A stretch of DNA of 64,000 nucleotides from Bacteroidales bacterium. Lineage in GTDB: Bacteria > Bacteroidota > Bacteroidia > Bacteroidales > NBLH01. Position numbers and translations under genes: made by a program. The DNA lies in assembly GCA_016937695.1 (NCBI GenBank), contig JAFGWC010000048.1, positions 61,777-125,776 on the forward strand, in the 5' to 3' direction. Positions within the stretch are counted from its first letter, which is position 1, and each line of letters starts with the position of its first letter. The notes beneath the pieces are model-generated. The model was not told where the DNA came from. It saw nothing but the letters and a program-made list of their open reading frames with translations, and did no database searches. Below are positions 1 through 64,000 of the stretch, piece after piece.

Positions 1-2
1 GT

Positions 3-317
3 AATTTAACAGATTTTGAAGATAATTCTTTCGACATTGTTACTGCATCTTTTCTACTGCATGGAGTTACAGAAGATATAAGACAAAATATTTTATCTGA
101 AATGAAAAGAATCTCGAAGAAACACATTATCATAAATGATTATTTTGGAAAAACTAATTTTATTGCCAGATTTTTAGAATATCTGGAAAAGAGTGATTAT
201 AAGCACTTTAAATCAAATTTCTGTAACGAATTAAATAATAATTTCGAATTGGTTAAAAGAAAAACGGCTTCGTTTGGAACTTCTGTTTATTTTGCCACAA
301 AAATTTTAAAATTATAA
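3..317 (+). CDS. class I SAM-dependent methyltransferase, C-terminal part (5' end outside window)
   Basis: Frame is open from the window edge, in frame with ORF 102..317. Translation NLTDFEDNSFDIVTASFLLHGV...EMKRISKKHIIIND resembles the distal half of Methyltransf_11-type enzymes. Confidence 0.6.
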   Translation, partial: NLTDFEDNSFDIVTASFLLHGVTEDIRQNILSEMKRISKKHIIINDYFGKTNFIARFLEYLEKSDYKHFKSNFCNELNNNFELVKRKTASFGTSVYFATKILKL

Positions 318-330
318 AAAACAATTTAAT

Positions 331-672
331 ATGATAAAAATATACCATAACTCAAGATGTAAAAAAAGCAGAGCAGGACTTTCATTTTTGCTAGAAAAAA
401 CTAAAGATTTTGAAACTATTGAATATTTGAAAACAGGTATTAAAGAAGAAGAATTAAAACAGATTTTTAAATTGCTTAATAAAAAACCTGAAGAAATGAT
501 TAGAAAACAAGAACAAATTTTCAAAGAAATTTATAAAAGAAAATCATTTTCTGACGATGAATGGCTTAAAATTATTAGTGAAAACCCAACTCTTTTAAAC
601 AGACCAATAATAATTAAAGATAACAAAGCAGTTTGGGGCGATCCTGCAGAAAATATAAACCATTTATTTTAG
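331..672 (+). CDS. ArsC/Spx/YffB-family reductase-like protein
   Basis: 113 aa. N-terminal MIKIYHNSRCKKSRAG (thioredoxin-like fold with Cys10) and C-terminal LLNRPII are typical of the ArsC family. Confidence 0.75.
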   Translation: MIKIYHNSRCKKSRAGLSFLLEKTKDFETIEYLKTGIKEEELKQIFKLLNKKPEEMIRKQEQIFKEIYKRKSFSDDEWLKIISENPTLLNRPIIIKDNKAVWGDPAENINHLF

Positions 673-682
673 TTTATTCATC

Positions 683-1264
683 ATGAAAAAATTAATATTA
701 ACACTAATCTTAATTTTTACTTTTCAAATAAATTTTATTGAAGCACAAATAAATCTTTCTGATTACAATTGCATTATTGAACCAATAAAATATAAAGAAG
801 ATACTCTTGAAAACAGATTGATTTTGTGTATTAACTATAAAGATGAAGATAATTTTACAATACAATATTCGGATATTTATCTTTTAAATAAAAAAAATGA
901 AAATATATTATTAACAAAACCAAACGATCCAATAATCGGACTTTATGATTTAAAAGCCTCAAAAAATTATAAATATCTGGCTTTTTATTACGTTGGTGAA
1001 GGACATCCTTGGATAGAAATCATTGACTTACAGGCTTTTACATTAAAAAAAGAATATAATATTATTGCTGAAATACAAGCATATCCTGGAAATGTTAATT
1101 TATTATATTGGTCTGAAAACGATATGCTTATTATTGAAAGCGATATAAATTTACTTTTAAAAAATTCAAACAAAAATTTAAATTATGAAGATATGTTTGA
1201 TATCCAAAAAAAATATTATTACGATATAAAAACCAAGCAATTTTCTATTTGTAAAGAAAAATAG
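683..1264 (+). CDS. hypothetical secreted protein
   Basis: 193-aa ORF with an N-terminal hydrophobic signal-like segment. No recognisable motif. Confidence 0.55.
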   Translation: MKKLILTLILIFTFQINFIEAQINLSDYNCIIEPIKYKEDTLENRLILCINYKDEDNFTIQYSDIYLLNKKNENILLTKPNDPIIGLYDLKASKNYKYLAFYYVGEGHPWIEIIDLQAFTLKKEYNIIAEIQAYPGNVNLLYWSENDMLIIESDINLLLKNSNKNLNYEDMFDIQKKYYYDIKTKQFSICKEK

Positions 1265-1290
1265 TGCTGAATATCAAATCAATACAATAA

Positions 1291-1326
1291 AACAAGCATC
1301 CTTTAATAAATTACAGAATGCTTGTT
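1291..1326. terminator. hairpin between convergent genes (bidirectional terminator candidate)
   Basis: AACAAGCAT (1291-1299) pairs with ATGCTTGTT (1318-1326). It is flanked by an A-run upstream and a T-run downstream. The loop is long (18 nt). Confidence 0.45.
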
Positions 1327-1343
1327 TTATTATTATATATTCT

Positions 1344-1820
1344 TTATTTTGCAGTAATAAATTTAAAAGCTTCAATAGCTGCATTAAAATTTTCTTCATT
1401 ATCTGCAGTAATTAGAAAAACCCAATTACTATTAACCCAACCATAAGCTTTTTTATCGCCATCTTTTCCGCTAGCGTACCATTTTCCGTTTATATTTCCA
1501 CTTGAACGAACCGGCATAGTTTCAAATACAGGAACAATTTCTTTTTTAAAGAAATCATCAGCTACTTCTTTAGTTGAAATTTGATAAGCTGAAATTACAA
1601 TATTACTATTTCCGTAAATTGCATTATTCCCTTCAACACCTAACATATCAACCTCAATACCAACAACTTCATTCGTAAGTCCGTTTATTTTTTCAGGATA
1701 TACATCACTAAATTTTGGATTCTCGGCAGGAGGCGCAAAATCAGTATTATAACTAGTATTACATGAATTTAATCCAAGTAAAAATGTAATTAATGTGAAA
1801 AATAAAAGTTTTGTTTTCAT
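1344..1820 (-). CDS. hypothetical lipoprotein
   Basis: 158 aa. Signal peptide ends in a lipobox-like LGLNSC. Confidence 0.6.
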   Translation of the reverse strand: MKTKLLFFTLITFLLGLNSCNTSYNTDFAPPAENPKFSDVYPEKINGLTNEVVGIEVDMLGVEGNNAIYGNSNIVISAYQISTKEVADDFFKKEIVPVFETMPVRSSGNINGKWYASGKDGDKKAYGWVNSNWVFLITADNEENFNAAIEAFKFITAK

Positions 1821-1942
1821 TATATTTTCTGTTTTTAGGTTAAATAATTATTAAAGATACAAAAGTTATAGAATAAATTTATCAGTTTTTTTATTTCTAA
1901 ATCAATTTATTGTAAATTAGTACGAAATTTAATATAACTTTT

Positions 1943-2146
1943 ATGGAAAAAGCAGGATACATATTATTAGCAATAATAGCTGGCGCTTGGATTTTGGCAA
2001 TAATAATCGGTATTATTGCGGCATTTCCTTTTGGATTAATAGGTCTTATTGCAATTACCGGAATCGGATTACTTTTTGCAAAAGTCGTTAAAGACAGATT
2101 ATCAAACAAAGAAGATGATTACTATTCAAATAACGTTGATAAATAA
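1943..2146 (+). CDS. small hypothetical membrane protein
   Basis: 67 aa with two hydrophobic helices (ILLAIIAGAWILAIIIGIIAAFPFGLIGLIAITGIGLLF). Confidence 0.45.
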   Translation: MEKAGYILLAIIAGAWILAIIIGIIAAFPFGLIGLIAITGIGLLFAKVVKDRLSNKEDDYYSNNVDK

Positions 2147-2157
2147 ACTAAATTTTT

Positions 2158-2484
2158 TTGATTATGCTAATAACAACTCAAGACGAATTTTCTGATTATG
2201 AGATAGTTGAAACTTTAGGATTAGTTAAAGGAAATACTATTAGAGCAAGACATATTGGTAAAGATATTCTTGCAGGATTAAGAACAATTATTGGTGGCGA
2301 AATTACTGAATATACTAAAATGCTTGCCGAATCAAGAGAACAATCTTTAGATAGAATGATTAAAATGGCAGAAGATTTTAATGCAGATGGAATTGTATGC
2401 CTAAGATTTACAACTTCTGCAGTTATGCAGCATGCAGCAGAATTATTTGCATACGGAACTGCAGTTAAATTAAGAAAAAAATAA
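2158..2484 (+). CDS. YbjQ-family (UPF0145) protein
   Basis: 108 aa. The stretch GLVKGNTIRARHIGKDILAGLRTIIGGEI..YTKML..SREQSLDRM is characteristic of YbjQ/UPF0145. The start may instead be the ATG at 2164. Confidence 0.8.
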   Translation: MIMLITTQDEFSDYEIVETLGLVKGNTIRARHIGKDILAGLRTIIGGEITEYTKMLAESREQSLDRMIKMAEDFNADGIVCLRFTTSAVMQHAAELFAYGTAVKLRKK

Positions 2485-2598
2485 ATAATTGTTTTTTTGT
2501 TTGAAGGCCTCAATTGTTTTTTATAAAACTTTTGAGGCTTATTTATGTTTTAAATCTAATTAAATTTACTTTTGTGAAATTTAATTAACACAATTATT

Positions 2599-3000
2599 AT
2601 GAAACAATTTATTATTATAAGTATATTTATTTTATCACTATTTACATCATGTAAAACACAAAAACAAACAACTCAAAATCCACAAAAAGAATTAAAATAT
2701 GCAATAACTTATGCAATTAATCTATTAGAAAACCAAAACTACGAAATGTTTTTAAGCAAATTTATTGAACCAGACCAATTTGGAAAAACGATTGAAGAAA
2801 GTAAGTTAAAAGAATTTGCCGAAATGTTTAAAATAAAAAAAGCAGAGCAACTTTTAAATGTTTTAAAATCTATAAAAAATTCAGAGCCAGAATATAACAC
2901 AGATAATTCAGAAGCAACTTTTAACGTAGATAAAGAAATTGCCAGTAAAAATAAAATAATTTTCAAAAAACTTGAAAATTTGTGGTATATCGCTAATTAA
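2599..3000 (+). CDS. hypothetical lipoprotein
   Basis: 133 aa. Signal peptide with LFTSC lipobox. Confidence 0.55.
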   Translation: MKQFIIISIFILSLFTSCKTQKQTTQNPQKELKYAITYAINLLENQNYEMFLSKFIEPDQFGKTIEESKLKEFAEMFKIKKAEQLLNVLKSIKNSEPEYNTDNSEATFNVDKEIASKNKIIFKKLENLWYIAN

Positions 3001-3023
3001 AAAAACAGTTCAACATCTCAAAT

Positions 3024-3884
3024 ATGTCAATAAGAAACACCATTAATTTTATTATACCATACTTTTACATAACAATCGGTCTGTTCATTTTTGCTTTTGG
3101 CTGGACAGCTTTTTTAATTCCATCAGAAATTATTGGTGGTGGAATTACAGGCTTAGGAGCTTTAATATTTTTTGTAAGCGGATTTCCTGTCGGATATACA
3201 ACTTTAATCGCTAATGCAATTTTAATACTTATAGCTTTAAAAATTTTAGGTGCAAAATTCGGAATAAATACTATTTATGGTATTATTATAAGCTCTATTT
3301 TTTTTATTATTTTACAAAAATATATTACAGAACCATTTGTTAAAGACCAATTTATGGCCGCTTTAATAGGCGGAGGACTTGGAGGCGTAGGAGTTGGAAT
3401 TGCATTTTCACATGGTGGAAATTCTGGAGGAACTGATATTATTGCTTTAATAATTAATAAATATCGAAATATTAGTCCCGGAAGAATTTTTCTATATATC
3501 GATATTTTTATTATTGCCAGCTCATGGTTTATTTTTTATTCTATCGAAAAAATTGTTTACGGATATGTTGTAATGGCTGTTGCTTCATATAGTGTGGATT
3601 TAATAATTAATGGTTCCAGACAATCATATCAAATTATGATTTATTCAAATTACGATAAAATTATTGCCGATAGAATTTCGAAAGAAGTTAAAAGAGGCGT
3701 TACGTGTCTTAAAGCTCACGGATGGTACAGCAAAAAAGATATTAATGTTGTTATGGTTATTGCCAGAAAACATGATAAACCAAAAATAATGGCGATTGTT
3801 AAAGACACAGATTCGAACGCATTTATATCAATTGCAAAAGTTATGGGCGTTTTCGGACAAAACTTTGATGAAGTTAAATTGTAA
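3024..3884 (+). CDS. YitT-family membrane protein (DUF2179 C-terminal domain)
   Basis: 286 aa. It has a multi-TM N-terminus, a GGTDI motif and a soluble C-terminal domain (ISIAKVMGVFGQNF), as in YitT family proteins. Confidence 0.8.
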   Translation: MSIRNTINFIIPYFYITIGLFIFAFGWTAFLIPSEIIGGGITGLGALIFFVSGFPVGYTTLIANAILILIALKILGAKFGINTIYGIIISSIFFIILQKYITEPFVKDQFMAALIGGGLGGVGVGIAFSHGGNSGGTDIIALIINKYRNISPGRIFLYIDIFIIASSWFIFYSIEKIVYGYVVMAVASYSVDLIINGSRQSYQIMIYSNYDKIIADRISKEVKRGVTCLKAHGWYSKKDINVVMVIARKHDKPKIMAIVKDTDSNAFISIAKVMGVFGQNFDEVKL

Positions 3885-3946
3885 AATATTATTACTTTGC
3901 TTTTATCTTTTTACTTTTGTCTTTATAAAATCAAATAATTAAAAAA

Positions 3947-4990
3947 ATGTTCTACATTGACGATTCTGAATTTGAAAAGCTTATTATTCATCATATTGGT
4001 AATAAAAATCAAGGCGAAAATGTTTTTTTATCAGAGAATGAAATTGAATTAGATGATGAAAAAAAACAAGTTTTATTAGACTATTTCTTTTCCTCTTTTA
4101 AAGATGAAATTTTCTATCAATTTTCAAACGAAAGTGTACTAGAAGATAATATCGTATTTAAAAGTGCCGGTAAAATATTTGAAAATGCAGAAAATATTAT
4201 TGACGAATCAAAAAATATTGCAACCCATTTATTCGAACAATCTTATCATCCACAAATTAAATCAGGCGAACTATATATTGCATATTTTAAAAATTGCATA
4301 GTTGAAGATGAAATTGCTAATGCTGTTGGTATTTTTAAATCTGAAACTAAAGATATTTTTATAAAATCTGAATTTAAAAATGAAAACATTAATATTTCGC
4401 ACGATACAGGAATTAATATCAATAAAATAGATAAAGCCTGCTTAATATTTAACACCGAAAAAGAAACAGGCTACAAAATTGCAATGATTGATGTTGCAGG
4501 CCGTTCAAAAGAAGCAGGATATTGGAAAGACGATTTTTTAAATCTGGAATTAAGAAAAGACGATTATTACCAAACAAAAAATTATATTGGAATTTGCAAA
4601 GGCTTTGTAAGCGATATTTTTAATCCGGCAAATGGAGTTGAAAGAGCAGACCAAATTGAAATGATGAATAAAACATCTGAATTTTTCAATGAAAAAAACA
4701 CTTTTGATTTAAATGAATTTTCAAGTCAAGTAATTGGAAATGAGGAAGTAATAGATGCTTTTAATGAATACAAAAACAAAGTTGCCGATGCAAACGATTT
4801 GGAAATAAAAGATAATTTTGATATTTCGCAAACAGCAGTAAAAAAAAGCAAAGCTCAATTTAAAAGTGTTTTAAAACTCGATAAAAATTTTCATATTTAT
4901 ATTCATGGCGACCGACAAAGAATTGTAAAAGGCTTTGATACAAAAACAGGTCTTAATTTCTATCAGGTCTTTTATGAAAAAGAAGATTAG
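3947..4990 (+). CDS. nucleoid-associated protein, NdpA/YejK-like (tentative)
   Basis: 347 aa. The N-terminal LIIHHIGNKNQGE pattern and the length fit the NdpA-like family as annotated in Bacteroidota. Assigned from memory only. Confidence 0.5.
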   Translation: MFYIDDSEFEKLIIHHIGNKNQGENVFLSENEIELDDEKKQVLLDYFFSSFKDEIFYQFSNESVLEDNIVFKSAGKIFENAENIIDESKNIATHLFEQSYHPQIKSGELYIAYFKNCIVEDEIANAVGIFKSETKDIFIKSEFKNENINISHDTGININKIDKACLIFNTEKETGYKIAMIDVAGRSKEAGYWKDDFLNLELRKDDYYQTKNYIGICKGFVSDIFNPANGVERADQIEMMNKTSEFFNEKNTFDLNEFSSQVIGNEEVIDAFNEYKNKVADANDLEIKDNFDISQTAVKKSKAQFKSVLKLDKNFHIYIHGDRQRIVKGFDTKTGLNFYQVFYEKED

Positions 4991-5082
4991 TAACTATTTG
5001 ATATTTATGATAAATAAGTTAATTTAGCCTTTAGAAAAAGGTAATTTCAAAATTCTAATTTTAAGCTGAAAAATTCAATAAA

Positions 5083-6453
5083 ATGAATAAAAAATTATTA
5101 AAATACTTAATTATTGCTGTAATAGTATTGATAGTATTTGCATTTATAGGAAAACGAGCAGGTTGGTTTGGAAAAAAAGAAGCAGTTAAAGTTGCTACAG
5201 AACTTGCTTTAAAAAGAACAATTATTGAAATAATTACTGCAAACGGCAAAATTCAACCACAAACAGAAGTTAAAATCAGCCCAGAAGTATCAGGAGAGAT
5301 AGTTCAACTTAATGTAATTGAAGGTCAACAAGTTAAGATTGGTGATTTATTAGTAAAAATAAATCCCGAAATATATCTTTCGGTTATTGATAAAATGGAA
5401 GCAAGCTTAAATTCGGCAAAAGCGAATTGGGCAAATTCAAAAGCCAGATTAGCTCAAACAAAATCACAATTTAAAAATTCTGAATTATCATACAATCGAA
5501 ATAAAAAGCTTTGGGAAGATAAAGCTATTTCCGATTCAGAATACGAATCAGCATTATCGGCTTATGAAGTAGCTAAAGCTGATGTTGAAGCAGCAACTGA
5601 AAGCGCAAATTCGGCTAAATTTACTGTAATGAGCGCAGAAGCTTCTCTACGAGAAGCAAAAGAAAATTTGTCGAAAACTACTTTATATGCACCAATGTCA
5701 GGAACAATTTCTAAACTAAATGTTGAACTTGGCGAAAGAGTTGTTGGAACAGCTCAAATGGCTGGAACAGAATTACTTAGAATCGCAAATTTGGATTTAA
5801 TGGAAGTACAAGTTGATGTTAACGAAAACGATATTGTTAGAGTTAAAAAAGGCGACACTGCAATTATTGAAGTTGATGCTTATTTAGGAAAAAAATTTAA
5901 AGGCATTGTTACTGAAATCGCAAATTCTGCTTCAATAGTTGGTGGCGGAACAGATCAAGTTACAAACTTTGAAGTAAAAATACTTCTACTTAAAGATTCT
6001 TATAAGGAATTAATTCCAGAAGGAAAAAAGAATTATTTCCCATTTCGCCCCGGAATGTCGGCAACTACAGATATCCAAACAGAAACAAAATATTCGGTTT
6101 TGTCTGTTCCAATACAGGCAATTACTACAAGAATTGATTCTTCAGGAAAAAATACTGTGAAAAAAGAATATTTTGAAAAAGAAAACGATGAAAATAAAAA
6201 CGAAGAAAACGCTGAAAATAAAAAAGAAGGCAAACCACTTGTTGTTGTCTTTGTTTACGAAAAAAATAAGGCAATTTTAAAAATTGTAGAAACTGGTATT
6301 CAAAACGATAATTATATCGAAATAACATCAGGAATTAAAGATAGCACCGAAATAATTACTGCGCCATATAGTATTATTTCAAAAAAACTAATAAATAATC
6401 AAGATGTTGAAAAAGTAAAAAAAGAAAAACTTTTTTCGACAAAAGAAAAATAA
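5083..6453 (+). CDS. efflux transporter periplasmic adaptor subunit (HlyD/MacA-type membrane fusion protein)
   Basis: 456 aa. It has an N-terminal TM anchor, a biotinyl/lipoyl-like hairpin (VSGEIVQLNVIEGQQVKIGDLLVKI), a long coiled coil and a beta-barrel (YAPMSGTISKLNVELGERV). Confidence 0.85.
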   Translation: MNKKLLKYLIIAVIVLIVFAFIGKRAGWFGKKEAVKVATELALKRTIIEIITANGKIQPQTEVKISPEVSGEIVQLNVIEGQQVKIGDLLVKINPEIYLSVIDKMEASLNSAKANWANSKARLAQTKSQFKNSELSYNRNKKLWEDKAISDSEYESALSAYEVAKADVEAATESANSAKFTVMSAEASLREAKENLSKTTLYAPMSGTISKLNVELGERVVGTAQMAGTELLRIANLDLMEVQVDVNENDIVRVKKGDTAIIEVDAYLGKKFKGIVTEIANSASIVGGGTDQVTNFEVKILLLKDSYKELIPEGKKNYFPFRPGMSATTDIQTETKYSVLSVPIQAITTRIDSSGKNTVKKEYFEKENDENKNEENAENKKEGKPLVVVFVYEKNKAILKIVETGIQNDNYIEITSGIKDSTEIITAPYSIISKKLINNQDVEKVKKEKLFSTKEK

Positions 6454-6477
6454 ACACTAATTAATATTACAGAAAAG

Positions 6478-6515
6478 CATTTCACAGCAATTAAAACTGT
6501 GAAATGGCGTTTTTG
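6478..6515 (+). terminator. intrinsic terminator
   Basis: CATTTCACAG (6478-6487) pairs with CTGTGAAATG (6498-6507), followed by GCGTTTTT. Confidence 0.65.
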
Positions 6516-6528
6516 AATGAGTTAAAAA

Positions 6529-7485
6529 ATGCAACACACAATTTCGCTTGCTCCGCTTCAAGGATTTACGGATTATATTTTTAGAAAAGTTTACAATAAT
6601 TATTTTACGGATATTGATAAATTTTATTCTCCATACATAAGGCTTTCAAACGATAAAACAATAAAAAAATCTCAAATTAGAGATATTTTACCCGAAAACA
6701 ACAAAAACATTAACTTAATTCCGCAAATTTTAGTTAATAATTCAACCGATTTTATTTTTCTTTCAAATTATCTTTTTGATTTTGGATATAAAGAAATAAA
6801 CTGGAATTTGGGTTGCCCTTATCCAATGGTTGCAAAAAGAAATTTAGGCGCCGGATTACTTGAATATCCTGAAAAAATAAACGAAATTCTTGAAACAATA
6901 ATCAATAAAATTCCAAATAAACTTTCAATTAAAATGCGCCTTGGAAATAAAAATATTGATGACATTGATAAAATAATTTCTGATTTAAACAATTATAATT
7001 TATCTGATTTAATAATACATCCAAGAATTGCAACTCAACTTTACAAAGGAAATCCCGATTTAAATAAATTTGCCGAAGTGCTAAACACTAGTTCAAATAA
7101 AATCACATATAATGGTGATATTAAAGATATTAGCACATTTAATAAACTTGAAAACGAGTATCAAAACATTAATAATTGGATGATTGGCCGAGGAATTTTG
7201 GCAAACCCTTTTTTAGCATCTCAAATTAAAAAAACCGACAATTTATCTGCTGATCTAAAAAAAGAACAATTCTACAATTTTCATGATTCTCTTTTTAATG
7301 AAATAGAAAATTCATTATCAGGAAGCTCGCATATTTTAACAAAAATGACAAACTATTGGGAATATTTTTCTTTATCGTTTACAAACAGCCACAAAGTTTT
7401 TAAGCGAATAAAAAAAACAAGCACAATTGAAAAATACAAAAGTGCTGTTAATCATAATTTTAGCGAAGAAAACCTAAACATATAA
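6529..7485 (+). CDS. tRNA-dihydrouridine synthase family protein
   Basis: 318 aa. LAPLQGFTD..FR at the N-terminus, the NLGCP motif and a TIM-barrel-like pattern are typical of Dus enzymes. Confidence 0.75.
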   Translation: MQHTISLAPLQGFTDYIFRKVYNNYFTDIDKFYSPYIRLSNDKTIKKSQIRDILPENNKNINLIPQILVNNSTDFIFLSNYLFDFGYKEINWNLGCPYPMVAKRNLGAGLLEYPEKINEILETIINKIPNKLSIKMRLGNKNIDDIDKIISDLNNYNLSDLIIHPRIATQLYKGNPDLNKFAEVLNTSSNKITYNGDIKDISTFNKLENEYQNINNWMIGRGILANPFLASQIKKTDNLSADLKKEQFYNFHDSLFNEIENSLSGSSHILTKMTNYWEYFSLSFTNSHKVFKRIKKTSTIEKYKSAVNHNFSEENLNI

Positions 7486-7501
7486 AACTTATTGAAAATA
7501 A

Positions 7502-8194
7502 TTATTCCGGCGACCACAGCGCTCGTGCTCCATTCCAATGATTTTCGTGTCCTAACTCAATAGATTCTACAAGAAAAGGTCTTTCTCTTGAAATTATAAA
7601 TTCAAGCGTTTCTGCAATATTTTCCGGAACTAAAATGGCAGCATTTTCATCATCATTCCAAGTATTAACTCCCCACGAATGAATTGTTGAAACTCTTATT
7701 TTTCCAGCAAGTTCATTTCGTAAAACATGTGCAAATTGCATAATTCCGGCTTTTGTAGCTGCATAAACAGATTCGCCAATTATTCTGTTTTTTGCCGACA
7801 TTGACGACATAAAAACTATATGCGGATTTTCACTTTTTAACAAAAGTGGAATTAACTTTTTAGTTAAAAGTAATTGCGAGTGCAAATTAAGTGTGATAAG
7901 TTTATTGATATCCTCATCTTTAAAATCAGAAAACTTTTCAATAACCATTACGCCAACATTATTTACTAAAACATCAAGCGTTTCGGTTTTTTCTTTCAAT
8001 TCATTTACAAAATCGTTAATATTATCAATATTTGTAAAATCCTGTGCAAAATAATGAGCATTCTTAATTCCTCTTTCTTTAAACGATTTTATATTTGATG
8101 CATGAAGAAATAATTCATTTTGGGTTGAAAGTAATTTAGCTTCGGCCATGCCAATTCCTTTACTTGCGCCAGTTATACATATTTTCCTACTCAT
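7502..8194 (-). CDS. SDR-family oxidoreductase
   Basis: 230 aa. Contains TGASKGIG (the TGxxxGxG NAD(P) motif), NNVG and YAATK (the YxxxK catalytic motif). Confidence 0.85.
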   Translation of the reverse strand: MSRKICITGASKGIGMAEAKLLSTQNELFLHASNIKSFKERGIKNAHYFAQDFTNIDNINDFVNELKEKTETLDVLVNNVGVMVIEKFSDFKDEDINKLITLNLHSQLLLTKKLIPLLLKSENPHIVFMSSMSAKNRIIGESVYAATKAGIMQFAHVLRNELAGKIRVSTIHSWGVNTWNDDENAAILVPENIAETLEFIISRERPFLVESIELGHENHWNGARALWSPE

Positions 8195-8599
8195 TTTTTC
8201 AGTTTATTTTTAATCGACAATATTATTATTTTTTTTCATCTTATCGATAAATTTTTCATAAAATTTTCCAATTCTTAACTATCTAATTAAAAAAGTTTAA
8301 ATTTATATTTAAAATACTAATGTCCGCCAAAAATGAATTAAGCCTTTAAAATTATCGCAACTATCAATTATTGAGCAAATTACAAAATTTAATACTTATT
8401 CCAATTTTTTCTGCACTAATAATATTGCAATAAAATATCATTAAAAGGCAAATCATTTACTAACAATAATCAATAAAAAAGTTAAGATATCTCAATAACT
8501 TTATCAAAGTATTAGAATAGTAAATGATAGAAAAAACATGGATTTTGCAATAACTTTGTAATAGAAAATAAAACAAAAAAATAAATATAGGAGGTAAAA

Positions 8600-9064
8600 A
8601 TGTATAGCCAGGAAATTGAAATAATTGAAGAAATTAAGTCTTTTCATAAGCATCTTAGCGAATTCTATACTAAACTTGCCAAAAAATCTGAAAACCAAAG
8701 AGTTAAAATGCTATTGGATTACTTAAGCCATAATGAAAAGCTACGAGAAGAATTTCTAATTAAATATGAAGATTTTACACCGAAAAGCAATATGAAAAAT
8801 TGGATACGTAAACCTACAAATAGTTTATCAACCAAAATTTCTGAGTGTTCTAAAAAAATAAAAATTCTTCCAAGCTATTCGGTAGATGATGTTTTTAAAA
8901 CAGCGTTGCACTTTAATGAATGCCTAGTGAAACTATATAAGTCATTAGCTATTGAAGAAGAATTCGATAGAAGTTTCACAAAAATATTTCATTATATGTT
9001 AAAAAGGACTAAACAACAAGAAATGAAACTGTCAAGAGATGTTAATTTACTCTATGACTTCTAA
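8600..9064 (+). CDS. hypothetical all-alpha protein, paralog 1 of a tandem pair
   Basis: 154 aa, preceded by AGGAGG 7 nt upstream of the ATG. It shares blocks with the next ORF (I.E.I..[FY]HK...E.Y..L.KKSE...VK.ML; ISEC; LHF[ND].CL..LY; IF.YM...TK). Confidence 0.65.
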   Translation: MYSQEIEIIEEIKSFHKHLSEFYTKLAKKSENQRVKMLLDYLSHNEKLREEFLIKYEDFTPKSNMKNWIRKPTNSLSTKISECSKKIKILPSYSVDDVFKTALHFNECLVKLYKSLAIEEEFDRSFTKIFHYMLKRTKQQEMKLSRDVNLLYDF

Positions 9065-9082
9065 CAAAGAAAGGAGCTAAAA

Positions 9083-9541
9083 ATGTATAAACTAAAAAGC
9101 GAAATAATTGAAAAAATTCAGCATTATCATAAGCAAGTATATGAATTATATTTGAGTCTTTATAAGAAATCAGAAGACCCAAAAGTAAAAGAAATGTTAT
9201 CACAACTGTATCAGCAAGAAATATTTAGAGAAAAATACCTTGAAAAGCATAAAAAAGTAGCAAAAGCACTGAATAGTTGGCTGTTTTATCCTTCAAATAA
9301 AATACAAAATAATATTTCTGAATGTTTAAGCCGCTTAAAAATAAAAAAGTCGAATTTAACTGTAAATGATGTTGCTGAAATAGAATTGCACTTTGATAAT
9401 TGCCTTATTCAATTATACGAAGCATTATCTAGTGAAGAAGGAAACAATGGAAATGTAACAAATATATTCTACTATATGATAAATAAAACAAAATTAGAAG
9501 ATAAAAACTTACAAGAAAAATTAGCTGAGCTACTAATTTAA
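9083..9541 (+). CDS. hypothetical all-alpha protein, paralog 2 of a tandem pair
   Basis: 152 aa, preceded by AAGGAG 7 nt upstream of the ATG. Colinear similarity to 8600..9064. Confidence 0.65.
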   Translation: MYKLKSEIIEKIQHYHKQVYELYLSLYKKSEDPKVKEMLSQLYQQEIFREKYLEKHKKVAKALNSWLFYPSNKIQNNISECLSRLKIKKSNLTVNDVAEIELHFDNCLIQLYEALSSEEGNNGNVTNIFYYMINKTKLEDKNLQEKLAELLI

Positions 9542-9777
9542 TTATTAGTAACCTGAGTTTGATATAAGAAAAAGATAAATTAACTAATACTTTTTGAATT
9601 AAAAAAACTTAAAATTACTTGCGTTATGGATAAAGCCGTTGCTAAATTGATTTGCCACTAAACTACTTAATATCAGCAACTTAACAATCTAAGAGGTAAA
9701 AAATTATCTAATCCTAACAAGTAATAATAGCGATATAAATTAAATTAAATTTTAAATCAAACTCAGGTTAGTAATAA
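9542..9777. repeat. 236-bp element bounded by 22-bp terminal inverted repeats (MITE-like or invertible-segment-like)
   Basis: Left arm TTATTAGTAACCTGAGTTTGAT is at 9542-9563. Right arm ATCAAACTCAGGTTAGTAATAA is at 9756-9777. The arms are reverse complements at 21/22 positions and lie 192 bp apart. Confidence 0.6.
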
Positions 9778-9989
9778 ATCAAATAAAATATTACCAACAA
9801 AACATGCTATTTGTATAATGCTAATTAATAAAAAAATTTACCGGTATATCTAATAAAATTATCAAGTGAATTTCTGATAAACTTTTGCCTTTACTGTAGT
9901 TAAAATTTATGATTGTTATATTCAAAAGTTTTAATATCTTTATATCATTAAGAAATAAATTGATATATCAAAGAACAAAAAAACTTTTG

Positions 9990-10682
9990 ATGAATCAGCA
10001 TATAATTAGAACTAACTGCATTGATTGTAACAGAATTTTAGATTGTTTTACACAAGTAATTGACGATTCTGAAGATTTTTTAAATCAGCAAAAAGTTCAA
10101 ATAAATTACAAAAAAGGCGAAACAATTATTAAAGAAGGCACTTCTGTTTCCTCTATTTATTATATTTTAGATGGTTTAGTGAAGTTATATTTAGAAGGCT
10201 CGAATAAAAATATAATGATTAAAGTTTTAAATTCTTCTGATTTTTTAGGATTAACATCTCTTTTCGGCGATAAAACATATAATTTTTCTGCAACAGCATT
10301 ATCTGATACAACAATTTGTTCAATTGAGCTGGATAATATAAGAAACCTGTTCGCTAAAAGCTGTAAATTTGCACATGAATCTGCCAGATGGTATTGTGAA
10401 AATTACAATTTAATGTTTACAAAATGTTATAATTTAGGGCTTAAACAGTTAAATGGAAGGCTTGCAAATACATTAATATACTTAAATGAAGAAAAATTTA
10501 AATCTGATGATATTTATACACATTTAACAAGAAAAGACCTAGCAGAATTATCAGGAACTTCAGTTGAAAGTGTAGTTAGAATTTTATCTGAATTTAATGA
10601 CGAAAAAATAATTAAAATTTCAGGAAAAAAAATTGAAATTACAAATTTGGATTTACTCAAAAAAATATGTAAAAGTGGCTAA
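9990..10682 (+). CDS. Crp/Fnr-family transcriptional regulator with an N-terminal Cys cluster
   Basis: cNMP-binding-like beta-roll (GETIIKEGTSVSSIYYILDGLVKLY) and a C-terminal HTH (RKDLAELSGTSVESVVRILSEF). The N-terminus has CIDCNRILDC. The ATG at 9990 is preferred over the ORF-track start at 9909. Confidence 0.8.
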   Translation: MNQHIIRTNCIDCNRILDCFTQVIDDSEDFLNQQKVQINYKKGETIIKEGTSVSSIYYILDGLVKLYLEGSNKNIMIKVLNSSDFLGLTSLFGDKTYNFSATALSDTTICSIELDNIRNLFAKSCKFAHESARWYCENYNLMFTKCYNLGLKQLNGRLANTLIYLNEEKFKSDDIYTHLTRKDLAELSGTSVESVVRILSEFNDEKIIKISGKKIEITNLDLLKKICKSG

Positions 10683-10762
10683 TTTCAAATAATTTGTTTT
10701 TTAAAATTTTAATTATTCTAAATTATAAAACAACAAAAAGTCTTTGAAATAATAAAATATCT

Positions 10763-11275
10763 TTATTTGCAAAAATCATATTCTTCACAAAATCTGTCGA
10801 AAATAATTTTAAACCAAGCCGTGTAATCATCAGGATTTACTTTTATATCTTCTTCTATTTCATTAATTGTCATGTACTTATAAGAATTTACCTCATCTAA
10901 ATTTATATCAGGCAAATCGTCTGAATTTCCAATAAATACGTGATCTATTTCGTGTTCGCTTAAGTTATTATCAAATGGAGCTTTGTATTTGAATTTAAAC
11001 AGATACTTTAATTCTGATTCCATTCCCATTTCTTCCATTAATCGCCTATTTGCAGCATCTAATGTTTCTTCTCCCGGAAATGGATGACTACAACATGTAT
11101 TTGTCCATAAACCGGCAGAATGATATTTGCCTAATGCACGCTGTTGCATTAATATCTCGTTTTTTGAATTAAAAATAAAAACCGAAAATGCTCTGTGAAG
11201 TAAAGCTTTTTCATGAGCTTCAATTTCCTCCATTTCACCAATAGGCTTGTCATTATCGTCAACTAAAATCACCAT
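10763..11275 (-). CDS. idi: isopentenyl-diphosphate delta-isomerase, type 1 (Nudix)
   Basis: 170 aa. LHRAFSVFIFN...LMQQRA..K.HSAGLWTNTCCSHP and the EE..G Nudix-like box match IDI-1. Confidence 0.85.
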   Translation of the reverse strand: MVILVDDNDKPIGEMEEIEAHEKALLHRAFSVFIFNSKNEILMQQRALGKYHSAGLWTNTCCSHPFPGEETLDAANRRLMEEMGMESELKYLFKFKYKAPFDNNLSEHEIDHVFIGNSDDLPDINLDEVNSYKYMTINEIEEDIKVNPDDYTAWFKIIFDRFCEEYDFCK

Positions 11276-11453
11276 ACACTTTATTTTTTAAGCCGCTAAA
11301 ATAATAAATGAAAGAATAGCTTTCAAATTATTATTTTTTAAAATAAATTTAATTGTTTATATAGTTGTTTTGGAGTTTTATTCTGAAAAGGGCATATGTT
11401 TTCTGCATAAATTGCTTAAAATTAAATCATTATATAACTGTACAATTATATAA

Positions 11454-12050
11454 TTAATTTCTTGCAAATTGAATTAAAGCTGTAAAATCGCCTAAATCGG
11501 CAGCAAAAAGTGCTTTTAAGTAATTTGATCGAGATTTACTTTTTGAACTTAAAATATTACCTCCCCAAGAAAAAATTGGTTTCTCAAATCCTTTTTCAAT
11601 TAAAATATCAGCAATTAATCTTGAGTGTCTTCCATTTCCGTTTGGGAAAGGATGTATATTAACCATTCGGTGTTTAAATCTTATAGCAATTTCATCTTCG
11701 CTAAACACTTTATTCTTTATCCAAAACTGACAATCATCAAATAAGTGTCTTAGTTCTATGCCAATACGGAATTTATCAACACCAATATTTTTGTTTGTTT
11801 TTCTAAACTCGCCTGCCCAACGCCATGTTTGGTCAAACATTTTTTTATGTAATCTTTTTACAAAGGCTTCGCTTAAAATTTCTTCAACAGTAAATTTTTT
11901 CAGCATCGACCATTCAATCGCTTTTTCTATATTTTGTTGCTCAAACTCATCTAACTCGTATCTTGTAGTTATTGTTCTGATGAGGAGCCCTTCTTTCTCT
12001 TCATCGTCAAGAGACGTTTGAGTTTCGGTATATTCAAGTTCTAATCCCAT
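11454..12050 (-). CDS. Fic-family protein ('mobile mystery protein B' type)
   Basis: 198 aa with the Fic motif HPFPNGNGRHSRL. Its start overlaps the upstream HTH gene by 10 nt. Confidence 0.85.
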   Translation of the reverse strand: MGLELEYTETQTSLDDEEKEGLLIRTITTRYELDEFEQQNIEKAIEWSMLKKFTVEEILSEAFVKRLHKKMFDQTWRWAGEFRKTNKNIGVDKFRIGIELRHLFDDCQFWIKNKVFSEDEIAIRFKHRMVNIHPFPNGNGRHSRLIADILIEKGFEKPIFSWGGNILSSKSKSRSNYLKALFAADLGDFTALIQFARN

Positions 12051-12505
12051 AAATATTTTGGCATTTCGCTTTTTATTTTTTCTGCTCTGTCTTGTATTGC
12101 ATGTCTTAATCGCTCAATACTATTTTCCTGATCTTCAAGTTTCATGGTATTTGAGGTTCTGTAAACAATTTGTTCTGCAATTTCATAAGCTCTTTTCTCA
12201 ATCATTGCTTCAAGTGTTTTTTCTTTTGGAATAAAGCCATAAACCAATTTCATGTCAAGTGCATTTCCAACATCTTTTAATGTTTTTAAGGTAATTGAAC
12301 CATTTTTTTCTCTGGTTTCTATTTCCTTAACACTTTGAGCTGTAATGTTTAGTTTATTTCCCAATTGGCGAAGAGTCATTTTTAATGCAGAACGAGTCGA
12401 AAACACCCAGCCTTCAGATGGGATTATCAAATCGTCAATAATTGACAATTTCTGAAATTTTCTATCTAATTGCTCTATTAATAATTTTAACTTTAAATCT
12501 CTCAT
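12041..12505 (-). CDS. XRE-type HTH protein ('mobile mystery protein A' type), probable partner or antitoxin of the Fic protein
   Basis: 154 aa. HTH segment LKMTLRQLGNKLNITAQSVKEIE. Gene order and size fit the A/B pair. Confidence 0.7.
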   Translation of the reverse strand: MRDLKLKLLIEQLDRKFQKLSIIDDLIIPSEGWVFSTRSALKMTLRQLGNKLNITAQSVKEIETREKNGSITLKTLKDVGNALDMKLVYGFIPKEKTLEAMIEKRAYEIAEQIVYRTSNTMKLEDQENSIERLRHAIQDRAEKIKSEMPKYLWD

Positions 12506-12515
12506 AACACTATAA

Positions 12516-12541
12516 CCTTAAAATTTAATACAAATTTAAGG
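12516..12541. promoter_or_regulatory. palindromic operator candidate upstream of the HTH-Fic operon
   Basis: CCTTAAAATTT-aatac-AAATTTAAGG lies 11 nt upstream of the 12505 start. Further CCTTAA/TTAAGG half-sites occur at about 12548 and 12601. Confidence 0.4.
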
Positions 12542-12849
12542 CTAAAACCTTAAATCTCCAAATTATTTTAAAGGTATAAGCTGAAAATATTATTTATTTT
12601 TAAGGTTAAGCTCTTTTAGTTGAATTTTAACTTTAAAAATATTTAATCCTAATCCAAAATTGTTCTACCAAATTTAAGAATTAATTAATAAAAAAACCTA
12701 CATTTTCATTTTTTTTTTTTGTATATGGCAAAACTTTTTTTTATTTGTAACAATTAAATTACTCTAATATAAGATTAATTGATATTTTTATAAAAAACAT
12801 GGAATTAACGTGTAATTATCTAAATATCTATAAAAGTAAAATACTGTAA

Positions 12850-13257
12850 ATGAATATATTAAAAGGTGAAATATTTGCAATTGAAAATTTTGAAGGGATT
12901 TCTTTGGTTGATATAAAAATTGACGATGACCATTTTAGCTCTTTAATTATAGAAACTGAAGCAACTAAGATATATATAAAAATCGGAAATGAAATTTATA
13001 TGCTTTTTAAAGAAACAGAAATTTCATTGAAAAATTTTCATGATAAAATTATTAAGAGAAAGAATAAATTTGTGGCAGAAGTTGTTGCAATTAGCAAAGG
13101 AAGAATTTTAAGCGATATTGAATTAAATTATAAAAACATTTTGTTGAACACTATTGTTTTAACTCGCCACCTTAATGAGCTTAATTTAAAAATTGGCGAC
13201 AAAGCTGTTATGATTTTAAGAACTCAGGAAATATTATTGAGCAAAAGCGAAACATAA
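12850..13257 (+). CDS. TOBE/Mop-like domain protein (two repeats)
   Basis: 135 aa. The pattern NILKGEI..IE..G....V.I ... IG.E.YMLFKETEISL occurs twice, as in molybdate-binding TOBE domains. Confidence 0.55.
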   Translation: MNILKGEIFAIENFEGISLVDIKIDDDHFSSLIIETEATKIYIKIGNEIYMLFKETEISLKNFHDKIIKRKNKFVAEVVAISKGRILSDIELNYKNILLNTIVLTRHLNELNLKIGDKAVMILRTQEILLSKSET

Positions 13258-13280
13258 TATCTAACTAATAATTCAAGGGT

Positions 13281-13664
13281 TTAGTATGCGAATTCTGGTT
13301 TACCATCAATGCAAATTATACTTTCTGGAGCAACAATTATCGAACAATCTGATACAATATTCCATTTTTTATTAAATTCTTCTTGCGCATTAGTATATTC
13401 ATCAACTTTTTGAAGAAATAATATTGTGTCTATTTTAATAGAATAAGCTATAAAACCAGTTGGACCTCCACAAGCTTTTGAGCCAATTGCTGTAAAATTC
13501 CAATCATTATCATTTATACATTGTTCAGTATCTGCCAATATTTGTATTTTTATCAACATTTCATCAAGTATAGCTTGCTCTTGTTCCTGAGTATTTTCAA
13601 TTTCCTTATCACAAGCTATTAAACTTGAAGCTGATACAAGTAAAATCAAGAATAAAACTCTCAT
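13281..13664 (-). CDS. hypothetical lipoprotein
   Basis: 127 aa. Signal peptide with SLIAC lipobox. Confidence 0.55.
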   Translation of the reverse strand: MRVLFLILLVSASSLIACDKEIENTQEQEQAILDEMLIKIQILADTEQCINDNDWNFTAIGSKACGGPTGFIAYSIKIDTILFLQKVDEYTNAQEEFNKKWNIVSDCSIIVAPESIICIDGKPEFAY

Positions 13665-13701
13665 ATTAGTAAATATTTATATTTTAATCTAAAAAAAGAA
13701 T

Positions 13702-13738
13702 AAAAAAAAAGCAGTATTGAATTTCAATCAATTACTGC
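13702..13738 (-). terminator. intrinsic terminator of the 13760..14527 gene
   Basis: On the minus strand, hairpin GCAGTAATTGA/TCAATACTGC (one bulge) is followed by a T9 run. Confidence 0.6.
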
Positions 13739-13759
13739 GATTTAAATTGCTATTCAAAT

Positions 13760-14527
13760 TTATTTTTGTAAAATATAACTGTAATAAATATATTTTCTTT
13801 CAACAAATTGACTATAAGTTTCAGATCCAATTGTTCCTGCAAAATTTAATGCAATACTTTTAATTAAGCCCGGAACTAGTTTATCTACTAATTTTCTTTT
13901 TCTTTTGTCGTCAAGCTCTAAAGCCCTAACAACATTGGGTGTTATCATTTTTTCTTTTATAATTTTTAATCCAGAGCTGTTTAATTGTTCTTTTAATTCA
14001 TCCATTTCGTGGTTGTATCTGAAATCTGTATACAAGAAATAACCATCTTGTTTAAGTATTCTTGAAACTTCAGACAAAAATGATTTCATGTCTGGATATC
14101 TGTGTGATGACTCGACATTTAAGATAATATCTCTTGAATTATCTTCTAAATCAAGATTTTGAGCATCTCCTTGCTGAAAGCTAAGCTCTTTATTTGTATA
14201 ATGTTTATTGGAAAAATCAACAGCTATTTTATCTAAATCTATACCAAATGCAGTTTTAGGACTAAAAGTTTCTGTTACATAAAATAATCCACCACCTCTA
14301 CCGCAACCAATTTCTAAAATATCTTTATCTTTTATGTTAACTTCATTCGCTAAATGATGATATAATTGTATTGAATAACGATTATTTTCATCTTTTTCGT
14401 TTAAATTAACTATTTGATTATCATCCGAATATCCGTAATTCATAAATAACACTTCGGCATTTTTATCTTTTTTATTTACATACCAATACCATGCTCTAAA
14501 CATGTACTCTCGAAGATTAAATTTCAT
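13760..14527 (-). CDS. class I SAM-dependent methyltransferase
   Basis: 255 aa. Contains the ILEIGCGRGGG SAM-binding motif and an N-terminal MNYGY pattern. Confidence 0.8.
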   Translation of the reverse strand: MKFNLREYMFRAWYWYVNKKDKNAEVLFMNYGYSDDNQIVNLNEKDENNRYSIQLYHHLANEVNIKDKDILEIGCGRGGGLFYVTETFSPKTAFGIDLDKIAVDFSNKHYTNKELSFQQGDAQNLDLEDNSRDIILNVESSHRYPDMKSFLSEVSRILKQDGYFLYTDFRYNHEMDELKEQLNSSGLKIIKEKMITPNVVRALELDDKRKRKLVDKLVPGLIKSIALNFAGTIGSETYSQFVERKYIYYSYILQK

Positions 14528-14655
14528 AAGTATTTTTTTAAGTTTCTGTAATTATTTTGGGTTTTTAAAATATTAAAACTGTTAAATAACAAGAGTTGAT
14601 TAAAATCTTCGATTAATAAATATTTTTTTCTTTATTTAACAATCACACATTAAAA

Positions 14656-15480
14656 TTAAAACTCTACAAGTTCACTTTCTTTTAATTTATAAACATGAGC
14701 ACGTAATTTTTGAGCCCATTCAAATTGCGATTTAGATTTATCAAATTTTTTCCAGGAAATAGGCTTTCCTATTGTAACTTTAATAGTTCCGTTTCTTTTC
14801 TGAAACATTTCTTTAGGCAACAAAATTAATTCAATATTAGTTTTAATCCTAAAAAATTTACGGATTCTAAAAATATTTAAAAATAGTTTTGAATTTGTTT
14901 GATGAAAATAAAATGGAACAATATCTCTTTTATGTTGAACTGCTTTTGTTATCATGCTTTTTTGCCAAACGGTATCTTCAACTATTTTTTTATAAGGACG
15001 TGAAACTTCACCGGCAGGGAAATGCGTTATTGGAAAATCAGAAGCGTAAACTTTTTCTAATTCCACAATGTATTCTTTTGGTGATTTGCCATAAGAATTC
15101 ACCGCAGCCACAACTGGATGCATATGAGGAATATACATAAACGAATCGTTTGCAATTGATTTAAATGGCCCAAATTTATCTGAAACAATTTTTGTTAAAA
15201 CTAAGCCATCTATAATCCCAAATGGATGATTTGCAACAAAAAAGCATCTTTTATTTTCAGGTAAATTTTCTAAACCAGTAACATCGGCAGTTATATTAAA
15301 ATCTTGCATAGTGCCATTTATAAAATCTACACCGAACTTGTTTTCCTGAATAGTAAGAACCCTGTTTAATTCATCTTGCATTAGAATTTTTTCAAAAATC
15401 TTCCTTACAAATACCGGTAATTTTTTCAAGAAAGTATAATTACTTTCTCTAAAAATTTTTTCTAAATCAATATATTTCAT
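14656..15480 (-). CDS. lysophospholipid (PlsC-type) acyltransferase family protein
   Basis: 274 aa with the HX4D motif (NHPFGIIDG) and a FPAGEVS block. Confidence 0.65.
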   Translation of the reverse strand: MKYIDLEKIFRESNYTFLKKLPVFVRKIFEKILMQDELNRVLTIQENKFGVDFINGTMQDFNITADVTGLENLPENKRCFFVANHPFGIIDGLVLTKIVSDKFGPFKSIANDSFMYIPHMHPVVAAVNSYGKSPKEYIVELEKVYASDFPITHFPAGEVSRPYKKIVEDTVWQKSMITKAVQHKRDIVPFYFHQTNSKLFLNIFRIRKFFRIKTNIELILLPKEMFQKRNGTIKVTIGKPISWKKFDKSKSQFEWAQKLRAHVYKLKESELVEF

Positions 15481-15684
15481 ATATCTATATTTAAATGATT
15501 TTCATTTATCATTTTGAAATATTTCCTACAGTTTACATATCATCATCATGCAAATTCTTGGTATATATTAGCATGTTAGTTTTATTTAAAAATTCAAAAA
15601 AAAATAATGCGCAATGTACAAAAAACCAATAAGACTTAACCATTAGCAGTAAAATTTATACAGAAAAAATTTATTTTTTTAATT

Positions 15685-15716
15685 TTTGTGAAAGCAAGAA
15701 TATCTTTTTACTTTTG
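15685..15716 (+). promoter_or_regulatory. Bacteroidota-type promoter for tRNA-Arg (-33 TTTG / -7 TAnnTTTG)
   Basis: TTTG is at 15685-15688 and TACTTTTG at 15709-15716 (20-nt spacer). The -7 box ends 15 nt upstream of the tRNA 5' end. Confidence 0.5.
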
Positions 15717-15730
15717 CACAAGTATTTTTT

Positions 15731-15802
15731 GGCCTCATAGTTCAAGGGATAGAATAGAAGTTTCCTAAACTTTAGATACAGGTTCGAGTCCTGTTGAGGC
15801 TA
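15731..15802 (+). tRNA. tRNA-Arg (anticodon CCT)
   Basis: Folded by hand as a cloverleaf. Acceptor stem is GGCCTCA/TGAGGCT (G1-U71). D arm is GTTC/GAAT. Anticodon stem is GAAGT/ACTTT with loop TTCCTAA. T arm is ACAGG-TTCGAGT-CCTGT. Discriminator is A, and no CCA is encoded. Confidence 0.9.
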
Positions 15803-15817
15803 CAAACACTAAACTTT

Positions 15818-15856
15818 GTCGCTGCAAGCACAATGCTTGTGGCGACTTTTTGTTTT
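15818..15856 (+). terminator. intrinsic terminator of tRNA-Arg
   Basis: 12-bp stem GTCGCTGCAAGC / GCTTGTGGCGAC (two G-U pairs) with loop ACAAT, followed by TTTTTGTTTT. Confidence 0.8.
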
Positions 15857-15861
15857 ACAGG
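15819..15861 (+). repeat. direct repeat copy A (overlaps the tRNA terminator)
   Basis: TCGCTGCAAGCACAATGCTTGTGGCGACTTTTTGTTTTACAGG recurs at 19961-20004 with 5 mismatches and 1 indel. Confidence 0.7.
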
Positions 15862-16035
15862 TGCACTGTCCGGCTACTGTTATATTTTGCTATCACTTCA
15901 ACAATATTTTCATTTCACAAATATGTTAAGTCCTTTTTTTGTATTTATTAAAGTTTGAGGCATTTGTTTAACTAAATCACTAATTTTAACAGGTTGATGC
16001 TTTATTATCATCTCTTTAATTTTTTTTGTCTATCA

Positions 16036-16086
16036 TTTAACCCAACTTGAAAATTTTGTTACAAATTTTTCAAGTTGGGTTAAAAT
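16036..16086. repeat. near-perfect ~24-bp-arm palindrome (hairpin/terminator candidate)
   Basis: TTTAACCCAACTTGAAAATTTTGT / ACAAATTTTTCAAGTTGGGTTAAA with one mismatch between arms. It lies downstream of the minus-strand gene 16203..16736. Confidence 0.5.
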
Positions 16087-16202
16087 TAGAATGCTCAGCC
16101 ACGAATATTTTTCGAGCAGTTGTAGCCTTTTCATTCAAAATATATTTAATATAAAATGCTATATGTACTAGTAATCATTTTGTGCATATAAATATATTTG
16201 GA

Positions 16203-16736
16203 TTACTTCGTTTTCTTTTTCTTTGCTTTTCTTTTATTATTGTTTTTGATTTCACCACGGCGCTTTGCTTCATAAGCAAAAAATGCAACAACCATTAATC
16301 CCAGCAAAATCAGTGCTGCCACATCCCAAATCGTAATTACTTTATATTGATTTATGTTTCTCTGTATGTGTATCCTTGGAGCATCAGGCAAGTAGCTTAT
16401 TTCGATACTATCAGTCTCATAGGGCAAGCTGTAATATTCTGAATCTAGGATTTCTTCATGTCTGTAAGTTCTAGAATTTATAGAGTAGTTATATGTGATA
16501 CATTCTTGTGTGGACTCATTAAAGAGGCCATATTTAATACCTGTTTGTTTTTTGAAGAAACGATTTTCGATAGCGGCTTTTATTACAATACCCGATTTTT
16601 TGAGTTGATTGAGTTTGTAAATTTCTTGAGCCAAAAAAACTATCCGCACTAATGAAAATATGGCCAATATAAGAAGAATCATGCTAATTTTTACACTATA
16701 AATTCCTTCTTTACGATTTTTGCTATTCATAGTCAT
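16203..16736 (-). CDS. hypothetical membrane protein (DUF3592-like topology)
   Basis: 177 aa. It has an N-terminal TM, a beta-rich middle (ISYLPDAPRIH), a second TM and a Lys-rich tail. Confidence 0.45.
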   Translation of the reverse strand: MTMNSKNRKEGIYSVKISMILLILAIFSLVRIVFLAQEIYKLNQLKKSGIVIKAAIENRFFKKQTGIKYGLFNESTQECITYNYSINSRTYRHEEILDSEYYSLPYETDSIEISYLPDAPRIHIQRNINQYKVITIWDVAALILLGLMVVAFFAYEAKRRGEIKNNNKRKAKKKKTK

Positions 16737-16995
16737 ATCAATAATTAAATTATTTTCAATATTGCATTTTTAACAACTCCAAGTATATAGGCTGTTGCAG
16801 TTGTTAAAACTCTGTTTATTTTTATTTAGTTTTAAGGTTTATAACTGTTTTTGTCTTTTCCTAAAAGCTTTTTCGTATAAAATCATATATTTATCTGCTT
16901 TTTTTTCATCTGTTTATTTTTTTATTGTTTTTAATTTGTCAGATGTAACATCCACATTTTGAGACATTTGTACGTTGAGCATTTGCTCAGAATAA

Positions 16996-17271
16996 TCATG
17001 CCCTTGTGTGTTTTTTAATAAACATGGATGTTTCATCAATCTTATTAAGCATTTCAATTAGAATATAAATTTCTTCTTTGGCAAAACCGGTACGAGTATA
17101 AAATTTAAATAAATCTTTTAAGAATTCAGTAATCTCTTTTTTAGTAATGGTTTCACTGTTTGGCAGCATTTCCATATTCGGTTATACATATAATTCATAT
17201 ACAGCTTCTGCAGGATCTTTAATTTGTACCATTCCTTCTGGTAAATTATTTTCAAAATCTTCTATATCCAT
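16996..17271 (-). pseudogene. degraded ORF with an in-frame TAA
   Basis: The minus strand reads MDIEDFENNLPEGMVQIKDPAEAVYELYV-TAA-PNMEMLPNSETITKKEITEFLKDLFKFYTRTGFAKEEIYILIEMLNKIDETSMFIKKHTRA. The stop is at 17182-17184. No family was recognised. Confidence 0.35.
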
Positions 17272-17322
17272 TTGTGAAATTTTAAAATTATTTTTTAACG
17301 ATGATTTTTAATAAATGTAAAA

Positions 17323-17359
17323 GTCTTAATCCTTGTTGTAGTGGAATATCTTTTCTGAG
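17323..17359 (-). repeat. orphan CRISPR repeat copy
   Basis: GTCTTAATCCTTGTTGTAGTGGAATATCTTTTCTGAG is identical to the repeat at 18901-18937. The ATPase gene separates it from the array. Confidence 0.8.
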
Positions 17360-17516
17360 ACATAACGTTTAACAATATGAAACGGTTGGGTTTGCGGGCT
17401 GCGTTCCTATCCTCCGTTGGGAAAAGTTGGAGCGAGAACCAATCCTTTAAAAACCACTGATCCCCAACTGTTTTATATTGTGTGTTAACGCCTGGCATTC
17501 CTTCATCTTTTTCCTT

Positions 17517-18686
17517 TTAATAATTTAATCCAAAAGACCAAAGTGGAATAACATTGAGGTAGCCATATTCAATATCATCTTTTACAACAAATGATTTTCC
17601 GTCTTTTTCTATTTGGTCTTGTTGTTTATTTTTTCCTCCAACTTCAAATGTGTAATTATCAATTACAAAATCAGCTTTACTTGAAGAAATTACTTCATTT
17701 TTTACTCGCATTTGATTGAAAAAGAATGTTTCTCTCAAATTTCCAACATTTGATTTATCTCCAACTAAGTTGAAAATGATATTTGTATTATCTAAATACA
17801 CTTTATCAACTTTTCCTAATCCTCGTATTCCACTCGTTTCATTTCTTAACTGTCCAATAAGTCCAGCTTTTTCCATGTAGGAAAAATAATCGTCTAATGA
17901 ATTCCTACTTACACTAATTATTTCGGAAATTTTGGAAAAATTGGGTTTAAATGGCACACTTTCAGCAATAATTGAAAGTAATCGTTTAAGTTTTCGACTT
18001 GTTCCAACATTTAAGTTTGCATATTGTGGAATATCAGATTCTAATGTTTGTACAATTATTTGACCTAAACGTAAATCCATTTCATTTTCAATACCAAAAG
18101 GATAATACCCACGTTTTAAATAATCATTAAATAATGGTAGTGGATGTTGAATATTTTCAAGTTTTACTTCATTATTTATGATTTGTTCTAGGTTGTAAAC
18201 TTCTGTTTCAATATTGTGATATAGTTTTAAATATTCACGAAATGAAAGTCCTTGTAATTTGTAAATTATTGCTCGACGACTTAAATCAGATGAACCTTTT
18301 AGTATGTCAAGTACAGAAGAACCAGTAAAAACAATTTTCAGCGTGGGAAACGAATCATAAATGTTTTTTAATTCACCAGACCAGTCTGAATATTTATGAA
18401 TTTCATCAATAAACAAGTATTCTCCTGCATTTTTATAAAAATTATCAGCTAAATCAAGGAGTCTGTTTTCACTAAAGTACATATCGTCGGCTGATACATA
18501 TAATGCTTTTTTAGTATCCAATTTTTCCTTGATATGTTGTAAAATCATTGTTGTCTTACCGACTCCTCGAGCACCAATAATTCCAATCATTCTGCTATTC
18601 CACGAGACATTTTCATATATATAGCGTTTAAAATCTGTAGTTGTATTTTGTAAAAGCGTCTCAAATTTCTGATATAGTGTTTTCAT
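17517..18686 (-). CDS. AAA+ superfamily ATPase (COG1373-like; AAA_14 plus DUF4143-type C-terminal region)
   Basis: 389 aa. Walker A is GARGVGKTT and Walker B is LFIDEIH. The C-terminal region is typical of this widespread stand-alone ATPase family. Confidence 0.8.
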   Translation of the reverse strand: MKTLYQKFETLLQNTTTDFKRYIYENVSWNSRMIGIIGARGVGKTTMILQHIKEKLDTKKALYVSADDMYFSENRLLDLADNFYKNAGEYLFIDEIHKYSDWSGELKNIYDSFPTLKIVFTGSSVLDILKGSSDLSRRAIIYKLQGLSFREYLKLYHNIETEVYNLEQIINNEVKLENIQHPLPLFNDYLKRGYYPFGIENEMDLRLGQIIVQTLESDIPQYANLNVGTSRKLKRLLSIIAESVPFKPNFSKISEIISVSRNSLDDYFSYMEKAGLIGQLRNETSGIRGLGKVDKVYLDNTNIIFNLVGDKSNVGNLRETFFFNQMRVKNEVISSSKADFVIDNYTFEVGGKNKQQDQIEKDGKSFVVKDDIEYGYLNVIPLWSFGLNY

Positions 18687-18826
18687 AATTTTGAAATATA
18701 TTTTTCACAAAGATACAAAAATGCACAACAAATTAAACAATTATTTTACTTATTGCTAATCCAAATGTGCATCTGGCATTTTTTCCTGCTTGGCGTTAAC
18801 ATTTATATTTACACCATACACGATGC

Positions 18827-18991
18827 GTCTTAATCCTTGTTATAGTGGAATATCTTTTCTGAGACAAGATAAACAACCTATTGATACTTTGATTATCCAG
18901 GTCTTAATCCTTGTTGTAGTGGAATATCTTTTCTGAGGTGAAATGCGTAAAATGTAACGGAACAGGAAATGTAGTCTTAATCCTTGTTGTA
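18827..18991 (-). CRISPR. CRISPR mini-array: 2 full 37-nt repeats, 1 truncated repeat, 2 spacers
   Basis: Repeats are at 18827-18863 (one G>A change), 18901-18937 and 18974-18991 (first 18 nt only). Spacers are unique: 37 nt (18864-18900) and 36 nt (18938-18973). The reverse-complement repeat ends in ATTAAGAC, and a cas2 remnant lies about 100 bp away across an AT-rich leader-like stretch (18992-19091). This supports minus-strand transcription. Confidence 0.8.
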
Positions 18992-19091
18992 AATGCTTAT
19001 TTTTAATTGTTTATAATTTAAATATCTGTAAAACTTAATAAAAACCATTGTTTTTTTTATTTAAAATTTTATTCAAATATAATATTTTTTA

Positions 19092-19388
19092 TCAAAAGAA
19101 TAAAGTATTTTTATTTCCTGCAATTAAATCAAAATCAACCGAATGTCCTATTACTTTCATGCTTTTTACTTCGTTGCTTGATATTGGCACAAGAAATATG
19201 CTGTCGTTGTTATCGTAAACTTCGTTTACTTCTTTAAGTGTTTGGTCTATTTCGTTAAATATTTTATGTTCTAACTCGGCCATATAAATTTATTTTTGAA
19301 TGCGCGTGCAGCCTTTTGTAATAAAGTATTTGGCAATTTGTGTTCTAACTTTATTGTCTTGAATATCGTACATAACTAAAAATAACAT
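19092..19388 (-). pseudogene. cas2: cas2 pseudogene (in-frame TAA plus a probable 1-nt deletion near the start)
   Basis: The minus strand reads (MLF)LVMYDIQDNKVRTQIAKYFITKGCTRIQK-TAA-IYMAELEHKIFNEIDQTLKEVNEVYDNNDSIFLVPIS...KVIG, which is the Cas2 N-terminal signature. The stop is at 19290-19292. ATGTTATTTTAG at about 19377-19388 would read MLFLVMYDI with one more T. Confidence 0.75.
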
Positions 19389-19590
19389 TTTTTCGGGGTG
19401 TTTTTTCGATTTTAAACTTATTTCTAAAATTTTTTTTATCCTTTCTGATAATTCAGGCATATTTTCGATATCTGTTTTGCCGGAATCAATGTTTTTAATT
19501 CCGGCATTTTTTATACGAAAAAGTTTTTCGTGCAGGCTGATATTTACTTTTTTTTGGTCATACCATTTTTTTTTGTGTTATACCGAACTG

Positions 19591-19628
19591 TTATGATGTT
19601 AAGAGATTAAAATCTCTTAACATCATAA
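19591..19628. repeat. 38-bp perfect palindrome
   Basis: TTATGATGTTAAGAGATT-AA-AATCTCTTAACATCATAA, with an 18-bp perfect stem. Confidence 0.85.
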
Positions 19629-19698
19629 AATCCGCAAGTCATCGCATCAATCAGTTAATTAATACCGATTTACATTCATAATTGTAATTTTATGTTAA

Positions 19699-19833
19699 AA
19701 TCACAAAGAAGGATTAATAATTTCGATAGAAGTAATACCTAACTACGAACTTGAAAGCTTAATTCTGTACGTTGGCGAAAGAGTTAAAATTTTAAGCCCT
19801 GAAAACTATAAAGATAAAAAAAAAACTGAGTAA
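19699..19833 (+). pseudogene. C-terminal fragment of a WYL-domain (YafY-like) regulator
   Basis: Translation NHKEGLIISIEVIPNYELESLILYVGERVKILSPENYKDKKKTE* matches the conserved C-terminal end of WYL regulators (..v.pn.eL...iL.fG..vkVl.P..l). Everything upstream is missing. Confidence 0.5.
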
Positions 19834-19960
19834 AGAAATTTCAGATCTATACTTAGGTTTCTAATTCGACACTATCCATTCAATATAAATTTTTGATGAA
19901 ATATTTTGCATTCTAATTCTTATACATATGTTCAGATATATGAATCGACGTTTCCGATAA

Positions 19961-20004
19961 TCGCTAAAAGCAAAATGCTTGTGCCCACTTTTTTGTTTTA
20001 CAGG
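19961..20004 (+). repeat. direct repeat copy B (decayed copy of the tRNA-terminator sequence)
   Basis: TCGCTAAAAGCAAAATGCTTGTGCCCACTTTTTTGTTTTACAGG matches 15819-15861 at about 38/44 positions. Confidence 0.7.
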
Positions 20005-20213
20005 CAAATTTTTAAAAATAAGTCTCTTGCATTTAAAAATGTAATGAAACTTTGTTCTGCAAACCAGCTTACAAAGCGAAAAGGCAAACACACAAATATA
20101 AAAAAAACATTCTGATTTCAAAAAAACATAAATCATTGTATATGAAAAATATAATGCTCACATTTGCATCTTGAGTAAACTTTTTTATTCACCGTTAATT
20201 AATTATTAAACCT

Positions 20214-21427
20214 ATGTCAATAAGTATAATTGGCCGTTCGCTGAATGGTTCAGCAACATTGAAGCTCAATGAAACGGCAGCCATTTTAAAGGCAAAAGGA
20301 GAGCCAATCATCCATTTAAGAGGTGGCGAGCCAAAAGGAAAAGCGCCACTGGATGCAATAACCCGCGCTGCAGCAATGTTGAACGGTGCAGAAATCAGAT
20401 ATTCTCCACCAGATGGAACAGTTGAGGCAAAACAAGCAGTTATAAGATATACTGAGGAGTTTTACCACATGAAGCCAACACCTGAACAAGTAATAGTGTC
20501 AGTTGGCGCAAAACAAGCCTTGTTTTTTGCAATGCAAGCCATTCTAAACCCCCAAGACGAAATTTTATTTCCGGCTCCATATTGGGTAAGTTATATGGAA
20601 ATGGCAAAAATGATTGGAGCCATTGGGGTATTCCTGTTCATGCTGAAGATGGAGGATTCATTCCACGTCTTAAAGATATTGAGCTACGTGTAACATCTTA
20701 CACAAAAGCAATTATACTTAATAGTCCTAATAACCCATCAGGTGCACATTATCCGCCTGAAGTTATAGCAGAAATAGTTAATTTTTGCGAAAAAAAAGGA
20801 ATTTACTTGATAATGGATGATATTTATCACCGTCTGCTGTTCGATGGCAAAAAACCATACAGCGTATATGATTTTGTAAAAAAACACGACAACAATTCAA
20901 AAATCATCATCATCAATGGGGTTTCAAAATTATATGCAATGACAGGCTTGCGTATTGGATGGGCTGTTGCCAACCAAAAAATAATTGAAGTAATGGTAAA
21001 TATTCAAGCGCATACTAACTCTGCGCCATCACCAATATTACAAGCAGCAGCTGCCTGTGCTCTTAACGGGATACAATCAAGTGTTGAGAGTTTAAGACAA
21101 ACACTTGAAAACAATAGAAATGTTATGTATGCAAGATTAAAAGCATTTGAAGGCATTCATGTAACCAAACCGGATGGTACATTTTACATGTTTGCAGATT
21201 TTAGTTCCTATGAAAAAAACTCCATTAAATTGGCAAACTTTATTCTTGAAAAAGTAAGAGTAACAGTTGTTCCCGGCGTTGAATTTGGAAGAGAAGGTTT
21301 CCTTCGCTTGTCATTCAATACAACTATTAAAGACATTACTCAAGGAATTGAAAGAATAAAATGGGCACTTGATCCAAATTCGCCTAACGAGTTATATATT
21401 GGAGAACGTAAATTAGTGAGGGATTGA
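20214..21427 (+). pseudogene. class I/II (aspartate-type) aminotransferase, split by a -1 frameshift in a G-run
   Basis: ORF 20214..20693 ends with ...FPAPYWVSYMEMAKMIGAIG. ORF 20582..21427 continues GIPVHAEDGGF...ILNSPNNPSG...SKLYAMTGLRIGW (PLP-Lys region). The frames switch at GGGG 20625-20628, and a fifth G would give AKMIGAIGGIPVH. Confidence 0.8.
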
Positions 21428-21429
21428 GT

Positions 21430-23094
21430 ATGAGCAAATATTTAAAATTCGACACACCTGCTCAAAAAAACGCAGGCGATTTGGCTGGCGATTTTAAGTT
21501 GGCAAATCATGGCTTAGTATATCTTGAAAGAGAATTTTGGAATTTACTTGATTCGGCATTATATGAAGAATCTATTTTTAGAGGAGAAACCAAAATGATG
21601 TCTGGAGGTTCACTGGTTGTTCACACTGGAAAATGGACTGCACGAGCAGCTAACGATAAATACATTGTTAATGAACCAATCAATACGGATAAAATAGATT
21701 GGGGAGAATACAATCGTCCTCTAGATTCCGCTAAATTTTCTGGCATTTTCAACAGAATTCAAGCTTTTTTGCAAGGCGAAGAAGTTTTTGTTCAGGATTT
21801 ATATATTGGCACAGACACTGATTATGCACTTCCAATCCGTATAATTACTGATACTGCCTGGCAAAGTCTTTTTGCAAGAAATATGTTTATGAAACCACGA
21901 ACTCGAGATGAATATCGGAACCACATTCCTGAATTTACATTAATTGCTTCACCTAAATTCAAGCTAGATCCTCGGATTGACGTAACCTTATCTGAAACAG
22001 GTGTTATTATTGATTTCTCAAGACGATTGGCTATTATAGCAAATACAAGTTATGCGGGAGAAATTAAAAAGACAATGTTCTCAGTAATGAACTATCTGAA
22101 ACCACTTGAAGGCGTGATGGCAATGCACTGCTCGGCTAACGTTGGTAAACAAGGTGATGCTGCTTTATTTTTTGGTTTATCTGGAACAGGAAAAACTACG
22201 CTTTCAGCCGATCCAGAAAGAAGTTTGATTGGAGATGATGAACATGGTTGGAGCGACAATGGTATTTTCAATTTTGAAGCAGGCTGTTATGCAAAAGTTA
22301 TTCGCCTTTCAGAAGAAGCAGAACCTGAAATTTATGCATGCACACACCGCTACGGATCAATTCTTGAAAACGTGGTGTTTGATTCTACATCACGTATGAT
22401 TGATTTGGATGATGACAAACTTACTGAAAATACAAGGATTTCTTATCCATTGGAATTTATCTCCAATTCGGTATCTGAGAAAATGGTAAACAAGCATCCC
22501 AAAAATGTTATTTTTCTTACTGCAGATGCTCAGGGTGTGTTGCCACCAATCGCTAGATTAGATTTAAATCAGGCAATGTATCATTTTATTAGCGGTTACA
22601 CTTCAAAAATAGCAGGAACAGAAATTGGCTTAGGAATTGAACCTGAAATTACTTTTAGTGCTTGCTTTGGTGCTCCATTTATGGTACATCATCCATTTTT
22701 CTATGCCAATTTGCTTAAAAGAAAAATTGAAGCACACGGTTCAAAAGTATGGCTGGTAAATACCGGATGGGTTGGTGGAAAATTTGGAATAGGAAAACGA
22801 ATAAGCATAAAACACACTAGAAATATGCTAAACGCTGTATTAAATGGTGATTTGGATAATGTTGAATTTAGAACAGACAAACTGTTTGGTTTTGAAGTAC
22901 CAACAGAATGCCCTAATGTTCCAAAAGAAGTATTTATACCTGAAAATGCATGGGGAAATAAAAACGAGTATTGGCAAAAATACGATGCCCTTGCTGCCAG
23001 ATATATCGAAAATTTCAATTTATTTGCTGATGGTTTACCAACCGAAGTTTTAGCTGCCGGACCTAAAAGATTGAAACTTCTAATAACAGCATAA
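21430..23094 (+). CDS. pckA: phosphoenolpyruvate carboxykinase (ATP)
   Basis: About 554 aa. Contains GLSGTGKTTLS (kinase-1a), IGDDEHGW and NTGW. The ORF-track start at 21424 (TTG) overlaps the upstream stop, so the ATG at 21430 is an equally good start. Confidence 0.9.
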   Translation: MSKYLKFDTPAQKNAGDLAGDFKLANHGLVYLEREFWNLLDSALYEESIFRGETKMMSGGSLVVHTGKWTARAANDKYIVNEPINTDKIDWGEYNRPLDSAKFSGIFNRIQAFLQGEEVFVQDLYIGTDTDYALPIRIITDTAWQSLFARNMFMKPRTRDEYRNHIPEFTLIASPKFKLDPRIDVTLSETGVIIDFSRRLAIIANTSYAGEIKKTMFSVMNYLKPLEGVMAMHCSANVGKQGDAALFFGLSGTGKTTLSADPERSLIGDDEHGWSDNGIFNFEAGCYAKVIRLSEEAEPEIYACTHRYGSILENVVFDSTSRMIDLDDDKLTENTRISYPLEFISNSVSEKMVNKHPKNVIFLTADAQGVLPPIARLDLNQAMYHFISGYTSKIAGTEIGLGIEPEITFSACFGAPFMVHHPFFYANLLKRKIEAHGSKVWLVNTGWVGGKFGIGKRISIKHTRNMLNAVLNGDLDNVEFRTDKLFGFEVPTECPNVPKEVFIPENAWGNKNEYWQKYDALAARYIENFNLFADGLPTEVLAAGPKRLKLLITA

Positions 23095-23116
23095 GAATTT
23101 TTAATATATTTTAAAT

Positions 23117-23152
23117 AAAACAGCTGTTTTTAATATTAAAAACAACTGTTTT
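23117..23152 (+). terminator. hairpin terminator after pckA
   Basis: AAAACAGCTGTTTTT-aatatt-AAAAACAACTGTTTT with one mismatch. Confidence 0.55.
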
Positions 23153-23533
23153 ATTATTTCATATAGTTTGATAAAAATAGTATCAAATAGCTATGTATAA
23201 GGCATTAAAGAATTGTTAAACTACTTTTTTATTTATATTTTCTATTATTAAACTAACAATTCTTGAATACTTTTTTAATTCGCTGTTCATTTTTTTAATC
23301 TATTTTGCAATTATGTATAATTATTAAAGTAATTGAAAATGAACCAAATAGTTTGTTTACTAAGCTTGTATGTCCGCCGTATATTTTTCCAGTTTTTCGT
23401 TAATTTTAAGGTAAGTAAGAAATATTTTTATCAGTCTCATTAGGTATTACACAAAATTTATAATCAAATATATCGATTAAATTTTTATTTTAGCGCTTTA
23501 ATTGGCAGTTTTATTTGCCGAAAATTTTATAAA

Positions 23534-24250
23534 ATGCAAAAAAATAAATATTCCGAAATAATATATAAACTACTTCGTCTTTTAAAAGTAATTAGAGGCA
23601 AAGATATTTTTATTTGTAAAGATATTAATATCGACACAGAAACATTTGGGAATAAATGTGTTGAATGGACATTTTATTCAAAAACAATAGATGAAAATTC
23701 AGTAGTTTATTCTTTTGGAGTTGGCGATGATATTTCTTTTGATTTAAGTTTGATAAATAAATACGATTTACAAATTTTCGCTTTCGATCCAACACCAAAA
23801 TCTTTTGATTGGATAACATCTCAAAATCTTCCAAATCAATTTGTAATAAACAATATTGGATTGGCCGATTACGACGGAAAAGCAAAATTTAATCCACCTG
23901 AAAATCCTGAACATATTTCGGCAACTATGCTTGAAAGACCGGAAACAAAAAACCAATCGTACAAAGTTGATGTAAAAACTCTGAAATCAATAATGAAAGA
24001 ATTAAATCATTCTGAAATTGATATTTTGAAAATGGATATTGAAGGAATGGAGTATAGAGTTATTGATAATCTTCTGGAAAACAACATATTACCTTATCAA
24101 ATATTAATTGAATTTCATCATAGATTTAAAAATGTTGGAATTAAAGAAACAGCTAAAACAGTTAAAAAATTAAGAAAATCTGGTTATAAAGTTTTTCACG
24201 TTTCAAAAACAGGCGAAGAGATAGCTTTTATTAGAAAAGATAAGATTTAA
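23534..24250 (+). CDS. FkbM-family methyltransferase
   Basis: 238 aa. Blocks VVYSFGVGDDISFD, FAFDPTP and DILKMDIEGMEY are typical of Methyltransf_21/FkbM. Confidence 0.75.
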   Translation: MQKNKYSEIIYKLLRLLKVIRGKDIFICKDINIDTETFGNKCVEWTFYSKTIDENSVVYSFGVGDDISFDLSLINKYDLQIFAFDPTPKSFDWITSQNLPNQFVINNIGLADYDGKAKFNPPENPEHISATMLERPETKNQSYKVDVKTLKSIMKELNHSEIDILKMDIEGMEYRVIDNLLENNILPYQILIEFHHRFKNVGIKETAKTVKKLRKSGYKVFHVSKTGEEIAFIRKDKI

Positions 24251-24251
24251 A

Positions 24252-24704
24252 ATGCGTACAGTAATTCAAAGAGTAAATTTTGCAACTGTTAAAATAGATG
24301 GTTTTGAAAATGCCTCTATAAAAAAGGGTTTATTAATTTTTATTGGTATAGAAAACGATGATAATGACGAAGATGTAAACTGGCTTTCTTCTAAAGTTTG
24401 CAATTTAAGAATTTTTGATGATGAAAATGGCGTTATGAATTTGTCTGTAAAAGAAATTGATGGCGAAATTTTAAGTATAAGCCAATTTACTTTGCATGCT
24501 AAAACAAAAAAAGGTAACAGACCTTCATATATTCATGCAGCAAAACCTGAAATTGCAATTCCTATTTACGAAAAGTTTAACAAACAGCTTGAATTTGAAA
24601 TCAGAAAAGAAATAAAAACAGGAATTTTTGGTGCTGACATGAAAATTTCACTTGAAAACGACGGACCTGTTACAATAATTATCGATACAAAAAATAAAGA
24701 ATAA
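24252..24704 (+). CDS. dtd: D-aminoacyl-tRNA deacylase
   Basis: 150 aa. Contains MRTVIQRV, GLLIFIGI, SQFTL and GPVT motifs. Confidence 0.9.
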   Translation: MRTVIQRVNFATVKIDGFENASIKKGLLIFIGIENDDNDEDVNWLSSKVCNLRIFDDENGVMNLSVKEIDGEILSISQFTLHAKTKKGNRPSYIHAAKPEIAIPIYEKFNKQLEFEIRKEIKTGIFGADMKISLENDGPVTIIIDTKNKE

Positions 24705-25030
24705 TGACAATTATAGAAGCACAACAGACTGTTGATGAGTGGATTAAAAAATTTGGCGTCAGATATTTTAATGAATTAACAAACATGGCAATACTTACGG
24801 AAGAAGTTGGTGAGCTTGCCAGAATTATTGCCAGAAAATACGGTGAACAATCATTTAAAAATGATGAAGAAAATTATAATTTAGCAGATGAAATTGCTGA
24901 TGTTATGTTTGTATTAATTTGTATAGCAAACCAAACAGGAGTTGATTTAACAAAAGCTTTTGAAAAAAACATCAGAAAAAAAACAGAAAGAGATATTGAT
25001 AGACATCAGCAAAACAAAAAATTAGTATAA
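24704..25030 (+). CDS. MazG-like nucleotide pyrophosphohydrolase
   Basis: 108 aa. Contains LTEEVGELARII and ADEIADVMFVLICIAN (EExxE/D motifs). Confidence 0.8.
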   Translation: MTIIEAQQTVDEWIKKFGVRYFNELTNMAILTEEVGELARIIARKYGEQSFKNDEENYNLADEIADVMFVLICIANQTGVDLTKAFEKNIRKKTERDIDRHQQNKKLV

Positions 25031-25060
25031 ACACATGATTATTAATAAATTACACAAACT

Positions 25061-25945
25061 ATGAAAATATTAGAAAATTACAAATATCCGTTTTCAGGAA
25101 ATCAAATTGAACAAAAAATTATTGAAATTAAAGAAAAAAGTAAATCAAATTATACTGTTGAAAATTTAAAAAAAGCATTCAGTTTTATTGATTTAACAAG
25201 CCTTAACTCAACAGATAAAGTTTCTGAAATAGAAGCTATGTGCCAGAAAGTAAATACTTTTTCGAAAGACAATCCTGATTTTACAAATGTGGCTGCTATT
25301 TGCGTTTATCCATCAATGGTTGAAACAGTAAAAAAAACATTAACTGCAAAAAACATAGAAATTGCTGCAGTTTCGGCAGGCTTTCCTTCAGCTCAAACTT
25401 TTATTGAAATAAAAAAACTAGAATCGGAAATTGCAATAAAAAAAGGCGCAGACGAACTTGATATAGTTATTTCTATTGGTGAATTGTTATCAGGAAATTA
25501 TCAAAAAGTATATGACGAAATAAAAATTGTGAAAGATGCAATTGGAACACATCATTTAAAAGTAATTTTAGAAAGCGGAGCTCTTGAAAATCCTGAAAAT
25601 ATTTGGAAAGCCAGCATTTTAGCAATGGAAGCCGGAGCCGATTTTATTAAAACATCAACAGGAAAACTACAACCAGCTGCTACTTTAGAAGCTGCAATTG
25701 TTATGAGTGAAGCTATTAAAGCTTTTAATATAAAACACAATAAAAAAATTGGGTTTAAACCGGCAGGAGGAGTTTCAACCGGACATCAAGCAATTGAATA
25801 TTACACAGTTATGAAAGAAACTTTAGGAAACGATTGGCTAAATTCTAAACTTTTTAGAATTGGAGCAAGCAGCCTTGCAAACAATATTCTTTCCGAAATT
25901 AGCTCTATTGAAAGTGGTATAGATGTGAAAATTAAATACTTTTAA
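25061..25945 (+). CDS. deoC: deoxyribose-phosphate aldolase (long form)
   Basis: 294 aa. Contains DLTSLN, ELDIVI, and FIKTSTGK with the Schiff-base Lys. Confidence 0.85.
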   Translation: MKILENYKYPFSGNQIEQKIIEIKEKSKSNYTVENLKKAFSFIDLTSLNSTDKVSEIEAMCQKVNTFSKDNPDFTNVAAICVYPSMVETVKKTLTAKNIEIAAVSAGFPSAQTFIEIKKLESEIAIKKGADELDIVISIGELLSGNYQKVYDEIKIVKDAIGTHHLKVILESGALENPENIWKASILAMEAGADFIKTSTGKLQPAATLEAAIVMSEAIKAFNIKHNKKIGFKPAGGVSTGHQAIEYYTVMKETLGNDWLNSKLFRIGASSLANNILSEISSIESGIDVKIKYF

Positions 25946-25984
25946 TTAGTTTTACAACTTATTAAATTTAAAGCTTTTAAAATA

Positions 25985-26635
25985 ATGAACGAAACATTTG
26001 ACTCTGCATACATAAAAGACAAACATTACTTTGGCGATGAGGCAGATGTTTTGCTTAAAAATCATTATAAACTTTTAAACAAAAATGATAAAATTTTAGA
26101 TATTGGAATTGGACAGGGCAGAAATGCTCTGTTTCTAATTGAAAAAGGATTTATTGTTGATGGAGTTGACCCTTCAATTGTGGGAATTGAAGCTTTAAAA
26201 AAACTTGCATATAAAGATAAACTCAAATTAGAACTTTTTAATACCGATTTTAAAAATTTTAATCCAAAAGAAGCTGAATATTCAGGAATTTTAATTTTTG
26301 GCTTGATACAACTTTTATCAGAAAAAGACATCAAAGAGTTAGCGAAAAAAACAAAAAAAATGCTTAACGAAAGCGGTTTGATTTTTTTAACCGGTTTTTC
26401 GAAAAAAGATGAATCGTTTAAACCAAATTCTTCAAACTGGACAAAAATTAATGAATATTCATATACAGACAATAATAACAATTTTCGCACTTTTTTGGAT
26501 GCCGATGAATTATTAAAATATTTTAAACATTTTAATGTTATTTACAAATGGGAAGGACTTGGCCAAAAACACAGACATAACGACGGCCCGCTTGAACAAC
26601 ATCATTATTTTGAACTAATTTTACAAAAACAATAA
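25985..26635 (+). CDS. class I SAM-dependent methyltransferase (TehB-like)
   Basis: 216 aa. Contains ILDIGIGQGRNALFLIEKGFIVDGVD. Confidence 0.75.
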   Translation: MNETFDSAYIKDKHYFGDEADVLLKNHYKLLNKNDKILDIGIGQGRNALFLIEKGFIVDGVDPSIVGIEALKKLAYKDKLKLELFNTDFKNFNPKEAEYSGILIFGLIQLLSEKDIKELAKKTKKMLNESGLIFLTGFSKKDESFKPNSSNWTKINEYSYTDNNNNFRTFLDADELLKYFKHFNVIYKWEGLGQKHRHNDGPLEQHHYFELILQKQ

Positions 26636-26831
26636 AAACACATTCCCAAAAATACTAATACATTAATATTTAAACAATTATAAAATAAACCAGACTTTCA
26701 AAAAAACGAACCCAACTTTCGGATTTTTTTATAAAAACTCAATTTTCTTATCTTTTAATTACCACCCCAAAAGTAAATTTCACTAAATTAGTAAGAAGTA
26801 GATTAATTTCCATTTTTCTGAATTTCTTGCT

Positions 26832-27878
26832 ATGTTTTTACGATATAATAAAAATCCGATAATAACACCAAAAATGGTTAAACCTTCACACGAAGGTTTA
26901 AATGTATTAGGAGCTTTTAATCCAGGCGCAACAAAATATAAAAACGAAATCCTTTTACTTTTAAGAATTGCCGAAACATGTAATAAAAAACAAAATTTTG
27001 TTTCTGTTCCATACTTCAATTTTATTGAAAATAATGCAAAATTTGAAGTTTTAGATATTCCTGAAAATTCAAAAGAATTAGAATTAAAAGATACAAGAGG
27101 TATTTTGTATAAAGGAGTTGATTATCTAACATCTGTAAGTCATTTAAGATTAGCAAGAAGCAACGATGGATTTAATTTTGCTGTTGATGAAAAACCTTTT
27201 ATTTTACCACACAATCAAACTGCAAGTTTTGGAGTTGAAGATGCCAGAATAAGCAAAATTGGTGATATTTACTACATTAACTATACAATTGTTTCAGGCG
27301 ATGGTTATTCCACTTTTTTATCATCAACAAAAGATTTTAAAAACGTAAAACAACATGGAATTATTTTTCCTCCATTAAATAAAGATGTTGTAATTTTTGA
27401 AGAAAAAGTTAACAATAAATATATTGCATTACACAGACCATCAAATCATGGATTCGGATTACCTTCAATTTGGTATGCCGAATCGGAAGATTTAATTCAT
27501 TGGGGAAATCATATTTGCCTGCTAAGACCAAACAAATCGGTTTGGGAAAGTCAAAAAATTGGTGCTGGCGCACCACCAATAAAAACAAATAAAGGCTGGC
27601 TCGAAATTTATCATTCAAAAGGTAAAAACAACATTTACAGCCTAAATTTAATGTTACTTGATTTAAAAAATCCTTCAAAAATAATTGCTTTAAGCAAAAC
27701 ACCTGTTATGATTCCCGAAACAGAATACGAAAAAAATGGTTTTTTCGGAAATGTGATTTTCACAAACGGACATATTGTAAAAGAAAACGGTGATATAAAT
27801 TTATATTACGGCTCAAGCGATGAAAATGTTTGTGTAGCAGAAATATCAATTGATAAATTACTTAAATCACTAAAATAA
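26832..27878 (+). CDS. glycoside hydrolase family 130 protein (beta-mannoside phosphorylase/hydrolase family)
   Basis: 348 aa. Contains YNKNPIITP, GAFNPGA, EDARIS, and KIGAGAPPIKT..GWLEIYH. Confidence 0.75.
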   Translation: MFLRYNKNPIITPKMVKPSHEGLNVLGAFNPGATKYKNEILLLLRIAETCNKKQNFVSVPYFNFIENNAKFEVLDIPENSKELELKDTRGILYKGVDYLTSVSHLRLARSNDGFNFAVDEKPFILPHNQTASFGVEDARISKIGDIYYINYTIVSGDGYSTFLSSTKDFKNVKQHGIIFPPLNKDVVIFEEKVNNKYIALHRPSNHGFGLPSIWYAESEDLIHWGNHICLLRPNKSVWESQKIGAGAPPIKTNKGWLEIYHSKGKNNIYSLNLMLLDLKNPSKIIALSKTPVMIPETEYEKNGFFGNVIFTNGHIVKENGDINLYYGSSDENVCVAEISIDKLLKSLK

Positions 27879-27883
27879 TAAAA

Positions 27884-29017
27884 ATGAGAATTTGTTACAT
27901 TTCTACTTATCCGCCAACTGAATGCGGAATTGCAACATATACAAAATATCTTTCGGATGAAATTAAAAACTTAAAAAAAGAAGTTGTTATTCTTAGCCAA
28001 ATTGGTGCTCAAGGCGAAAATGTTTTTCCGATATATTATCCTAATGATAAAGACATTGCATACAAATTATTCCATTTGGTTTCAAAATTAACTCCTGATA
28101 TTATTCACATTCAACACGAATTTGGTTTATTTGGAATGGAAAGAGGAATTCAAATTGTTGATTTTCTTTTAAGATGTAAAATTGCTAATGTGCCTGTAAT
28201 AACAACTTTACATACTGTTTTTAAAGCTCCGGGAAGTACAGAAAAAATCATCACTGAAAAAATATTAGAATATAGCACTGAAATAATTGTTCATGAAAAT
28301 CATCAAAAAGAATATTTAATTGAAACATATCAAATAAATAAAAAAATCCACGTAATTCCTCACGGAGTTCGTAAAGTAAACAAAGTAAAAAATGCCAAAG
28401 AAAAACTAAATTTATCTGAAAATAAAGTTGTTTTACTTGCCGGATATTTCAGAACAACAAAACATTTCGAAAAATTACTCCATATTTTTCCTGAAATTTT
28501 AAAAAAATATCAAAAAGTAACTCTTCTAATTGCCTGTAGATTAAGAATTTTAGAACATAACGAATTACGCGACCAATTATTAAAATCATTTAAATACTCC
28601 GAAGCAAACGGACAAATAAAAATTCTGCGTGGACAGTTTCCACAATATACATTCGACACAATTATGAGTGCTGCTGATGTTGTAGTTTTACCATATTCGG
28701 CCGGTGCTCAAAGCGGAATGTTGGCTCAGTTTTCTGCATTTAAAATACCAACTGTTACTTCAGATTTACTAAGTTTTAAATTATGGAATGAAAGCTCAAA
28801 AGGCGGATTAAGTTCTTTTTCTGATTTAGACTATATAAACAATATTTTAAAAATTATTAGCGATGATGAACTTGCTCAAAAAATGAGAGACAATATTTCA
28901 AAAAACAACGAACAAAGATATTGGGATGTTATTTCAAAAAAACATCTTAAAATATATCAAAATATTGTTGAAACAAATAAAGAAATTTCAGAATTTTACT
29001 ATATTCCCGAAAATTAA
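27884..29017 (+). CDS. glycosyltransferase family 4
   Basis: 377 aa. N-terminal MRICYISTYPPTECGIATYT and a C-terminal GT-B region (DVVVLPY...SGMLAQ). Confidence 0.8.
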   Translation: MRICYISTYPPTECGIATYTKYLSDEIKNLKKEVVILSQIGAQGENVFPIYYPNDKDIAYKLFHLVSKLTPDIIHIQHEFGLFGMERGIQIVDFLLRCKIANVPVITTLHTVFKAPGSTEKIITEKILEYSTEIIVHENHQKEYLIETYQINKKIHVIPHGVRKVNKVKNAKEKLNLSENKVVLLAGYFRTTKHFEKLLHIFPEILKKYQKVTLLIACRLRILEHNELRDQLLKSFKYSEANGQIKILRGQFPQYTFDTIMSAADVVVLPYSAGAQSGMLAQFSAFKIPTVTSDLLSFKLWNESSKGGLSSFSDLDYINNILKIISDDELAQKMRDNISKNNEQRYWDVISKKHLKIYQNIVETNKEISEFYYIPEN

Positions 29018-29018
29018 A

Positions 29019-30515
29019 CTATTGATTTTCAAGCAGTTTCATGTTTTCGAAAATTTGTTCCAAATTAAACTTGGCAATTCCCGAACGTGTATCAGACATA
29101 GCATAAGGAACAATTAAACACGCTTTATGTATAATTGCGCCACACGAATAAACAACATTCGGAACATATCCATCACGTTCATTTTCTTCAGGTACAATAA
29201 GCGGTTCTTCCAAAACGCCCAAAACTTTTTCAGGATTTTTTAAATCCAACAAAATAGCACCAACACAATAAGTTCTTACAGGACCAACGCCATGAGTCAA
29301 AAGCAACCAACCTTTTTTAGTTTTAAGCGGCGGCCCACTATTTCCTATTTGAAAAAACTCCCAATAAACCTCCGGTTCTTTCAACAATTTCGGCCTTTCC
29401 CAAAATCTAACATCATCAGAATACATTATAAACAAATTTTCATTGTCGTTTCTTGAAATCATAGCATATTTTCCGTTAATTTTTTCAGGAAATAATGCCA
29501 TTCCTTTATTTTGAGAACCACTTCCGTTTAAAGTTGAAATCTTAAAAGAGCAGAAGTCTTCTGTTTCAATAAGTTGAGGTAAAATTGTAATCCCGTTATA
29601 TGCAGTATATGTTGCATAATATTTCACTTTTGAATCGCTATTAGTAAACCTTACAAATCTCGCATCTTCCAAACCTTTCCTGTCGTTTATTGATAGTGGA
29701 AAAATCACTCTTCCCGACAATGGCAAATCCGGCTTAAACTCAACACTATAAGTAGAAACAGCAAGCCATTCCAAAATTTCAAGCGCTTGTAAATATCTTG
29801 GCGCACTTGTCCCAATTTTTTTCTTTTTTTTAGATTTTTTCTTCTTAAATCGTTCAATACTCTCAACTAATTCATCATAAGTAAATTCATCTAATAAATT
29901 ATCAAAAATTTCTTTAACAAACTCATAGCTTTTTATTTCTATAAGCTTAGACACAAAACTTTTTTTCTCGTAAGTATAATTAGGAATAATTTTAGCCTTT
30001 TCAACCATTTCACTTTTTACATCAATTTTTAAATCGCCACTGCAACTAACAATTCCATTTCTAAAAACTATCGACGAAATATGCCCTTCACCAACTGCTC
30101 TAAAAGAAATTATTACATTTAATTCGTCTTTTTTAGTCAAATTTTGAACCGGAGATGGAACAATCGAAGGATTAAACAATGCAGCAGATTCAATCGAATA
30201 TTCCATAGTAAAATACGAACCAATCAATAGCTTTTGCTCTAACGATAACATTGTAAGATCTTTAAGAGTATTTATTCGTTCAAAATTATCCTTAAAAATT
30301 CGCTTAATATCTCTGTGTCTATCTTTAAATCTATTTATTGTATGTTCTAAAATTCTAGATATTTTATTTGGCGGTAAAGTTAAAACCCTACTCACAATCT
30401 TCATTATCCTATCATCATTTCCGGGAGTAAAAAATTTTGTAATCACTCTTAAATTATCAGGACTAAAATCAATTAATTCTCTTTTAATCAATACTTTATA
30501 AGAATTTTTCTTCAT
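29019..30515 (-). CDS. GH130-like protein with ~250-aa N-terminal extension of unknown function
   Basis: 498 aa. The C-terminal half has LEDARFVRF, YYATYTAYNG, NKGMALFPEKING and IGNSGPPLKTKKGWLLLTHGVG (5-bladed propeller GH130 pattern). Confidence 0.7.
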   Translation of the reverse strand: MKKNSYKVLIKRELIDFSPDNLRVITKFFTPGNDDRIMKIVSRVLTLPPNKISRILEHTINRFKDRHRDIKRIFKDNFERINTLKDLTMLSLEQKLLIGSYFTMEYSIESAALFNPSIVPSPVQNLTKKDELNVIISFRAVGEGHISSIVFRNGIVSCSGDLKIDVKSEMVEKAKIIPNYTYEKKSFVSKLIEIKSYEFVKEIFDNLLDEFTYDELVESIERFKKKKSKKKKKIGTSAPRYLQALEILEWLAVSTYSVEFKPDLPLSGRVIFPLSINDRKGLEDARFVRFTNSDSKVKYYATYTAYNGITILPQLIETEDFCSFKISTLNGSGSQNKGMALFPEKINGKYAMISRNDNENLFIMYSDDVRFWERPKLLKEPEVYWEFFQIGNSGPPLKTKKGWLLLTHGVGPVRTYCVGAILLDLKNPEKVLGVLEEPLIVPEENERDGYVPNVVYSCGAIIHKACLIVPYAMSDTRSGIAKFNLEQIFENMKLLENQ

Positions 30516-30904
30516 AAATATTTTAATTTACGATATAAAATAAACTCTGAACTTTTTATTAATTACTGAATTTCTTTTGATATCAGTAAAAAATCTCTTT
30601 TCCTATAAAGATAATAAGATATTAAATAGATAAAGTCAATTTTTATAAAGAAAAATTTAAGACTAATCAAAAATTAAAATAAAATTTCATTAAATAATTA
30701 AATAATTTCATATAAAGTATATTTTTTAATATCTTTGCAAGCTTTATAATATTTTGTAAAGTATATTTTGAAAATAGTCTGTTTTTAATTTTATAAACCT
30801 GTTAATAATTATAATTTTCAATTTTTTATTATTAAACAGCCTCAGTAATTTTAATTATCAGTCTGTTTCAAATTATTTTTTTATAACAAATTACCTGCAA
30901 TCTC

Positions 30905-31621
30905 ATGAATAATAATTCTCTTTCTACTTACGATTTTAAAGAAGGGGAAGTTTTGTTATTTGAAAAGCCTCTAAGCTGGACATCTTTTGATCTTGTCAGG
31001 AAAATCAGATCATTAATAAAACGAAAATTAAACATAAAAAACATAAAAGTTGGTCATGCCGGAACTCTAGATCCTCTTGCAACCGGATTAATGATTTTAT
31101 GTACAGGAAATAAAACCAAAGAAATTGAAAAATTTCAAGCTACAGAAAAAGAATATATTGCTGATATTTTTATTGGTGCAACAACACCGTCGTTCGATCT
31201 TGAAACAGAAATAAACAATAAATACCCAACAAAACATATTGATTTAGAATTAATTAACCAAATCGTAAATAGTTTTATTGGCAAACAAGAACAAATGCCT
31301 CCACAATATTCAGCAAAAAGAATAGACGGACAAAGAGCATACAAAAAAGCACATCAAGGCATAGAAGTTGAAATGAAACCTTCTGAAATTGAAATTTATA
31401 ATATTGAAATACTAAATTACAGTTTCCCTGATTTAAAAATTAAAATAAATTGCAGCAAAGGAACTTACATAAGATCACTAGCAAACGATATTGGAAAAAA
31501 ATTAAATTCAGGCGCTTATCTTAGCGGTTTAATAAGAACTAAAATTGGCGATTTTAAAATTGAAAATGCAATTCAAATCTCTGATTTTAAAAATTCTCTT
31601 TTCCCTGAAGATACTGAATAG
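30905..31621 (+). CDS. truB: tRNA pseudouridine(55) synthase
   Basis: 238 aa. Contains KVGHAGTLDPLATGLMILC, and the catalytic Asp motif is present. Confidence 0.9.
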   Translation: MNNNSLSTYDFKEGEVLLFEKPLSWTSFDLVRKIRSLIKRKLNIKNIKVGHAGTLDPLATGLMILCTGNKTKEIEKFQATEKEYIADIFIGATTPSFDLETEINNKYPTKHIDLELINQIVNSFIGKQEQMPPQYSAKRIDGQRAYKKAHQGIEVEMKPSEIEIYNIEILNYSFPDLKIKINCSKGTYIRSLANDIGKKLNSGAYLSGLIRTKIGDFKIENAIQISDFKNSLFPEDTE

Positions 31622-31654
31622 AAAAATAATTAATAACATAAAAAATTGAATTCA

Positions 31655-32704
31655 ATGAAGTTGTCAAAATTCAGATATGATTTACCACTAGATTTAATAG
31701 CCAAACATCCGGCTAAAGAAAGAGACGAATCAAGATTAATGGTAATTAATAGAAAAACTAAAAAAATTGAACATCATGTTTTTAAAGACATTATTAATTA
31801 TTATAATGATAAAGACATTTTTGTTTTTAACGACACTAAAGTTTTTCCTGCAAGATTATATGGAAATAAAGAAAAAACAGGTGCAAGAATTGAAGTTTTT
31901 TTATTACGAGAACTAAGCAAAGAACAACGTCTTTGGGATGTACTTGTTGATCCGGCAAGAAAAATAAGAATTGGCAACAAACTATATTTCGGCGATGACG
32001 ATTTGCTTGTTGCTGAAGTTATTGACAACACAACATCAAGAGGCCGTACATTACGATTTTTATATGACGGACCTTATGATGAATTTAAAAGCCTCATTTA
32101 TAAACTTGGGGAAACGCCTTTGCCTAAATTTATTAAAAGAAAAGTTGAACCTGAAGATACTGAAAGATATCAAACAATCTTCGCTAAAAATATAGGTGCA
32201 GTTGCTGCTCCTACTGCCGGAATGCATTTTAGCAAGCAATTACTAAAAAAACTTGAAATAAAAGGTGTTGATTTTGCTTATATTACTCTTCATGCCGGTT
32301 TAGGAAATTTTAGAGGTGTTGATGTTGAGGATCTTACAAAACATAAAATGGACTCTGAAGAAATTGATATTTCGGAAGAAGCCGTTGAAATTGTTAATAA
32401 AGCAAGAGCTCACAGACGTCAAATTTGTGCTGTTGGAACTACTGTTTTAAGAACTCTTGAAAGCTCAGTTTCTACTCAAGGCGAATTAAAACCTTTTACA
32501 GGATGGACTAATAAATTTATTTTCCCGCCTTACGATTTTAATGTACCAACAAGTATGATAACTAATTTTCATTTGCCTTTAACAACCCTTGTTATGACTG
32601 TTTCAGCCTTTGCCGGTTACGATTTTTTATTCGAAGCTTACGATGTAGCAATTAAAGAAAAATATAAATTTGGAACTTACGGTGATGCAATGCTTATTCT
32701 ATAA
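31655..32704 (+). CDS. queA: S-adenosylmethionine:tRNA ribosyltransferase-isomerase
   Basis: [15 protein letters not shown]...RD.SRLMV and the C-terminal [10 protein letters not shown] are typical. The ATG at 31655 is preferred over the TTG at 31646. Confidence 0.9.
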
Positions 32705-32720
32705 AGTTTAACTTATAAAA

Positions 32721-32756
32721 AAACCCGTTTTCAAAAATTTGAAAACGGGTTTTTTA
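32721..32756. terminator. bidirectional intrinsic terminator
   Basis: AAACCCGTTTTC-aaaaattt-GAAAACGGGTTTTTT between the convergent queA and 32776..33141. Confidence 0.8.
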
Positions 32757-32775
32757 TTTCATATACTCCTAATTA

Positions 32776-33141
32776 TCAATCACTTATCAACCATAATTTT
32801 GCCTCATCATAATCTATAAATGCTTTAGCTCCAATACTGGAAACTCTATTTATAGCATCTAATAAAATTTTTTTAACACCAACAATACCAACATAAGCAC
32901 TTTTCTTAATATAAGGATTCTGTACTTTTGACGAACGTTTTATTTCCGCTAAAATCTTTGCTGTTGTAAATTGCCCTCTTACATCATTTAACTTTAAAAA
33001 ATTTCTTTCACCCGAATTAACAACAACATCATCAACCATACGAACTAATTCGATTAGTTTATCTTCACTCAAATTTCTAAAATCCACGTATAAAATCTTA
33101 GAATTTTCATGATAAAGCCATTGTATTCTTTTTTCTAACAT
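32776..33141 (-). CDS. hypothetical protein
   Basis: About 121 aa from the internal MLEKRIQWLYHE start (the ORF track extends to 33192). No motif was recognised with confidence, and a STAS-like fold is only a guess. Confidence 0.45.
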   Translation of the reverse strand: MLEKRIQWLYHENSKILYVDFRNLSEDKLIELVRMVDDVVVNSGERNFLKLNDVRGQFTTAKILAEIKRSSKVQNPYIKKSAYVGIVGVKKILLDAINRVSSIGAKAFIDYDEAKLWLISD

Positions 33142-33349
33142 TTTTTGATTTCTAATTTCAACAAACATAAAAATAATTTTCAATATTCCCAAAAAAAATC
33201 AATTAGCTAATATTTACAGACTATAGAGTTTACAATATTTGTCTATTTAATATTATATGTAGATATGCTGTTGATTAACATTTATATGAAATTGTAAATA
33301 TCATTTTTTTATATTTACTTCGTATTTAAATTATTTATAATTTGAAAAT

Positions 33350-33817
33350 ATGCAAAAAGTATTGCTTTCAATATCCCTTTTTACTGTCTTTTTCCTTTTT
33401 TCATGCGAAGAAGAAGAAAACCAAATAAGTTCGCAAACAACTTTTGACAAAGAAATATTTAATTTAATAAATAATCATAGATTAGAAATTGGTTTAGAAG
33501 CATTTGAATATAGCGAAGTAATTTGGGAACAGGCAAATCAACACAGCAAAGATATGGCAGAGGGAATTGTTGATTTTGGACACGATGGATTTTCTGAAAG
33601 AATTGACAATATTCAACAAGAAATTGGCGGAAGTTCAGCTGCCGAAAATGTAGCAATGGGATATTCAACAGCAGAATCTGTTGTAAACGGTTGGCTTTCA
33701 AGCGATGAACATAAACAAAACATAGAAGGAAATTACACTCATTCTGCAATAAGTGCAGTAAAAAACAACAGCGGAGTTTATTATTACACGCAAATATTCA
33801 TAAATTTAAATAAATAA
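33350..33817 (+). CDS. CAP (SCP/PR-1-like) domain lipoprotein
   Basis: 155 aa. Signal peptide with FSC lipobox. Contains HS.DM, GHDGF, ENVA and GW..S..H motifs. Confidence 0.7.
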
Positions 33818-33836
33818 TACATTAATTTCAATTATT

Positions 33837-35234
33837 ATGGAATACAGAATAGAAAAAGACACAATGGGCGAAGTAAAAGTGCCTGCAGATAAATATTGGG
33901 GCGCACAAACTCAAAGATCAGCTGAAAATTTTAAAATTGGCGATCCTGCTTCAATGCCTAAAGAAATTATTAAAGCCTTTGGTTTTTTAAAAAAAGCTGC
34001 TGCTCATACAAATTTTGAATTAGGTGTTCTTACTGAAGAAAAAAGAGACCTTATTTCCAATGTTTGCGATGAAATTATCGAAGGTAAATTAGACGACCAA
34101 TTTCCTCTTGTAATTTGGCAAACAGGCTCTGGAACTCAATCAAACATGAATGTAAATGAAGTTGTTTCAAATCGCGCACATGTTTTAAAAGGCGCTAAAC
34201 TTGGCGAAGGACAAAACTTTATTCATCCTAACGATGATGTAAACAAATCTCAATCTTCAAACGACACTTTTCCAACTGCAATGCACATTGCGGCATATAA
34301 AATGCTTGTTGAAACAACTATTCCCGGAATTGAACTTCTTAGAAATACTTTAGCACAAAAAGCTAAGGATTTTAAAAATATTGTGAAAATTGGAAGAACT
34401 CACTGGATGGATGCAACTCCTTTAACTTTAGGACAAGAGTTTTCTGGTTATATCTCTCAATTAGATCATGGTTTAGTTGCGATAAAAAACTCATTTGCTC
34501 ATTTATCTGAAATTGCATTAGGCGGAACTGCTGTTGGTACAGGAATTAACACACCAAAAGGCTATTCTGAGCTTGTTGCTAAAAAAATCGCAGAATTTAC
34601 AAAATTACCTTTTATTACAGGAACTAATAAATATGAAGGTTTAGCTGCTCACGACGCTATTGTTGAAGCATCTGGTTCTTTAAAAACAGTAGCTGTTAGT
34701 TTAATGAAAATAGCTAATGATATCAGATTAATGGCTTCTGGTCCACGTTGCGGAATTGGCGAATTAATTATTCCAGCTAACGAACCTGGTTCTTCAATTA
34801 TGCCAGGAAAAGTTAATCCAACTCAAATTGAAGCAATGACAATGGTTTGCGCACAGGTTATTGGAAACGATGCTGCTATTACTGTTGGCGGAATGAATGG
34901 TCATTTCGAACTTAACGTTTTTAAGCCTGTTATGATTTACAATTTTTTACAAGCAGCTCGTTTAATTGGCGATGCTTGTGTTTCATTTACAAATAATATG
35001 GCCATTGGAATTGAACCAAATAAAGAAGTTATTGCATACAATCTTGAAAACTCTTTAATGCTGGTTACTGCTTTAAATACTCATATTGGTTACGAAAAAG
35101 CAGCAAAAATTGCAAAAAAAGCTTATACTGATAATACAAGTCTTAGAAAAGCCGCTCTTGAATTAGGTTATTTAACCGATGAAGATTTCACTAAATGGGT
35201 TGATCCAACTAAAATGATTGGTTCGCTGGATTAA
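33837..35234 (+). CDS. fumC: class II fumarate hydratase
   Basis: 465 aa. Contains the [13 protein letters not shown] signature and the N-terminal [13 protein letters not shown]. Confidence 0.95.
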
Positions 35235-35260
35235 AATATATTAATAAAAAATATCGAACA

Positions 35261-35294
35261 AAAAAATCCTGCAAGAACCTGCAGGATTTTTTTT
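35261..35294. terminator. bidirectional intrinsic terminator
   Basis: A-run, then ATCCTGCA-agaacc-TGCAGGAT, then T8. It sits between convergent genes and overlaps the stop codon of 35293..36861. Confidence 0.7.
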
Positions 35295-36861
35295 AAAACT
35301 TTTCAGGATATTTCACTATGCTTCTTATCTGATTATAAAGTGGTTGCAGCCTTTTGTACATTTTAGAATAAACATCAGAATATAGCTTTTCATATATTTC
35401 AACATTTGCTTTTATTGGCTGGTATGTTTCACTTATTCTACACATATTTTTTACTGCTTCTTCATAATTATTATAAAAATTCATTCCAACTGCTGCATTT
35501 ATAGCTGCGCCAAGTGCTGATGTTTCATAAGTGTGTGGTTTTTCTGCAGGTTTGTTAAAAATATCAGCCGTAAGCTGCATTGCATTTTTACTTTGAGAAC
35601 CTCCACCTGAAACTCGTATTTTATCAATTTTAACTTTTGTGTTTTTTTCGGTTTTTATCATTCCTTCTTTTAAAGCATAAGCTAAACCTTCAAGTATTGC
35701 ACGATAAATATGAGCTCTTGTATGTACGTCGCCAAAACCAATTATTGCTCCTTTGGCTTCCAAACCAGGCACTTTTGTTCCAGGCGACCAATATGGCTGA
35801 AGTGTTAATCCCATGGAGCCTGGTGGTATTTTAGATATCATTTCATCAAACAAATCTTCTGGCAATTTTCCTGTTTTTTTTGCAATTTCAACTTCTCTGT
35901 ATCCAAATTCTTTTTTAAACCAATTTATCATCCAAAAACCTCTAAAAATCATCACTTCTGTATTGTAATATTCCGGTATTGAGCTTGGATATGGCGGAAA
36001 AAAAGGAATTACTTCAAGATATTTTTTACTGCTTGTTTGTATTGTGGCTGTTGTTCCATAGCTTAAACAAGCTGTTTCGGGTGAAAACACTCCGCTTCCA
36101 AGCACTTCAGATGATTTATCAGAGCCTGCTGCCATTAATGGTAAACCTTTCGGAATTCCGGTTTCTATTGATGCTTTTTCGCTAATTACTGCTAATTGTT
36201 CCGATGGTTTAACTAATTCGACTAATTTTTCACGTTCAACCGGAAACATTTTATAATTTATATGTTTTGAATTTGTCCATTTATGATTTTTATAATCAAA
36301 AGGCATATAGCCAACCATATTTCCTATAGAATCTACATATTCGCCGGTAAGTTTAAATGTAAAAAAACCTGATAAATAAACATATTTATGCGTTTTTTCC
36401 CAAATATCAGATTGATTTTGCTTTATCCAATTACACTCGCCATTTTTTACGGCATGTAATATTGATTCGTTTAAACCTAAAGCTTTTAAGCCTAATTTCA
36501 TAAATTTAGAAGGAAAGCCTGTTTCTTCTGCTCTTCTTTGATCAAGCCAAGTTATTGCAGGTCTTAGTGCATTTCCATTTTTATCAAGGTTTATAACTGT
36601 TCCTCTTTGAGTTGTTAATGTTACAGCTTTTATTCTTTTTGTATCGATTTTTGTTTGATTAAATAAAGCTTTTGTTGTTTCTGTTAATTTTTGCCAATAA
36701 TAATCAGGTTCTTGTTCTGCCCAACCGGCAAATTCAGAAAAATAAGGTTCAATTGGAGTTTTTACAATTTCAATAATATTTCCATTCAAATCAATAAAAA
36801 CTGCTCTAATAGACTGTGTGCCTGCATCTATTGATAAAATAAGTTCATCAGAAAATTTCAT
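35293..36861 (-). CDS. FGGY-family carbohydrate kinase
   Basis: 522 aa. N-terminal ILSIDAGTQSIRA and C-terminal VSGGGSQSKNAMQLTADIF. Confidence 0.85.
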   Translation of the reverse strand: MKFSDELILSIDAGTQSIRAVFIDLNGNIIEIVKTPIEPYFSEFAGWAEQEPDYYWQKLTETTKALFNQTKIDTKRIKAVTLTTQRGTVINLDKNGNALRPAITWLDQRRAEETGFPSKFMKLGLKALGLNESILHAVKNGECNWIKQNQSDIWEKTHKYVYLSGFFTFKLTGEYVDSIGNMVGYMPFDYKNHKWTNSKHINYKMFPVEREKLVELVKPSEQLAVISEKASIETGIPKGLPLMAAGSDKSSEVLGSGVFSPETACLSYGTTATIQTSSKKYLEVIPFFPPYPSSIPEYYNTEVMIFRGFWMINWFKKEFGYREVEIAKKTGKLPEDLFDEMISKIPPGSMGLTLQPYWSPGTKVPGLEAKGAIIGFGDVHTRAHIYRAILEGLAYALKEGMIKTEKNTKVKIDKIRVSGGGSQSKNAMQLTADIFNKPAEKPHTYETSALGAAINAAVGMNFYNNYEEAVKNMCRISETYQPIKANVEIYEKLYSDVYSKMYKRLQPLYNQIRSIVKYPEKF

Positions 36862-37115
36862 GCTTTATTTAAATAATCGGTTCAAATTTCAACAAATATA
36901 CTAAAGTTTAGTTGATATTATGTTTTTAACATTATTAAATCAGCAAATTTAATTTGTTTTATTTTACTGATTTTAAGATACTTACAAAAATATTATTTAA
37001 AAAAATATTGTTTTTTGGGAAATACAAATATCAGAAATAATTAAAAGTTTTAACTTAACAAATGTTAAATTCCGCAAGTATTTTTGTATATTTATACTAA
37101 ATAAACAAATTCATA

Positions 37116-37952
37116 ATGAATATTGAAGAAAACATAAAATTAGCCGCAGAAGCAATAAAAAATTCTGATGCGCTTTTAATTACAGCTGGTGCAGGAATTG
37201 GTGTTGATTCGGGTTTGCCCGATTTTAGAGGGAATAGTGGTTTTTGGCGTGAATATCCCGCAATAGCCAAATTAGGAAAATCTTTTAGCGAAATGGCTAA
37301 TCCTGTTTGGTTCGAAAAAGACCCAAAAGTTGCTTGGGCTTTTTACGGTCATCGTTTAAATCTTTACAGAAAAATAAATCCACATTCAGGTTTTGATATT
37401 TTATTAAATGAGGCCAAACAAAAGAAATACGGATATTTTGTTTTTACGTCAAACGTTGACGGACAATTTCAAAAAGCAGGTTTCGATAACGATAAGATTG
37501 ACGAATGCCATGGTTCTATTCATCATTTACAATGCAGTAAACCTTGCAGCCACAAAATTTGGAGCACAAAAGATATTGATATTGAGGTAGATATGAATGT
37601 TTTTGAAGCTTTAGAGCCTTTTCCTTTATGTCCGGAATGTGGAAGTATTGCAAGGCCAAATATTTTAATGTTTGGCGATTGGGCTTGGCTTTCGGACAGA
37701 AATAATGAACAAAGTTCAAGATTTAATAAATGGGTTTATAACTTAAAAAACAATAATGCTAAAATTGCAATAATTGAAATGGGGGCAGGTCATGCAATTC
37801 CAACTGTCAGAATGCACTCACAACATACTTTTAGAAACTTGAGTGCTAATTTGATAAGAATAAATCCAAGAGATTACGATGTACCGCAAGGCGGAATTAG
37901 TATTCCACTTGAAAGTAAAGAAGGAATTGAAAGGATTTTTGAAATGATTTAA
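37116..37952 (+). CDS. SIR2-family NAD-dependent protein deacylase
   Basis: 278 aa. Contains ITAGAGIGVDSGLPDFRG, TSNVDG, HG, and a Zn ribbon (CSKPC...CPEC). Confidence 0.8.
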   Translation: MNIEENIKLAAEAIKNSDALLITAGAGIGVDSGLPDFRGNSGFWREYPAIAKLGKSFSEMANPVWFEKDPKVAWAFYGHRLNLYRKINPHSGFDILLNEAKQKKYGYFVFTSNVDGQFQKAGFDNDKIDECHGSIHHLQCSKPCSHKIWSTKDIDIEVDMNVFEALEPFPLCPECGSIARPNILMFGDWAWLSDRNNEQSSRFNKWVYNLKNNNAKIAIIEMGAGHAIPTVRMHSQHTFRNLSANLIRINPRDYDVPQGGISIPLESKEGIERIFEMI

Positions 37953-37978
37953 AGTTAATTTGAGAAATAAATAAAATT

Positions 37979-38042
37979 ATCGCAAATATTGCAAGTGTTT
38001 AATATTCAGCATTTTATCTTGCAATATTTGCGATTTTTTTTT
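37979..38042 (+). terminator. long-stem hairpin terminator
   Basis: Perfect 17-bp stem ATCGCAAATATTGCAAG / CTTGCAATATTTGCGAT with a 22-nt loop, followed by T9. Confidence 0.7.
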
Positions 38043-38058
38043 CTAAAAATAAATAAAA

Positions 38059-38538
38059 CTACTGAGCTTCAGCATTTTTATCACCAAAATCTTTATATTT
38101 TTCATTTAACTCTTCCATTCTTTTTTTGAAGTTTTCGTGAACCGTTTCAAGTGCAGTTTTTTCTTCTTCAGTCATTCCCGATTCTAATTTTGCAGCTTCT
38201 GCTTCCATTAATGCCATTTTTGTTGTAAACTCACCCATATTTGACATAAACTGAACTCCAATTTTTGCTAAGTTTATTTTATCCATTACGCCAAGGTCTT
38301 CTTCTTTTTTCCCTACATAAGGTTCTGCATCTATGGCAAGTTCTTCAAATGTTTCCGACATTTGATTTACTAAATCTGTTCCTTTAACAATAAGGTCTTC
38401 CGCTTGTTTATTTCCTTTTAAAACATCAGGAATTTCAGCTGTTAGAGGTGGGAGCATATTACTTTTTTTTTCTTCTTCTTTAGATGAACACGAAAATAAC
38501 AATATTGTAATTGCAGAAAATAATAATAATTGTTTCAT
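38059..38538 (-). CDS. hypothetical lipoprotein (helical, Glu/Lys-rich)
   Basis: 159 aa. Signal peptide with LFSC lipobox. Confidence 0.6.
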   Translation of the reverse strand: MKQLLLFSAITILLFSCSSKEEEKKSNMLPPLTAEIPDVLKGNKQAEDLIVKGTDLVNQMSETFEELAIDAEPYVGKKEEDLGVMDKINLAKIGVQFMSNMGEFTTKMALMEAEAAKLESGMTEEEKTALETVHENFKKRMEELNEKYKDFGDKNAEAQ

Positions 38539-38799
38539 TTTTAATATTTTAAGATTTATAAAAATTTGAATTTCTAAATTAAAAATTAATTAATTAAAAC
38601 AATTTTTAATTTGACAGTTTTTAGAATATTATTGATGCTTTTTAAATTAAACTTGATGATAAACAAAAAAGCGTAAATAAATTCACACTTTATAATTATA
38701 AAAGAAATAAAACAAAATCGTTATTCTGCTTTCATAGCTTTTTCAAGTTTTTTTTGAATTTCTTCCATCCTTTTATTAAAACCCTCATCTTCAGCACAA

Positions 38800-39281
38800 T
38801 CACGAAGGCTTATCCATTTCTGCGACCACTCTCCCATTTTTTGTAGCAACAGTGCCACCATGTGCTCTTTCTATTTTAAATGTTATAGTATCTGTATCGT
38901 TTTCCGAAAGTTTTATTAGCTGAGTTAACTCTATTTCTGTTTCAAAATCCTGCATATCTTTAGGAATAGAAGCAAATACACATAAAACATTTTTATTAAT
39001 ATCATTTCTGTATGACTTATATAAGCATCTTGGATAGTCTGAACCGCAATTCGATTCTAGTTTTATTTCTTGTCCATCAATAAGGTAGGGTAGGACATTC
39101 TTATATAGTCAGCATTAATGGATTTATCATACCTTATTGTATCTAATAAGTCATTTCCATCCTCATCTAAAAAACAAATCATGGCAGCTGTATCGACAAT
39201 ATCACCAATAATTTTCTTTTCACAACTATTAATTAATATCATTGATATTAATATAAATGTTAGAATTTTAATCTTCCTCAT
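38800..39281 (-). pseudogene. frameshifted paralog of lipoprotein 39396..39908
   Basis: ORF 39063..39281 (lipobox INSC) ends ...YIRMSYPTLLMDKK*. The -1 frame continues YLIDGQEIKLESNCGSDYPRCLYKSYRNDINKNV...TDTITFKIER..., colinear with the KYLIDGKEEDIYF...REDINRYV...TDTLIFRNER of the neighbour. The shift coincides with a tandem GGTAG-GGTAG at 39084-39093. Confidence 0.75.
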
Positions 39282-39395
39282 AATATTAATTTTTAAGGTT
39301 TAATACTAATTATATAACAGGGATGATAATAAAAAAACAAAGCGAATTTTAATAATTATTTATTCGCCATGTTTTTATTTATTTAAATCTTGTGC

Positions 39396-39908
39396 TTATT
39401 TTATTACTTCAAAAACAGGGTCTTGAGCATTATCATAATTATCATATTTTAATATACTATTATACCATATGTTTTTTGCAATAATTCCGGTACCCAATCT
39501 TTCATTTCTAAAAATTAATGTATCTGTTTCAGATGAAGATATTTTCACTAAAATATTTATATAGATTTCATTTTCAAAGTCTTTTTCACTTTCAGGAATA
39601 TAACAACATATACTTACAACATATCTATTTATATCTTCTCTGTACCTAAGTGGCCATCTTGATATTATATACCCATCAAAATAAATATCTTCTTCTTTGC
39701 CGTCAATTAAATATTTTGTTTCTATATTTTTTACATCAATATACTTTTCTAAATTAATATTAGTTGTATCTAATAAATCATTTCCTGCCTCATCCGTATA
39801 ATAAATATCTGCATGAGTTATATTACCAAGAACAGCAATTTCTTCTTCTTTATTACAATTAACAAAAAACATTGTTATTAGTAATATTAATAAATATTTT
39901 GTTTTCAT
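39396..39908 (-). CDS. hypothetical lipoprotein downstream of the C10 peptidase (candidate cognate inhibitor; speculative)
   Basis: 170 aa. Signal peptide with VNC lipobox. It lies 12 nt downstream of the protease gene on the same strand. Confidence 0.6.
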   Translation of the reverse strand: MKTKYLLILLITMFFVNCNKEEEIAVLGNITHADIYYTDEAGNDLLDTTNINLEKYIDVKNIETKYLIDGKEEDIYFDGYIISRWPLRYREDINRYVVSICCYIPESEKDFENEIYINILVKISSSETDTLIFRNERLGTGIIAKNIWYNSILKYDNYDNAQDPVFEVIK

Positions 39909-39920
39909 AATTTATATATT

Positions 39921-41156
39921 TTAAGGTTTAATGCCAATTATACAGCCAAGTTCAAGATCAAAATTATATCCTGCAACACTAAAATCCGAAAAATTAAAAT
40001 ATCCATTATTTCCTAAATAGTCTGGTAGACCCCATCCCCAATTCATATGTAAAGATAATGTTGTTCCATAATTAACCCATCCGGTTCTAAGATATCCATC
40101 GCAAACCCATGCATGTCCACCTCCAAGATTACTATCTAATCCTTTAAAAAGAACAGGTCTGCTATTTCTTAATTCTTCAACAACATCAAGATAAGCACCT
40201 CCTGCATAATCAATATAATGAGTTGTTGTTGAATATCCAAACACATTTTCTAATGCTCTTTCAATAACATACTCTGCATCATCATCAGGAATTCCCGAAG
40301 CTTCTAAACTATAGTTCATACCAACAGATTCTCCAATATCTCGCATTAAATCAGCCGTTTCTGTAGTTGCAACAGTATTATACATAGCCGCCCAATTATA
40401 ATTTACAGGGTAATTGTGATATTTCATTATCTGCCCCATAGCTACAGCAACGCATCCAGCAGGCGGTAATTGACCGTCGATAGGTGTTAATGATGCATTA
40501 TAGCCATTTCTTTGCGCCCATTCAGTTTCCATTAAAGGACCTTTTTCTTCATATATAAATTTATTTATATAATCATCAACATCGTTATAATCATCAAAAT
40601 CCCACTCAATATTTCCATCTTCATCTGTACTTGGAGTATCATCATCTGGGATTGGTATTAAGCAAATCATGTTTTCAAACTCTTCCCATAATAATTTTAT
40701 ATACTCGGGCATTTCAATATCGCCATTTCTAATTTCTGTAATAATATTTTGGTTGTCGTCCATCCATGCCTGTAAACCATTATTTATATTATCCATACTA
40801 AAATTTCCTGTTTCTGAAAATGCAAGAATAGGTATTTGCCTTGTATCAGCTGATATTATAACAAATCCTTTATTGCCCTTGTAATTAATAACGTAAAAAC
40901 TTACTTCATTATTCTGGCTAACGTGTATAATCTCTTTCACTTTCCTGTTGGTACTTTTTGTTGTTTTTAATCTTTTAAGACTCATTGCATTTTTTAAGTC
41001 AATAGCTGATGCAATACTGACTGCTGCATCTATTGATACAAAATACATACTGTTATTATCAGGCAAAACATTATCTTCTGATTTTTGGCAGGAGAATAAA
41101 AAAACAAAGGCTAATAAATATAAGCCTTTTTTCAATGTAAATTTTAAAATTTCCAT
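39921..41156 (-). CDS. C10-family cysteine peptidase (streptopain-like) with N-terminal Spi-type pro-region
   Basis: 411 aa. Lipobox FSC. Catalytic-Cys context PPAGCVAVAMGQIM and His context GGGHAWVCDGY. Confidence 0.8.
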   Translation of the reverse strand: MEILKFTLKKGLYLLAFVFLFSCQKSEDNVLPDNNSMYFVSIDAAVSIASAIDLKNAMSLKRLKTTKSTNRKVKEIIHVSQNNEVSFYVINYKGNKGFVIISADTRQIPILAFSETGNFSMDNINNGLQAWMDDNQNIITEIRNGDIEMPEYIKLLWEEFENMICLIPIPDDDTPSTDEDGNIEWDFDDYNDVDDYINKFIYEEKGPLMETEWAQRNGYNASLTPIDGQLPPAGCVAVAMGQIMKYHNYPVNYNWAAMYNTVATTETADLMRDIGESVGMNYSLEASGIPDDDAEYVIERALENVFGYSTTTHYIDYAGGAYLDVVEELRNSRPVLFKGLDSNLGGGHAWVCDGYLRTGWVNYGTTLSLHMNWGWGLPDYLGNNGYFNFSDFSVAGYNFDLELGCIIGIKP

Positions 41157-41433
41157 AAAGATTGATTTTTAGTTTATAATGATTTTAATTAAAAAGTCAA
41201 TAATAATAATAATAACATACATATGCAAGGTCAAAGCATGTGTTAAGAAACATACACATAAGGGGTTATTACTTAAAATCCAATAACTAAGCTAAACTCA
41301 AATTTAATTTAATGAAGAGAAATATTTATAAAATGGAATAATAGCTATATTAAATCATTTACATCTATTATAAATTCCAAATAACGCTTTTTTTTATAAT
41401 ACATTAATTTGAGTCTAATTTTTTAGAATTATC

Positions 41434-41551
41434 GAATCCAAAGGATTCAAATATTTATAGAAAATGATTATGTGGTAGAAAATACGACTTCGATGGAGTC
41501 GCACAAATTACATTGCATATATTCTATAAGCCTGCAATTCCTTCGAAATTG
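41434..41551. repeat. three short GC-containing hairpins, each followed by an ATATT(T/C)TATA(G/A)-like tail
   Basis: Hairpins are GAATCC-aaa-GGATTC (41434-41448), CGACT-tcgatgg-AGTCG (41485-41501) and CAATT-ccttcga-AATTG (41535-41551). Tails are ATATTTATAGAAAA (after hairpin 1) and ATATTCTATAAG (after hairpin 2). Confidence 0.4.
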
Positions 41552-41645
41552 TAATAAGGTAACAAATTTTATTAGTTATCTCAACAGCATGAAATAAAAT
41601 CACACAAGCTATTTAAGGAGATGTATTTATTTTATTATTTTGTAA

Positions 41646-42770
41646 TTAAATTTTAATTCCAAGTACCATTATATCATCAACTTGTTTTAAATCGCCGCGC
41701 CAGCTCAAAATATTTTCATGAAGTTTTCTTCTTTGCACTTCTAATGAGTCTTTTGCAATATCTTCAATCAGTTTTTTAAAATTTGCAGACAAAAATTTTC
41801 TGCCTTTATCACCACCAAATTGATCTGCATATCCGTCTGAAAACATATATATTATATCTCCTTCGTCTAATTCAACTTTTTTATTAGTATATGAAAAACT
41901 TTCAAAATCTGACATGCTTATCGGAAAAATATCGCCTCTAAGCTGCAAAAGTTCTATCTCTTTATCATTATCAGAATTTTTAACAATATAAATTGGAAGT
42001 AATGCGCCGGCAAAACACATTGTTTTTTCATTTTTATCGATAACACAGATCGAAATATCCATTCCGTCATATGTTTCGGTATCATTTTCAGAATTAATTA
42101 TAGAACTTATCAATTTTTCTCTTAATTCATTTAAAATTTTTGCCGGTTTAAGTTCATATTTTTCTTTTTCTGAGTTTTTAACTATTTCGTTTAAAAAAGA
42201 AATACCAAGCAAACTAACAAAAGCACCCGGAACTCCATGTCCGGTACAGTCTGCAGCGGCAACCACAATTTTATCCTCAACTTCGTTTAACCAATAAAAA
42301 TCACCACTAACAATATCTCTTGGCTTATAATAAATAAAATGATCGCTTAATAATCGCTCCATTTTTTTATTTGATGGCAAAAGAGCATTTTGAATTTTAC
42401 TAGCATAGCTTAAACTATCTCTAATACTTTGGTTTTGATATTCAATTTTTTCTTTTTGCTCATGTAAAATTCTGTTTTTCTCAAGTATTTCACTTTTTTG
42501 TTTTTCAATTAATTCTAGCTGAGCTTGTGTAAATTTCAACCACAAAAACTGAGCTTCAATAATTATTAAAATTGTACTCGCTAAACTAAAATATTTAGCA
42601 TATTTAGCATGAAAATTATAAGAATCGTTTCCGGCATGTATTTTAAAATCGTAGGAAAATAAAAAAACTGTTAATAGCATAAAAAACGAAAAAAATATAA
42701 TCTCAAATATTAAAATTTGCTTTTTTGTAAGACTAAAAACACCCCAAACTTCAATTTTTAATTCGTCCAT
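41646..42770 (-). CDS. membrane-anchored PP2C-type (SpoIIE-family) serine phosphatase
   Basis: 374 aa. It has 3 N-terminal TM helices, a coiled coil, then SGDFYW and AADCTGHGVPGAF motifs. Confidence 0.8.
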   Translation of the reverse strand: MDELKIEVWGVFSLTKKQILIFEIIFFSFFMLLTVFLFSYDFKIHAGNDSYNFHAKYAKYFSLASTILIIIEAQFLWLKFTQAQLELIEKQKSEILEKNRILHEQKEKIEYQNQSIRDSLSYASKIQNALLPSNKKMERLLSDHFIYYKPRDIVSGDFYWLNEVEDKIVVAAADCTGHGVPGAFVSLLGISFLNEIVKNSEKEKYELKPAKILNELREKLISSIINSENDTETYDGMDISICVIDKNEKTMCFAGALLPIYIVKNSDNDKEIELLQLRGDIFPISMSDFESFSYTNKKVELDEGDIIYMFSDGYADQFGGDKGRKFLSANFKKLIEDIAKDSLEVQRRKLHENILSWRGDLKQVDDIMVLGIKI

Positions 42771-42977
42771 AGTATATTCTCGGAAATTGTGAATAATTTT
42801 TGATTTGAAATTATATAGATTTTAGTAAAATATTATTTTTTATTATTTGATTAAATTAACTAAATTTGCTTTATCTCAAATGCTAAGTTAATTAAAAAAG
42901 GGCTATCATTCAAAATTATTCAATTTTTAATATTTAATATTAAACCTGTTAAATTATCTGTAAAAACAAATATCCAA

Positions 42978-43871
42978 ATGACAGAAAAAAAGAAAAGTAA
43001 AAAAATAATTATAGGCAGATTAGCTTTAGGCATAATTCCGCTGTTGTTTATTGTTTATTTAGTAATTGGTCCGGTTTTTCAAATAATTAAGCAAGATATT
43101 TTAGCAGAAAACATGTATATTATTTCAGATTTTGTAAATGTTAGAGCTAAAGCTGATACAAAATCTTTAAAAATGGGAAAAATTGATTTTGGAACAGAAG
43201 TTTTAGTTTATAATATTAAAAATGAATGGGCAGAAGTACTGATTGACGGACAAAAAGGATATATTCACCAAGATTTTATTGGAAATGCAAACACATATTA
43301 CAAGCTTGACGGACTATTTGGTGATAATTTGTCGGCAAGAAAATTATCAAAATTAAATTACAAACTTGCAATAATAAGATACTTAGATTCAGCAGGTTAC
43401 ATTTCGAATATAAAAGATGGATACAAAAAAGAATTTTCGGATGAAGATTTAAATAAAGAAAAATTACAAATTTTTAGTCCTAAATATGGTTCAAGATATA
43501 ATTCTGTTGATTTTGCAGATTTTAACGGAGATTTTTCAATAGACATTGCTATTGTTTTTAAAAACATAAACACAGGCAAAAATCACCTTGTTATTTTAGG
43601 TTTTGATAAACACGACCCTTTAAATAAAAGTAAAGAAATTTACTCGATGGATTTAATGGAAGATTGGTATTTTATCAGAACCATAAAAAAAAGGAATAAA
43701 AAATATTTGACTAATAAAGAAGGTTTAATAGAAAAACAAAGAATTCCTATTGATGCAATTGAAATAGGCACAAACAGGAATAAAGAATTAAACGACACAG
43801 AATATTTGCTAATTTATAATGGTGAAAAATTTGAACTTATTGACCAAACTCCGCCTGAAAATGAAAAGTAA
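42978..43871 (+). CDS. membrane-anchored SH3b-domain protein, otherwise hypothetical
   Basis: 297 aa. N-terminal TM, then VNVRAKADTKS..MGKIDFGTEV.V......WAEVLIDGQKGYIHQDFI (bacterial SH3 pattern). Confidence 0.5.
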   Translation: MTEKKKSKKIIIGRLALGIIPLLFIVYLVIGPVFQIIKQDILAENMYIISDFVNVRAKADTKSLKMGKIDFGTEVLVYNIKNEWAEVLIDGQKGYIHQDFIGNANTYYKLDGLFGDNLSARKLSKLNYKLAIIRYLDSAGYISNIKDGYKKEFSDEDLNKEKLQIFSPKYGSRYNSVDFADFNGDFSIDIAIVFKNINTGKNHLVILGFDKHDPLNKSKEIYSMDLMEDWYFIRTIKKRNKKYLTNKEGLIEKQRIPIDAIEIGTNRNKELNDTEYLLIYNGEKFELIDQTPPENEK

Positions 43872-43895
43872 TTTAATTATTTGGCATTAAAACAC

Positions 43896-44603
43896 ATGCA
43901 AATAAGCGCAAAAAAACTTTTTTTTGATTTTTATAATCTTCTTGTTCCAAGAAAATGCTTAAACTGTGGTAAAAATTTAAACTTAAAAGAAAATCAAATT
44001 TGTTTAGATTGCATTTATAATATACCTAAAACAAACTATTTAGATTTTATTGATAATCCAGCAAATCAAATTTTTTGGGGCAGAATTAATATCAATTTTG
44101 CAAGCGCATTATATTTTTTTACAAAAAACTCTGCATTACAAGATTTAATTCATCAAATAAAATATAGTGGAAAAAAAGAATTAGCATATGAGCTTGGAAA
44201 ACAAATTGCTTTTGGAATAAAAAAATCGGAATTTTACAGCAATTTAGATTTTATCTTTCCTGTACCTTTACATCCAAAAAAGTTTAAAAAAAGAGGCTAT
44301 AATCAAAGCGAATGGATTGCTAAAGGAATATCAGAAATTCTTAAAATACCGCTAGAAACAAGTATTTTAATTAAAACAAAAAACACAAAATCGCAAACAA
44401 ATAAAAACAGATTAGAGCGATTAGAAAACGTTAGTTCTGTTTTTTCATTAAGTGCTGAATATCTAAGCTTTAAATCAAAACACATTTTAGTTGTTGATGA
44501 TGTTTTAACAACAGGAGCAACAATTGAAGCTTGCTGTATTGAGCTTTTAAAAATTCCTGAATCAAAAATAAGCGTTATAACTTTGGCTATTGCCGGAAAT
44601 TAA
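43896..44603 (+). CDS. ComF-family phosphoribosyltransferase-like protein
   Basis: N-terminal CLNCG...CLDC zinc finger and a C-terminal PRTase motif ILVVDDVLTTGATIE. The ATG at 43896 is preferred over the TTG at 43881. Confidence 0.8.
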   Translation: MQISAKKLFFDFYNLLVPRKCLNCGKNLNLKENQICLDCIYNIPKTNYLDFIDNPANQIFWGRININFASALYFFTKNSALQDLIHQIKYSGKKELAYELGKQIAFGIKKSEFYSNLDFIFPVPLHPKKFKKRGYNQSEWIAKGISEILKIPLETSILIKTKNTKSQTNKNRLERLENVSSVFSLSAEYLSFKSKHILVVDDVLTTGATIEACCIELLKIPESKISVITLAIAGN

Positions 44604-44685
44604 TGTTTTTTAAGAAAAACATTTCTTATTTAGAATGATTATTAATTATATTTGTATCAAAAAAATTCACATAAATTATTAATTC

Positions 44686-46485
44686 GTGGAAAATTCAGAT
44701 TTACAAAATATAAACGGAAAATTTCTTTATTATGCTTTTATTGCCGGTAGCGTAGAAATTCTTGAAAATCAATCAGATATAAATAAAATAAATGTTTTTC
44801 CAGTAAATGATAAAGATACTGGAACAAACTTGGCTTCCACAGTTCGTTCAGTAATTGACAATATTAAACCGCACAAATCATATCAAAAAACAGTAAACGA
44901 TATTGCTGATGCTGCTCTAATTGGTGCAAGAGGAAATTCGGGAGTTATTTTTGCTCAGTTTTTATATGGATTAAGCAGAGAAACGGTAAACAAACAAGTT
45001 ATAAATCTTTCAGAGTTTGCTGAAAGTGTAAAAAAATCAATTCCATATATTTACGAAGCAATTGCAAATCCAATAGAAGGAACAATGCTTACTGTTATTA
45101 ACGATTGGTCTAATTTTCTTAGCAGTAAAAAAGAAGCAATTAACGATTTTAAAAATGTAATTATCGATTCATTTGAAATTCTTGAAAAATCTTTAGAAGA
45201 AACAACCAGCAAACTAAAAATATTAAATAAAACAGGACTCGTTGATGCAGGTGCAAAAGGCTTTGTATTATTTATCAAAGGTATTATTGATTTCATTAAA
45301 AATAGAAATATTCGAAATTTAGTAGTAGACTCAAATGAAACTATTTCACTCATTCACTCAGAAGAGATGAAAGACGAAGAAATTACTTACAGATTTTGTA
45401 CCGAAGCTATTCTCAAAAATATAAATATCAATAAAAGCGAACTTAAAAGCATTTTGAGTCAAAGTGGTGATTCTGTGGTAGTTGCAGGTTCTGAGAATAT
45501 TTGCAGAATACATGTACACACAAATAATCCGGCAGAATTATTTCATAAATTAAAAGAAAACGGAACAATTACATATCAAAAAGTTGATGATATGATTCGC
45601 CAAAATGAAATTGTAACAAACCGAAAATGGAATATCGCTCTTGTAACTGATTCTACTTGCGATTTATCTCAAGAACTTATTGATTATCATCAAATTAGTG
45701 TAGTTCCAATAAACTTAAATTTTGGCGATAATCACTATCTCGATAAAGTAACAATTCAGCCAAATCAGTTTTATGATTTACTTGAAAGCAATGATGAATT
45801 TCCAAAAACATCACAAATTAACGAAAAAGCATTTACTAACATTTATTCGCATCTTGCTTCGCATTACGATGCAATTATAGCAATACACCTTACCGGACAA
45901 TTTAGCGGCACTTTTGCAAATAGTTTAAAAGCTGCTGAAAGAATTAAAAAAGAATTTAATAAAGATGTTTATGTTATAGACTCTAAAAATTTATCAGGAG
46001 CTCTTGGTTTGCTTGTACTTAAAACAGCTCAACGAATTGAGGCAAATATGCCTGTAAATGAAATTGTTGATTTGCTTGAAACTGATATAGATAATGCAAA
46101 AATATTTGTAAGTGTTAAAGATTTGAAATACATGATAAAAGGTGGCAGAGTTTCGAAACCAAAAGGGTTTATTGCAAAAAAGCTTGGTTTAAATCCTGTT
46201 ATTTCTATTGATGATGAAGGAAAATCAACATTATTTGGAAAAACTTTCAGCCAAAAAGCAAGTTTGAATAAAATATTTAAGCATATTGATAAAATAAGCA
46301 AAGGAAAGAAAATTTGGAATTATATAATGTTGCACGCACACAATTATGAAGGTGTAAAAAAAGCAGAAGAAAAAATGTTTGAAATAACAGGAAAAAAGCC
46401 TGTTTCAACAGTTGATATTTCACCTGTTATTGGCATGCACGCAGGAAATGGTGCTATTGCAGTTTCATTATTGTTTGATAATTAA
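44686..46485 (+). CDS. Dak2-domain / DegV-domain fusion protein (FakA-N plus FakB-like)
   Basis: 599 aa with a GTG start. The N-terminus has VFPVNDKDTGTNL and GARGNSGVIFAQ (Dak2). The C-terminal ~285 aa has IALVTDSTCDL..., SQIN and GxxG patterns of DegV fatty-acid-binding proteins. Confidence 0.75.
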   Translation: MENSDLQNINGKFLYYAFIAGSVEILENQSDINKINVFPVNDKDTGTNLASTVRSVIDNIKPHKSYQKTVNDIADAALIGARGNSGVIFAQFLYGLSRETVNKQVINLSEFAESVKKSIPYIYEAIANPIEGTMLTVINDWSNFLSSKKEAINDFKNVIIDSFEILEKSLEETTSKLKILNKTGLVDAGAKGFVLFIKGIIDFIKNRNIRNLVVDSNETISLIHSEEMKDEEITYRFCTEAILKNININKSELKSILSQSGDSVVVAGSENICRIHVHTNNPAELFHKLKENGTITYQKVDDMIRQNEIVTNRKWNIALVTDSTCDLSQELIDYHQISVVPINLNFGDNHYLDKVTIQPNQFYDLLESNDEFPKTSQINEKAFTNIYSHLASHYDAIIAIHLTGQFSGTFANSLKAAERIKKEFNKDVYVIDSKNLSGALGLLVLKTAQRIEANMPVNEIVDLLETDIDNAKIFVSVKDLKYMIKGGRVSKPKGFIAKKLGLNPVISIDDEGKSTLFGKTFSQKASLNKIFKHIDKISKGKKIWNYIMLHAHNYEGVKKAEEKMFEITGKKPVSTVDISPVIGMHAGNGAIAVSLLFDN

Positions 46486-46495
46486 CAATTTAAAT

Positions 46496-47272
46496 ATGCT
46501 AAATATTTTTTTACAAGCCTCATTTATCATTACTATTCTGATAAGTTTTTTATGGTTGCTTAGTGTAATTATAAAAAACGCAAGCATTGTTGACCTTTTT
46601 TGGGGTTTTGGTTTTGTTGTTGTAAATGCTTTTTATTTTTTTATTTCAGGCGATATTAATACACGAAAAACACTTCTATTAATACTGGTAACTATCTGGG
46701 GATTAAGACTTTCTATTTATCTTGCTTGGAGAAATATTGGAAAAGGCGAAGATTTTAGATATCAGGAATTTAGAAAAAATTATGGCTATAAAAATTATTG
46801 GTGGATTAGCTTTTTTCAGGTTTTTTTGCTTCAAGGAGTTTTAATAATGATTGTTTCTCTGCCACTTTTAGGAGCAAATATCAGCACAAAATCAGCACAA
46901 CTAAATTGGATTGATTACATTGGAATTTTAGTCTGGATTTTTGGATTTATTTTTGAAGCCGGAGGCGATTTACAATTAACTCGTTTTAAACAAAACATAA
47001 ATAATAAAGGAAAAGTTTTAAATACAGGATTTTGGAAATACAGCAGACACCCGAATTACTTTGGCGATACAACTGTTTGGTGGGCTTTTGCTATTTTTAG
47101 CATAGCTGCCGGAAATTATTGGCAAATTATTGGCTCGTTTATTATGACTTTATTGATAATAAAAGTATCGGGAGTTGCAATGCTTGAAAAATCATTAAAA
47201 GACAAAAAGCCTGAATATCAAGAATATATAAAAAAAACAAGTTCTTTTTTACCTTGGTTTCCTAAAAAATAA
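46496..47272 (+). CDS. DUF1295 / steroid-5-alpha-reductase-like membrane protein
   Basis: Multi-TM protein with the YSRHPNYFGD motif. The ATG at 46496 is preferred, because the ORF-track start at 46412 overlaps the upstream gene. Confidence 0.8.
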   Translation: MLNIFLQASFIITILISFLWLLSVIIKNASIVDLFWGFGFVVVNAFYFFISGDINTRKTLLLILVTIWGLRLSIYLAWRNIGKGEDFRYQEFRKNYGYKNYWWISFFQVFLLQGVLIMIVSLPLLGANISTKSAQLNWIDYIGILVWIFGFIFEAGGDLQLTRFKQNINNKGKVLNTGFWKYSRHPNYFGDTTVWWAFAIFSIAAGNYWQIIGSFIMTLLIIKVSGVAMLEKSLKDKKPEYQEYIKKTSSFLPWFPKK

Positions 47273-47277
47273 ATTAT

Positions 47278-48018
47278 ATGGATTTTTTAAAAAATAATAT
47301 TTGGCTAATTCTTTTTATTATTTGGGGTTTGCCATTAACATTTTACCGAAGCAAATTTCGTAAAATCATTTATCAAACAGATAGTTGGTTAATTAACATT
47401 AAACCAGTATTTTACAAAGAAATAAAAGGCCTTTTCGGAAATATTTATCCAAACGATTTAAAATATTTAAAATTCAGGAAATTTTATTTGTTTTATCTGG
47501 CAATATATTTTGCTTTATTTTTTTCCTATCTAATTTTTAACAATAATTCTAATAAAGTTGAAAAAATAAGTATCGGAAGCACTGTTCCTAATTTTGAGCT
47601 ATATGACCAATATGGAAAATTATTTAAGCTAAATTCAGTTTTAGGTAAAAAAAATCTGGTAATTTATTTTTATCCAAAAGACGACAGTCCGGGTTGTACA
47701 AAAGAAGCTTGTTCTTTTCGAGATCAATTTGAAGTTTTTGAACAAGCAGATGCGATGATTATCGGTATAAGCTCACAATCGGTTAAAAGCCATTTCGACT
47801 TTACCAAAAAGCACAATTTAAATTACACTTTGCTTAGCGATTCTTTAAAAAAAGTAAGTAAATTATTTGGTGTTACGAATAATTTTTTAGGATTAATTCC
47901 TGGCCGAGTTACATACATTATTAATAAAAAAGCTAAAGTAATTTATATGTTTAATTCGCAAATACAAGCAGAAAAACATGTAGAAGAATCTTTGCGTATA
48001 TTACAGAATATCAAATGA
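47278..48018 (+). CDS. bcp: Bcp-type peroxiredoxin with ~95-aa N-terminal membrane extension
   Basis: The C-terminal 150 aa has FYPKDDSPGCTKEAC (peroxidatic Cys). The N-terminus has two hydrophobic helices. Confidence 0.8.
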   Translation: MDFLKNNIWLILFIIWGLPLTFYRSKFRKIIYQTDSWLINIKPVFYKEIKGLFGNIYPNDLKYLKFRKFYLFYLAIYFALFFSYLIFNNNSNKVEKISIGSTVPNFELYDQYGKLFKLNSVLGKKNLVIYFYPKDDSPGCTKEACSFRDQFEVFEQADAMIIGISSQSVKSHFDFTKKHNLNYTLLSDSLKKVSKLFGVTNNFLGLIPGRVTYIINKKAKVIYMFNSQIQAEKHVEESLRILQNIK

Positions 48019-48620
48019 TTACAGCTTCAAATGCGTTTTTAATTTTAATAACTTATTTATTAGGTTCTATTCCTTTCGGATATATTATTACAAAATTATA
48101 TACAGGAAAAAATATTTTAGATTTAGGTAGTGGAAACGTTGGCTCAACAAATGTAGGAAGAATTGCAGGAAAAAAAATGTCTATAATAACTCAAATTTTA
48201 GATATGCTAAAAGGATTTTTACCTGTTGCAGTTTATATATATTTTGCTGATAATAAAGACTTTGCCAACTCGCCTTATTTTGTTTATATAATTGCTTTAT
48301 CTGCAATAATTGGACACAATTTCAGCATTTTTTTAAAATTTAAAGGCGGAAAAGGAGTTAATACAACACTTGGAGCATCTGTGCTAATTGCACCATATTC
48401 TGTATTTATTTCTGTAATTGTTTATTTTATTGTAAAATGGCGATTTAAATACGTTTCTTTGGGTTCAATTTTTTTGGCAATAACTTTACCAATTATAGAA
48501 ATTATAATTAATAATTTTTCTTTAACATTTTTTTATTTACTGATTTGTTCAATCCTTATTGTTATAATGCACCGAAAAAACATAAGTCGTTTATTGAACA
48601 AAAATGAAATTATATCATAA
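48015..48620 (+). CDS. plsY: glycerol-3-phosphate acyltransferase (acyl-phosphate dependent)
   Basis: 201 aa. Contains GSIPFGYI, GSGNVGSTNVGR and FKGGKGV motifs. Its start overlaps the bcp stop by 4 nt. Confidence 0.9.
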   Translation: MITASNAFLILITYLLGSIPFGYIITKLYTGKNILDLGSGNVGSTNVGRIAGKKMSIITQILDMLKGFLPVAVYIYFADNKDFANSPYFVYIIALSAIIGHNFSIFLKFKGGKGVNTTLGASVLIAPYSVFISVIVYFIVKWRFKYVSLGSIFLAITLPIIEIIINNFSLTFFYLLICSILIVIMHRKNISRLLNKNEIIS

Positions 48621-48653
48621 AAAAACCATATTACTTTCAAAAATATTTAAACA

Positions 48654-49082
48654 ATGAGAATTTGGTCTATTCATCCTAAATATTTAGATGTTAAGGGTTT
48701 AGTTGCTCTTTGGCGCGAAACATTGCTTGCAAAAAACGTTTTAGAAGGCAATACAAAAGGATATAAAAACCATCCGCAATTAAAGCGTTTTAAAAATTCG
48801 GAAAATGCTTTAAATTCTATTAATCAATATTTAAAAACTGTTTATGAAGAAGCAATAATACGCGGATATAATTTTAACAAAAATAAATTTAATACAAATA
48901 TTGAAAAAACAACTATAACTGTAACAACAGGCCAAATTAAATATGAATTTGAACATCTGCTAAAAAAACTACAAAAAAGAGAGCCTGAAAAATTTCAAAA
49001 ACTATCAAATGAAACAAAAATTGAATGTCATCCTCTTTTTAAAATAATAGAAGGCGAAATAGAAGATTGGGAAATAATTTAA
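48654..49082 (+). CDS. pyrimidine dimer DNA glycosylase / endonuclease V family protein
   Basis: 142 aa. MRIWSIHPKYLD.KGLVALWRE.LLA..VL.G.TKGY.NHPQL is typical of the Pyr_excise family. Confidence 0.8.
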   Translation: MRIWSIHPKYLDVKGLVALWRETLLAKNVLEGNTKGYKNHPQLKRFKNSENALNSINQYLKTVYEEAIIRGYNFNKNKFNTNIEKTTITVTTGQIKYEFEHLLKKLQKREPEKFQKLSNETKIECHPLFKIIEGEIEDWEII

Positions 49083-49094
49083 AACCGTATAATT

Positions 49095-49646
49095 TTACTC
49101 AAAAACAACCAAAACGGCATTTTTATCAACGGCTTTTGATTTTTCGCATTTTATTTCTTTTATTATTCCGTCAATTGGCGATTTTAAATTGTTTTCCATT
49201 TTCATTGCTTCTAAAACAACAAGATTATCGCCTTGTTTTACCTCATCGCCGGCTTTAACAAAAATATCTAAAACTAAACCGGGCATTGGCGCTTTTAAAT
49301 CTTGTACTTTTTTCGAACTTAAATTATCTAGTCCCATTTTTTTAAGCAAAATATCAAGCTCTGTTGAAACTTTTCCTGTATATTTTTGACCGTTTACTTT
49401 TATAATGGCAGTTTCATTTTCTTTGTTAAGATCAACAATATCAACATTATACGACAAATTATTCATTATAATATGATAACTGTTTTCATTATTTTTTATT
49501 AAATCTATTTCAAATTTTTCGTCATTAATTATTCCTTTATTATTCAAATTAGAATCAAAATCTATTTTGTATTCCTTTTCATTAATCTCAACTGTAATCA
49601 TTTTTTTACAAGTATTTTTAGGTTTTAACAATTTCAAGAATGCCAT
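49095..49646 (-). CDS. biotin carboxyl carrier-type biotin/lipoyl attachment protein
   Basis: C-terminal APMPGLV....V..GD.V..GD.LVVLEAMKMEN with the biotinyl-Lys motif AMKM. The start may be the internal MITVE. Confidence 0.8.
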   Translation of the reverse strand: MAFLKLLKPKNTCKKMITVEINEKEYKIDFDSNLNNKGIINDEKFEIDLIKNNENSYHIIMNNLSYNVDIVDLNKENETAIIKVNGQKYTGKVSTELDILLKKMGLDNLSSKKVQDLKAPMPGLVLDIFVKAGDEVKQGDNLVVLEAMKMENNLKSPIDGIIKEIKCEKSKAVDKNAVLVVFE

Positions 49647-49727
49647 AAAATTACAATTTTATTATAAATAAAAAAGAGCTTAATTTAAATTTTAAGCTCT
49701 CTAAGATATTTGAAATAATAACAAATT

Positions 49728-50531
49728 CTATTTATTAAAATTATGTTCTTCTAATCCTTTAATTATATGCTTAAGATATTCTGGCTCAGGATGCAAATTT
49801 TCGCTTAATTTATTAATATTTGCCATATAAGCCTGTGCAATTAATATATTTCCGTTTTCATCATAAAAAGGCATGCTTATACGATGATAAAGTTCCGGAA
49901 CATTTTCAAATTGGTCTAATTTATTTACTTGCTCTGTATTAAGTTTCCAAACCACAGCCGGACATTTGCTTTCGTCATCAGCAAATTGAATATTTGCGTA
50001 TGCAAATCCGTTTAAACTTGTTTTAACATTAAATACTTGTTTAAACCCATTTAAAAAGCCTTTTCTATTTTCTTTAATACTCCCAACTCTTTCGGTAATT
50101 CTTTTACTACTAAGATTAGAGCCGTATGCAATTATCCAATTATCATTTTCTTTTTGTTCTTGAATAAATCGCCTGTAATCGCCATGTTCGATTTTAGGAT
50201 TATTTCCAGGTTCTCTGTTGTAGCAATAAACACAAGCGTCAATCTCCTGACCGTCAGATAATTGATATGCCTTCAGCTTTTTTCTAACATAAACCGATTT
50301 TTCAAAATCATCAGCAAAAAACTCTTCTACTTCATCAATTGCGGGAATCATTTTTTCATCAATATCGTAAATTTCGCCAAATACTTTATTTTGTCCCGGT
50401 TTTATTCCTGGAAACTGTCCAAGAAAATATAAATCGGCAAAAATAAATGCAGGACCTTTATAAACAGCACCTTGCATGTATTGCGAAAGGCCCATTTGTT
50501 TCATTAAACCACCATAAACGAAAAAGCGCAT
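49728..50531 (-). CDS. tandem gamma-glutamylcyclotransferase (AIG2/GGCT-like) domain protein
   Basis: 267 aa. MRFFVYGGLM at residue 1 and IIAYGSNLS at about residue 133 mark two GGCT-like domains. Confidence 0.65.
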   Translation of the reverse strand: MRFFVYGGLMKQMGLSQYMQGAVYKGPAFIFADLYFLGQFPGIKPGQNKVFGEIYDIDEKMIPAIDEVEEFFADDFEKSVYVRKKLKAYQLSDGQEIDACVYCYNREPGNNPKIEHGDYRRFIQEQKENDNWIIAYGSNLSSKRITERVGSIKENRKGFLNGFKQVFNVKTSLNGFAYANIQFADDESKCPAVVWKLNTEQVNKLDQFENVPELYHRISMPFYDENGNILIAQAYMANINKLSENLHPEPEYLKHIIKGLEEHNFNK

Positions 50532-50726
50532 ATTTTTAAATTTAAATTAAAACATCAAAAAAATAAATAAGCCATCTACCAAATATTTGAATCTTTCAAA
50601 ATTGGTTTTAAAATCTTTGCTTATAATAGTTTGTGTTTGTATTTAGTTTATTAGAAATTAGTATATTAATCACTGATTATTATTGCATTAATTTATGGCA
50701 ATTTTTAATGACTAATTACTAATATA

Positions 50727-52124
50727 CTAATTACTATTTTTTTTCATTGTTTCTTCAATTTCAGCAACAGTTTTTGGAATAGGCTTTCCTAATACCTTAC
50801 AGCCATTATCGGTAATTAGTAAATCGTCTTCAATTCTTATTCCGCCAAAATCTTTGTAAGACTCTAGTTTTGAATAATTTATAAAATCAGTAAATTTATT
50901 TTCTTTTTTCCACAAATCGATTAATGCAGGAATAAAATATATACCGGGTTCGTCGGTTAAAACATATCCTTTTTTAAGTCTTTTTGCTAAACGTAAAAAA
51001 GCCAGTCCAAATTGTTCGCTTCTTTGAACTTCTTCATCGTAGCCAACATAATTTTCGCCAAGACCTTCCATATCATGAACATCAAGCCCCATCATGTGTC
51101 CAAGACCGTGAGGCATAAATAATGCGTGTGCGCCAAGATTAACAGCTTCATCGATATTGCCTTTCATTAAGCCAAGTTCTTTCAAACCTGAAGCAATTGT
51201 TTTAGCTGCAAGCAAATGCATATCTTTATAGAAAACATCTGGTTTTGAGTTGTTTATTACTTCAAGATTTGCTTTTAAAACGATTTCGTATATTTCTTTT
51301 TGTCTTTGATTAAATTTTCCACCAACCGGAACGGTTCTGGTAATATCGCTGGCATAATGCAAAGCTGTTTCGCATCCTGCGTCTGTAACCATCATTCTGC
51401 CTGTTTCTAAAATATTGTTATGATGATGATTATGAAGAGTTTCGCCATGTGTACTTAAAATAACAGGAAAAGAAACTGAGCCGCCTCCTGATAATGCAAT
51501 TCCTTCGATTGTTCCTGCAATTTTTTGTTCAATTGTTCCGGGCATTGCCATTTTCATTGATGTTGTATGCATTAAATGTGCTGTTTCAATTGCTTTTTCA
51601 ATTTCTACAATCTCATATTCGTCTTTTATTGAGCGTAAACTTATTACAGCTTTAATAAACTCTAAAGAAACAAATGTTTTAATTCCATCATGGCTAACAC
51701 TCAACAAATCAGCAAGTTTAATAATATTAGCATTTCTATATTGCGGTAAAATATGTATTTTTTGACCTTTTTTTGCTGCTATTGATATAACTTCTTCAAG
51801 ATTTTTTAATGCTCCGGTATTTTTAACACCAACTCTTGCAGCTCTATCTTTAACAGATGCTTGTGGTCCCATCCAAATTATATCGTCTAATTCAAAATCG
51901 TTACCGAAAATGTAATCTTCGCCGGTATCAATATCAATAATTCCAGCTAAATCCGGCTGATCTAAACCGAAAAAGTATAAAAAATCACTATCTTGCCTAA
52001 AAGAGTAAGTATTTGATGGATAGTTAAATGCGGCTTCTGTATTTCCTAAAAAAAGCAAAATTCCTGTTCCTATTTTTTCTTTTAATTTTTGTCGTCTGTT
52101 TTTATATACTTCTTCTTTAAACAT
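50727..52124 (-). CDS. Xaa-Pro aminopeptidase (M24B, aminopeptidase P family)
   Basis: 465 aa. AMP_N-type N-terminus (FRQDSDFLYF), then HGLGHMMGLDVHD and EPG.Y motifs. Confidence 0.85.
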   Translation of the reverse strand: MFKEEVYKNRRQKLKEKIGTGILLFLGNTEAAFNYPSNTYSFRQDSDFLYFFGLDQPDLAGIIDIDTGEDYIFGNDFELDDIIWMGPQASVKDRAARVGVKNTGALKNLEEVISIAAKKGQKIHILPQYRNANIIKLADLLSVSHDGIKTFVSLEFIKAVISLRSIKDEYEIVEIEKAIETAHLMHTTSMKMAMPGTIEQKIAGTIEGIALSGGGSVSFPVILSTHGETLHNHHHNNILETGRMMVTDAGCETALHYASDITRTVPVGGKFNQRQKEIYEIVLKANLEVINNSKPDVFYKDMHLLAAKTIASGLKELGLMKGNIDEAVNLGAHALFMPHGLGHMMGLDVHDMEGLGENYVGYDEEVQRSEQFGLAFLRLAKRLKKGYVLTDEPGIYFIPALIDLWKKENKFTDFINYSKLESYKDFGGIRIEDDLLITDNGCKVLGKPIPKTVAEIEETMKKNSN

Positions 52125-52245
52125 AATGATATAAATTAAGTTATAAAATATTGAGCTAAATTAAATTCTATTTATCAGATAGCAAAATAATTATAAGTTT
52201 TTAACTAAATATAATAAAACACAATATTTTACAGCATATTTGCTT

Positions 52246-52289
52246 TTTTTAGGATAAAAAAAAGACTGCAATTTAAAAAAGCAGTCTTT
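52246..52289 (-). terminator. intrinsic terminator after the ferredoxin gene
   Basis: AAAGACTGC / GCAGTCTTT stem. On the minus strand it is followed by a T8 run. Confidence 0.6.
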
Positions 52290-52313
52290 TAATAAAAAAT
52301 TTTCTTTTTATTA

Positions 52314-52487
52314 TTAGTCAGCAGGACTGATAGCCTCTACCGGACAAACATCTGCACATGCACCACAATCAGTACATTCATCAGCATTGATTGAATAAAC
52401 ATCACCTTCAGAAATAGCATCAACCGGACACTCGTCAATACATGCTCCACATGCAGTACATAAGTCTTTATCAATAACGTAAGCCAT
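52314..52487 (-). CDS. 2x[4Fe-4S] ferredoxin (57 aa; absent from the ORF track)
   Basis: Hand translation gives MAYVIDKDLCTACGACIDECPVDAISEGDVYSINADECTDCGACADVCPVEAISPAD*. It carries two CxxCxxCxxxCP motifs. Confidence 0.85.
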   Translation of the reverse strand: MAYVIDKDLCTACGACIDECPVDAISEGDVYSINADECTDCGACADVCPVEAISPAD

Positions 52488-52557
52488 AATTTATTTATTT
52501 AAGATTATTATTTTTTTTGACGGCACAAAAGTAGTTATTTTTTTAAATCTGCAAATT

Positions 52558-53538
52558 TTATAGCTTTTTTTTACAATTAAATATTTTTAGATTGAATAAA
52601 AATAACCGGATTTTAAAAAAATTTATTATTTGCCTGAAAATACTTGGTTTTAAGAAATTGCTGTAATTTTCTGCAATTTGCTTATTTTCAGTTAAATGCA
52701 AAGGGAATATTGTTTTTTTAGTATTTAGCTCGGTTTTAAATTTAGATGTTTTTTTAAGATTTGAGCCGCTTCCATCAGCACCTTTATTTATGACTTTTGT
52801 TCCAATAGGATAAACGTTTAATTTATTTTGTTTATAACAAGCGTAATTAAATCTGATTGCCCATGAATTTATTTTTTTTTGATACTGTTTTAAAAGCATT
52901 ATAGATAAATCTAAACCACTTTTGTTTAATTGATTGCGTTGGTGTTTATCTTTAATAAAATCCTCAAAATCAGACATTTGCCAGTCGATAGTTTGCCAGC
53001 GATTTTTCCAGCTTGCCCAACCCCAAGAGTTTATTCTTTTTAATAAAAAAACATCGTTTTTGTAATTTTCGGGTATTTTAATTGCACCTGAATATGCCGA
53101 AATTGAAAAAATATTCTCATTATTTTCATAAAATTCGAGTGCTCGATTCATATATTCCAAAAAATCATGACTTACAACTAAATCGTCTTCGAGAACTATT
53201 ATTTTTCCGAATTTTTCGATAATTTCTGAAACTCCTGAAATAATATTTTTTGCCAATCCGAAATTTTCGTTTCTCTCGATAATTTCTATCTTTTTAAATC
53301 CTTTAATATCAGCAATATAATTTCTTATTTCAGATATTTTTTCTTTATCATTTTCAGATTTTGCTCCATCAGAAAAAATATAAAGTTTACTATCAAAAGA
53401 TAATTTATTTTTTTGCAAACTTTCTATTGTAAGTTTTAAATGCTCTATTCTGTTATAAACAAAAATTGCAATTGGCGATATATTACTGATATTCATATTG
53501 TTATGCAATTTTTTATTGTTTTCTATTATCTTTTTCAA
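52558..53538 (-). CDS. glycosyltransferase (GT-A fold, GT2-like)
   Basis: Contains IAIFVYNR...L.SL and VLEDDL (DxD-like). The start may be the internal ATG at 53496 (MNISNISP), which would remove the 26-nt overlap with the upstream gene. Confidence 0.6.
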   Translation of the reverse strand: MKKIIENNKKLHNNMNISNISPIAIFVYNRIEHLKLTIESLQKNKLSFDSKLYIFSDGAKSENDKEKISEIRNYIADIKGFKKIEIIERNENFGLAKNIISGVSEIIEKFGKIIVLEDDLVVSHDFLEYMNRALEFYENNENIFSISAYSGAIKIPENYKNDVFLLKRINSWGWASWKNRWQTIDWQMSDFEDFIKDKHQRNQLNKSGLDLSIMLLKQYQKKINSWAIRFNYACYKQNKLNVYPIGTKVINKGADGSGSNLKKTSKFKTELNTKKTIFPLHLTENKQIAENYSNFLKPSIFRQIINFFKIRLFLFNLKIFNCKKKL

Positions 53539-54649
53539 AAATTAAATGTAGTGCTCTTTGCATTACAAATCTGTGTGATTCTATTCTGATATTGTGTAAT
53601 AATAATAAGTTTTTATTCTTATAATTAGTTTTTTTAAACACGAAGTTATTTATTAGTCTGCTTGTTTTTTTTAATAAATTCATATCAGAACTATATGCTT
53701 TAAAAGCTTTTTGATAATGAAATTTATATCTTTTTTCATATAAATCTAAAACCATTTTATCAATTTCTGTCATATATGTTTTATTTAACTTTTGACAAAG
53801 ATTTTCAAGTTTATTATTAAAAGTTTTATCATCAATAAAACAAGCTAGTCCATTTATTTTTTTATGTGTAATTATCTTATAATCAACAAATTGATTGCTG
53901 TTAAAATTTAAAATTACCGAAAATGACGAATCTTCTTTTATATTTTCTCTGTCGAAATAAAAATTTCCTAAGCTGTAAAATATTGGCTTATTATTATACA
54001 TTTCCCAGCCTTGCGGAACATGCGGATGGTGAGCTATTACTGCATCTGCACCAAAATCGCAAAGTTCTTTATATCTGTTTCGCCATTCGGGCAAAGGTAA
54101 ATCAACGCTTTCGACTCCTGCATGTGCAATAATTATTAAAAAATCTACTTTTTTTTTCGAATCAGTAATTAATTTATTTGTTTTATGATGATTGATATAT
54201 GCTACTGCGCCATAATCGCTATAATCGGTAAAAACTCCAAATTCGGCTTCGGAAAAAGCTAAAAACCCAAAAGTGCTTTCATTTACTTTTTTTATTAAAA
54301 GTTTATTTGCTTGCTCGAAAGAAAAATCAGCTCCAATTGTCTCAATATTAAGAGTTTCGCATTTATTTAATGTGGTTTTCAATCCTTTTTCGCCATAATC
54401 AAAAATATGATTATTTGCTAAAGAACATATTGAAAAACCTGTTTCTTTAACATAATCTAAAGCTTTTGGGTTTTGGAATAAATATGGTCCCGCTTTATTT
54501 ATTTTTTTTCCAACCGATTTTAAAGGTGCTTCAAAATTACAAATTGCGAGATCTGAATTTTCAATTATGTTTTTTAATTTTTCATCAACAATATTTTGTT
54601 TTTCAGAAAAAATTACAATATCTCCGGCTATAAATATTTTTGAAATCAT
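53513..54649 (-). CDS. CapA-family (PGA_cap metallophosphoesterase-like) protein
   Basis: 378 aa. Contains FIAGDI, LANNH.FDYG, IIAHAGVE and HHPHV motifs. Confidence 0.8.
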   Translation of the reverse strand: MISKIFIAGDIVIFSEKQNIVDEKLKNIIENSDLAICNFEAPLKSVGKKINKAGPYLFQNPKALDYVKETGFSICSLANNHIFDYGEKGLKTTLNKCETLNIETIGADFSFEQANKLLIKKVNESTFGFLAFSEAEFGVFTDYSDYGAVAYINHHKTNKLITDSKKKVDFLIIIAHAGVESVDLPLPEWRNRYKELCDFGADAVIAHHPHVPQGWEMYNNKPIFYSLGNFYFDRENIKEDSSFSVILNFNSNQFVDYKIITHKKINGLACFIDDKTFNNKLENLCQKLNKTYMTEIDKMVLDLYEKRYKFHYQKAFKAYSSDMNLLKKTSRLINNFVFKKTNYKNKNLLLLHNIRIESHRFVMQRALHLIFEKDNRKQ

Positions 54650-54658
54650 ATTTTCTGC

Positions 54659-56242
54659 TTATTCTTTTATGCTTTTTTCAATTGCTTTAATTATGTAATA
54701 TTCAAAAATTGCTTGTCGTGTATTACTCTTAATTCCAAGCAGTTGACAAACGCCTTTTATTTTTGGAGTTGTTAAAAGCATATTTTTAAAATTATCGATA
54801 AAAGATATTTTTTTTATTTTAGAATTGATTTTTTGCAATTGTTTTTTATCAATATATTTTTCCAGATTTTCAGTTTCAATTAACTCAAATTTAGAAATTT
54901 TAAATGTATCAATATCTAAAGTATTTGAGTTTGTTCCGTTTAAATTCATTGAATTTAAATCGATGTTGTTTTTTACAAAAAAATCGGTTTGCCATTTTCT
55001 GTTTTCTCGCCTTTTTCCTGAAATTTTAAACATTTTAGTTACAATATTAAAATTTAAAAAAGGTGTGTAGCTTATAAATCCAAAATATTCAGGCAGTTGC
55101 ATTAAATATGATAATAAAATCATTTTAATACGAATAAACGTAATTGTCTGTAAACCAGAGTTTTGTATTTCATTTTTATTGTTTTTGAAAAAATCTTTTT
55201 TTATATTTTCATCAACATTAAGTTTTGAATATTTTAAATTTAGATTTACGCCATGCGAAAGTCCAAGTTTATATATATCTTTATGCGTGTTAATTTCAAA
55301 TTTATAGTTTTTTCCTGCCCAAGCATCTCCAACTATTCCGCTTAGCAAAAATACGCTTTTATCAAATTTTTCTGATTTTCTGATTTTTTTAAAAAAATCG
55401 ATATGATACATTCCGTGTAAATGTGTTGAAAAACCAAATGTTTTAAACCAATCGTTAAAATATTTAAAATAATCGTCTAATTTAATATGTTGCCATTTTG
55501 TATTTAATATTTCCGATAATTTTTCGGCATAATATACTTCTTTGCTTTTTGCCTGATTTTTACTTCCGCCATAAGTAAAAGAACGCACTCTGGATTTATC
55601 TTTAACAAAATAATTTAATAATCGAGAATCGTATCCGCCTGAAGTTGGAATTATTATTTTACCTTTTGTATTGTTTTCAATATCAGATAAATACAAATCT
55701 ATTTCAGATATAACTTCTTCTTCATCAACAATATTGTTTTTTCCAAACTCTTCAATAATCGGATCTTTTTTATATTCAATTTCAAATTTAAAATCTGAAA
55801 TCGCAAGTTTTGAATAAAACCTTAAAAACTTAACCGAACTGAACATTGTGTGTTCAAAAACAGAATATCCGAATTCCATAAAATTTTGCAATCCTTCTTG
55901 GTCAATTGTTTTATCGGTAAGGCATTTTAACGATAATGTTGAAACAATTAAATCTTTTTTATTATAAAATACAGGAATGCTTGCAAGCCAGTCGTTTTCA
56001 ATAGTTATTTTATTGTTTTCAAAATTAATTAAAACATTTCTGTCAAGCAAAGATTCATTTTTAGGAAAGGAAAGTGATATTTTATATTTATTTTCAAATT
56101 CTTTCAAATCACCAATTCCCCACAAATAAATATTAAATCCGTTTTTTGAATATTCAAGTTTACTTAATCCCACATTAAAAACATCAATATCAGAATGAGA
56201 TATTTTATTTTTAGATATTGTAAAACCAATTATTTTAGACAT
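54659..56242 (-). CDS. asparagine synthase-like ATP pyrophosphatase lacking the N-terminal nucleophile Cys
   Basis: 527 aa. The PP-loop IIPTSGGYDSRLL is at about residue 200. The N-terminus is MSKIIGF rather than MCG. Confidence 0.65.
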   Translation of the reverse strand: MSKIIGFTISKNKISHSDIDVFNVGLSKLEYSKNGFNIYLWGIGDLKEFENKYKISLSFPKNESLLDRNVLINFENNKITIENDWLASIPVFYNKKDLIVSTLSLKCLTDKTIDQEGLQNFMEFGYSVFEHTMFSSVKFLRFYSKLAISDFKFEIEYKKDPIIEEFGKNNIVDEEEVISEIDLYLSDIENNTKGKIIIPTSGGYDSRLLNYFVKDKSRVRSFTYGGSKNQAKSKEVYYAEKLSEILNTKWQHIKLDDYFKYFNDWFKTFGFSTHLHGMYHIDFFKKIRKSEKFDKSVFLLSGIVGDAWAGKNYKFEINTHKDIYKLGLSHGVNLNLKYSKLNVDENIKKDFFKNNKNEIQNSGLQTITFIRIKMILLSYLMQLPEYFGFISYTPFLNFNIVTKMFKISGKRRENRKWQTDFFVKNNIDLNSMNLNGTNSNTLDIDTFKISKFELIETENLEKYIDKKQLQKINSKIKKISFIDNFKNMLLTTPKIKGVCQLLGIKSNTRQAIFEYYIIKAIEKSIKE

Positions 56243-56249
56243 TTAAAAT

Positions 56250-56945
56250 TTATTTTTTCTTAAAAACAATTCCGTAATTATTTGGCCTATCAATAGGGAA
56301 ATTAATAAAAAGCCACATTAATTTAAGAAATTGATTTACTGATTTTACTATTTTAAAAGGAAATCTGTTATAATCAAACTCGAAGTAAACTCTTGTATAC
56401 CAACGCTTTATTTCTTTAATTTCAATTTTTCCTTTTTGCTGTTGTTGTTCATTATTAAAAAAATTAATTATCGCATCCGGCGGATATGGTCTTATGTGGT
56501 CGATATCATTATAAAATCTGTGATTTACTCTTAATGGTGTACGAATAATTACAATTCCATTTTTTTTACAAACTCTGAAAAGTTCATTTATTGCATTAAT
56601 TACATCAGGATATTTTAAGTGCTCAATTACATGAGAGCAATGTACAATATCGAAGCTGTTATCATCAAAAGGTAAATTTAAAATATTTGATTTATAAGCT
56701 TCAAAATTATGCGATTTGGCAAGTTCTACAAGCTCTTGGTTTATATCAACACATGAAAATTTCAGTTTATTGTTTTTTTTAGAAAAATATAGCGGAAAAA
56801 TACATAAACCTGAACCTACATCTAAAACAGACAGATTTTCCTTTTCGATGTTAAATTTATCAATAGTTTTCTGTATTTTCTTAAATTCTATCTCGCCGGA
56901 TTTTATATAAACTTTTTCAATTTGTTTTTTCAAAAAATTACTCAT
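56250..56945 (-). CDS. class I SAM-dependent methyltransferase
   Basis: 231 aa. Contains VLDVGSGLC and FDIVHCSHVIEHL. Confidence 0.8.
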   Translation of the reverse strand: MSNFLKKQIEKVYIKSGEIEFKKIQKTIDKFNIEKENLSVLDVGSGLCIFPLYFSKKNNKLKFSCVDINQELVELAKSHNFEAYKSNILNLPFDDNSFDIVHCSHVIEHLKYPDVINAINELFRVCKKNGIVIIRTPLRVNHRFYNDIDHIRPYPPDAIINFFNNEQQQQKGKIEIKEIKRWYTRVYFEFDYNRFPFKIVKSVNQFLKLMWLFINFPIDRPNNYGIVFKKK

Positions 56946-56946
56946 T

Positions 56947-58425
56947 TCAAAATTTTAATTTATTAATAATTTTATTGTAAGAATTATTTACGTCGTCAGA
57001 AATTTTAAACCAAAGGGTTAAAACTCCAAAAATTAAAGTAATTAATCCGCTTCGTATAATAATATCAGCATATAAATTATTTAAATATGGTATAAAATCA
57101 GAAGCGAAATATGCTAATAATGAAACAATTACAACTAAAATAAATTTGTTGTTAAACGGATGAATTTTAAATTTTAAGTATATAAATAATACTTTAATAA
57201 ATGTAAAAATAACTAAGGTAATTGCTGATGCAAAAGCAACTCCGTTTATTTGCCATAAAGGTATGAATATCAAATTAGTAACAACTACTAAAACAAGCAT
57301 TATTAAAGAAAACCATGTTAAATATTTATAGTATTTTGATGATGCAATTATTGTATTATTCACGCCTGTTGCCATTTCAATAACAAATGCCAATCCTATA
57401 TAAAAAATAACATATTTCCCTTCTTCATAACCTGAAGGTAAAATTCTGAAAATATTGTCGATATTTGCCCAAATGCCAATAAATACAAGTGCTGCAATTA
57501 TAAATTGATTTAAACTTGATGAAATATATACTTTTTTAATGGATTCAATATCATTGTTTTTCCAAGCATCGGCAATAATTGGCATTGATATTTTTAAAAC
57601 TGCTCTGGAAGGCACTTTTATCAGTAAAGCAAAAACAACAACTGTTGAATATATTCCGGTTACGTGCAAACTAATCATTGAACTCGACATTGCTTTGTCA
57701 ATCTGAGTTATTGAATTTCCGGCAATTCCTGCTAAAATGCCAAAAAAACTTACATTAAATATTGTTTTTCTTAAATCTTTGGTAATAAATCCGAAATTTG
57801 GTTTTATCACAAATTCTTTATCGTAAATAAGCCAAATAACAATTATTACTGATGGTATTGATAAAGAAATAACATATCCGATAATAAAACTATCAACATT
57901 TATAATCTGTAAATAATAAATTATCAGAACTATTAATATTAATATTCGTTGAATAAACTCTTTTAAAAAAAGTCCTCTAACTGCATGATAAAGAACAGTA
58001 TAATAAGTATCTATTAAATAAAAAACAATGGTAAAAAATATTAAAGGAAGTAAATAATAAATATATTTTACAAATAAAGGAGAATTTTCAATATTTTCTT
58101 GAATTATGTATGATTTAAAAATAAAAAATAAAATAATTGAAACAATAGAACCGAAAATAATAACAGCCAAAACCAAAGAAAAAAAACCATTATGATTATT
58201 TTTAGGATTTCTAAAATATGTAAACATTCTGATAATTGCACTATTAAAGCCTAATGTGCCAAATTGAGCGAAAACAACAGAATAGGCAATAAGTGTATTA
58301 AGCAAGCCGATTTCTTCTTCGCTTAAAATGCGCGGAAAAAGTATTGACGTTGTTATAAAACCTATAAATACTCCTAAATACAAAAATATACTGCCTTGTA
58401 TACTTTGTTTTTTTATTATGCCCAA
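56947..58425 (-). CDS. polysaccharide/oligosaccharide flippase (Wzx/MOP superfamily)
   Basis: 492 aa with about 12-14 TM helices. TTG start. It is the first gene of a tightly packed minus-strand cluster. Confidence 0.75.
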   Translation of the reverse strand: MGIIKKQSIQGSIFLYLGVFIGFITTSILFPRILSEEEIGLLNTLIAYSVVFAQFGTLGFNSAIIRMFTYFRNPKNNHNGFFSLVLAVIIFGSIVSIILFFIFKSYIIQENIENSPLFVKYIYYLLPLIFFTIVFYLIDTYYTVLYHAVRGLFLKEFIQRILILIVLIIYYLQIINVDSFIIGYVISLSIPSVIIVIWLIYDKEFVIKPNFGFITKDLRKTIFNVSFFGILAGIAGNSITQIDKAMSSSMISLHVTGIYSTVVVFALLIKVPSRAVLKISMPIIADAWKNNDIESIKKVYISSSLNQFIIAALVFIGIWANIDNIFRILPSGYEEGKYVIFYIGLAFVIEMATGVNNTIIASSKYYKYLTWFSLIMLVLVVVTNLIFIPLWQINGVAFASAITLVIFTFIKVLFIYLKFKIHPFNNKFILVVIVSLLAYFASDFIPYLNNLYADIIIRSGLITLIFGVLTLWFKISDDVNNSYNKIINKLKF

Positions 58426-58583
58426 AATTCTATTTTTTAAAACTTAATCCGCAAAGTTAAAATTAAATTTTAATATTTTTTACAGTGTTAAAATTCAATC
58501 TTTTAACTACATTTTGTAAATTATTTTTAACTTTTTTATATATTTGTAGATTATTGAATACAAAAAAACCTTATTTCAAAAAA

Positions 58584-59447
58584 ATGAATAATAATAATTT
58601 ATCAGAAAATAAATTAAAAGGCTCTTATTTTTCTATTGTAATAAGTATTTCTTTAGTGATTTTTATGCTTGGTTTAATAAGTTTACTTATTGTAAATGCC
58701 AAAAGATTATCTGATTACGCAAAAGAAAACATTGGATTTTCAATAATTTTACACGATGATGAAATGGAAATGGACATAATAAAGCTGCAAAAAGAATTAG
58801 ATTTAGCAGATTTTGTTATTGAAACCAAATTTATTACAAAAGAAGAAGCCGCCGAAAGTTTAAAAGAAAATTTAGGTGAAGATTTTATCGATTTTTTGGG
58901 TTTTAATCCGCTTTTAGCTTCAATTGACGTTAGGCTTAAAGCAGAATACGCAAACAAAGACAGTATTTTATTAATTGAAAAAAATCTTAAAAAAAATCCG
59001 CTTGTAAAAGAAGTTTCTTACCAAAAATCATTGGTTTCGGTTGTAAATGAAAATGTTAGAAAAATCAGCTTTGTATTATTAGCTTTCAGCTTAATGTTTT
59101 TTCTTATTTCTTTTGCCTTAATCAACAATACTATAAGACTTTCTTTTTACTCTAAACGATTTATAATCAACACAATGCAGCTTGTTGGCGCAACAAAAAA
59201 CTTCATTCGTAAACCATTTTTAAAACAAGCTGTTTTTTTAGGGTTTTTAGGAGCTTTAATTTCTATTTTACTGATGATTTTTTCTATTTATTTCCTTCAA
59301 AATACACTTGAAGATATAATTATTATTTACGATAAATGGCTGATATTTATCATTATGTTAATCTTAGGAGTTATAATAAGCTCATTATCAACATATTTTG
59401 CTGTAAACAGATTTCTTCGTTTAAAATCGGATGAATTGTTTTATTAA
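58584..59447 (+). CDS. ftsX: cell division protein FtsX
   Basis: It has an N-terminal TM, a periplasmic domain and 3 C-terminal TM helices (MQLVGATK.FIR.PF). The ATG at 58584 is preferred over the ORF-track start at 58485. Confidence 0.8.
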   Translation: MNNNNLSENKLKGSYFSIVISISLVIFMLGLISLLIVNAKRLSDYAKENIGFSIILHDDEMEMDIIKLQKELDLADFVIETKFITKEEAAESLKENLGEDFIDFLGFNPLLASIDVRLKAEYANKDSILLIEKNLKKNPLVKEVSYQKSLVSVVNENVRKISFVLLAFSLMFFLISFALINNTIRLSFYSKRFIINTMQLVGATKNFIRKPFLKQAVFLGFLGALISILLMIFSIYFLQNTLEDIIIIYDKWLIFIIMLILGVIISSLSTYFAVNRFLRLKSDELFY

Positions 59448-59545
59448 GTTTCTAATCAGAAAATTTAAACCCACTAAATATCTTTTTATTAAAAAAAACT
59501 TGTTATTTTTGCCGACTACGTGTTGGTTTTTAATAAAATAAAAAA

Positions 59546-59794
59546 ATGGCAAAAAAAGAAACAGAAAAAGAAGATAATTTTGCATTAGCTAAAGAAAATT
59601 ATATTTATTTAATTATTGGTTTTGCAATAATTATTATCGGTTTTTTACTAATGATGGGCGGCGGTTCTGAAAATCCTGATGTATTTAATGAAAAAGAACT
59701 TTTTAGTTTTCAAAGAATAACTTTAGCGCCAATTGTAGTTTTATTTGGCTTTCTTTTCGAAATTTGGGCTATTATGAAAAAGCCTAAAGAATAA
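59546..59794 (+). CDS. DUF3098-like small membrane protein
   Basis: 82 aa with two TM helices. The conserved position between ftsX and uppP, as recalled for Bacteroidota, supports the call. Confidence 0.55.
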   Translation: MAKKETEKEDNFALAKENYIYLIIGFAIIIIGFLLMMGGGSENPDVFNEKELFSFQRITLAPIVVLFGFLFEIWAIMKKPKE

Positions 59795-59808
59795 ATATAT
59801 ATCTGAAA

Positions 59809-60606
59809 ATGAATTGGTTAGAAGCAGCTATTCTTGGAATTATTCAAGGACTTACAGAGTTTTTGCCCGTTAGTAGTAGCGGACATTTAGAAATAGGAAA
59901 AGTATTATTGGGAGTTAATGTAAGCGAAAGCTTAACTTTTTCAATTGTTGTTCATGGCGCTACAGTTTTAAGCACAATAATTGTTTTTAGAAAAGATATT
60001 TGGCAAATAATTACCGCTTTTTTAAAGTTTGAATGGAACGAGGAAACCGCTTATATTTTTAAAATTGCTGTTTCAATTATTCCAGTAGGAATTATTGGCC
60101 TTTTATTCAAAGATTATTTAGAAAGCCTTTTTAATGGAAATATTCTGCTTGTTGGTTCAATGCTTATAGTTACATCAATACTTTTGGCATTTACATTTTA
60201 TGCAAAACCAAAAGAAAAAGATATTAGTTTTAAAGATGCTTTAATTATTGGTATTGCACAAGCTATTGCTGTTCTTCCCGGAATATCACGCTCTGGCGCA
60301 ACTATCTCTACCGGACTTTTGCTTGGAAATGATAAAGAAAAAACAGCTCGATTTTCTTTTCTTATGGTTTTAGTTCCGATTATTGGCGCAAATATTAAAG
60401 ATTTAATGGATGGAAGTTTCTCAGCCGAAAACGGAATTAGTTCTACAGCTTTAATTATTGGTTTTGTAACTGCTTTTATATCAGGCCTTTTAGCTTGTTC
60501 GTGGATGATTAAAATTGTTAAAAACGGAAAATTAATTTATTTTGCATTATACTGTTTAATAATTGGATTAATTGCTGTAAGTTATTCTTTATTTTTTGCC
60601 GCTTAA
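59809..60606 (+). CDS. uppP: undecaprenyl-diphosphate phosphatase
   Basis: 265 aa. Contains LGIIQGLTEFLPVSSSGHL and PGISRSGATI motifs. Confidence 0.92.
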   Translation: MNWLEAAILGIIQGLTEFLPVSSSGHLEIGKVLLGVNVSESLTFSIVVHGATVLSTIIVFRKDIWQIITAFLKFEWNEETAYIFKIAVSIIPVGIIGLLFKDYLESLFNGNILLVGSMLIVTSILLAFTFYAKPKEKDISFKDALIIGIAQAIAVLPGISRSGATISTGLLLGNDKEKTARFSFLMVLVPIIGANIKDLMDGSFSAENGISSTALIIGFVTAFISGLLACSWMIKIVKNGKLIYFALYCLIIGLIAVSYSLFFAA

Positions 60607-61358
60607 ATTTTCTCAATTTCTATTGTTACAAACATCGAAAATTGTTTTGTGAAAAACAAAATAAAATTTTCGAAATAAGTAATTGGTAAAAACATAAAAT
60701 CAGGAACCAATTGTTTAAAAGAAACTCCGCCGCTTAATAAATATCTCAATGGTGTATGATATTTAATATCAATTAATTGCAGACTTTTAAATTTGTTTTT
60801 AAAAATATCAATATCGCGTTCAAAAACAATCCAAGGCAAAGCTCCATTTGCATCGCTCATTGGTCCATCTCCTTCTAATTTCCACGATGATTCCGGTAAA
60901 AAAGCTTCGTGATGAAAGTTTTTATAAATAAATCTTCCCCACAAAGTATTTGCCGGCTCAATCATTATAATTTTTCCTCCTTTTTTTAATGTTCTTTCTG
61001 CTTCAAACAAAAATTTTTCAACATCCGGGATGTGATGAAAAGTATCTATCATAAAAATTGCAGAAAGTTCACTTTCATTAAAAGGCATGTCTGTTGCCGA
61101 AAAGCACATATCATTTTCGGGCAAATTTAAAAAATCGCTTGTTATAACTGAAGGAATAATTTCTTTTATAAAGCCGCCGCCGGAACCAATCTCAATTATT
61201 TTGCCTTTTGGCAAATTTGAAATTGATTTTAAAAATATTTTATACCATTCGATATAAAGATTTTTTAAAAACTTTTTTCTTAAAATTATGCTTTTATGAA
61301 ATAATGTCCTTTCTGTAGAATCTAAGTTAAATGGAATGTTATATTTTAATAAGCTCAT
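60603..61358 (-). CDS. class I SAM-dependent methyltransferase
   Basis: 251 aa. Contains IIEIGSGGGF and a GGKIIMIEP block. Confidence 0.75.
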   Translation of the reverse strand: MSLLKYNIPFNLDSTERTLFHKSIILRKKFLKNLYIEWYKIFLKSISNLPKGKIIEIGSGGGFIKEIIPSVITSDFLNLPENDMCFSATDMPFNESELSAIFMIDTFHHIPDVEKFLFEAERTLKKGGKIIMIEPANTLWGRFIYKNFHHEAFLPESSWKLEGDGPMSDANGALPWIVFERDIDIFKNKFKSLQLIDIKYHTPLRYLLSGGVSFKQLVPDFMFLPITYFENFILFFTKQFSMFVTIEIEKI

Positions 61359-61364
61359 TATTAA

Positions 61365-62342
61365 TTAGTTATTGTAATTTTTCAATATAAAATCAATTAA
61401 TTCAATAACTTTTTCGGGTTCGTTGGTTGTAACAAGTTTTAAACGCATTTCTTTGAAATTAGGAATGCCTTTAAAATATGAAACCAAATGTCTGCGCATT
61501 TCATAAACTCCTCGCCTTTCGCCTTTATATTCTATTGATTTTGTAAAATGCATTTTAGCAAGCTCTACTTTTTCTTTTAAAGTTAATGGACGCATTTCTT
61601 CACCATGTTCTAAAAAATATTTAATTTCTTTGAAGATATATGGACGTCCGTAAGTAGCTCTTCCAACCATAATTCCATCAACGCCATATTTATCAAAAGC
61701 TTCTTTTGCTTTTTGAGGCGAATCTATATCTCCATTTCCAATAATTGGAATTTTTATTCTTTGGTTATTTTTAACTTTTCCTATTAATGTCCAATCAGCA
61801 ATTCCTTTATACATTTGCGCTCTTGTGCGACCATGAATTGTTAAAGCTTTTATTCCTGTATCTTGCAGTCTTTCAGCAATATCCTCAATAATAAGTTCAT
61901 CAGAATCCCATCCTAAACGAGTTTTTACAGTAACAGGCAAATTTGTAGCTTTTACAATTTCTTCTGTCATTTTTATCATTTTTGGAATATCACGCAACAT
62001 TCCTGCACCTGCGCCTCTTGTTGCAATCTTTTTAACCGGACAACCATAATTTATATCAATTAAATCAGGATTTGCTTCGGTTGCAATTTTTGCAGCATCA
62101 ACCATTGCATCAATATTATGCCCATAAAGCTGTATTCCTATAGGACGCTCATAATCAGAAACTTCCAGCTTTTTAAAAGTTTTTTTCACGTCTCTAATCA
62201 ATGCTTCTGAAGCTACAAATTCGGTATACATCATATCAGCACCAAAATGCTTGCAAATATGCCTGAAAGAAGGATCTGTAACATCTTCCATCGGTGCTAA
62301 AAAGACAGGATATTCAGGAAGTACAATTTTATCAATATTCAC
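61365..62342 (-). CDS. dusB: tRNA dihydrouridine synthase B
   Basis: 325 aa with a GTG start. Contains LAPMEDVTD..FR, DINYGCP, and a C-terminal helical domain. Confidence 0.88.
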   Translation of the reverse strand: MNIDKIVLPEYPVFLAPMEDVTDPSFRHICKHFGADMMYTEFVASEALIRDVKKTFKKLEVSDYERPIGIQLYGHNIDAMVDAAKIATEANPDLIDINYGCPVKKIATRGAGAGMLRDIPKMIKMTEEIVKATNLPVTVKTRLGWDSDELIIEDIAERLQDTGIKALTIHGRTRAQMYKGIADWTLIGKVKNNQRIKIPIIGNGDIDSPQKAKEAFDKYGVDGIMVGRATYGRPYIFKEIKYFLEHGEEMRPLTLKEKVELAKMHFTKSIEYKGERRGVYEMRRHLVSYFKGIPNFKEMRLKLVTTNEPEKVIELIDFILKNYNN

Positions 62343-62752
62343 AATATATTTTTTTGCAAAAATAGAGGTTTTTTAACAACTTTCGAAAAAAACATAATTA
62401 GTTAAACTATTTTTAATGAAATTTATCAATTTAAAACTTTTCTTTCAACTTTTTTCAGTACTATGATTTAAAAGTTATCTTTCTGTTAAACAGATAATTA
62501 AAAACAATAATTACTGACAAATAATATTATTAAAATATAATTTATCAGTATAAAAAATATAGTTTCATTTAAAAAATAAATTTGTAAACTCAATGGTATA
62601 TTGTTTGTAGCTTATGTAATGATTTAATTCAATAAAAATAGCTTACAATTTTATTTGTATCTAATTATTTTTTACATTTATCTATTTTATTGTATTTTTA
62701 ATCAATATTTTAAAAATTAGATATTTTAGTCTGAAAACCAACAAATTACAAA

Positions 62753-64000
62753 ATGAACTTTTTGCAGAATTTTAACATAAAAATAAAATTATTTGCAGGA
62801 TTATTCCTAATAGCAATAATTTTCATAATTCTATTATTTTGGCAATTTAGTGCTTTAGAAAAAATTGAATCTAGCGAAGGAATAATTCAAAAAACTAATC
62901 AAGCCCACTTGAATTTACAAGAATTATCGAATATAAATCTTAATGATATAAGATTGCTTATGGAAATAATTCAAAGCGATGAAATAAGAATCATAGATAA
63001 TATTGTAGAAGACCATATAATTTCTAGAAATAAGACTAATTTAATTTATGACAGCCTTTACAAACAAACAAACCTCATTTTTCCTAATAAAAGTAACATA
63101 TTAAGAATTAAAGCGATTAATTACTTAGATGAAACAAAATCCAGCATAAATAATGTATTAAATCCTTATTTTGCAAATGTTGAGGAAATTAAAAAAGACC
63201 AAATACAATCTGGCGACGAATATATTTTAACACACCGAAACTTTGAAGATGTAATTGCTGAAAACGATAGTATTTTCAACGACTCTATTTCAAGTATTAC
63301 AGTAGTTGAATCTTTAGACTTAACTGCATACACAAAAAATGTTCAATTAATTAAAATATACAAATTTTATAAACAAAACCACGAGCAATTAGCAAAACAA
63401 TATAATGAAATTGATAATGTTTTTATTGATTTATATGTAGAAGCAGGACTTGAATTAAGAGCAAACACAAATAAAATTAAAGTACTAAACAGTATTTTTA
63501 CTTTACTTGCTTTAGCAGCAATTGTTATAATTATGATTATTGTTTCAAATACTTTCACAAAACCTTTATTAGGTATCGTAACAATAGTAAAAAGACTTTC
63601 TGAAGGTGAATTGCCGCCAAATATCGTGTTTAGCTCTAAAGATGAATTAGGACAAATGTCTTCTGCTTTAAATAAATTAATAGCCGGTTTGAAAAAAACA
63701 TCTGCTTTTGCTACAAATATTGGGAAAGGCGATTTTCTAAGCAATTACTCACCATTAAGTTCTAAAGACGTATTAGGAAATGCTTTATTAGAAATGCGTA
63801 AAAGTTTACAAGCAGCAAACGAAGAAGAAGCCAAACGTAAAATAGAAGATACTCAAAGAACATGGACAACTGAAGGATTAGCTAAATTTGGTGAAATTTT
63901 AAGACATCATACAGAAAATATAAAACTTTTATCTAAAGATATTATTCAAAACCTAGTAAAATATCTAAAAGCAAATCAAGGCGGTATTTTTATTTTAAAT
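62753..64000 (+). CDS. membrane sensor protein with a HAMP domain followed by the start of a GAF-like domain (3' end outside window)
   Basis: The frame is open from the ATG at 62753 to the window edge (416 codons) and is not in the ORF track. It has an N-terminal TM, a long extracytoplasmic region and a second TM. The HAMP segment is KPLLGIVTIVKRLSEGELP...DELGQMSSALNKLIAGL. Confidence 0.75.
   Translation, partial: MNFLQNFNIKIKLFAGLFLIAIIFIILLFWQFSALEKIESSEGIIQKTNQAHLNLQELSNINLNDIRLLMEIIQSDEIRIIDNIVEDHIISRNKTNLIYDSLYKQTNLIFPNKSNILRIKAINYLDETKSSINNVLNPYFANVEEIKKDQIQSGDEYILTHRNFEDVIAENDSIFNDSISSITVVESLDLTAYTKNVQLIKIYKFYKQNHEQLAKQYNEIDNVFIDLYVEAGLELRANTNKIKVLNSIFTLLALAAIVIIMIIVSNTFTKPLLGIVTIVKRLSEGELPPNIVFSSKDELGQMSSALNKLIAGLKKTSAFATNIGKGDFLSNYSPLSSKDVLGNALLEMRKSLQAANEEEAKRKIEDTQRTWTTEGLAKFGEILRHHTENIKLLSKDIIQNLVKYLKANQGGIFILN

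Follow-up and report, generated by a model that had tools for sequence, protein, structure and literature searches.

Predicted ferritin-like tandem paralogues with conserved Shine-Dalgarno sites next to an FNR-type regulator gene in Bacteroidales

Results

A paralogous gene pair upstream of a Crp/Fnr gene

The DNA analysed here, referred to as the window, is a stretch of 64,000 nucleotides with a GC content of 27.9% from a Bacteroidales MAG. Two adjacent genes on its forward strand, pA (8600-9064) and pB (9083-9541), are separated by 18 nt and encode proteins of 154 and 152 aa, respectively. BLASTP aligned the two proteins colinearly with 39% identity over 145 aa (E 4e-32). An earlier sequence-only reading of this locus had described the ORFs as colinear paralogues, which the alignment confirmed, and all shared blocks listed in that reading are contained in it. 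Judged by sequence, pA and pB are real genes and tandem paralogues. The spacer 5' of pA (8195-8599) measures 405 bp with ~19% GC, in agreement with the AT-rich intergenic region of ~400 bp described before, while the pair itself has 26-28% GC, equal to the window mean. No further family copies were found elsewhere in the window, and in the gap between pB and the downstream regulator gene fnr no remnant of a third paralogue or of a CoADR-like gene was detected. The single-copy gene of most Bacteroidales loci is of the pB type. A scan of positions 8150-10050 against Rfam gave zero family matches, and neither an intrinsic terminator nor informative sigma-70 promoter matches were found.

The region 3' of pB contains an inverted repeat (9534-9567 and 9752-9785) of 34 nt with 85% complementarity and an exact core of 15 nt, TAACCTGAGTTTGAT. 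The repeat extends over the stop codon of pB, 184 nt of the pB-fnr spacer lie between its arms, and folding of the region gave z = -4.1. A MITE, an invertible segment and a long hairpin are all conceivable; related loci showed no equivalent, and no Rfam match was obtained. Inversion of the segment was not supported, as it has the same orientation in two independent Logan assemblies. Both assemblies break at window position 9731. Inside the segment, at 9686-9707, lies a third TIR-like string, AATCTAAGAGGTAAAAAATTAT, which is 82% identical to the TIR of pA and lacks the ATG; neither an ORF nor protein similarity was found after it. Further downstream, just past the NUDIX gene that comes after fnr, a gene for a Fic-domain protein of 198 aa overlaps an upstream ORF of 154 aa by 10 nt (11454-12505, minus strand). 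This pair looks like a Fic toxin/antitoxin-type arrangement.

A ferritin-like fold with a degenerate metal site

Searches of Pfam, NCBIfam and PDB sequences with pA and pB returned only noise and no direct match. Close homologues (seven for pA, 24 for pB) were all metagenomic or from Bacteroidales, and they are either unnamed or labelled 'rubrerythrin' by JGI. A profile built from the alignment of these 31 sequences (A1) retrieved 521 cluster representatives of ~150 aa each from a library of 1.84 billion proteins. Several of the representatives match Pfam Rubrerythrin over their full length with marginal scores, and one distant member (P0045) passes the cut-off of this family (24.3 bits vs 22.8). 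A second profile (A2), which joined the window proteins with distant family members, gave a full-length match (E 1e-5) to TM1526 (PDB 1vjx), described as a putative ferritin-like diiron-carboxylate protein, and weaker matches to EncB and symerythrin. The narrow clade profile matched TM1526 with a non-significant E of 0.076. As pA and pB themselves stay below the Pfam threshold and the matches come from the broad profile and a distant member, the homology is transitive.

AF2 predicted a four-helix bundle for pA (pLDDT 82.5) as well as for pB (pLDDT 89.3, pTM 0.84). The modelled helices span residues 4-29, 33-59, 95-121 and 129-153; together with an additional short helix in the cross-over, they form the up-down-down-up bundle with a long B-C cross-over that characterises the ferritin-like fold. 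The top foldseek matches were ferritin-like/YciF/TM1526 structures for the pA model and YciF/Dps/TM1526 for the pB model; they were all ferritin-like (YciF/YcfI, TM1526, Dps and ferritins), with TM ~0.6 and weak E-values of 0.02-0.4. The sequence-only reading had recognised all-alpha proteins and guessed at a four-helix or ferritin-like bundle, which the models bear out, and its statement that no family could be recognised is superseded by the profile searches and models. A hemerythrin-like reading was rejected: the ligand pattern H...HxxxE...H...HxxxxD is absent from the conserved columns of A1, and the Pfam, PDB and foldseek lists for pA and pB contain no hemerythrin matches. Based on the models, pA and pB are members of the ferritin-like fold class, and the profiles connect them transitively with the ferritin-like/rubrerythrin superfamily (TM1526-type), within which they would belong to a large uncharacterised branch. 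More distant members of the family occur in other phyla, e.g. in Oceanospirillales.

Canonical di-iron sites of the superfamily are built from six ligands, namely a Glu in helix A, Glu-x-x-His in helix B, a Glu in helix C and Glu-x-x-His in helix D. We located the corresponding positions by mapping conserved columns of A1 and A2 onto TM1526, with helix D placed by hand from the profile alignment. In this mapping, the helix A Glu corresponds to an invariant His16, the register being held by His16-x6-Tyr23. Helix B retains its Glu (Glu46), and its His is replaced by an invariant Arg49. The helix C Glu corresponds to Asp106 (Asn in pA) and the Glu-x-x-His of helix D to Thr137 and Gln/Glu140. Only one of the six canonical ligands is strictly retained, so that pA and pB lack the six-ligand set of the rubrerythrin/di-iron carboxylate family and are not canonical rubrerythrins. 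In the A1 alignment Cys83 in the cross-over helix is invariant, and His104 and Cys108 in helix C are near-invariant within the Bacteroidales clade. A mononuclear site formed by His16, Glu46 and Asp106 or a thiol switch between Cys83 and Cys108 are conceivable.

Conserved association with an FNR-type regulator

The gene fnr (9990-10682, plus strand) encodes an FNR-type Crp/Fnr regulator of 230 aa with the cysteines C10-x2-C13-x5-C19 and C110. Its start is most likely at 9990 and not at 9909, since this yields the length of 230 aa seen in the full-length orthologues (n = 42; 41 of 230 aa and one of 232 aa). The protein contains the Pfam domains PF00027 (cNMP_binding, 1.9e-19) and PF13545 (HTH_Crp_2, 3.8e-15), and NCBIfam places it as Fnr/FixK/FtrB-like at scores under the equivalog cut-offs. 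None of the four cysteines (window numbering) varies among the 42 orthologues. The FNR-like regulator with an N-terminal Cys cluster noticed from the sequence alone is therefore supported by both domain content and FNR-type Cys spacing.

To compare gene neighbourhoods, we used 49 loci of GTDB species genomes in which a relative of pA or pB is encoded. They come without exception from Bacteroidales MAGs and cover Rikenellaceae, Lentimicrobiaceae, Tenuifilaceae, Paludibacter, Microbacter and Draconibacterium. In ~44 of the 49 loci the ferritin-like gene has a close regulator orthologue as its neighbour in the same orientation, upstream or downstream of it depending on the locus; in the remaining loci, contig ends interrupt the neighbourhood or solely a more distant regulator paralogue is present. 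Directly 3' of the ferritin-like gene, ~12 loci carry a gene for a CoA-disulfide-reductase/NADH-oxidase-like (CoADR/Nox) flavoprotein, and genes for NifX-like, ApbC/Mrp, Fer4 and Fe-S carrier proteins are found near some relatives. Distant family members on longer contigs, e.g. from Oceanospirillales, have no Fnr neighbour, which indicates that the link to the regulator is specific to the Bacteroidales clade.

The closest relative locus (L004, 8001-10023; likewise L005 and L006) contains four tandem family copies of 154, 152, 134 and 151 aa, followed by a CoADR/Nox-like gene and then fnr. The 134-aa copy in L004 is preceded by a 10-nt Shine-Dalgarno (SD) sequence, AGGAGGTGAT (-20.2 kcal/mol), and one family copy in this type of locus has a TTG start. 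Small proteins of the NifX/NifB type are encoded beside pA-type members in L012 (6592-6855) and L013 (4241-4579), where they appear Nitro_FeMo-Co-like by eye, and in L063 (49-387 and 1811-2266), where they are Pfam-annotated. The recurrence of NifX/NifB-type and Fe-S-related neighbours of pA-type members hints at an iron-sulfur connection.

A predicted operator shared among family genes

A search for TTGAT-N4-ATCAA in the 300 nt 5' of family genes located an FNR-type box with at most two mismatches at -113 to -153 from the ATG in ~40 loci. Upstream of the adjacent family gene, these loci align to a core TTGAy-N4-mTCAA with flanking half-sites, which gives the family consensus CTCAA-N8-TTGAT-AAAT-CTCAA-N8-TTGAy. 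The element in the window (8468-8509, plus strand) reads ATCAA-N8-TTAAGATATCTCAA-N8-TCAAA, a degenerate copy of the consensus, with the core 14-mer TTAAGATATCTCAA at 8482-8495 (plus strand). A position weight matrix trained on 39 sites from related loci scored at least 14 bits in ~560 kb of loci exclusively upstream of family genes, including loci outside the training set, and it detected no other target within +/-6 kb in the 49 loci. In the 64-kb window it gave a single match of at least 8 bits, the element at 8468-8509. At 13.9 bits this box is the weakest of the set (17.9-50.9 bits for the training sites), and its left half-site is weak (TTAAG instead of TTGAy). This suggests that control may be weakened in this genome. 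A weaker extended copy of 15.8 bits was also seen in L063 (4856-4897), ~104 nt upstream of a family member with 40% identity that lacks an adjacent Fnr gene, which suggests regulation in trans in some genomes.

A putative Bacteroidetes-type -7 element, TAACTTTG (8551-8558, plus strand; consensus TAnnTTTG), is located 55 nt after the core of the FNR box, and TAnnTTT[G/A] recurs at 54-56 nt after the core in most related loci. The predicted leader of the pA transcript is accordingly ~35 nt long. With this start, the centre of the box would lie ~74 nt upstream of the transcription start and ahead of the core promoter, a position that fits activation better than repression and suggests that the regulator may be an activator at the box.

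Shine-Dalgarno sites are enriched in the family

Both genes are preceded by a strong SD: AGGAGGT at 8589-8595, 4 nt before the ATG of pA (-11.6 kcal/mol), and AGAAAGGAG at 9068-9076, 6 nt before the ATG of pB (-12.6 kcal/mol), both on the plus strand. Duplex energies were computed against the 16S tail GAUCACCUCCUUUCU, which is assumed and may not be that of the host. The window contains 62 non-overlapping ORFs of 100 aa or more, and we scored the 20 nt before each start. An exact match of at least 6 nt to the SD consensus was confined to pA and pB (2 of 62); the best of the other 60 ORFs reached -9.8 (with an uncertain TTG start) and -7.5 kcal/mol. The claims made from the sequence alone, i.e. 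a canonical SD at ideal spacing before each ORF and nothing comparable before other starts of the window, thus hold on this count.

The same contrast was found in related genomes. Among non-redundant loci, 39 of 53 family genes (74%) have an SD at -7 kcal/mol or stronger, compared to 28 of 483 other ORFs in the same loci (5.8%; Fisher p 2e-29) and to 31 of 483 (6.4%) in a mock window further upstream. Neighbouring genes do not exceed the level of the mock window, and the enrichment is therefore confined to the ferritin-like family. Exact matching of at least 5 nt to an E. coli-type tail gave 52% for the family vs 6.6% for the others, and after clustering of the proteins at 70% identity an SD was present in 17 of 23 clusters. 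All five pA-type orthologues carry one (5 of 5; -11.6 to -13.3 kcal/mol), and the motif GAAAGGAG of the pB site recurs in many orthologues, while about a quarter of the orthologues have no SD. The site is kept across Rikenellaceae, Lentimicrobiaceae, Tenuifilaceae, Paludibacter and others, whereas the flanking leader sequence is not conserved among family genes and diverges. The family therefore shows complementarity to the assumed 16S tail 4-9 nt from the start that is conserved and above background. The TIRs of pA and pB are also A-rich, the context used by ordinary Bacteroidia ribosomes, so the SD may add little or merely modulate translation.

Another non-ribosomal SD-led gene in Bacteroidales encodes a YedE/FdhT-like sulfur or selenium transporter of 405 aa. 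A strong SD, TAGGAGGTwAAAATG, is conserved in four loci (L015, 8457-9671; L016, 10100-11314; L021, 9822-11036; L024, 8443-9657), and the gene adjoins a second, divergently transcribed Crp/Fnr paralogue with a different Cys pattern. An SD-led ORF of 154 aa in L027 is unrelated to the ferritin-like family.

Discussion

Taken together, we favour, with some reservation, a model in which the tandem ferritin-like paralogues form a dedicated, SD-led target operon of the neighbouring FNR-type regulator and help in redox, oxygen or Fe-S stress. In this model pA and pB would represent a Bacteroidales-specific clade of small TM1526-type bundles in which the ancestral di-iron site was largely replaced, with two invariant cysteines and a His/Glu/Asp triad being kept. 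The regulator, which has the cysteine pattern typical of oxygen-labile [4Fe-4S] sensors, would sense O2 and is predicted to bind the private extended FNR-box element upstream of pA. The resulting mRNA would have a short, A-rich and unstructured leader with a strong SD. The proteins most likely act as non-catalytic or mononuclear-metal/thiol-based helpers in the stress response. The possibility of a redox- or O2-responsive module had already been raised from the sequence alone; given the conserved adjacency of the regulator and the private FNR-box element, it is the best reading.

Alternatively, pA and pB may be partners of the regulator itself, i.e. a co-sensor, an anti-activator or a factor that protects or repairs its Fe-S cluster, in a closed feedback loop in which the regulator has its own accessory protein as sole target. 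This would be in line with a DNA element private to the family within the 49 neighbourhoods, the regulator being always adjacent on the same strand, the small size of the proteins with their degenerate catalytic site and two invariant Cys, and the NifX-like, ApbC/Mrp and Fer4 genes near some relatives. However, the scan for the element covered gene neighbourhoods, so that the regulon may be larger, and a CoADR/Nox-like enzyme often encoded in the same operon points to an effector pathway instead; we regard this alternative as rather unlikely. It is very improbable that pA and pB are canonical di-iron peroxidases or ferroxidases of the rubrerythrin type. The JGI label of some homologues, the marginal Pfam Rubrerythrin scores of distant members and the ferritin-like fold would fit such a function, but with a single canonical ligand strictly retained in the TM1526 mapping, no rubredoxin domain and scores under the Pfam Rubrerythrin threshold, the window proteins do not.

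The SDs could also have no role in translation, either as remnants of a recent horizontal transfer from a phylum that uses SDs or as a product of chance in leaders rich in purines. Bacteroidia ribosomes are reported to be SD-blind (PMC7797042), and the wider family is present in other phyla, e.g. in Oceanospirillales, with the pA-type proteins being the most similar to these outside members. Against this, the pair does not deviate from the mean GC content of the window, which makes recent transfer unlikely and selection on the SD likely; the promoter element is of the Bacteroidetes type; and the SD is retained across several Bacteroidales families while the rest of the leader diverges, with an enrichment that neighbouring genes do not share. 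We therefore consider this explanation improbable. Recent horizontal transfer of the pair as such is unlikely in view of composition and conservation, and the suggestion of horizontal acquisition in the sequence-only reading is not supported, as the gene, its regulator and its SD are kept across these families.

To our knowledge, rpsU is the single case in Bacteroidia for which a function of SD-anti-SD pairing has been demonstrated. In vitro, SDs are ignored by Bacteroidia ribosomes, whose anti-SD is sequestered by bS21, bS18 and bS6 (PMC7797042). Absence of bS21 improves the translation of rpsU and of an AGGAGGU reporter (PMC9976891), and rpsU is the one gene with a strong SD sequence in F. 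johnsoniae (PMC13000453). Stimulation by ribosomes lacking bS21 or bS18 is described for rpsU and synthetic reporters only, in Flavobacterium johnsoniae (PMC9976891, PMC13000453), while in Bacteroidales SDs were reported ahead of rpsR and some rpl genes (PMC7797042). In the (incomplete) library searched, we came across no description of conserved SDs in a non-ribosomal family of Bacteroidia. As the anti-SD is normally hidden, the SDs of pA and pB probably tie translation to ribosomes whose anti-SD is exposed, i.e. those lacking bS21 or bS18, and it is plausible that the two genes are specially translated, as had been suggested before. It may be speculated, albeit at low probability, that such ribosomes of Bacteroidales have the ferritin-like family as a conserved client outside the ribosomal proteins, and that expression of the family needs both a redox/O2 signal sensed by FNR and a signal from ribosome composition. 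If true, this would constitute the first case in Bacteroidota of a stress module coupled to specialised ribosomes. A non-ribosomal family that keeps its SD also offers a natural substrate for asking what ribosomes with an exposed anti-SD translate, and when.

The analysis thus describes a widespread, uncharacterised ferritin-like clade with a degenerate metal site and a predicted dedicated FNR-type regulator in anaerobic Bacteroidales, in which oxygen and redox sensing are poorly understood, and it supplies a precise candidate operator consensus.

Comparison with known systems

The components themselves, a ferritin-like stress protein and an FNR regulon, are of known kinds and do not constitute a new category. 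With TM1526 (PDB 1vjx; COG1633/erythrin-like) and Pfam PF02915, pA and pB share the size of ~150 aa, the four-helix bundle and the long cross-over connection. The internal two-fold symmetry is common to both, and helices A and C retain their x6-Tyr motifs (H16..Y23, D106..Y113), whereas five of the six canonical ligands are replaced in pA and pB and the invariant C83, C108 and Arg49 are added. YciF/YcfI (DUF892) and Dps are the best structural matches (TM 0.58-0.63). They too are small ferritin-like proteins and are induced by stress, the function of YciF being unknown, but they show no detectable sequence similarity to pA and pB and are under different regulators (RpoS or OxyR). There is no indication that pA and pB assemble into iron-storing dodecamers as Dps does.

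The regulator has the same domain order as E. coli FNR and the same C-x2-C-x5-C...C spacing; the FNR cysteines are C20, C23, C29 and C122. Glu and Arg of the recognition helix are kept (ESVVR vs ETISR), and the core TTGAy-N4-mTCAA is shared with the E. coli FNR box, TTGAT-N4-ATCAA. In contrast to E. coli, the host belongs to a strictly anaerobic Bacteroidales lineage, and the element is extended by outward half-sites with N8 spacing and a 22-bp period. While E. coli FNR controls a global regulon, the element described here seems to serve a single small operon, and its sequence differs from the box of Bacteroides HcpR2, GTAAC-N4-GTTAC (PMC1274295).

The SDs of rpsU (bS21), rpsR and rpl genes of Bacteroidia resemble those of the family in being conserved despite a sequestered anti-SD. 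The pairing energies of pA and pB fall within the range of rpsR-type SDs (-8 to -12 kcal/mol; PMC9976891). With -8 to -13 kcal/mol, the family SDs pair more weakly and over a shorter stretch than that of rpsU (9-13 bp, -13 to -20 kcal/mol), the only experimentally tested case, and unlike rpsU, rpsR and the rpl genes, pA and pB do not encode ribosomal proteins.

What the first reader, a model, noticed from the sequence alone, without database searches (positions are those of the whole stretch)
15819..20004. 4.2-kb segment downstream of tRNA-Arg(CCT) bracketed by a ~44-nt imperfect direct repeat derived from the tRNA terminator
The sequence TCGCTGCAAGCACAATGCTTGTGGCGACTTTTTGTTTTACAGG (15819-15861) includes the tRNA's terminator hairpin and T-tract. 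It recurs at 19961-20004 as TCGCTAAAAGCAAAATGCTTGTGCCCACTTTTTTGTTTTACAGG (5 substitutions, 1 indel, hairpin partly destroyed).

Everything between the two copies is accessory or decayed:
- a DUF3592-like membrane protein;
- an ORF with an in-frame stop;
- the orphan repeat and the ATPase;
- the mini-array, dead cas2 and WYL stump.

tRNA genes are classic integration targets, and this is the architecture of an old island with att-like duplication. Two things are unusual. The duplicated segment is the terminator rather than the tRNA 3' end, and no integrase is left.
Basis: partly seen in the sequence, partly recalled or inferred. Interest (0 to 1): 0.55.

Follow-up and report, generated by a model that had tools for sequence, protein, structure and literature searches.

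The report
Decayed island beside a tRNA gene
A 4.2-kb stretch of broken CRISPR genes and other accessory DNA just after a tRNA-Arg gene is bracketed by two diverged copies of the tRNA's terminator, which most likely marks an old, now immobile inserted element; this is a fairly ordinary kind of genomic scar.

Summary
Copy 1 (15819-15861) and copy 2 (19961-20004) match at 38 of 44 aligned positions, with sharp edges on both sides. The alignment score is 31, against a maximum of 19 in shuffled sequence.

- **The two copies.** Copy 1 is the intact terminator of tRNA-Arg(CCT). Copy 2 no longer folds.
- **Copy number.** No third copy occurs in about 77 kb of this genome, in 185,579 species genomes, in JGI metagenomes or in IMG/VR.
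- **Content.** The segment holds the remnant of a type III-like CRISPR-Cas locus: cas2 with one in-frame stop, a truncated mini-array, an orphan repeat and a weak WYL/WCX stump. It also holds an intact AAA_14/DUF4143 ATPase, a near-orphan 177-aa membrane protein and a small interrupted ORF.
- **What is missing.** No recombinase remnant was found in any frame, no tRNA fragment is displaced, and base composition is not unusual. An empty site cannot be tested, because the closest relatives share only gene pairs.

The best reading (confidence about 0.5) is the scar of a site-specifically integrated defence island that has lost its integrase. There is a precedent in the same phylum: the Riemerella anatipestifer 10K island has a 53-bp attL/attR that runs from the tRNA-Arg 3' end through a terminator-like hairpin.

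Interest is low.

The parts
15731..15803 (+). tRNA-Arg(CCT), the gene whose terminator is duplicated
   Evidence: ARAGORN. Rfam tRNA match, 64 bits.
15819..15861 (+). Direct repeat copy 1. It is the functional intrinsic terminator (hairpin 15818-15846, T-tract 15847-15856) plus ACAGG, and is the candidate attL.
   Evidence: Fold of -21.1 kcal/mol, z -4.6. Only terminator-like site in 15400-20300.
16036..16084 (.). Palindrome with 24-nt arms (96% complementary), about 120 nt beyond the stop of the 177-aa gene. Probably that gene's terminator.
   Evidence: pair I4.
16203..16736 (-). Intact 177-aa predicted membrane protein, nearly an orphan
   Evidence: No Pfam family. The word-index search found only the protein itself. 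The full HMMER search gave 5 hits at E <= 0.001, of which the query's own cluster and one protein of 38% identity (P0242) are convincing. Weak indirect link to DUF3592.
16996..17271 (-). ORF of about 91 codons, interrupted by one in-frame stop (17184-17182). Function unknown.
   Evidence: Translation. No Pfam, NCBIfam, PHROG or PADLOC family.
17323..17359 (-). Orphan CRISPR repeat
   Evidence: family D1. Weak Rfam CRISPR-DR7 match on the minus strand.
17372..17480 (.). Element of about 110 nt with 19-bp terminal inverted repeats. It is conserved in a Persicobacter plasmid. It is a passenger in the segment, not part of the repeat question.
17517..18686 (-). Intact AAA_14 + DUF4143 ATPase. It matches the PADLOC candidate defence family PDC-S01 and lies between CRISPR repeats.
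   Evidence: A 15-nt inverted repeat flanks it (17483-17497 and 18787-18801).
18827..18991 (-). CRISPR mini-array: full repeats at 18827-18863 and 18901-18937, plus an 18-nt truncated repeat at 18974-18991 on the cas2 side
   Evidence: family D1. Same repeat family as the type III array of Persicobacter pPP6.
19092..19388 (-). cas2, full length but with one in-frame stop (19292-19290)
   Evidence: Pfam CRISPR_Cas2 E 3.6e-12. TIGR01573 E 5.6e-14. PADLOC Cas2 models.
19711..19833 (+). C-terminal stump of a WYL-type regulator (WCX domain). The match is weak.
   Evidence: Pfam WCX E 0.012, 16.4 bits, below the cut-off of 23.9.
19961..20004 (+). Direct repeat copy 2, a decayed copy of the terminator and the candidate attR
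   Evidence: Fold of -5.2 kcal/mol, z +1.15. No tRNA remnant upstream.
20214..21427 (+). Right-flank aspartate-type aminotransferase, which forms a conserved pair with PEPCK. It is frameshifted near 20627.
   Evidence: DNA homology with relatives starts at 20111.

Best explanation
The segment 15862-20004 is the eroded remnant of a mobile defence island. The island once integrated by site-specific (probably tyrosine-recombinase) recombination at an attachment site formed by the intrinsic terminator just downstream of tRNA-Arg(CCT).

Integration duplicated the 43-44-nt attachment sequence.
- **attL (copy 1).** It is the tRNA terminator and still works as one. Its intact hairpin suggests that selection has kept it.
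- **attR (copy 2).** It has no function and has drifted, with substitutions that break the stem.

The cargo included a type III-like CRISPR-Cas locus with a WYL-type regulator. Later deletions removed the integrase, the effector genes, cas1, the leader and most of the array. An AAA_14/DUF4143 ATPase cassette now sits between the repeats.

The element can no longer move.

**What is shown:** the repeat, its significance, its terminator identity and the decayed accessory content.

**What is inferred:** integration by an integrase, the direction of decay, and the loss of the recombinase.
For: - **Repeat.** It is highly significant, in direct orientation, with sharp boundaries on both sides.
- **Position.** It lies immediately downstream of a tRNA gene, the classic integration hot spot (Islander paper PMC4383910).
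- **Content.** Everything between the copies is accessory, lineage-specific or broken: cas2 with a stop codon, a truncated array, a WCX stump, a near-orphan protein and a PDC-S01-type ATPase.
- **Relatives.** The relatives sampled carry none of this content next to either flanking gene pair. Homology with them resumes at 20111, just beyond copy 2.
- **Copy number.** There is no third copy in about 77 kb of this genome, and the sequence does not form a family in any other genome searched.
- **State of the two copies.** Copy 1 folds well and copy 2 does not. Three of the five substitutions in copy 2 are G/C to A, in line with the AT-rich composition of this genome (GC 0.28).
- **Precedent in Bacteroidota.** In the Riemerella anatipestifer 10K island, an IntN1-like tyrosine integrase recombines a 53-bp att. 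That att runs from the tRNA-Arg 3' end through a terminator-like hairpin and its T-tract (PMC6764341; fold).
Against: - No integrase, excisionase or any recombinase fragment was detected in the segment.
- There is no displaced tRNA fragment. The repeat starts 16 nt after the tRNA, so the defining tRNA-fragment signature of such islands is absent.
- GC content and tetranucleotide composition do not differ from the host.
- No empty site or circular junction was observed. Independent assemblies from the two samples all carry the same arrangement.
- The genome-wide copy number of the 44-mer in this organism could not be measured, because the genome seems to be absent from genome contigs.
Confidence: 0.5

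Rival explanations
1. The duplication arose without an integrase. One route is Campbell-type homologous recombination of a circular DNA that happened to carry a copy of the tRNA-Arg terminator, for example DNA excised imprecisely from the same locus in a relative. Another is a local segmental duplication or rearrangement followed by deletions. In either case the repeats are products of recombination, not recognition sites.
For: - No recombinase remnant in any frame.
- Composition indistinguishable from the host, as expected for DNA from the same lineage or a close one.
- The locus has clearly undergone several rearrangements: a truncated repeat, an ATPase lying between repeats, and an orphan repeat.
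- The repeat lies wholly outside the tRNA gene.
Against: - A 44-nt stretch is a short substrate for RecA-dependent recombination.
- A tandem duplication would need exact loss of the second copy of the duplicated block.
- The sharp edges on both sides and the position next to a tRNA are what site-specific integration predicts, and a Bacteroidota precedent exists (PMC6764341).
Confidence: 0.22
2. The two copies are independent members of a lineage-specific dispersed family of terminators or REP-like hairpins. They simply happen to lie 4.1 kb apart, and nothing was inserted as a unit.
For: - The sequence is a hairpin plus a T-tract, the kind of element that can form families.
- Copy 2 lies about 130 nt downstream of the stop of the WCX stump on the same strand, so it could once have been that gene's terminator.
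- The whole genome of this organism could not be scanned.
Against: - No other copy in the 64-kb window or in about 13 kb of extra flank.
- The core 20-mer found only chance matches in 185,579 species genomes, and nothing in viral or JGI metagenome contigs.
- Homology includes 10-15 nt beyond the T-tract (GTTTTACAGG), which a convergent terminator would not share.
- My own rough estimate: if two copies were placed at random in about 77 kb, the chance that they lie within 4.2 kb and in the same orientation is about 0.05.
Confidence: 0.1

Closest known systems
Riemerella anatipestifer 10K genomic island (IntN1-like tyrosine integrase; 53-bp attL/attR at tRNA-Arg), PMC6764341
   Same: - Same phylum (Bacteroidota).
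- The island lies directly downstream of a tRNA-Arg gene.
- The flanking direct repeat contains the 3' trailer, a terminator-like hairpin and the T-tract (fold).
- The island is small (10 kb) and varies by deletion between strains.
   Different: - The Riemerella repeat is perfect. By my reading of its sequence it starts inside the tRNA (about the last 14 nt), and an integrase gene sits next to the tRNA.
- Integration and excision were shown experimentally, and strains with empty sites exist.
- Here the repeat starts 16 nt after the tRNA and is 86% identical.
- Here no integrase is left and no empty site is known.
Islander-type tDNA genomic islands (tyrosine-integrase islands in tRNA/tmRNA genes), PMC4383910; Williams 2002, Nucleic Acids Res 30:866, cited from memory and from the reference list of PMC6764341
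   Same: A tRNA gene at one end, a direct repeat at the other, accessory cargo in between, and a size above the 2-kb lower limit.
   Different: The defining features are a displaced tRNA fragment and an integrase gene. Both were tested here and are absent.
Type III CRISPR-Cas locus of Persicobacter psychrovividus plasmid pPP6 (NZ_AP025298.1)
   Same: - Cas2 is 49% identical.
- The repeats belong to the same family: GTCTTAATCC...GAG, 36 nt there and 37 nt here.
- This identifies what the decayed cargo once was.
   Different: pPP6 has a complete locus: cas1, a primase-polymerase, cas6, RAMP effector genes, csx genes and about 65 repeats. The window keeps only a dead cas2 and three and a half repeats.

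Membership tests
tRNA-targeting integrative genomic island (Islander definition) | Full tRNA/tmRNA gene at one boundary | tested here: met
   tRNA-Arg(CCT) at 15731-15803, 16 nt upstream of copy 1.
tRNA-targeting integrative genomic island (Islander definition) | Displaced fragment of that tRNA gene at the other boundary, in the same orientation | tested here: not met
   The best local match of the tRNA plus its trailer anywhere else in the window scores 16, below the shuffle mean of 18.2. No tRNA-like hit near copy 2 at E <= 10. The repeat covers only the terminator.
tRNA-targeting integrative genomic island (Islander definition) | Tyrosine integrase gene inside the island | tested here: not met
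   A six-frame Pfam scan of 15804-20213 at E <= 1 finds only Cas2. The ATPase ORF, left out of the minus-strand frames, was scanned on its own and shows only ATPase domains. The precomputed Pfam families of the called genes within about 10 kb on either side include no integrase.
tRNA-targeting integrative genomic island (Islander definition) | Flanking direct repeats (attL/attR) | tested here: met
   38 of 44 positions identical, score 31 against a shuffle maximum of 19, sharp edges.
tRNA-targeting integrative genomic island (Islander definition) | Presence/absence polymorphism (an empty site with a single att copy in relatives or in the population) | tested here: inconclusive
   The relatives sampled on both flanks share only gene pairs and have no tRNA beside them. 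Every independent contig that reaches into the segment shows the same arrangement. Scans for the 44-mer in JGI metagenomes and in genome contigs found no related locus.
tRNA-targeting integrative genomic island (Islander definition) | Atypical base composition (supportive, not defining) | tested here: not met
   GC 0.288 against 0.279 for the window. The 4-mer distance ranks 32 of 120 windows of equal size.
Dispersed REP-like or terminator repeat family | Many copies spread over the genome, after unrelated genes | tested here: inconclusive
   Only the two copies occur in about 77 kb, and other genomes give only chance hits. The rest of this organism's genome could not be read.
CRISPR-Cas locus (type III-like) as cargo | cas genes plus a repeat-spacer array | tested here: met
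   Cas2 (Pfam, TIGR01573 and PADLOC). Repeats of 37 nt with 36-37-nt spacers. Same repeat family as the pPP6 type III array. The locus is non-functional: cas2 has a stop codon, and there are no effector genes, no cas1 and no leader.
Casposon or CRISPR-associated transposon (both insert near tRNA genes) | A Cas1 casposase or Tns transposition genes, terminal inverted repeats, and a short target-site duplication (5-15 bp) | tested here: not met
   No such domains in any frame. The flanking repeat is 44 nt and direct. The family features listed are from established knowledge.

The most novel reading that the evidence does not exclude
The attachment site of this element is the intrinsic terminator itself (hairpin, T-tract and a 10-nt tail), not the tRNA gene. 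On that reading it would be the scar of a class of integrative defence islands, here carrying type III CRISPR-Cas, whose recombinase recognises a terminator downstream of tRNA-Arg. Such an element would not need to carry a replacement tRNA fragment.
Probability: 0.12. Interest if true: 0.4.

Novelty: new member of a known kind. Interest (0 to 1): 0.2.

Why it matters
If the reading is right, the locus is a small example of how defence islands, CRISPR-Cas included, arrive at tRNA-linked hot spots and then erode until only the att scar and a few genes remain.

It also shows that island finders which rely on displaced tRNA fragments and integrase genes will miss such relics when the repeat lies only in the tRNA's terminator.

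It opens no major question. The organism is an uncultured Bacteroidales MAG with no close relatives in the collections searched, so the inference cannot be sharpened for now.

Tried and rejected
- **Empty-site search through the left flank.** Acyltransferase homologues reach only 73% and 63% identity. They keep the methyltransferase neighbour but have no tRNA.
- **Empty-site search through the right flank.** Aminotransferase homologues reach 82-90% identity. They keep PEPCK but have different upstream genes and no tRNA, and their upstream DNA shows no similarity to copy 2.
- **Scans for the 44-mer.**
  - IMG/VR: 0 hits.
  - Genome contigs: 39 chance hits.
  - JGI metagenomes: 0 hits.
- **Search for an intact relative of the cargo.**
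  - Cas2 in JGI metagenomes: none.
  - CRISPR repeat in IMG/VR: none.
  - tRNA 3' end in IMG/VR: none.
  - The whole segment against plasmids and phages: only short local hits.
- **Recombinase remnants.** None in the six-frame Pfam scan. No phage-like families in PHROGs.
- **A tRNA remnant upstream of copy 2.** None.
- **A replication-origin-like skew switch at about 20 kb.** Rejected. The skew simply follows gene orientation across the window.
- **The high GC of the aminotransferase-PEPCK pair as a sign of foreign origin.** Rejected. The same pair is GC-richer than its surroundings in relatives too.
- **The 110-nt element as the CRISPR leader.** Rejected. It is absent from the array flanks of the related pPP6 locus.
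- **An exact look-up of the window's ATPase.** It failed, probably because the assemblies differ at four positions inside that gene.
Full report
**Observation**

Copy 1 (15819-15861, 43 nt) and copy 2 (19961-20004, 44 nt) align with 38 identities, 5 substitutions and one extra T in the T-run. With 60 nt of flank added on each side the alignment does not grow, so both edges are sharp.

The local score of 31 compares with 16 for the next-best match in the whole 64-kb window. In 150 dinucleotide-preserving shuffles the mean is 14.7, the sd 1.1 and the maximum 19. The repeat is therefore homologous, not a chance match.

Copy 1 starts 16 nt after tRNA-Arg(CCT) at 15731-15803. It is a 12-13-bp hairpin followed by TTTTTGTTTT, folds at -21.1 kcal/mol (z -4.6), and is the only terminator-like site predicted between 15400 and 20300. 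Copy 2 folds at -5.2 kcal/mol, no better than shuffled sequence.

All six differences lie in the 5' 29 columns, and the 3' 15 nt (TTTTTGTTTTACAGG) are identical. By my own arithmetic this distribution is not significant: (29/44)^6 is about 0.08.

**Source**

The window is 99.98% identical to contig JAFGNL010000267.1 of a Bacteroidales MAG, GCA_016927025.1. Contigs assembled independently from SRR13394436 and SRR13394437 match the window wherever they overlap it. They break inside the tRNA and inside the CRISPR repeats.

**What lies between the copies**

Listed in order of coordinates:

- a 24-bp-arm palindrome at 16036-16084;
- an intact 177-aa membrane protein with no Pfam family. Apart from its own cluster, only one convincing homologue (38% identity) turned up among 1.8 billion representative proteins.
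- an ORF of about 91 codons with one in-frame stop and no family;
- an orphan CRISPR repeat at 17323-17359;
- a 110-nt element with inverted-repeat ends (see 'Noticed in passing');
- an intact AAA_14 + DUF4143 ATPase that matches the PADLOC candidate defence family PDC-S01;
- two full CRISPR repeats and one truncated repeat at 18827-18991;
- a full-length cas2 with a single in-frame stop;
- a perfect 18-bp-arm palindrome at 19591-19628;
- a weak C-terminal WCX (WYL-regulator) stump at 19711-19833.

The best annotated relative of the Cas2 (49% identity) is in a complete type III locus on Persicobacter psychrovividus plasmid pPP6. That locus has a 36-nt repeat, GTCTTAATCCCTTTTGTATTGGATGCTGACTCGGAG, clearly of the same family as the 37-nt repeat here.

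The segment is thus mainly the wreck of a type III-like CRISPR-Cas locus plus a few accessory genes. That is the character of a defence island.

**Tests of the island interpretation**

1. **Recombinase.** A six-frame translation of 15804-20213, scanned against Pfam at E <= 1, shows only Cas2. The ATPase ORF was left out of the minus-strand frames and, scanned separately, shows only ATPase domains. The precomputed Pfam families of the called genes within about 10 kb on either side include no integrase.
2. **Displaced tRNA fragment.** None. The best match of the tRNA plus its trailer elsewhere in the window scores below random expectation. A permissive Rfam scan upstream of copy 2 finds no tRNA.
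3. **Composition.** GC is 0.288 against 0.279 for the window. Of 120 windows of equal size, 32 are at least as far from the window's tetranucleotide profile. The compositional outlier is the aminotransferase-PEPCK pair to the right, and that pair is GC-richer than its surroundings in relatives as well.
4. **Is the 44-mer a family?** There is no third copy in the window or in about 13 kb of additional flank.
   - Its 20-nt core matched 39 places in 185,579 species genomes. All are single hits in unrelated taxa, and none extends beyond the pattern.
   - Longer patterns found nothing in IMG/VR or in JGI metagenomes.
   - This organism's own genome did not appear among the hits. It is evidently not in that collection, so its genome-wide copy number remains untested.
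5. **Empty site.** It cannot be obtained.
   - The closest acyltransferase homologues (73% and 63%) keep the neighbouring methyltransferase but have other genes, and no tRNA, on the other side.
   - The closest aminotransferase homologues that were looked up (90% and 87% identity; hits down to 82% were listed) keep PEPCK but have unrelated upstream genes and no tRNA. Their DNA homology with the window begins at 20111 or 20200, about 100-200 nt beyond copy 2.
   - In these relatives gene order is conserved only at the level of gene pairs.

**Interpretation**

The architecture is what site-specific integration leaves behind: a tRNA gene, a sharply bounded direct repeat, accessory and decayed cargo, the second repeat, and then conserved housekeeping genes.

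That has a close precedent in the same phylum. The 10K genomic island of Riemerella anatipestifer is integrated and excised by an IntN1-like tyrosine integrase at a 53-bp att site at tRNA-Arg (PMC6764341). By my reading of its sequence, that site runs from about the last 14 nt of the tRNA through a 9-bp hairpin and a T-tract (fold). The present repeat differs in that it starts 16 nt after the tRNA.

I therefore favour a relic of an integrated defence island (about 0.5). The functional terminator is kept at attL and a drifting copy sits at attR. Three of the five changes in copy 2 are G/C to A, as expected in a genome of 28% GC.

The classical definition of tRNA-linked islands requires a tRNA fragment and an integrase (PMC4383910). 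The segment fails both tests, so it should not be filed as a member of that class, only as something that looks like its scar.

Two rivals remain:
- an integrase-free duplication by homologous or illegitimate recombination (about 0.22);
- two independent members of a lineage-specific terminator family (about 0.1).

The remainder is unassigned.

**Noticed in passing**

- Between the orphan repeat and the ATPase lies a 110-nt element with 19-bp terminal inverted repeats. It is 78.5% identical over 128 nt to an unannotated stretch of Persicobacter plasmid pPP2, and no Rfam family matches it.
- The ATPase gene is flanked by a 15-nt imperfect inverted repeat. It also carries four of the five differences between two assemblies of this region.
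- The aminotransferase is frameshifted at about 20627 in the window. The split gene calls in the other assemblies agree with this.

**Verdict**

It is a new example of a known kind of feature, and its interest is low.

Noticed in passing
window 17372-17480: An element of about 110 nt with 19-bp terminal inverted repeats (AACAATATGAAACGGTTGGG ... CCCCAACTGTTTTATATTGT) lies between the orphan CRISPR repeat and the stop of the ATPase gene. It is 78.5% identical over 128 nt to an unannotated intergenic stretch of Persicobacter psychrovividus plasmid pPP2 (NZ_AP025294.1, 323258-323385). There too it sits just 3' of an unrelated gene. The plus strand folds at -41.1 kcal/mol (z -3.6). No Rfam family matches it. 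It is present once in the window and is absent from the pPP6 CRISPR leader. It could be a MITE-like element or a structured RNA.
   Followed up: partly
window 17483-18801: The AAA_14/DUF4143 ATPase gene lies between CRISPR repeats and is flanked by a 15-nt imperfect inverted repeat (TGTTAACGCCTGGCA / TGCTTGGCGTTAACA). It looks like a cassette inserted into the former array. Four of the five differences between the window and the NCBI assembly of the same region fall inside this gene (17652, 17656, 17829, 17835), which suggests paralogues or population variants.
   Followed up: partly
window 20214-21427 (shift near 20627, at a GGGG run): The aspartate-type aminotransferase is split by a frameshift, yet it is 90-94% identical to an intact homologue on both sides of the shift. 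The split gene calls in the NCBI assembly and in two Logan contigs are consistent with the same frameshift. It is either a very recent pseudogene, a recoding site or a systematic sequencing error.
   Followed up: partly
window 18974-19388: The CRISPR repeat nearest cas2 keeps only 18 nt, so a deletion removed the leader and part of the first repeat. The cas2 gene has a single in-frame stop at 19292-19290 but is otherwise full length. The repeat and Cas2 belong to the family of the type III locus on Persicobacter plasmid pPP6, which carries a primase-polymerase gene.
   Followed up: yes
window 16036-16084 and 19591-19628: Two strong palindromes lie inside the segment. One has 24-nt arms (96% complementary) and the other has perfect 18-nt arms. 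Their function was not examined; they may be terminators of the neighbouring minus-strand genes.
   Followed up: no
L002 and L003 (window about 15763-15773): Logan contigs from both samples end inside the tRNA-Arg gene, near the anticodon, and not at the repeat. This fits k-mers shared with tRNAs of other community members rather than an island-free variant.
   Followed up: partly
window 11454-12505: A Fic-domain protein with a small overlapping upstream ORF lies about 3 kb to the left of the tRNA. It may be a toxin-antitoxin-like pair. It was seen only in the precomputed Pfam list.
   Followed up: no
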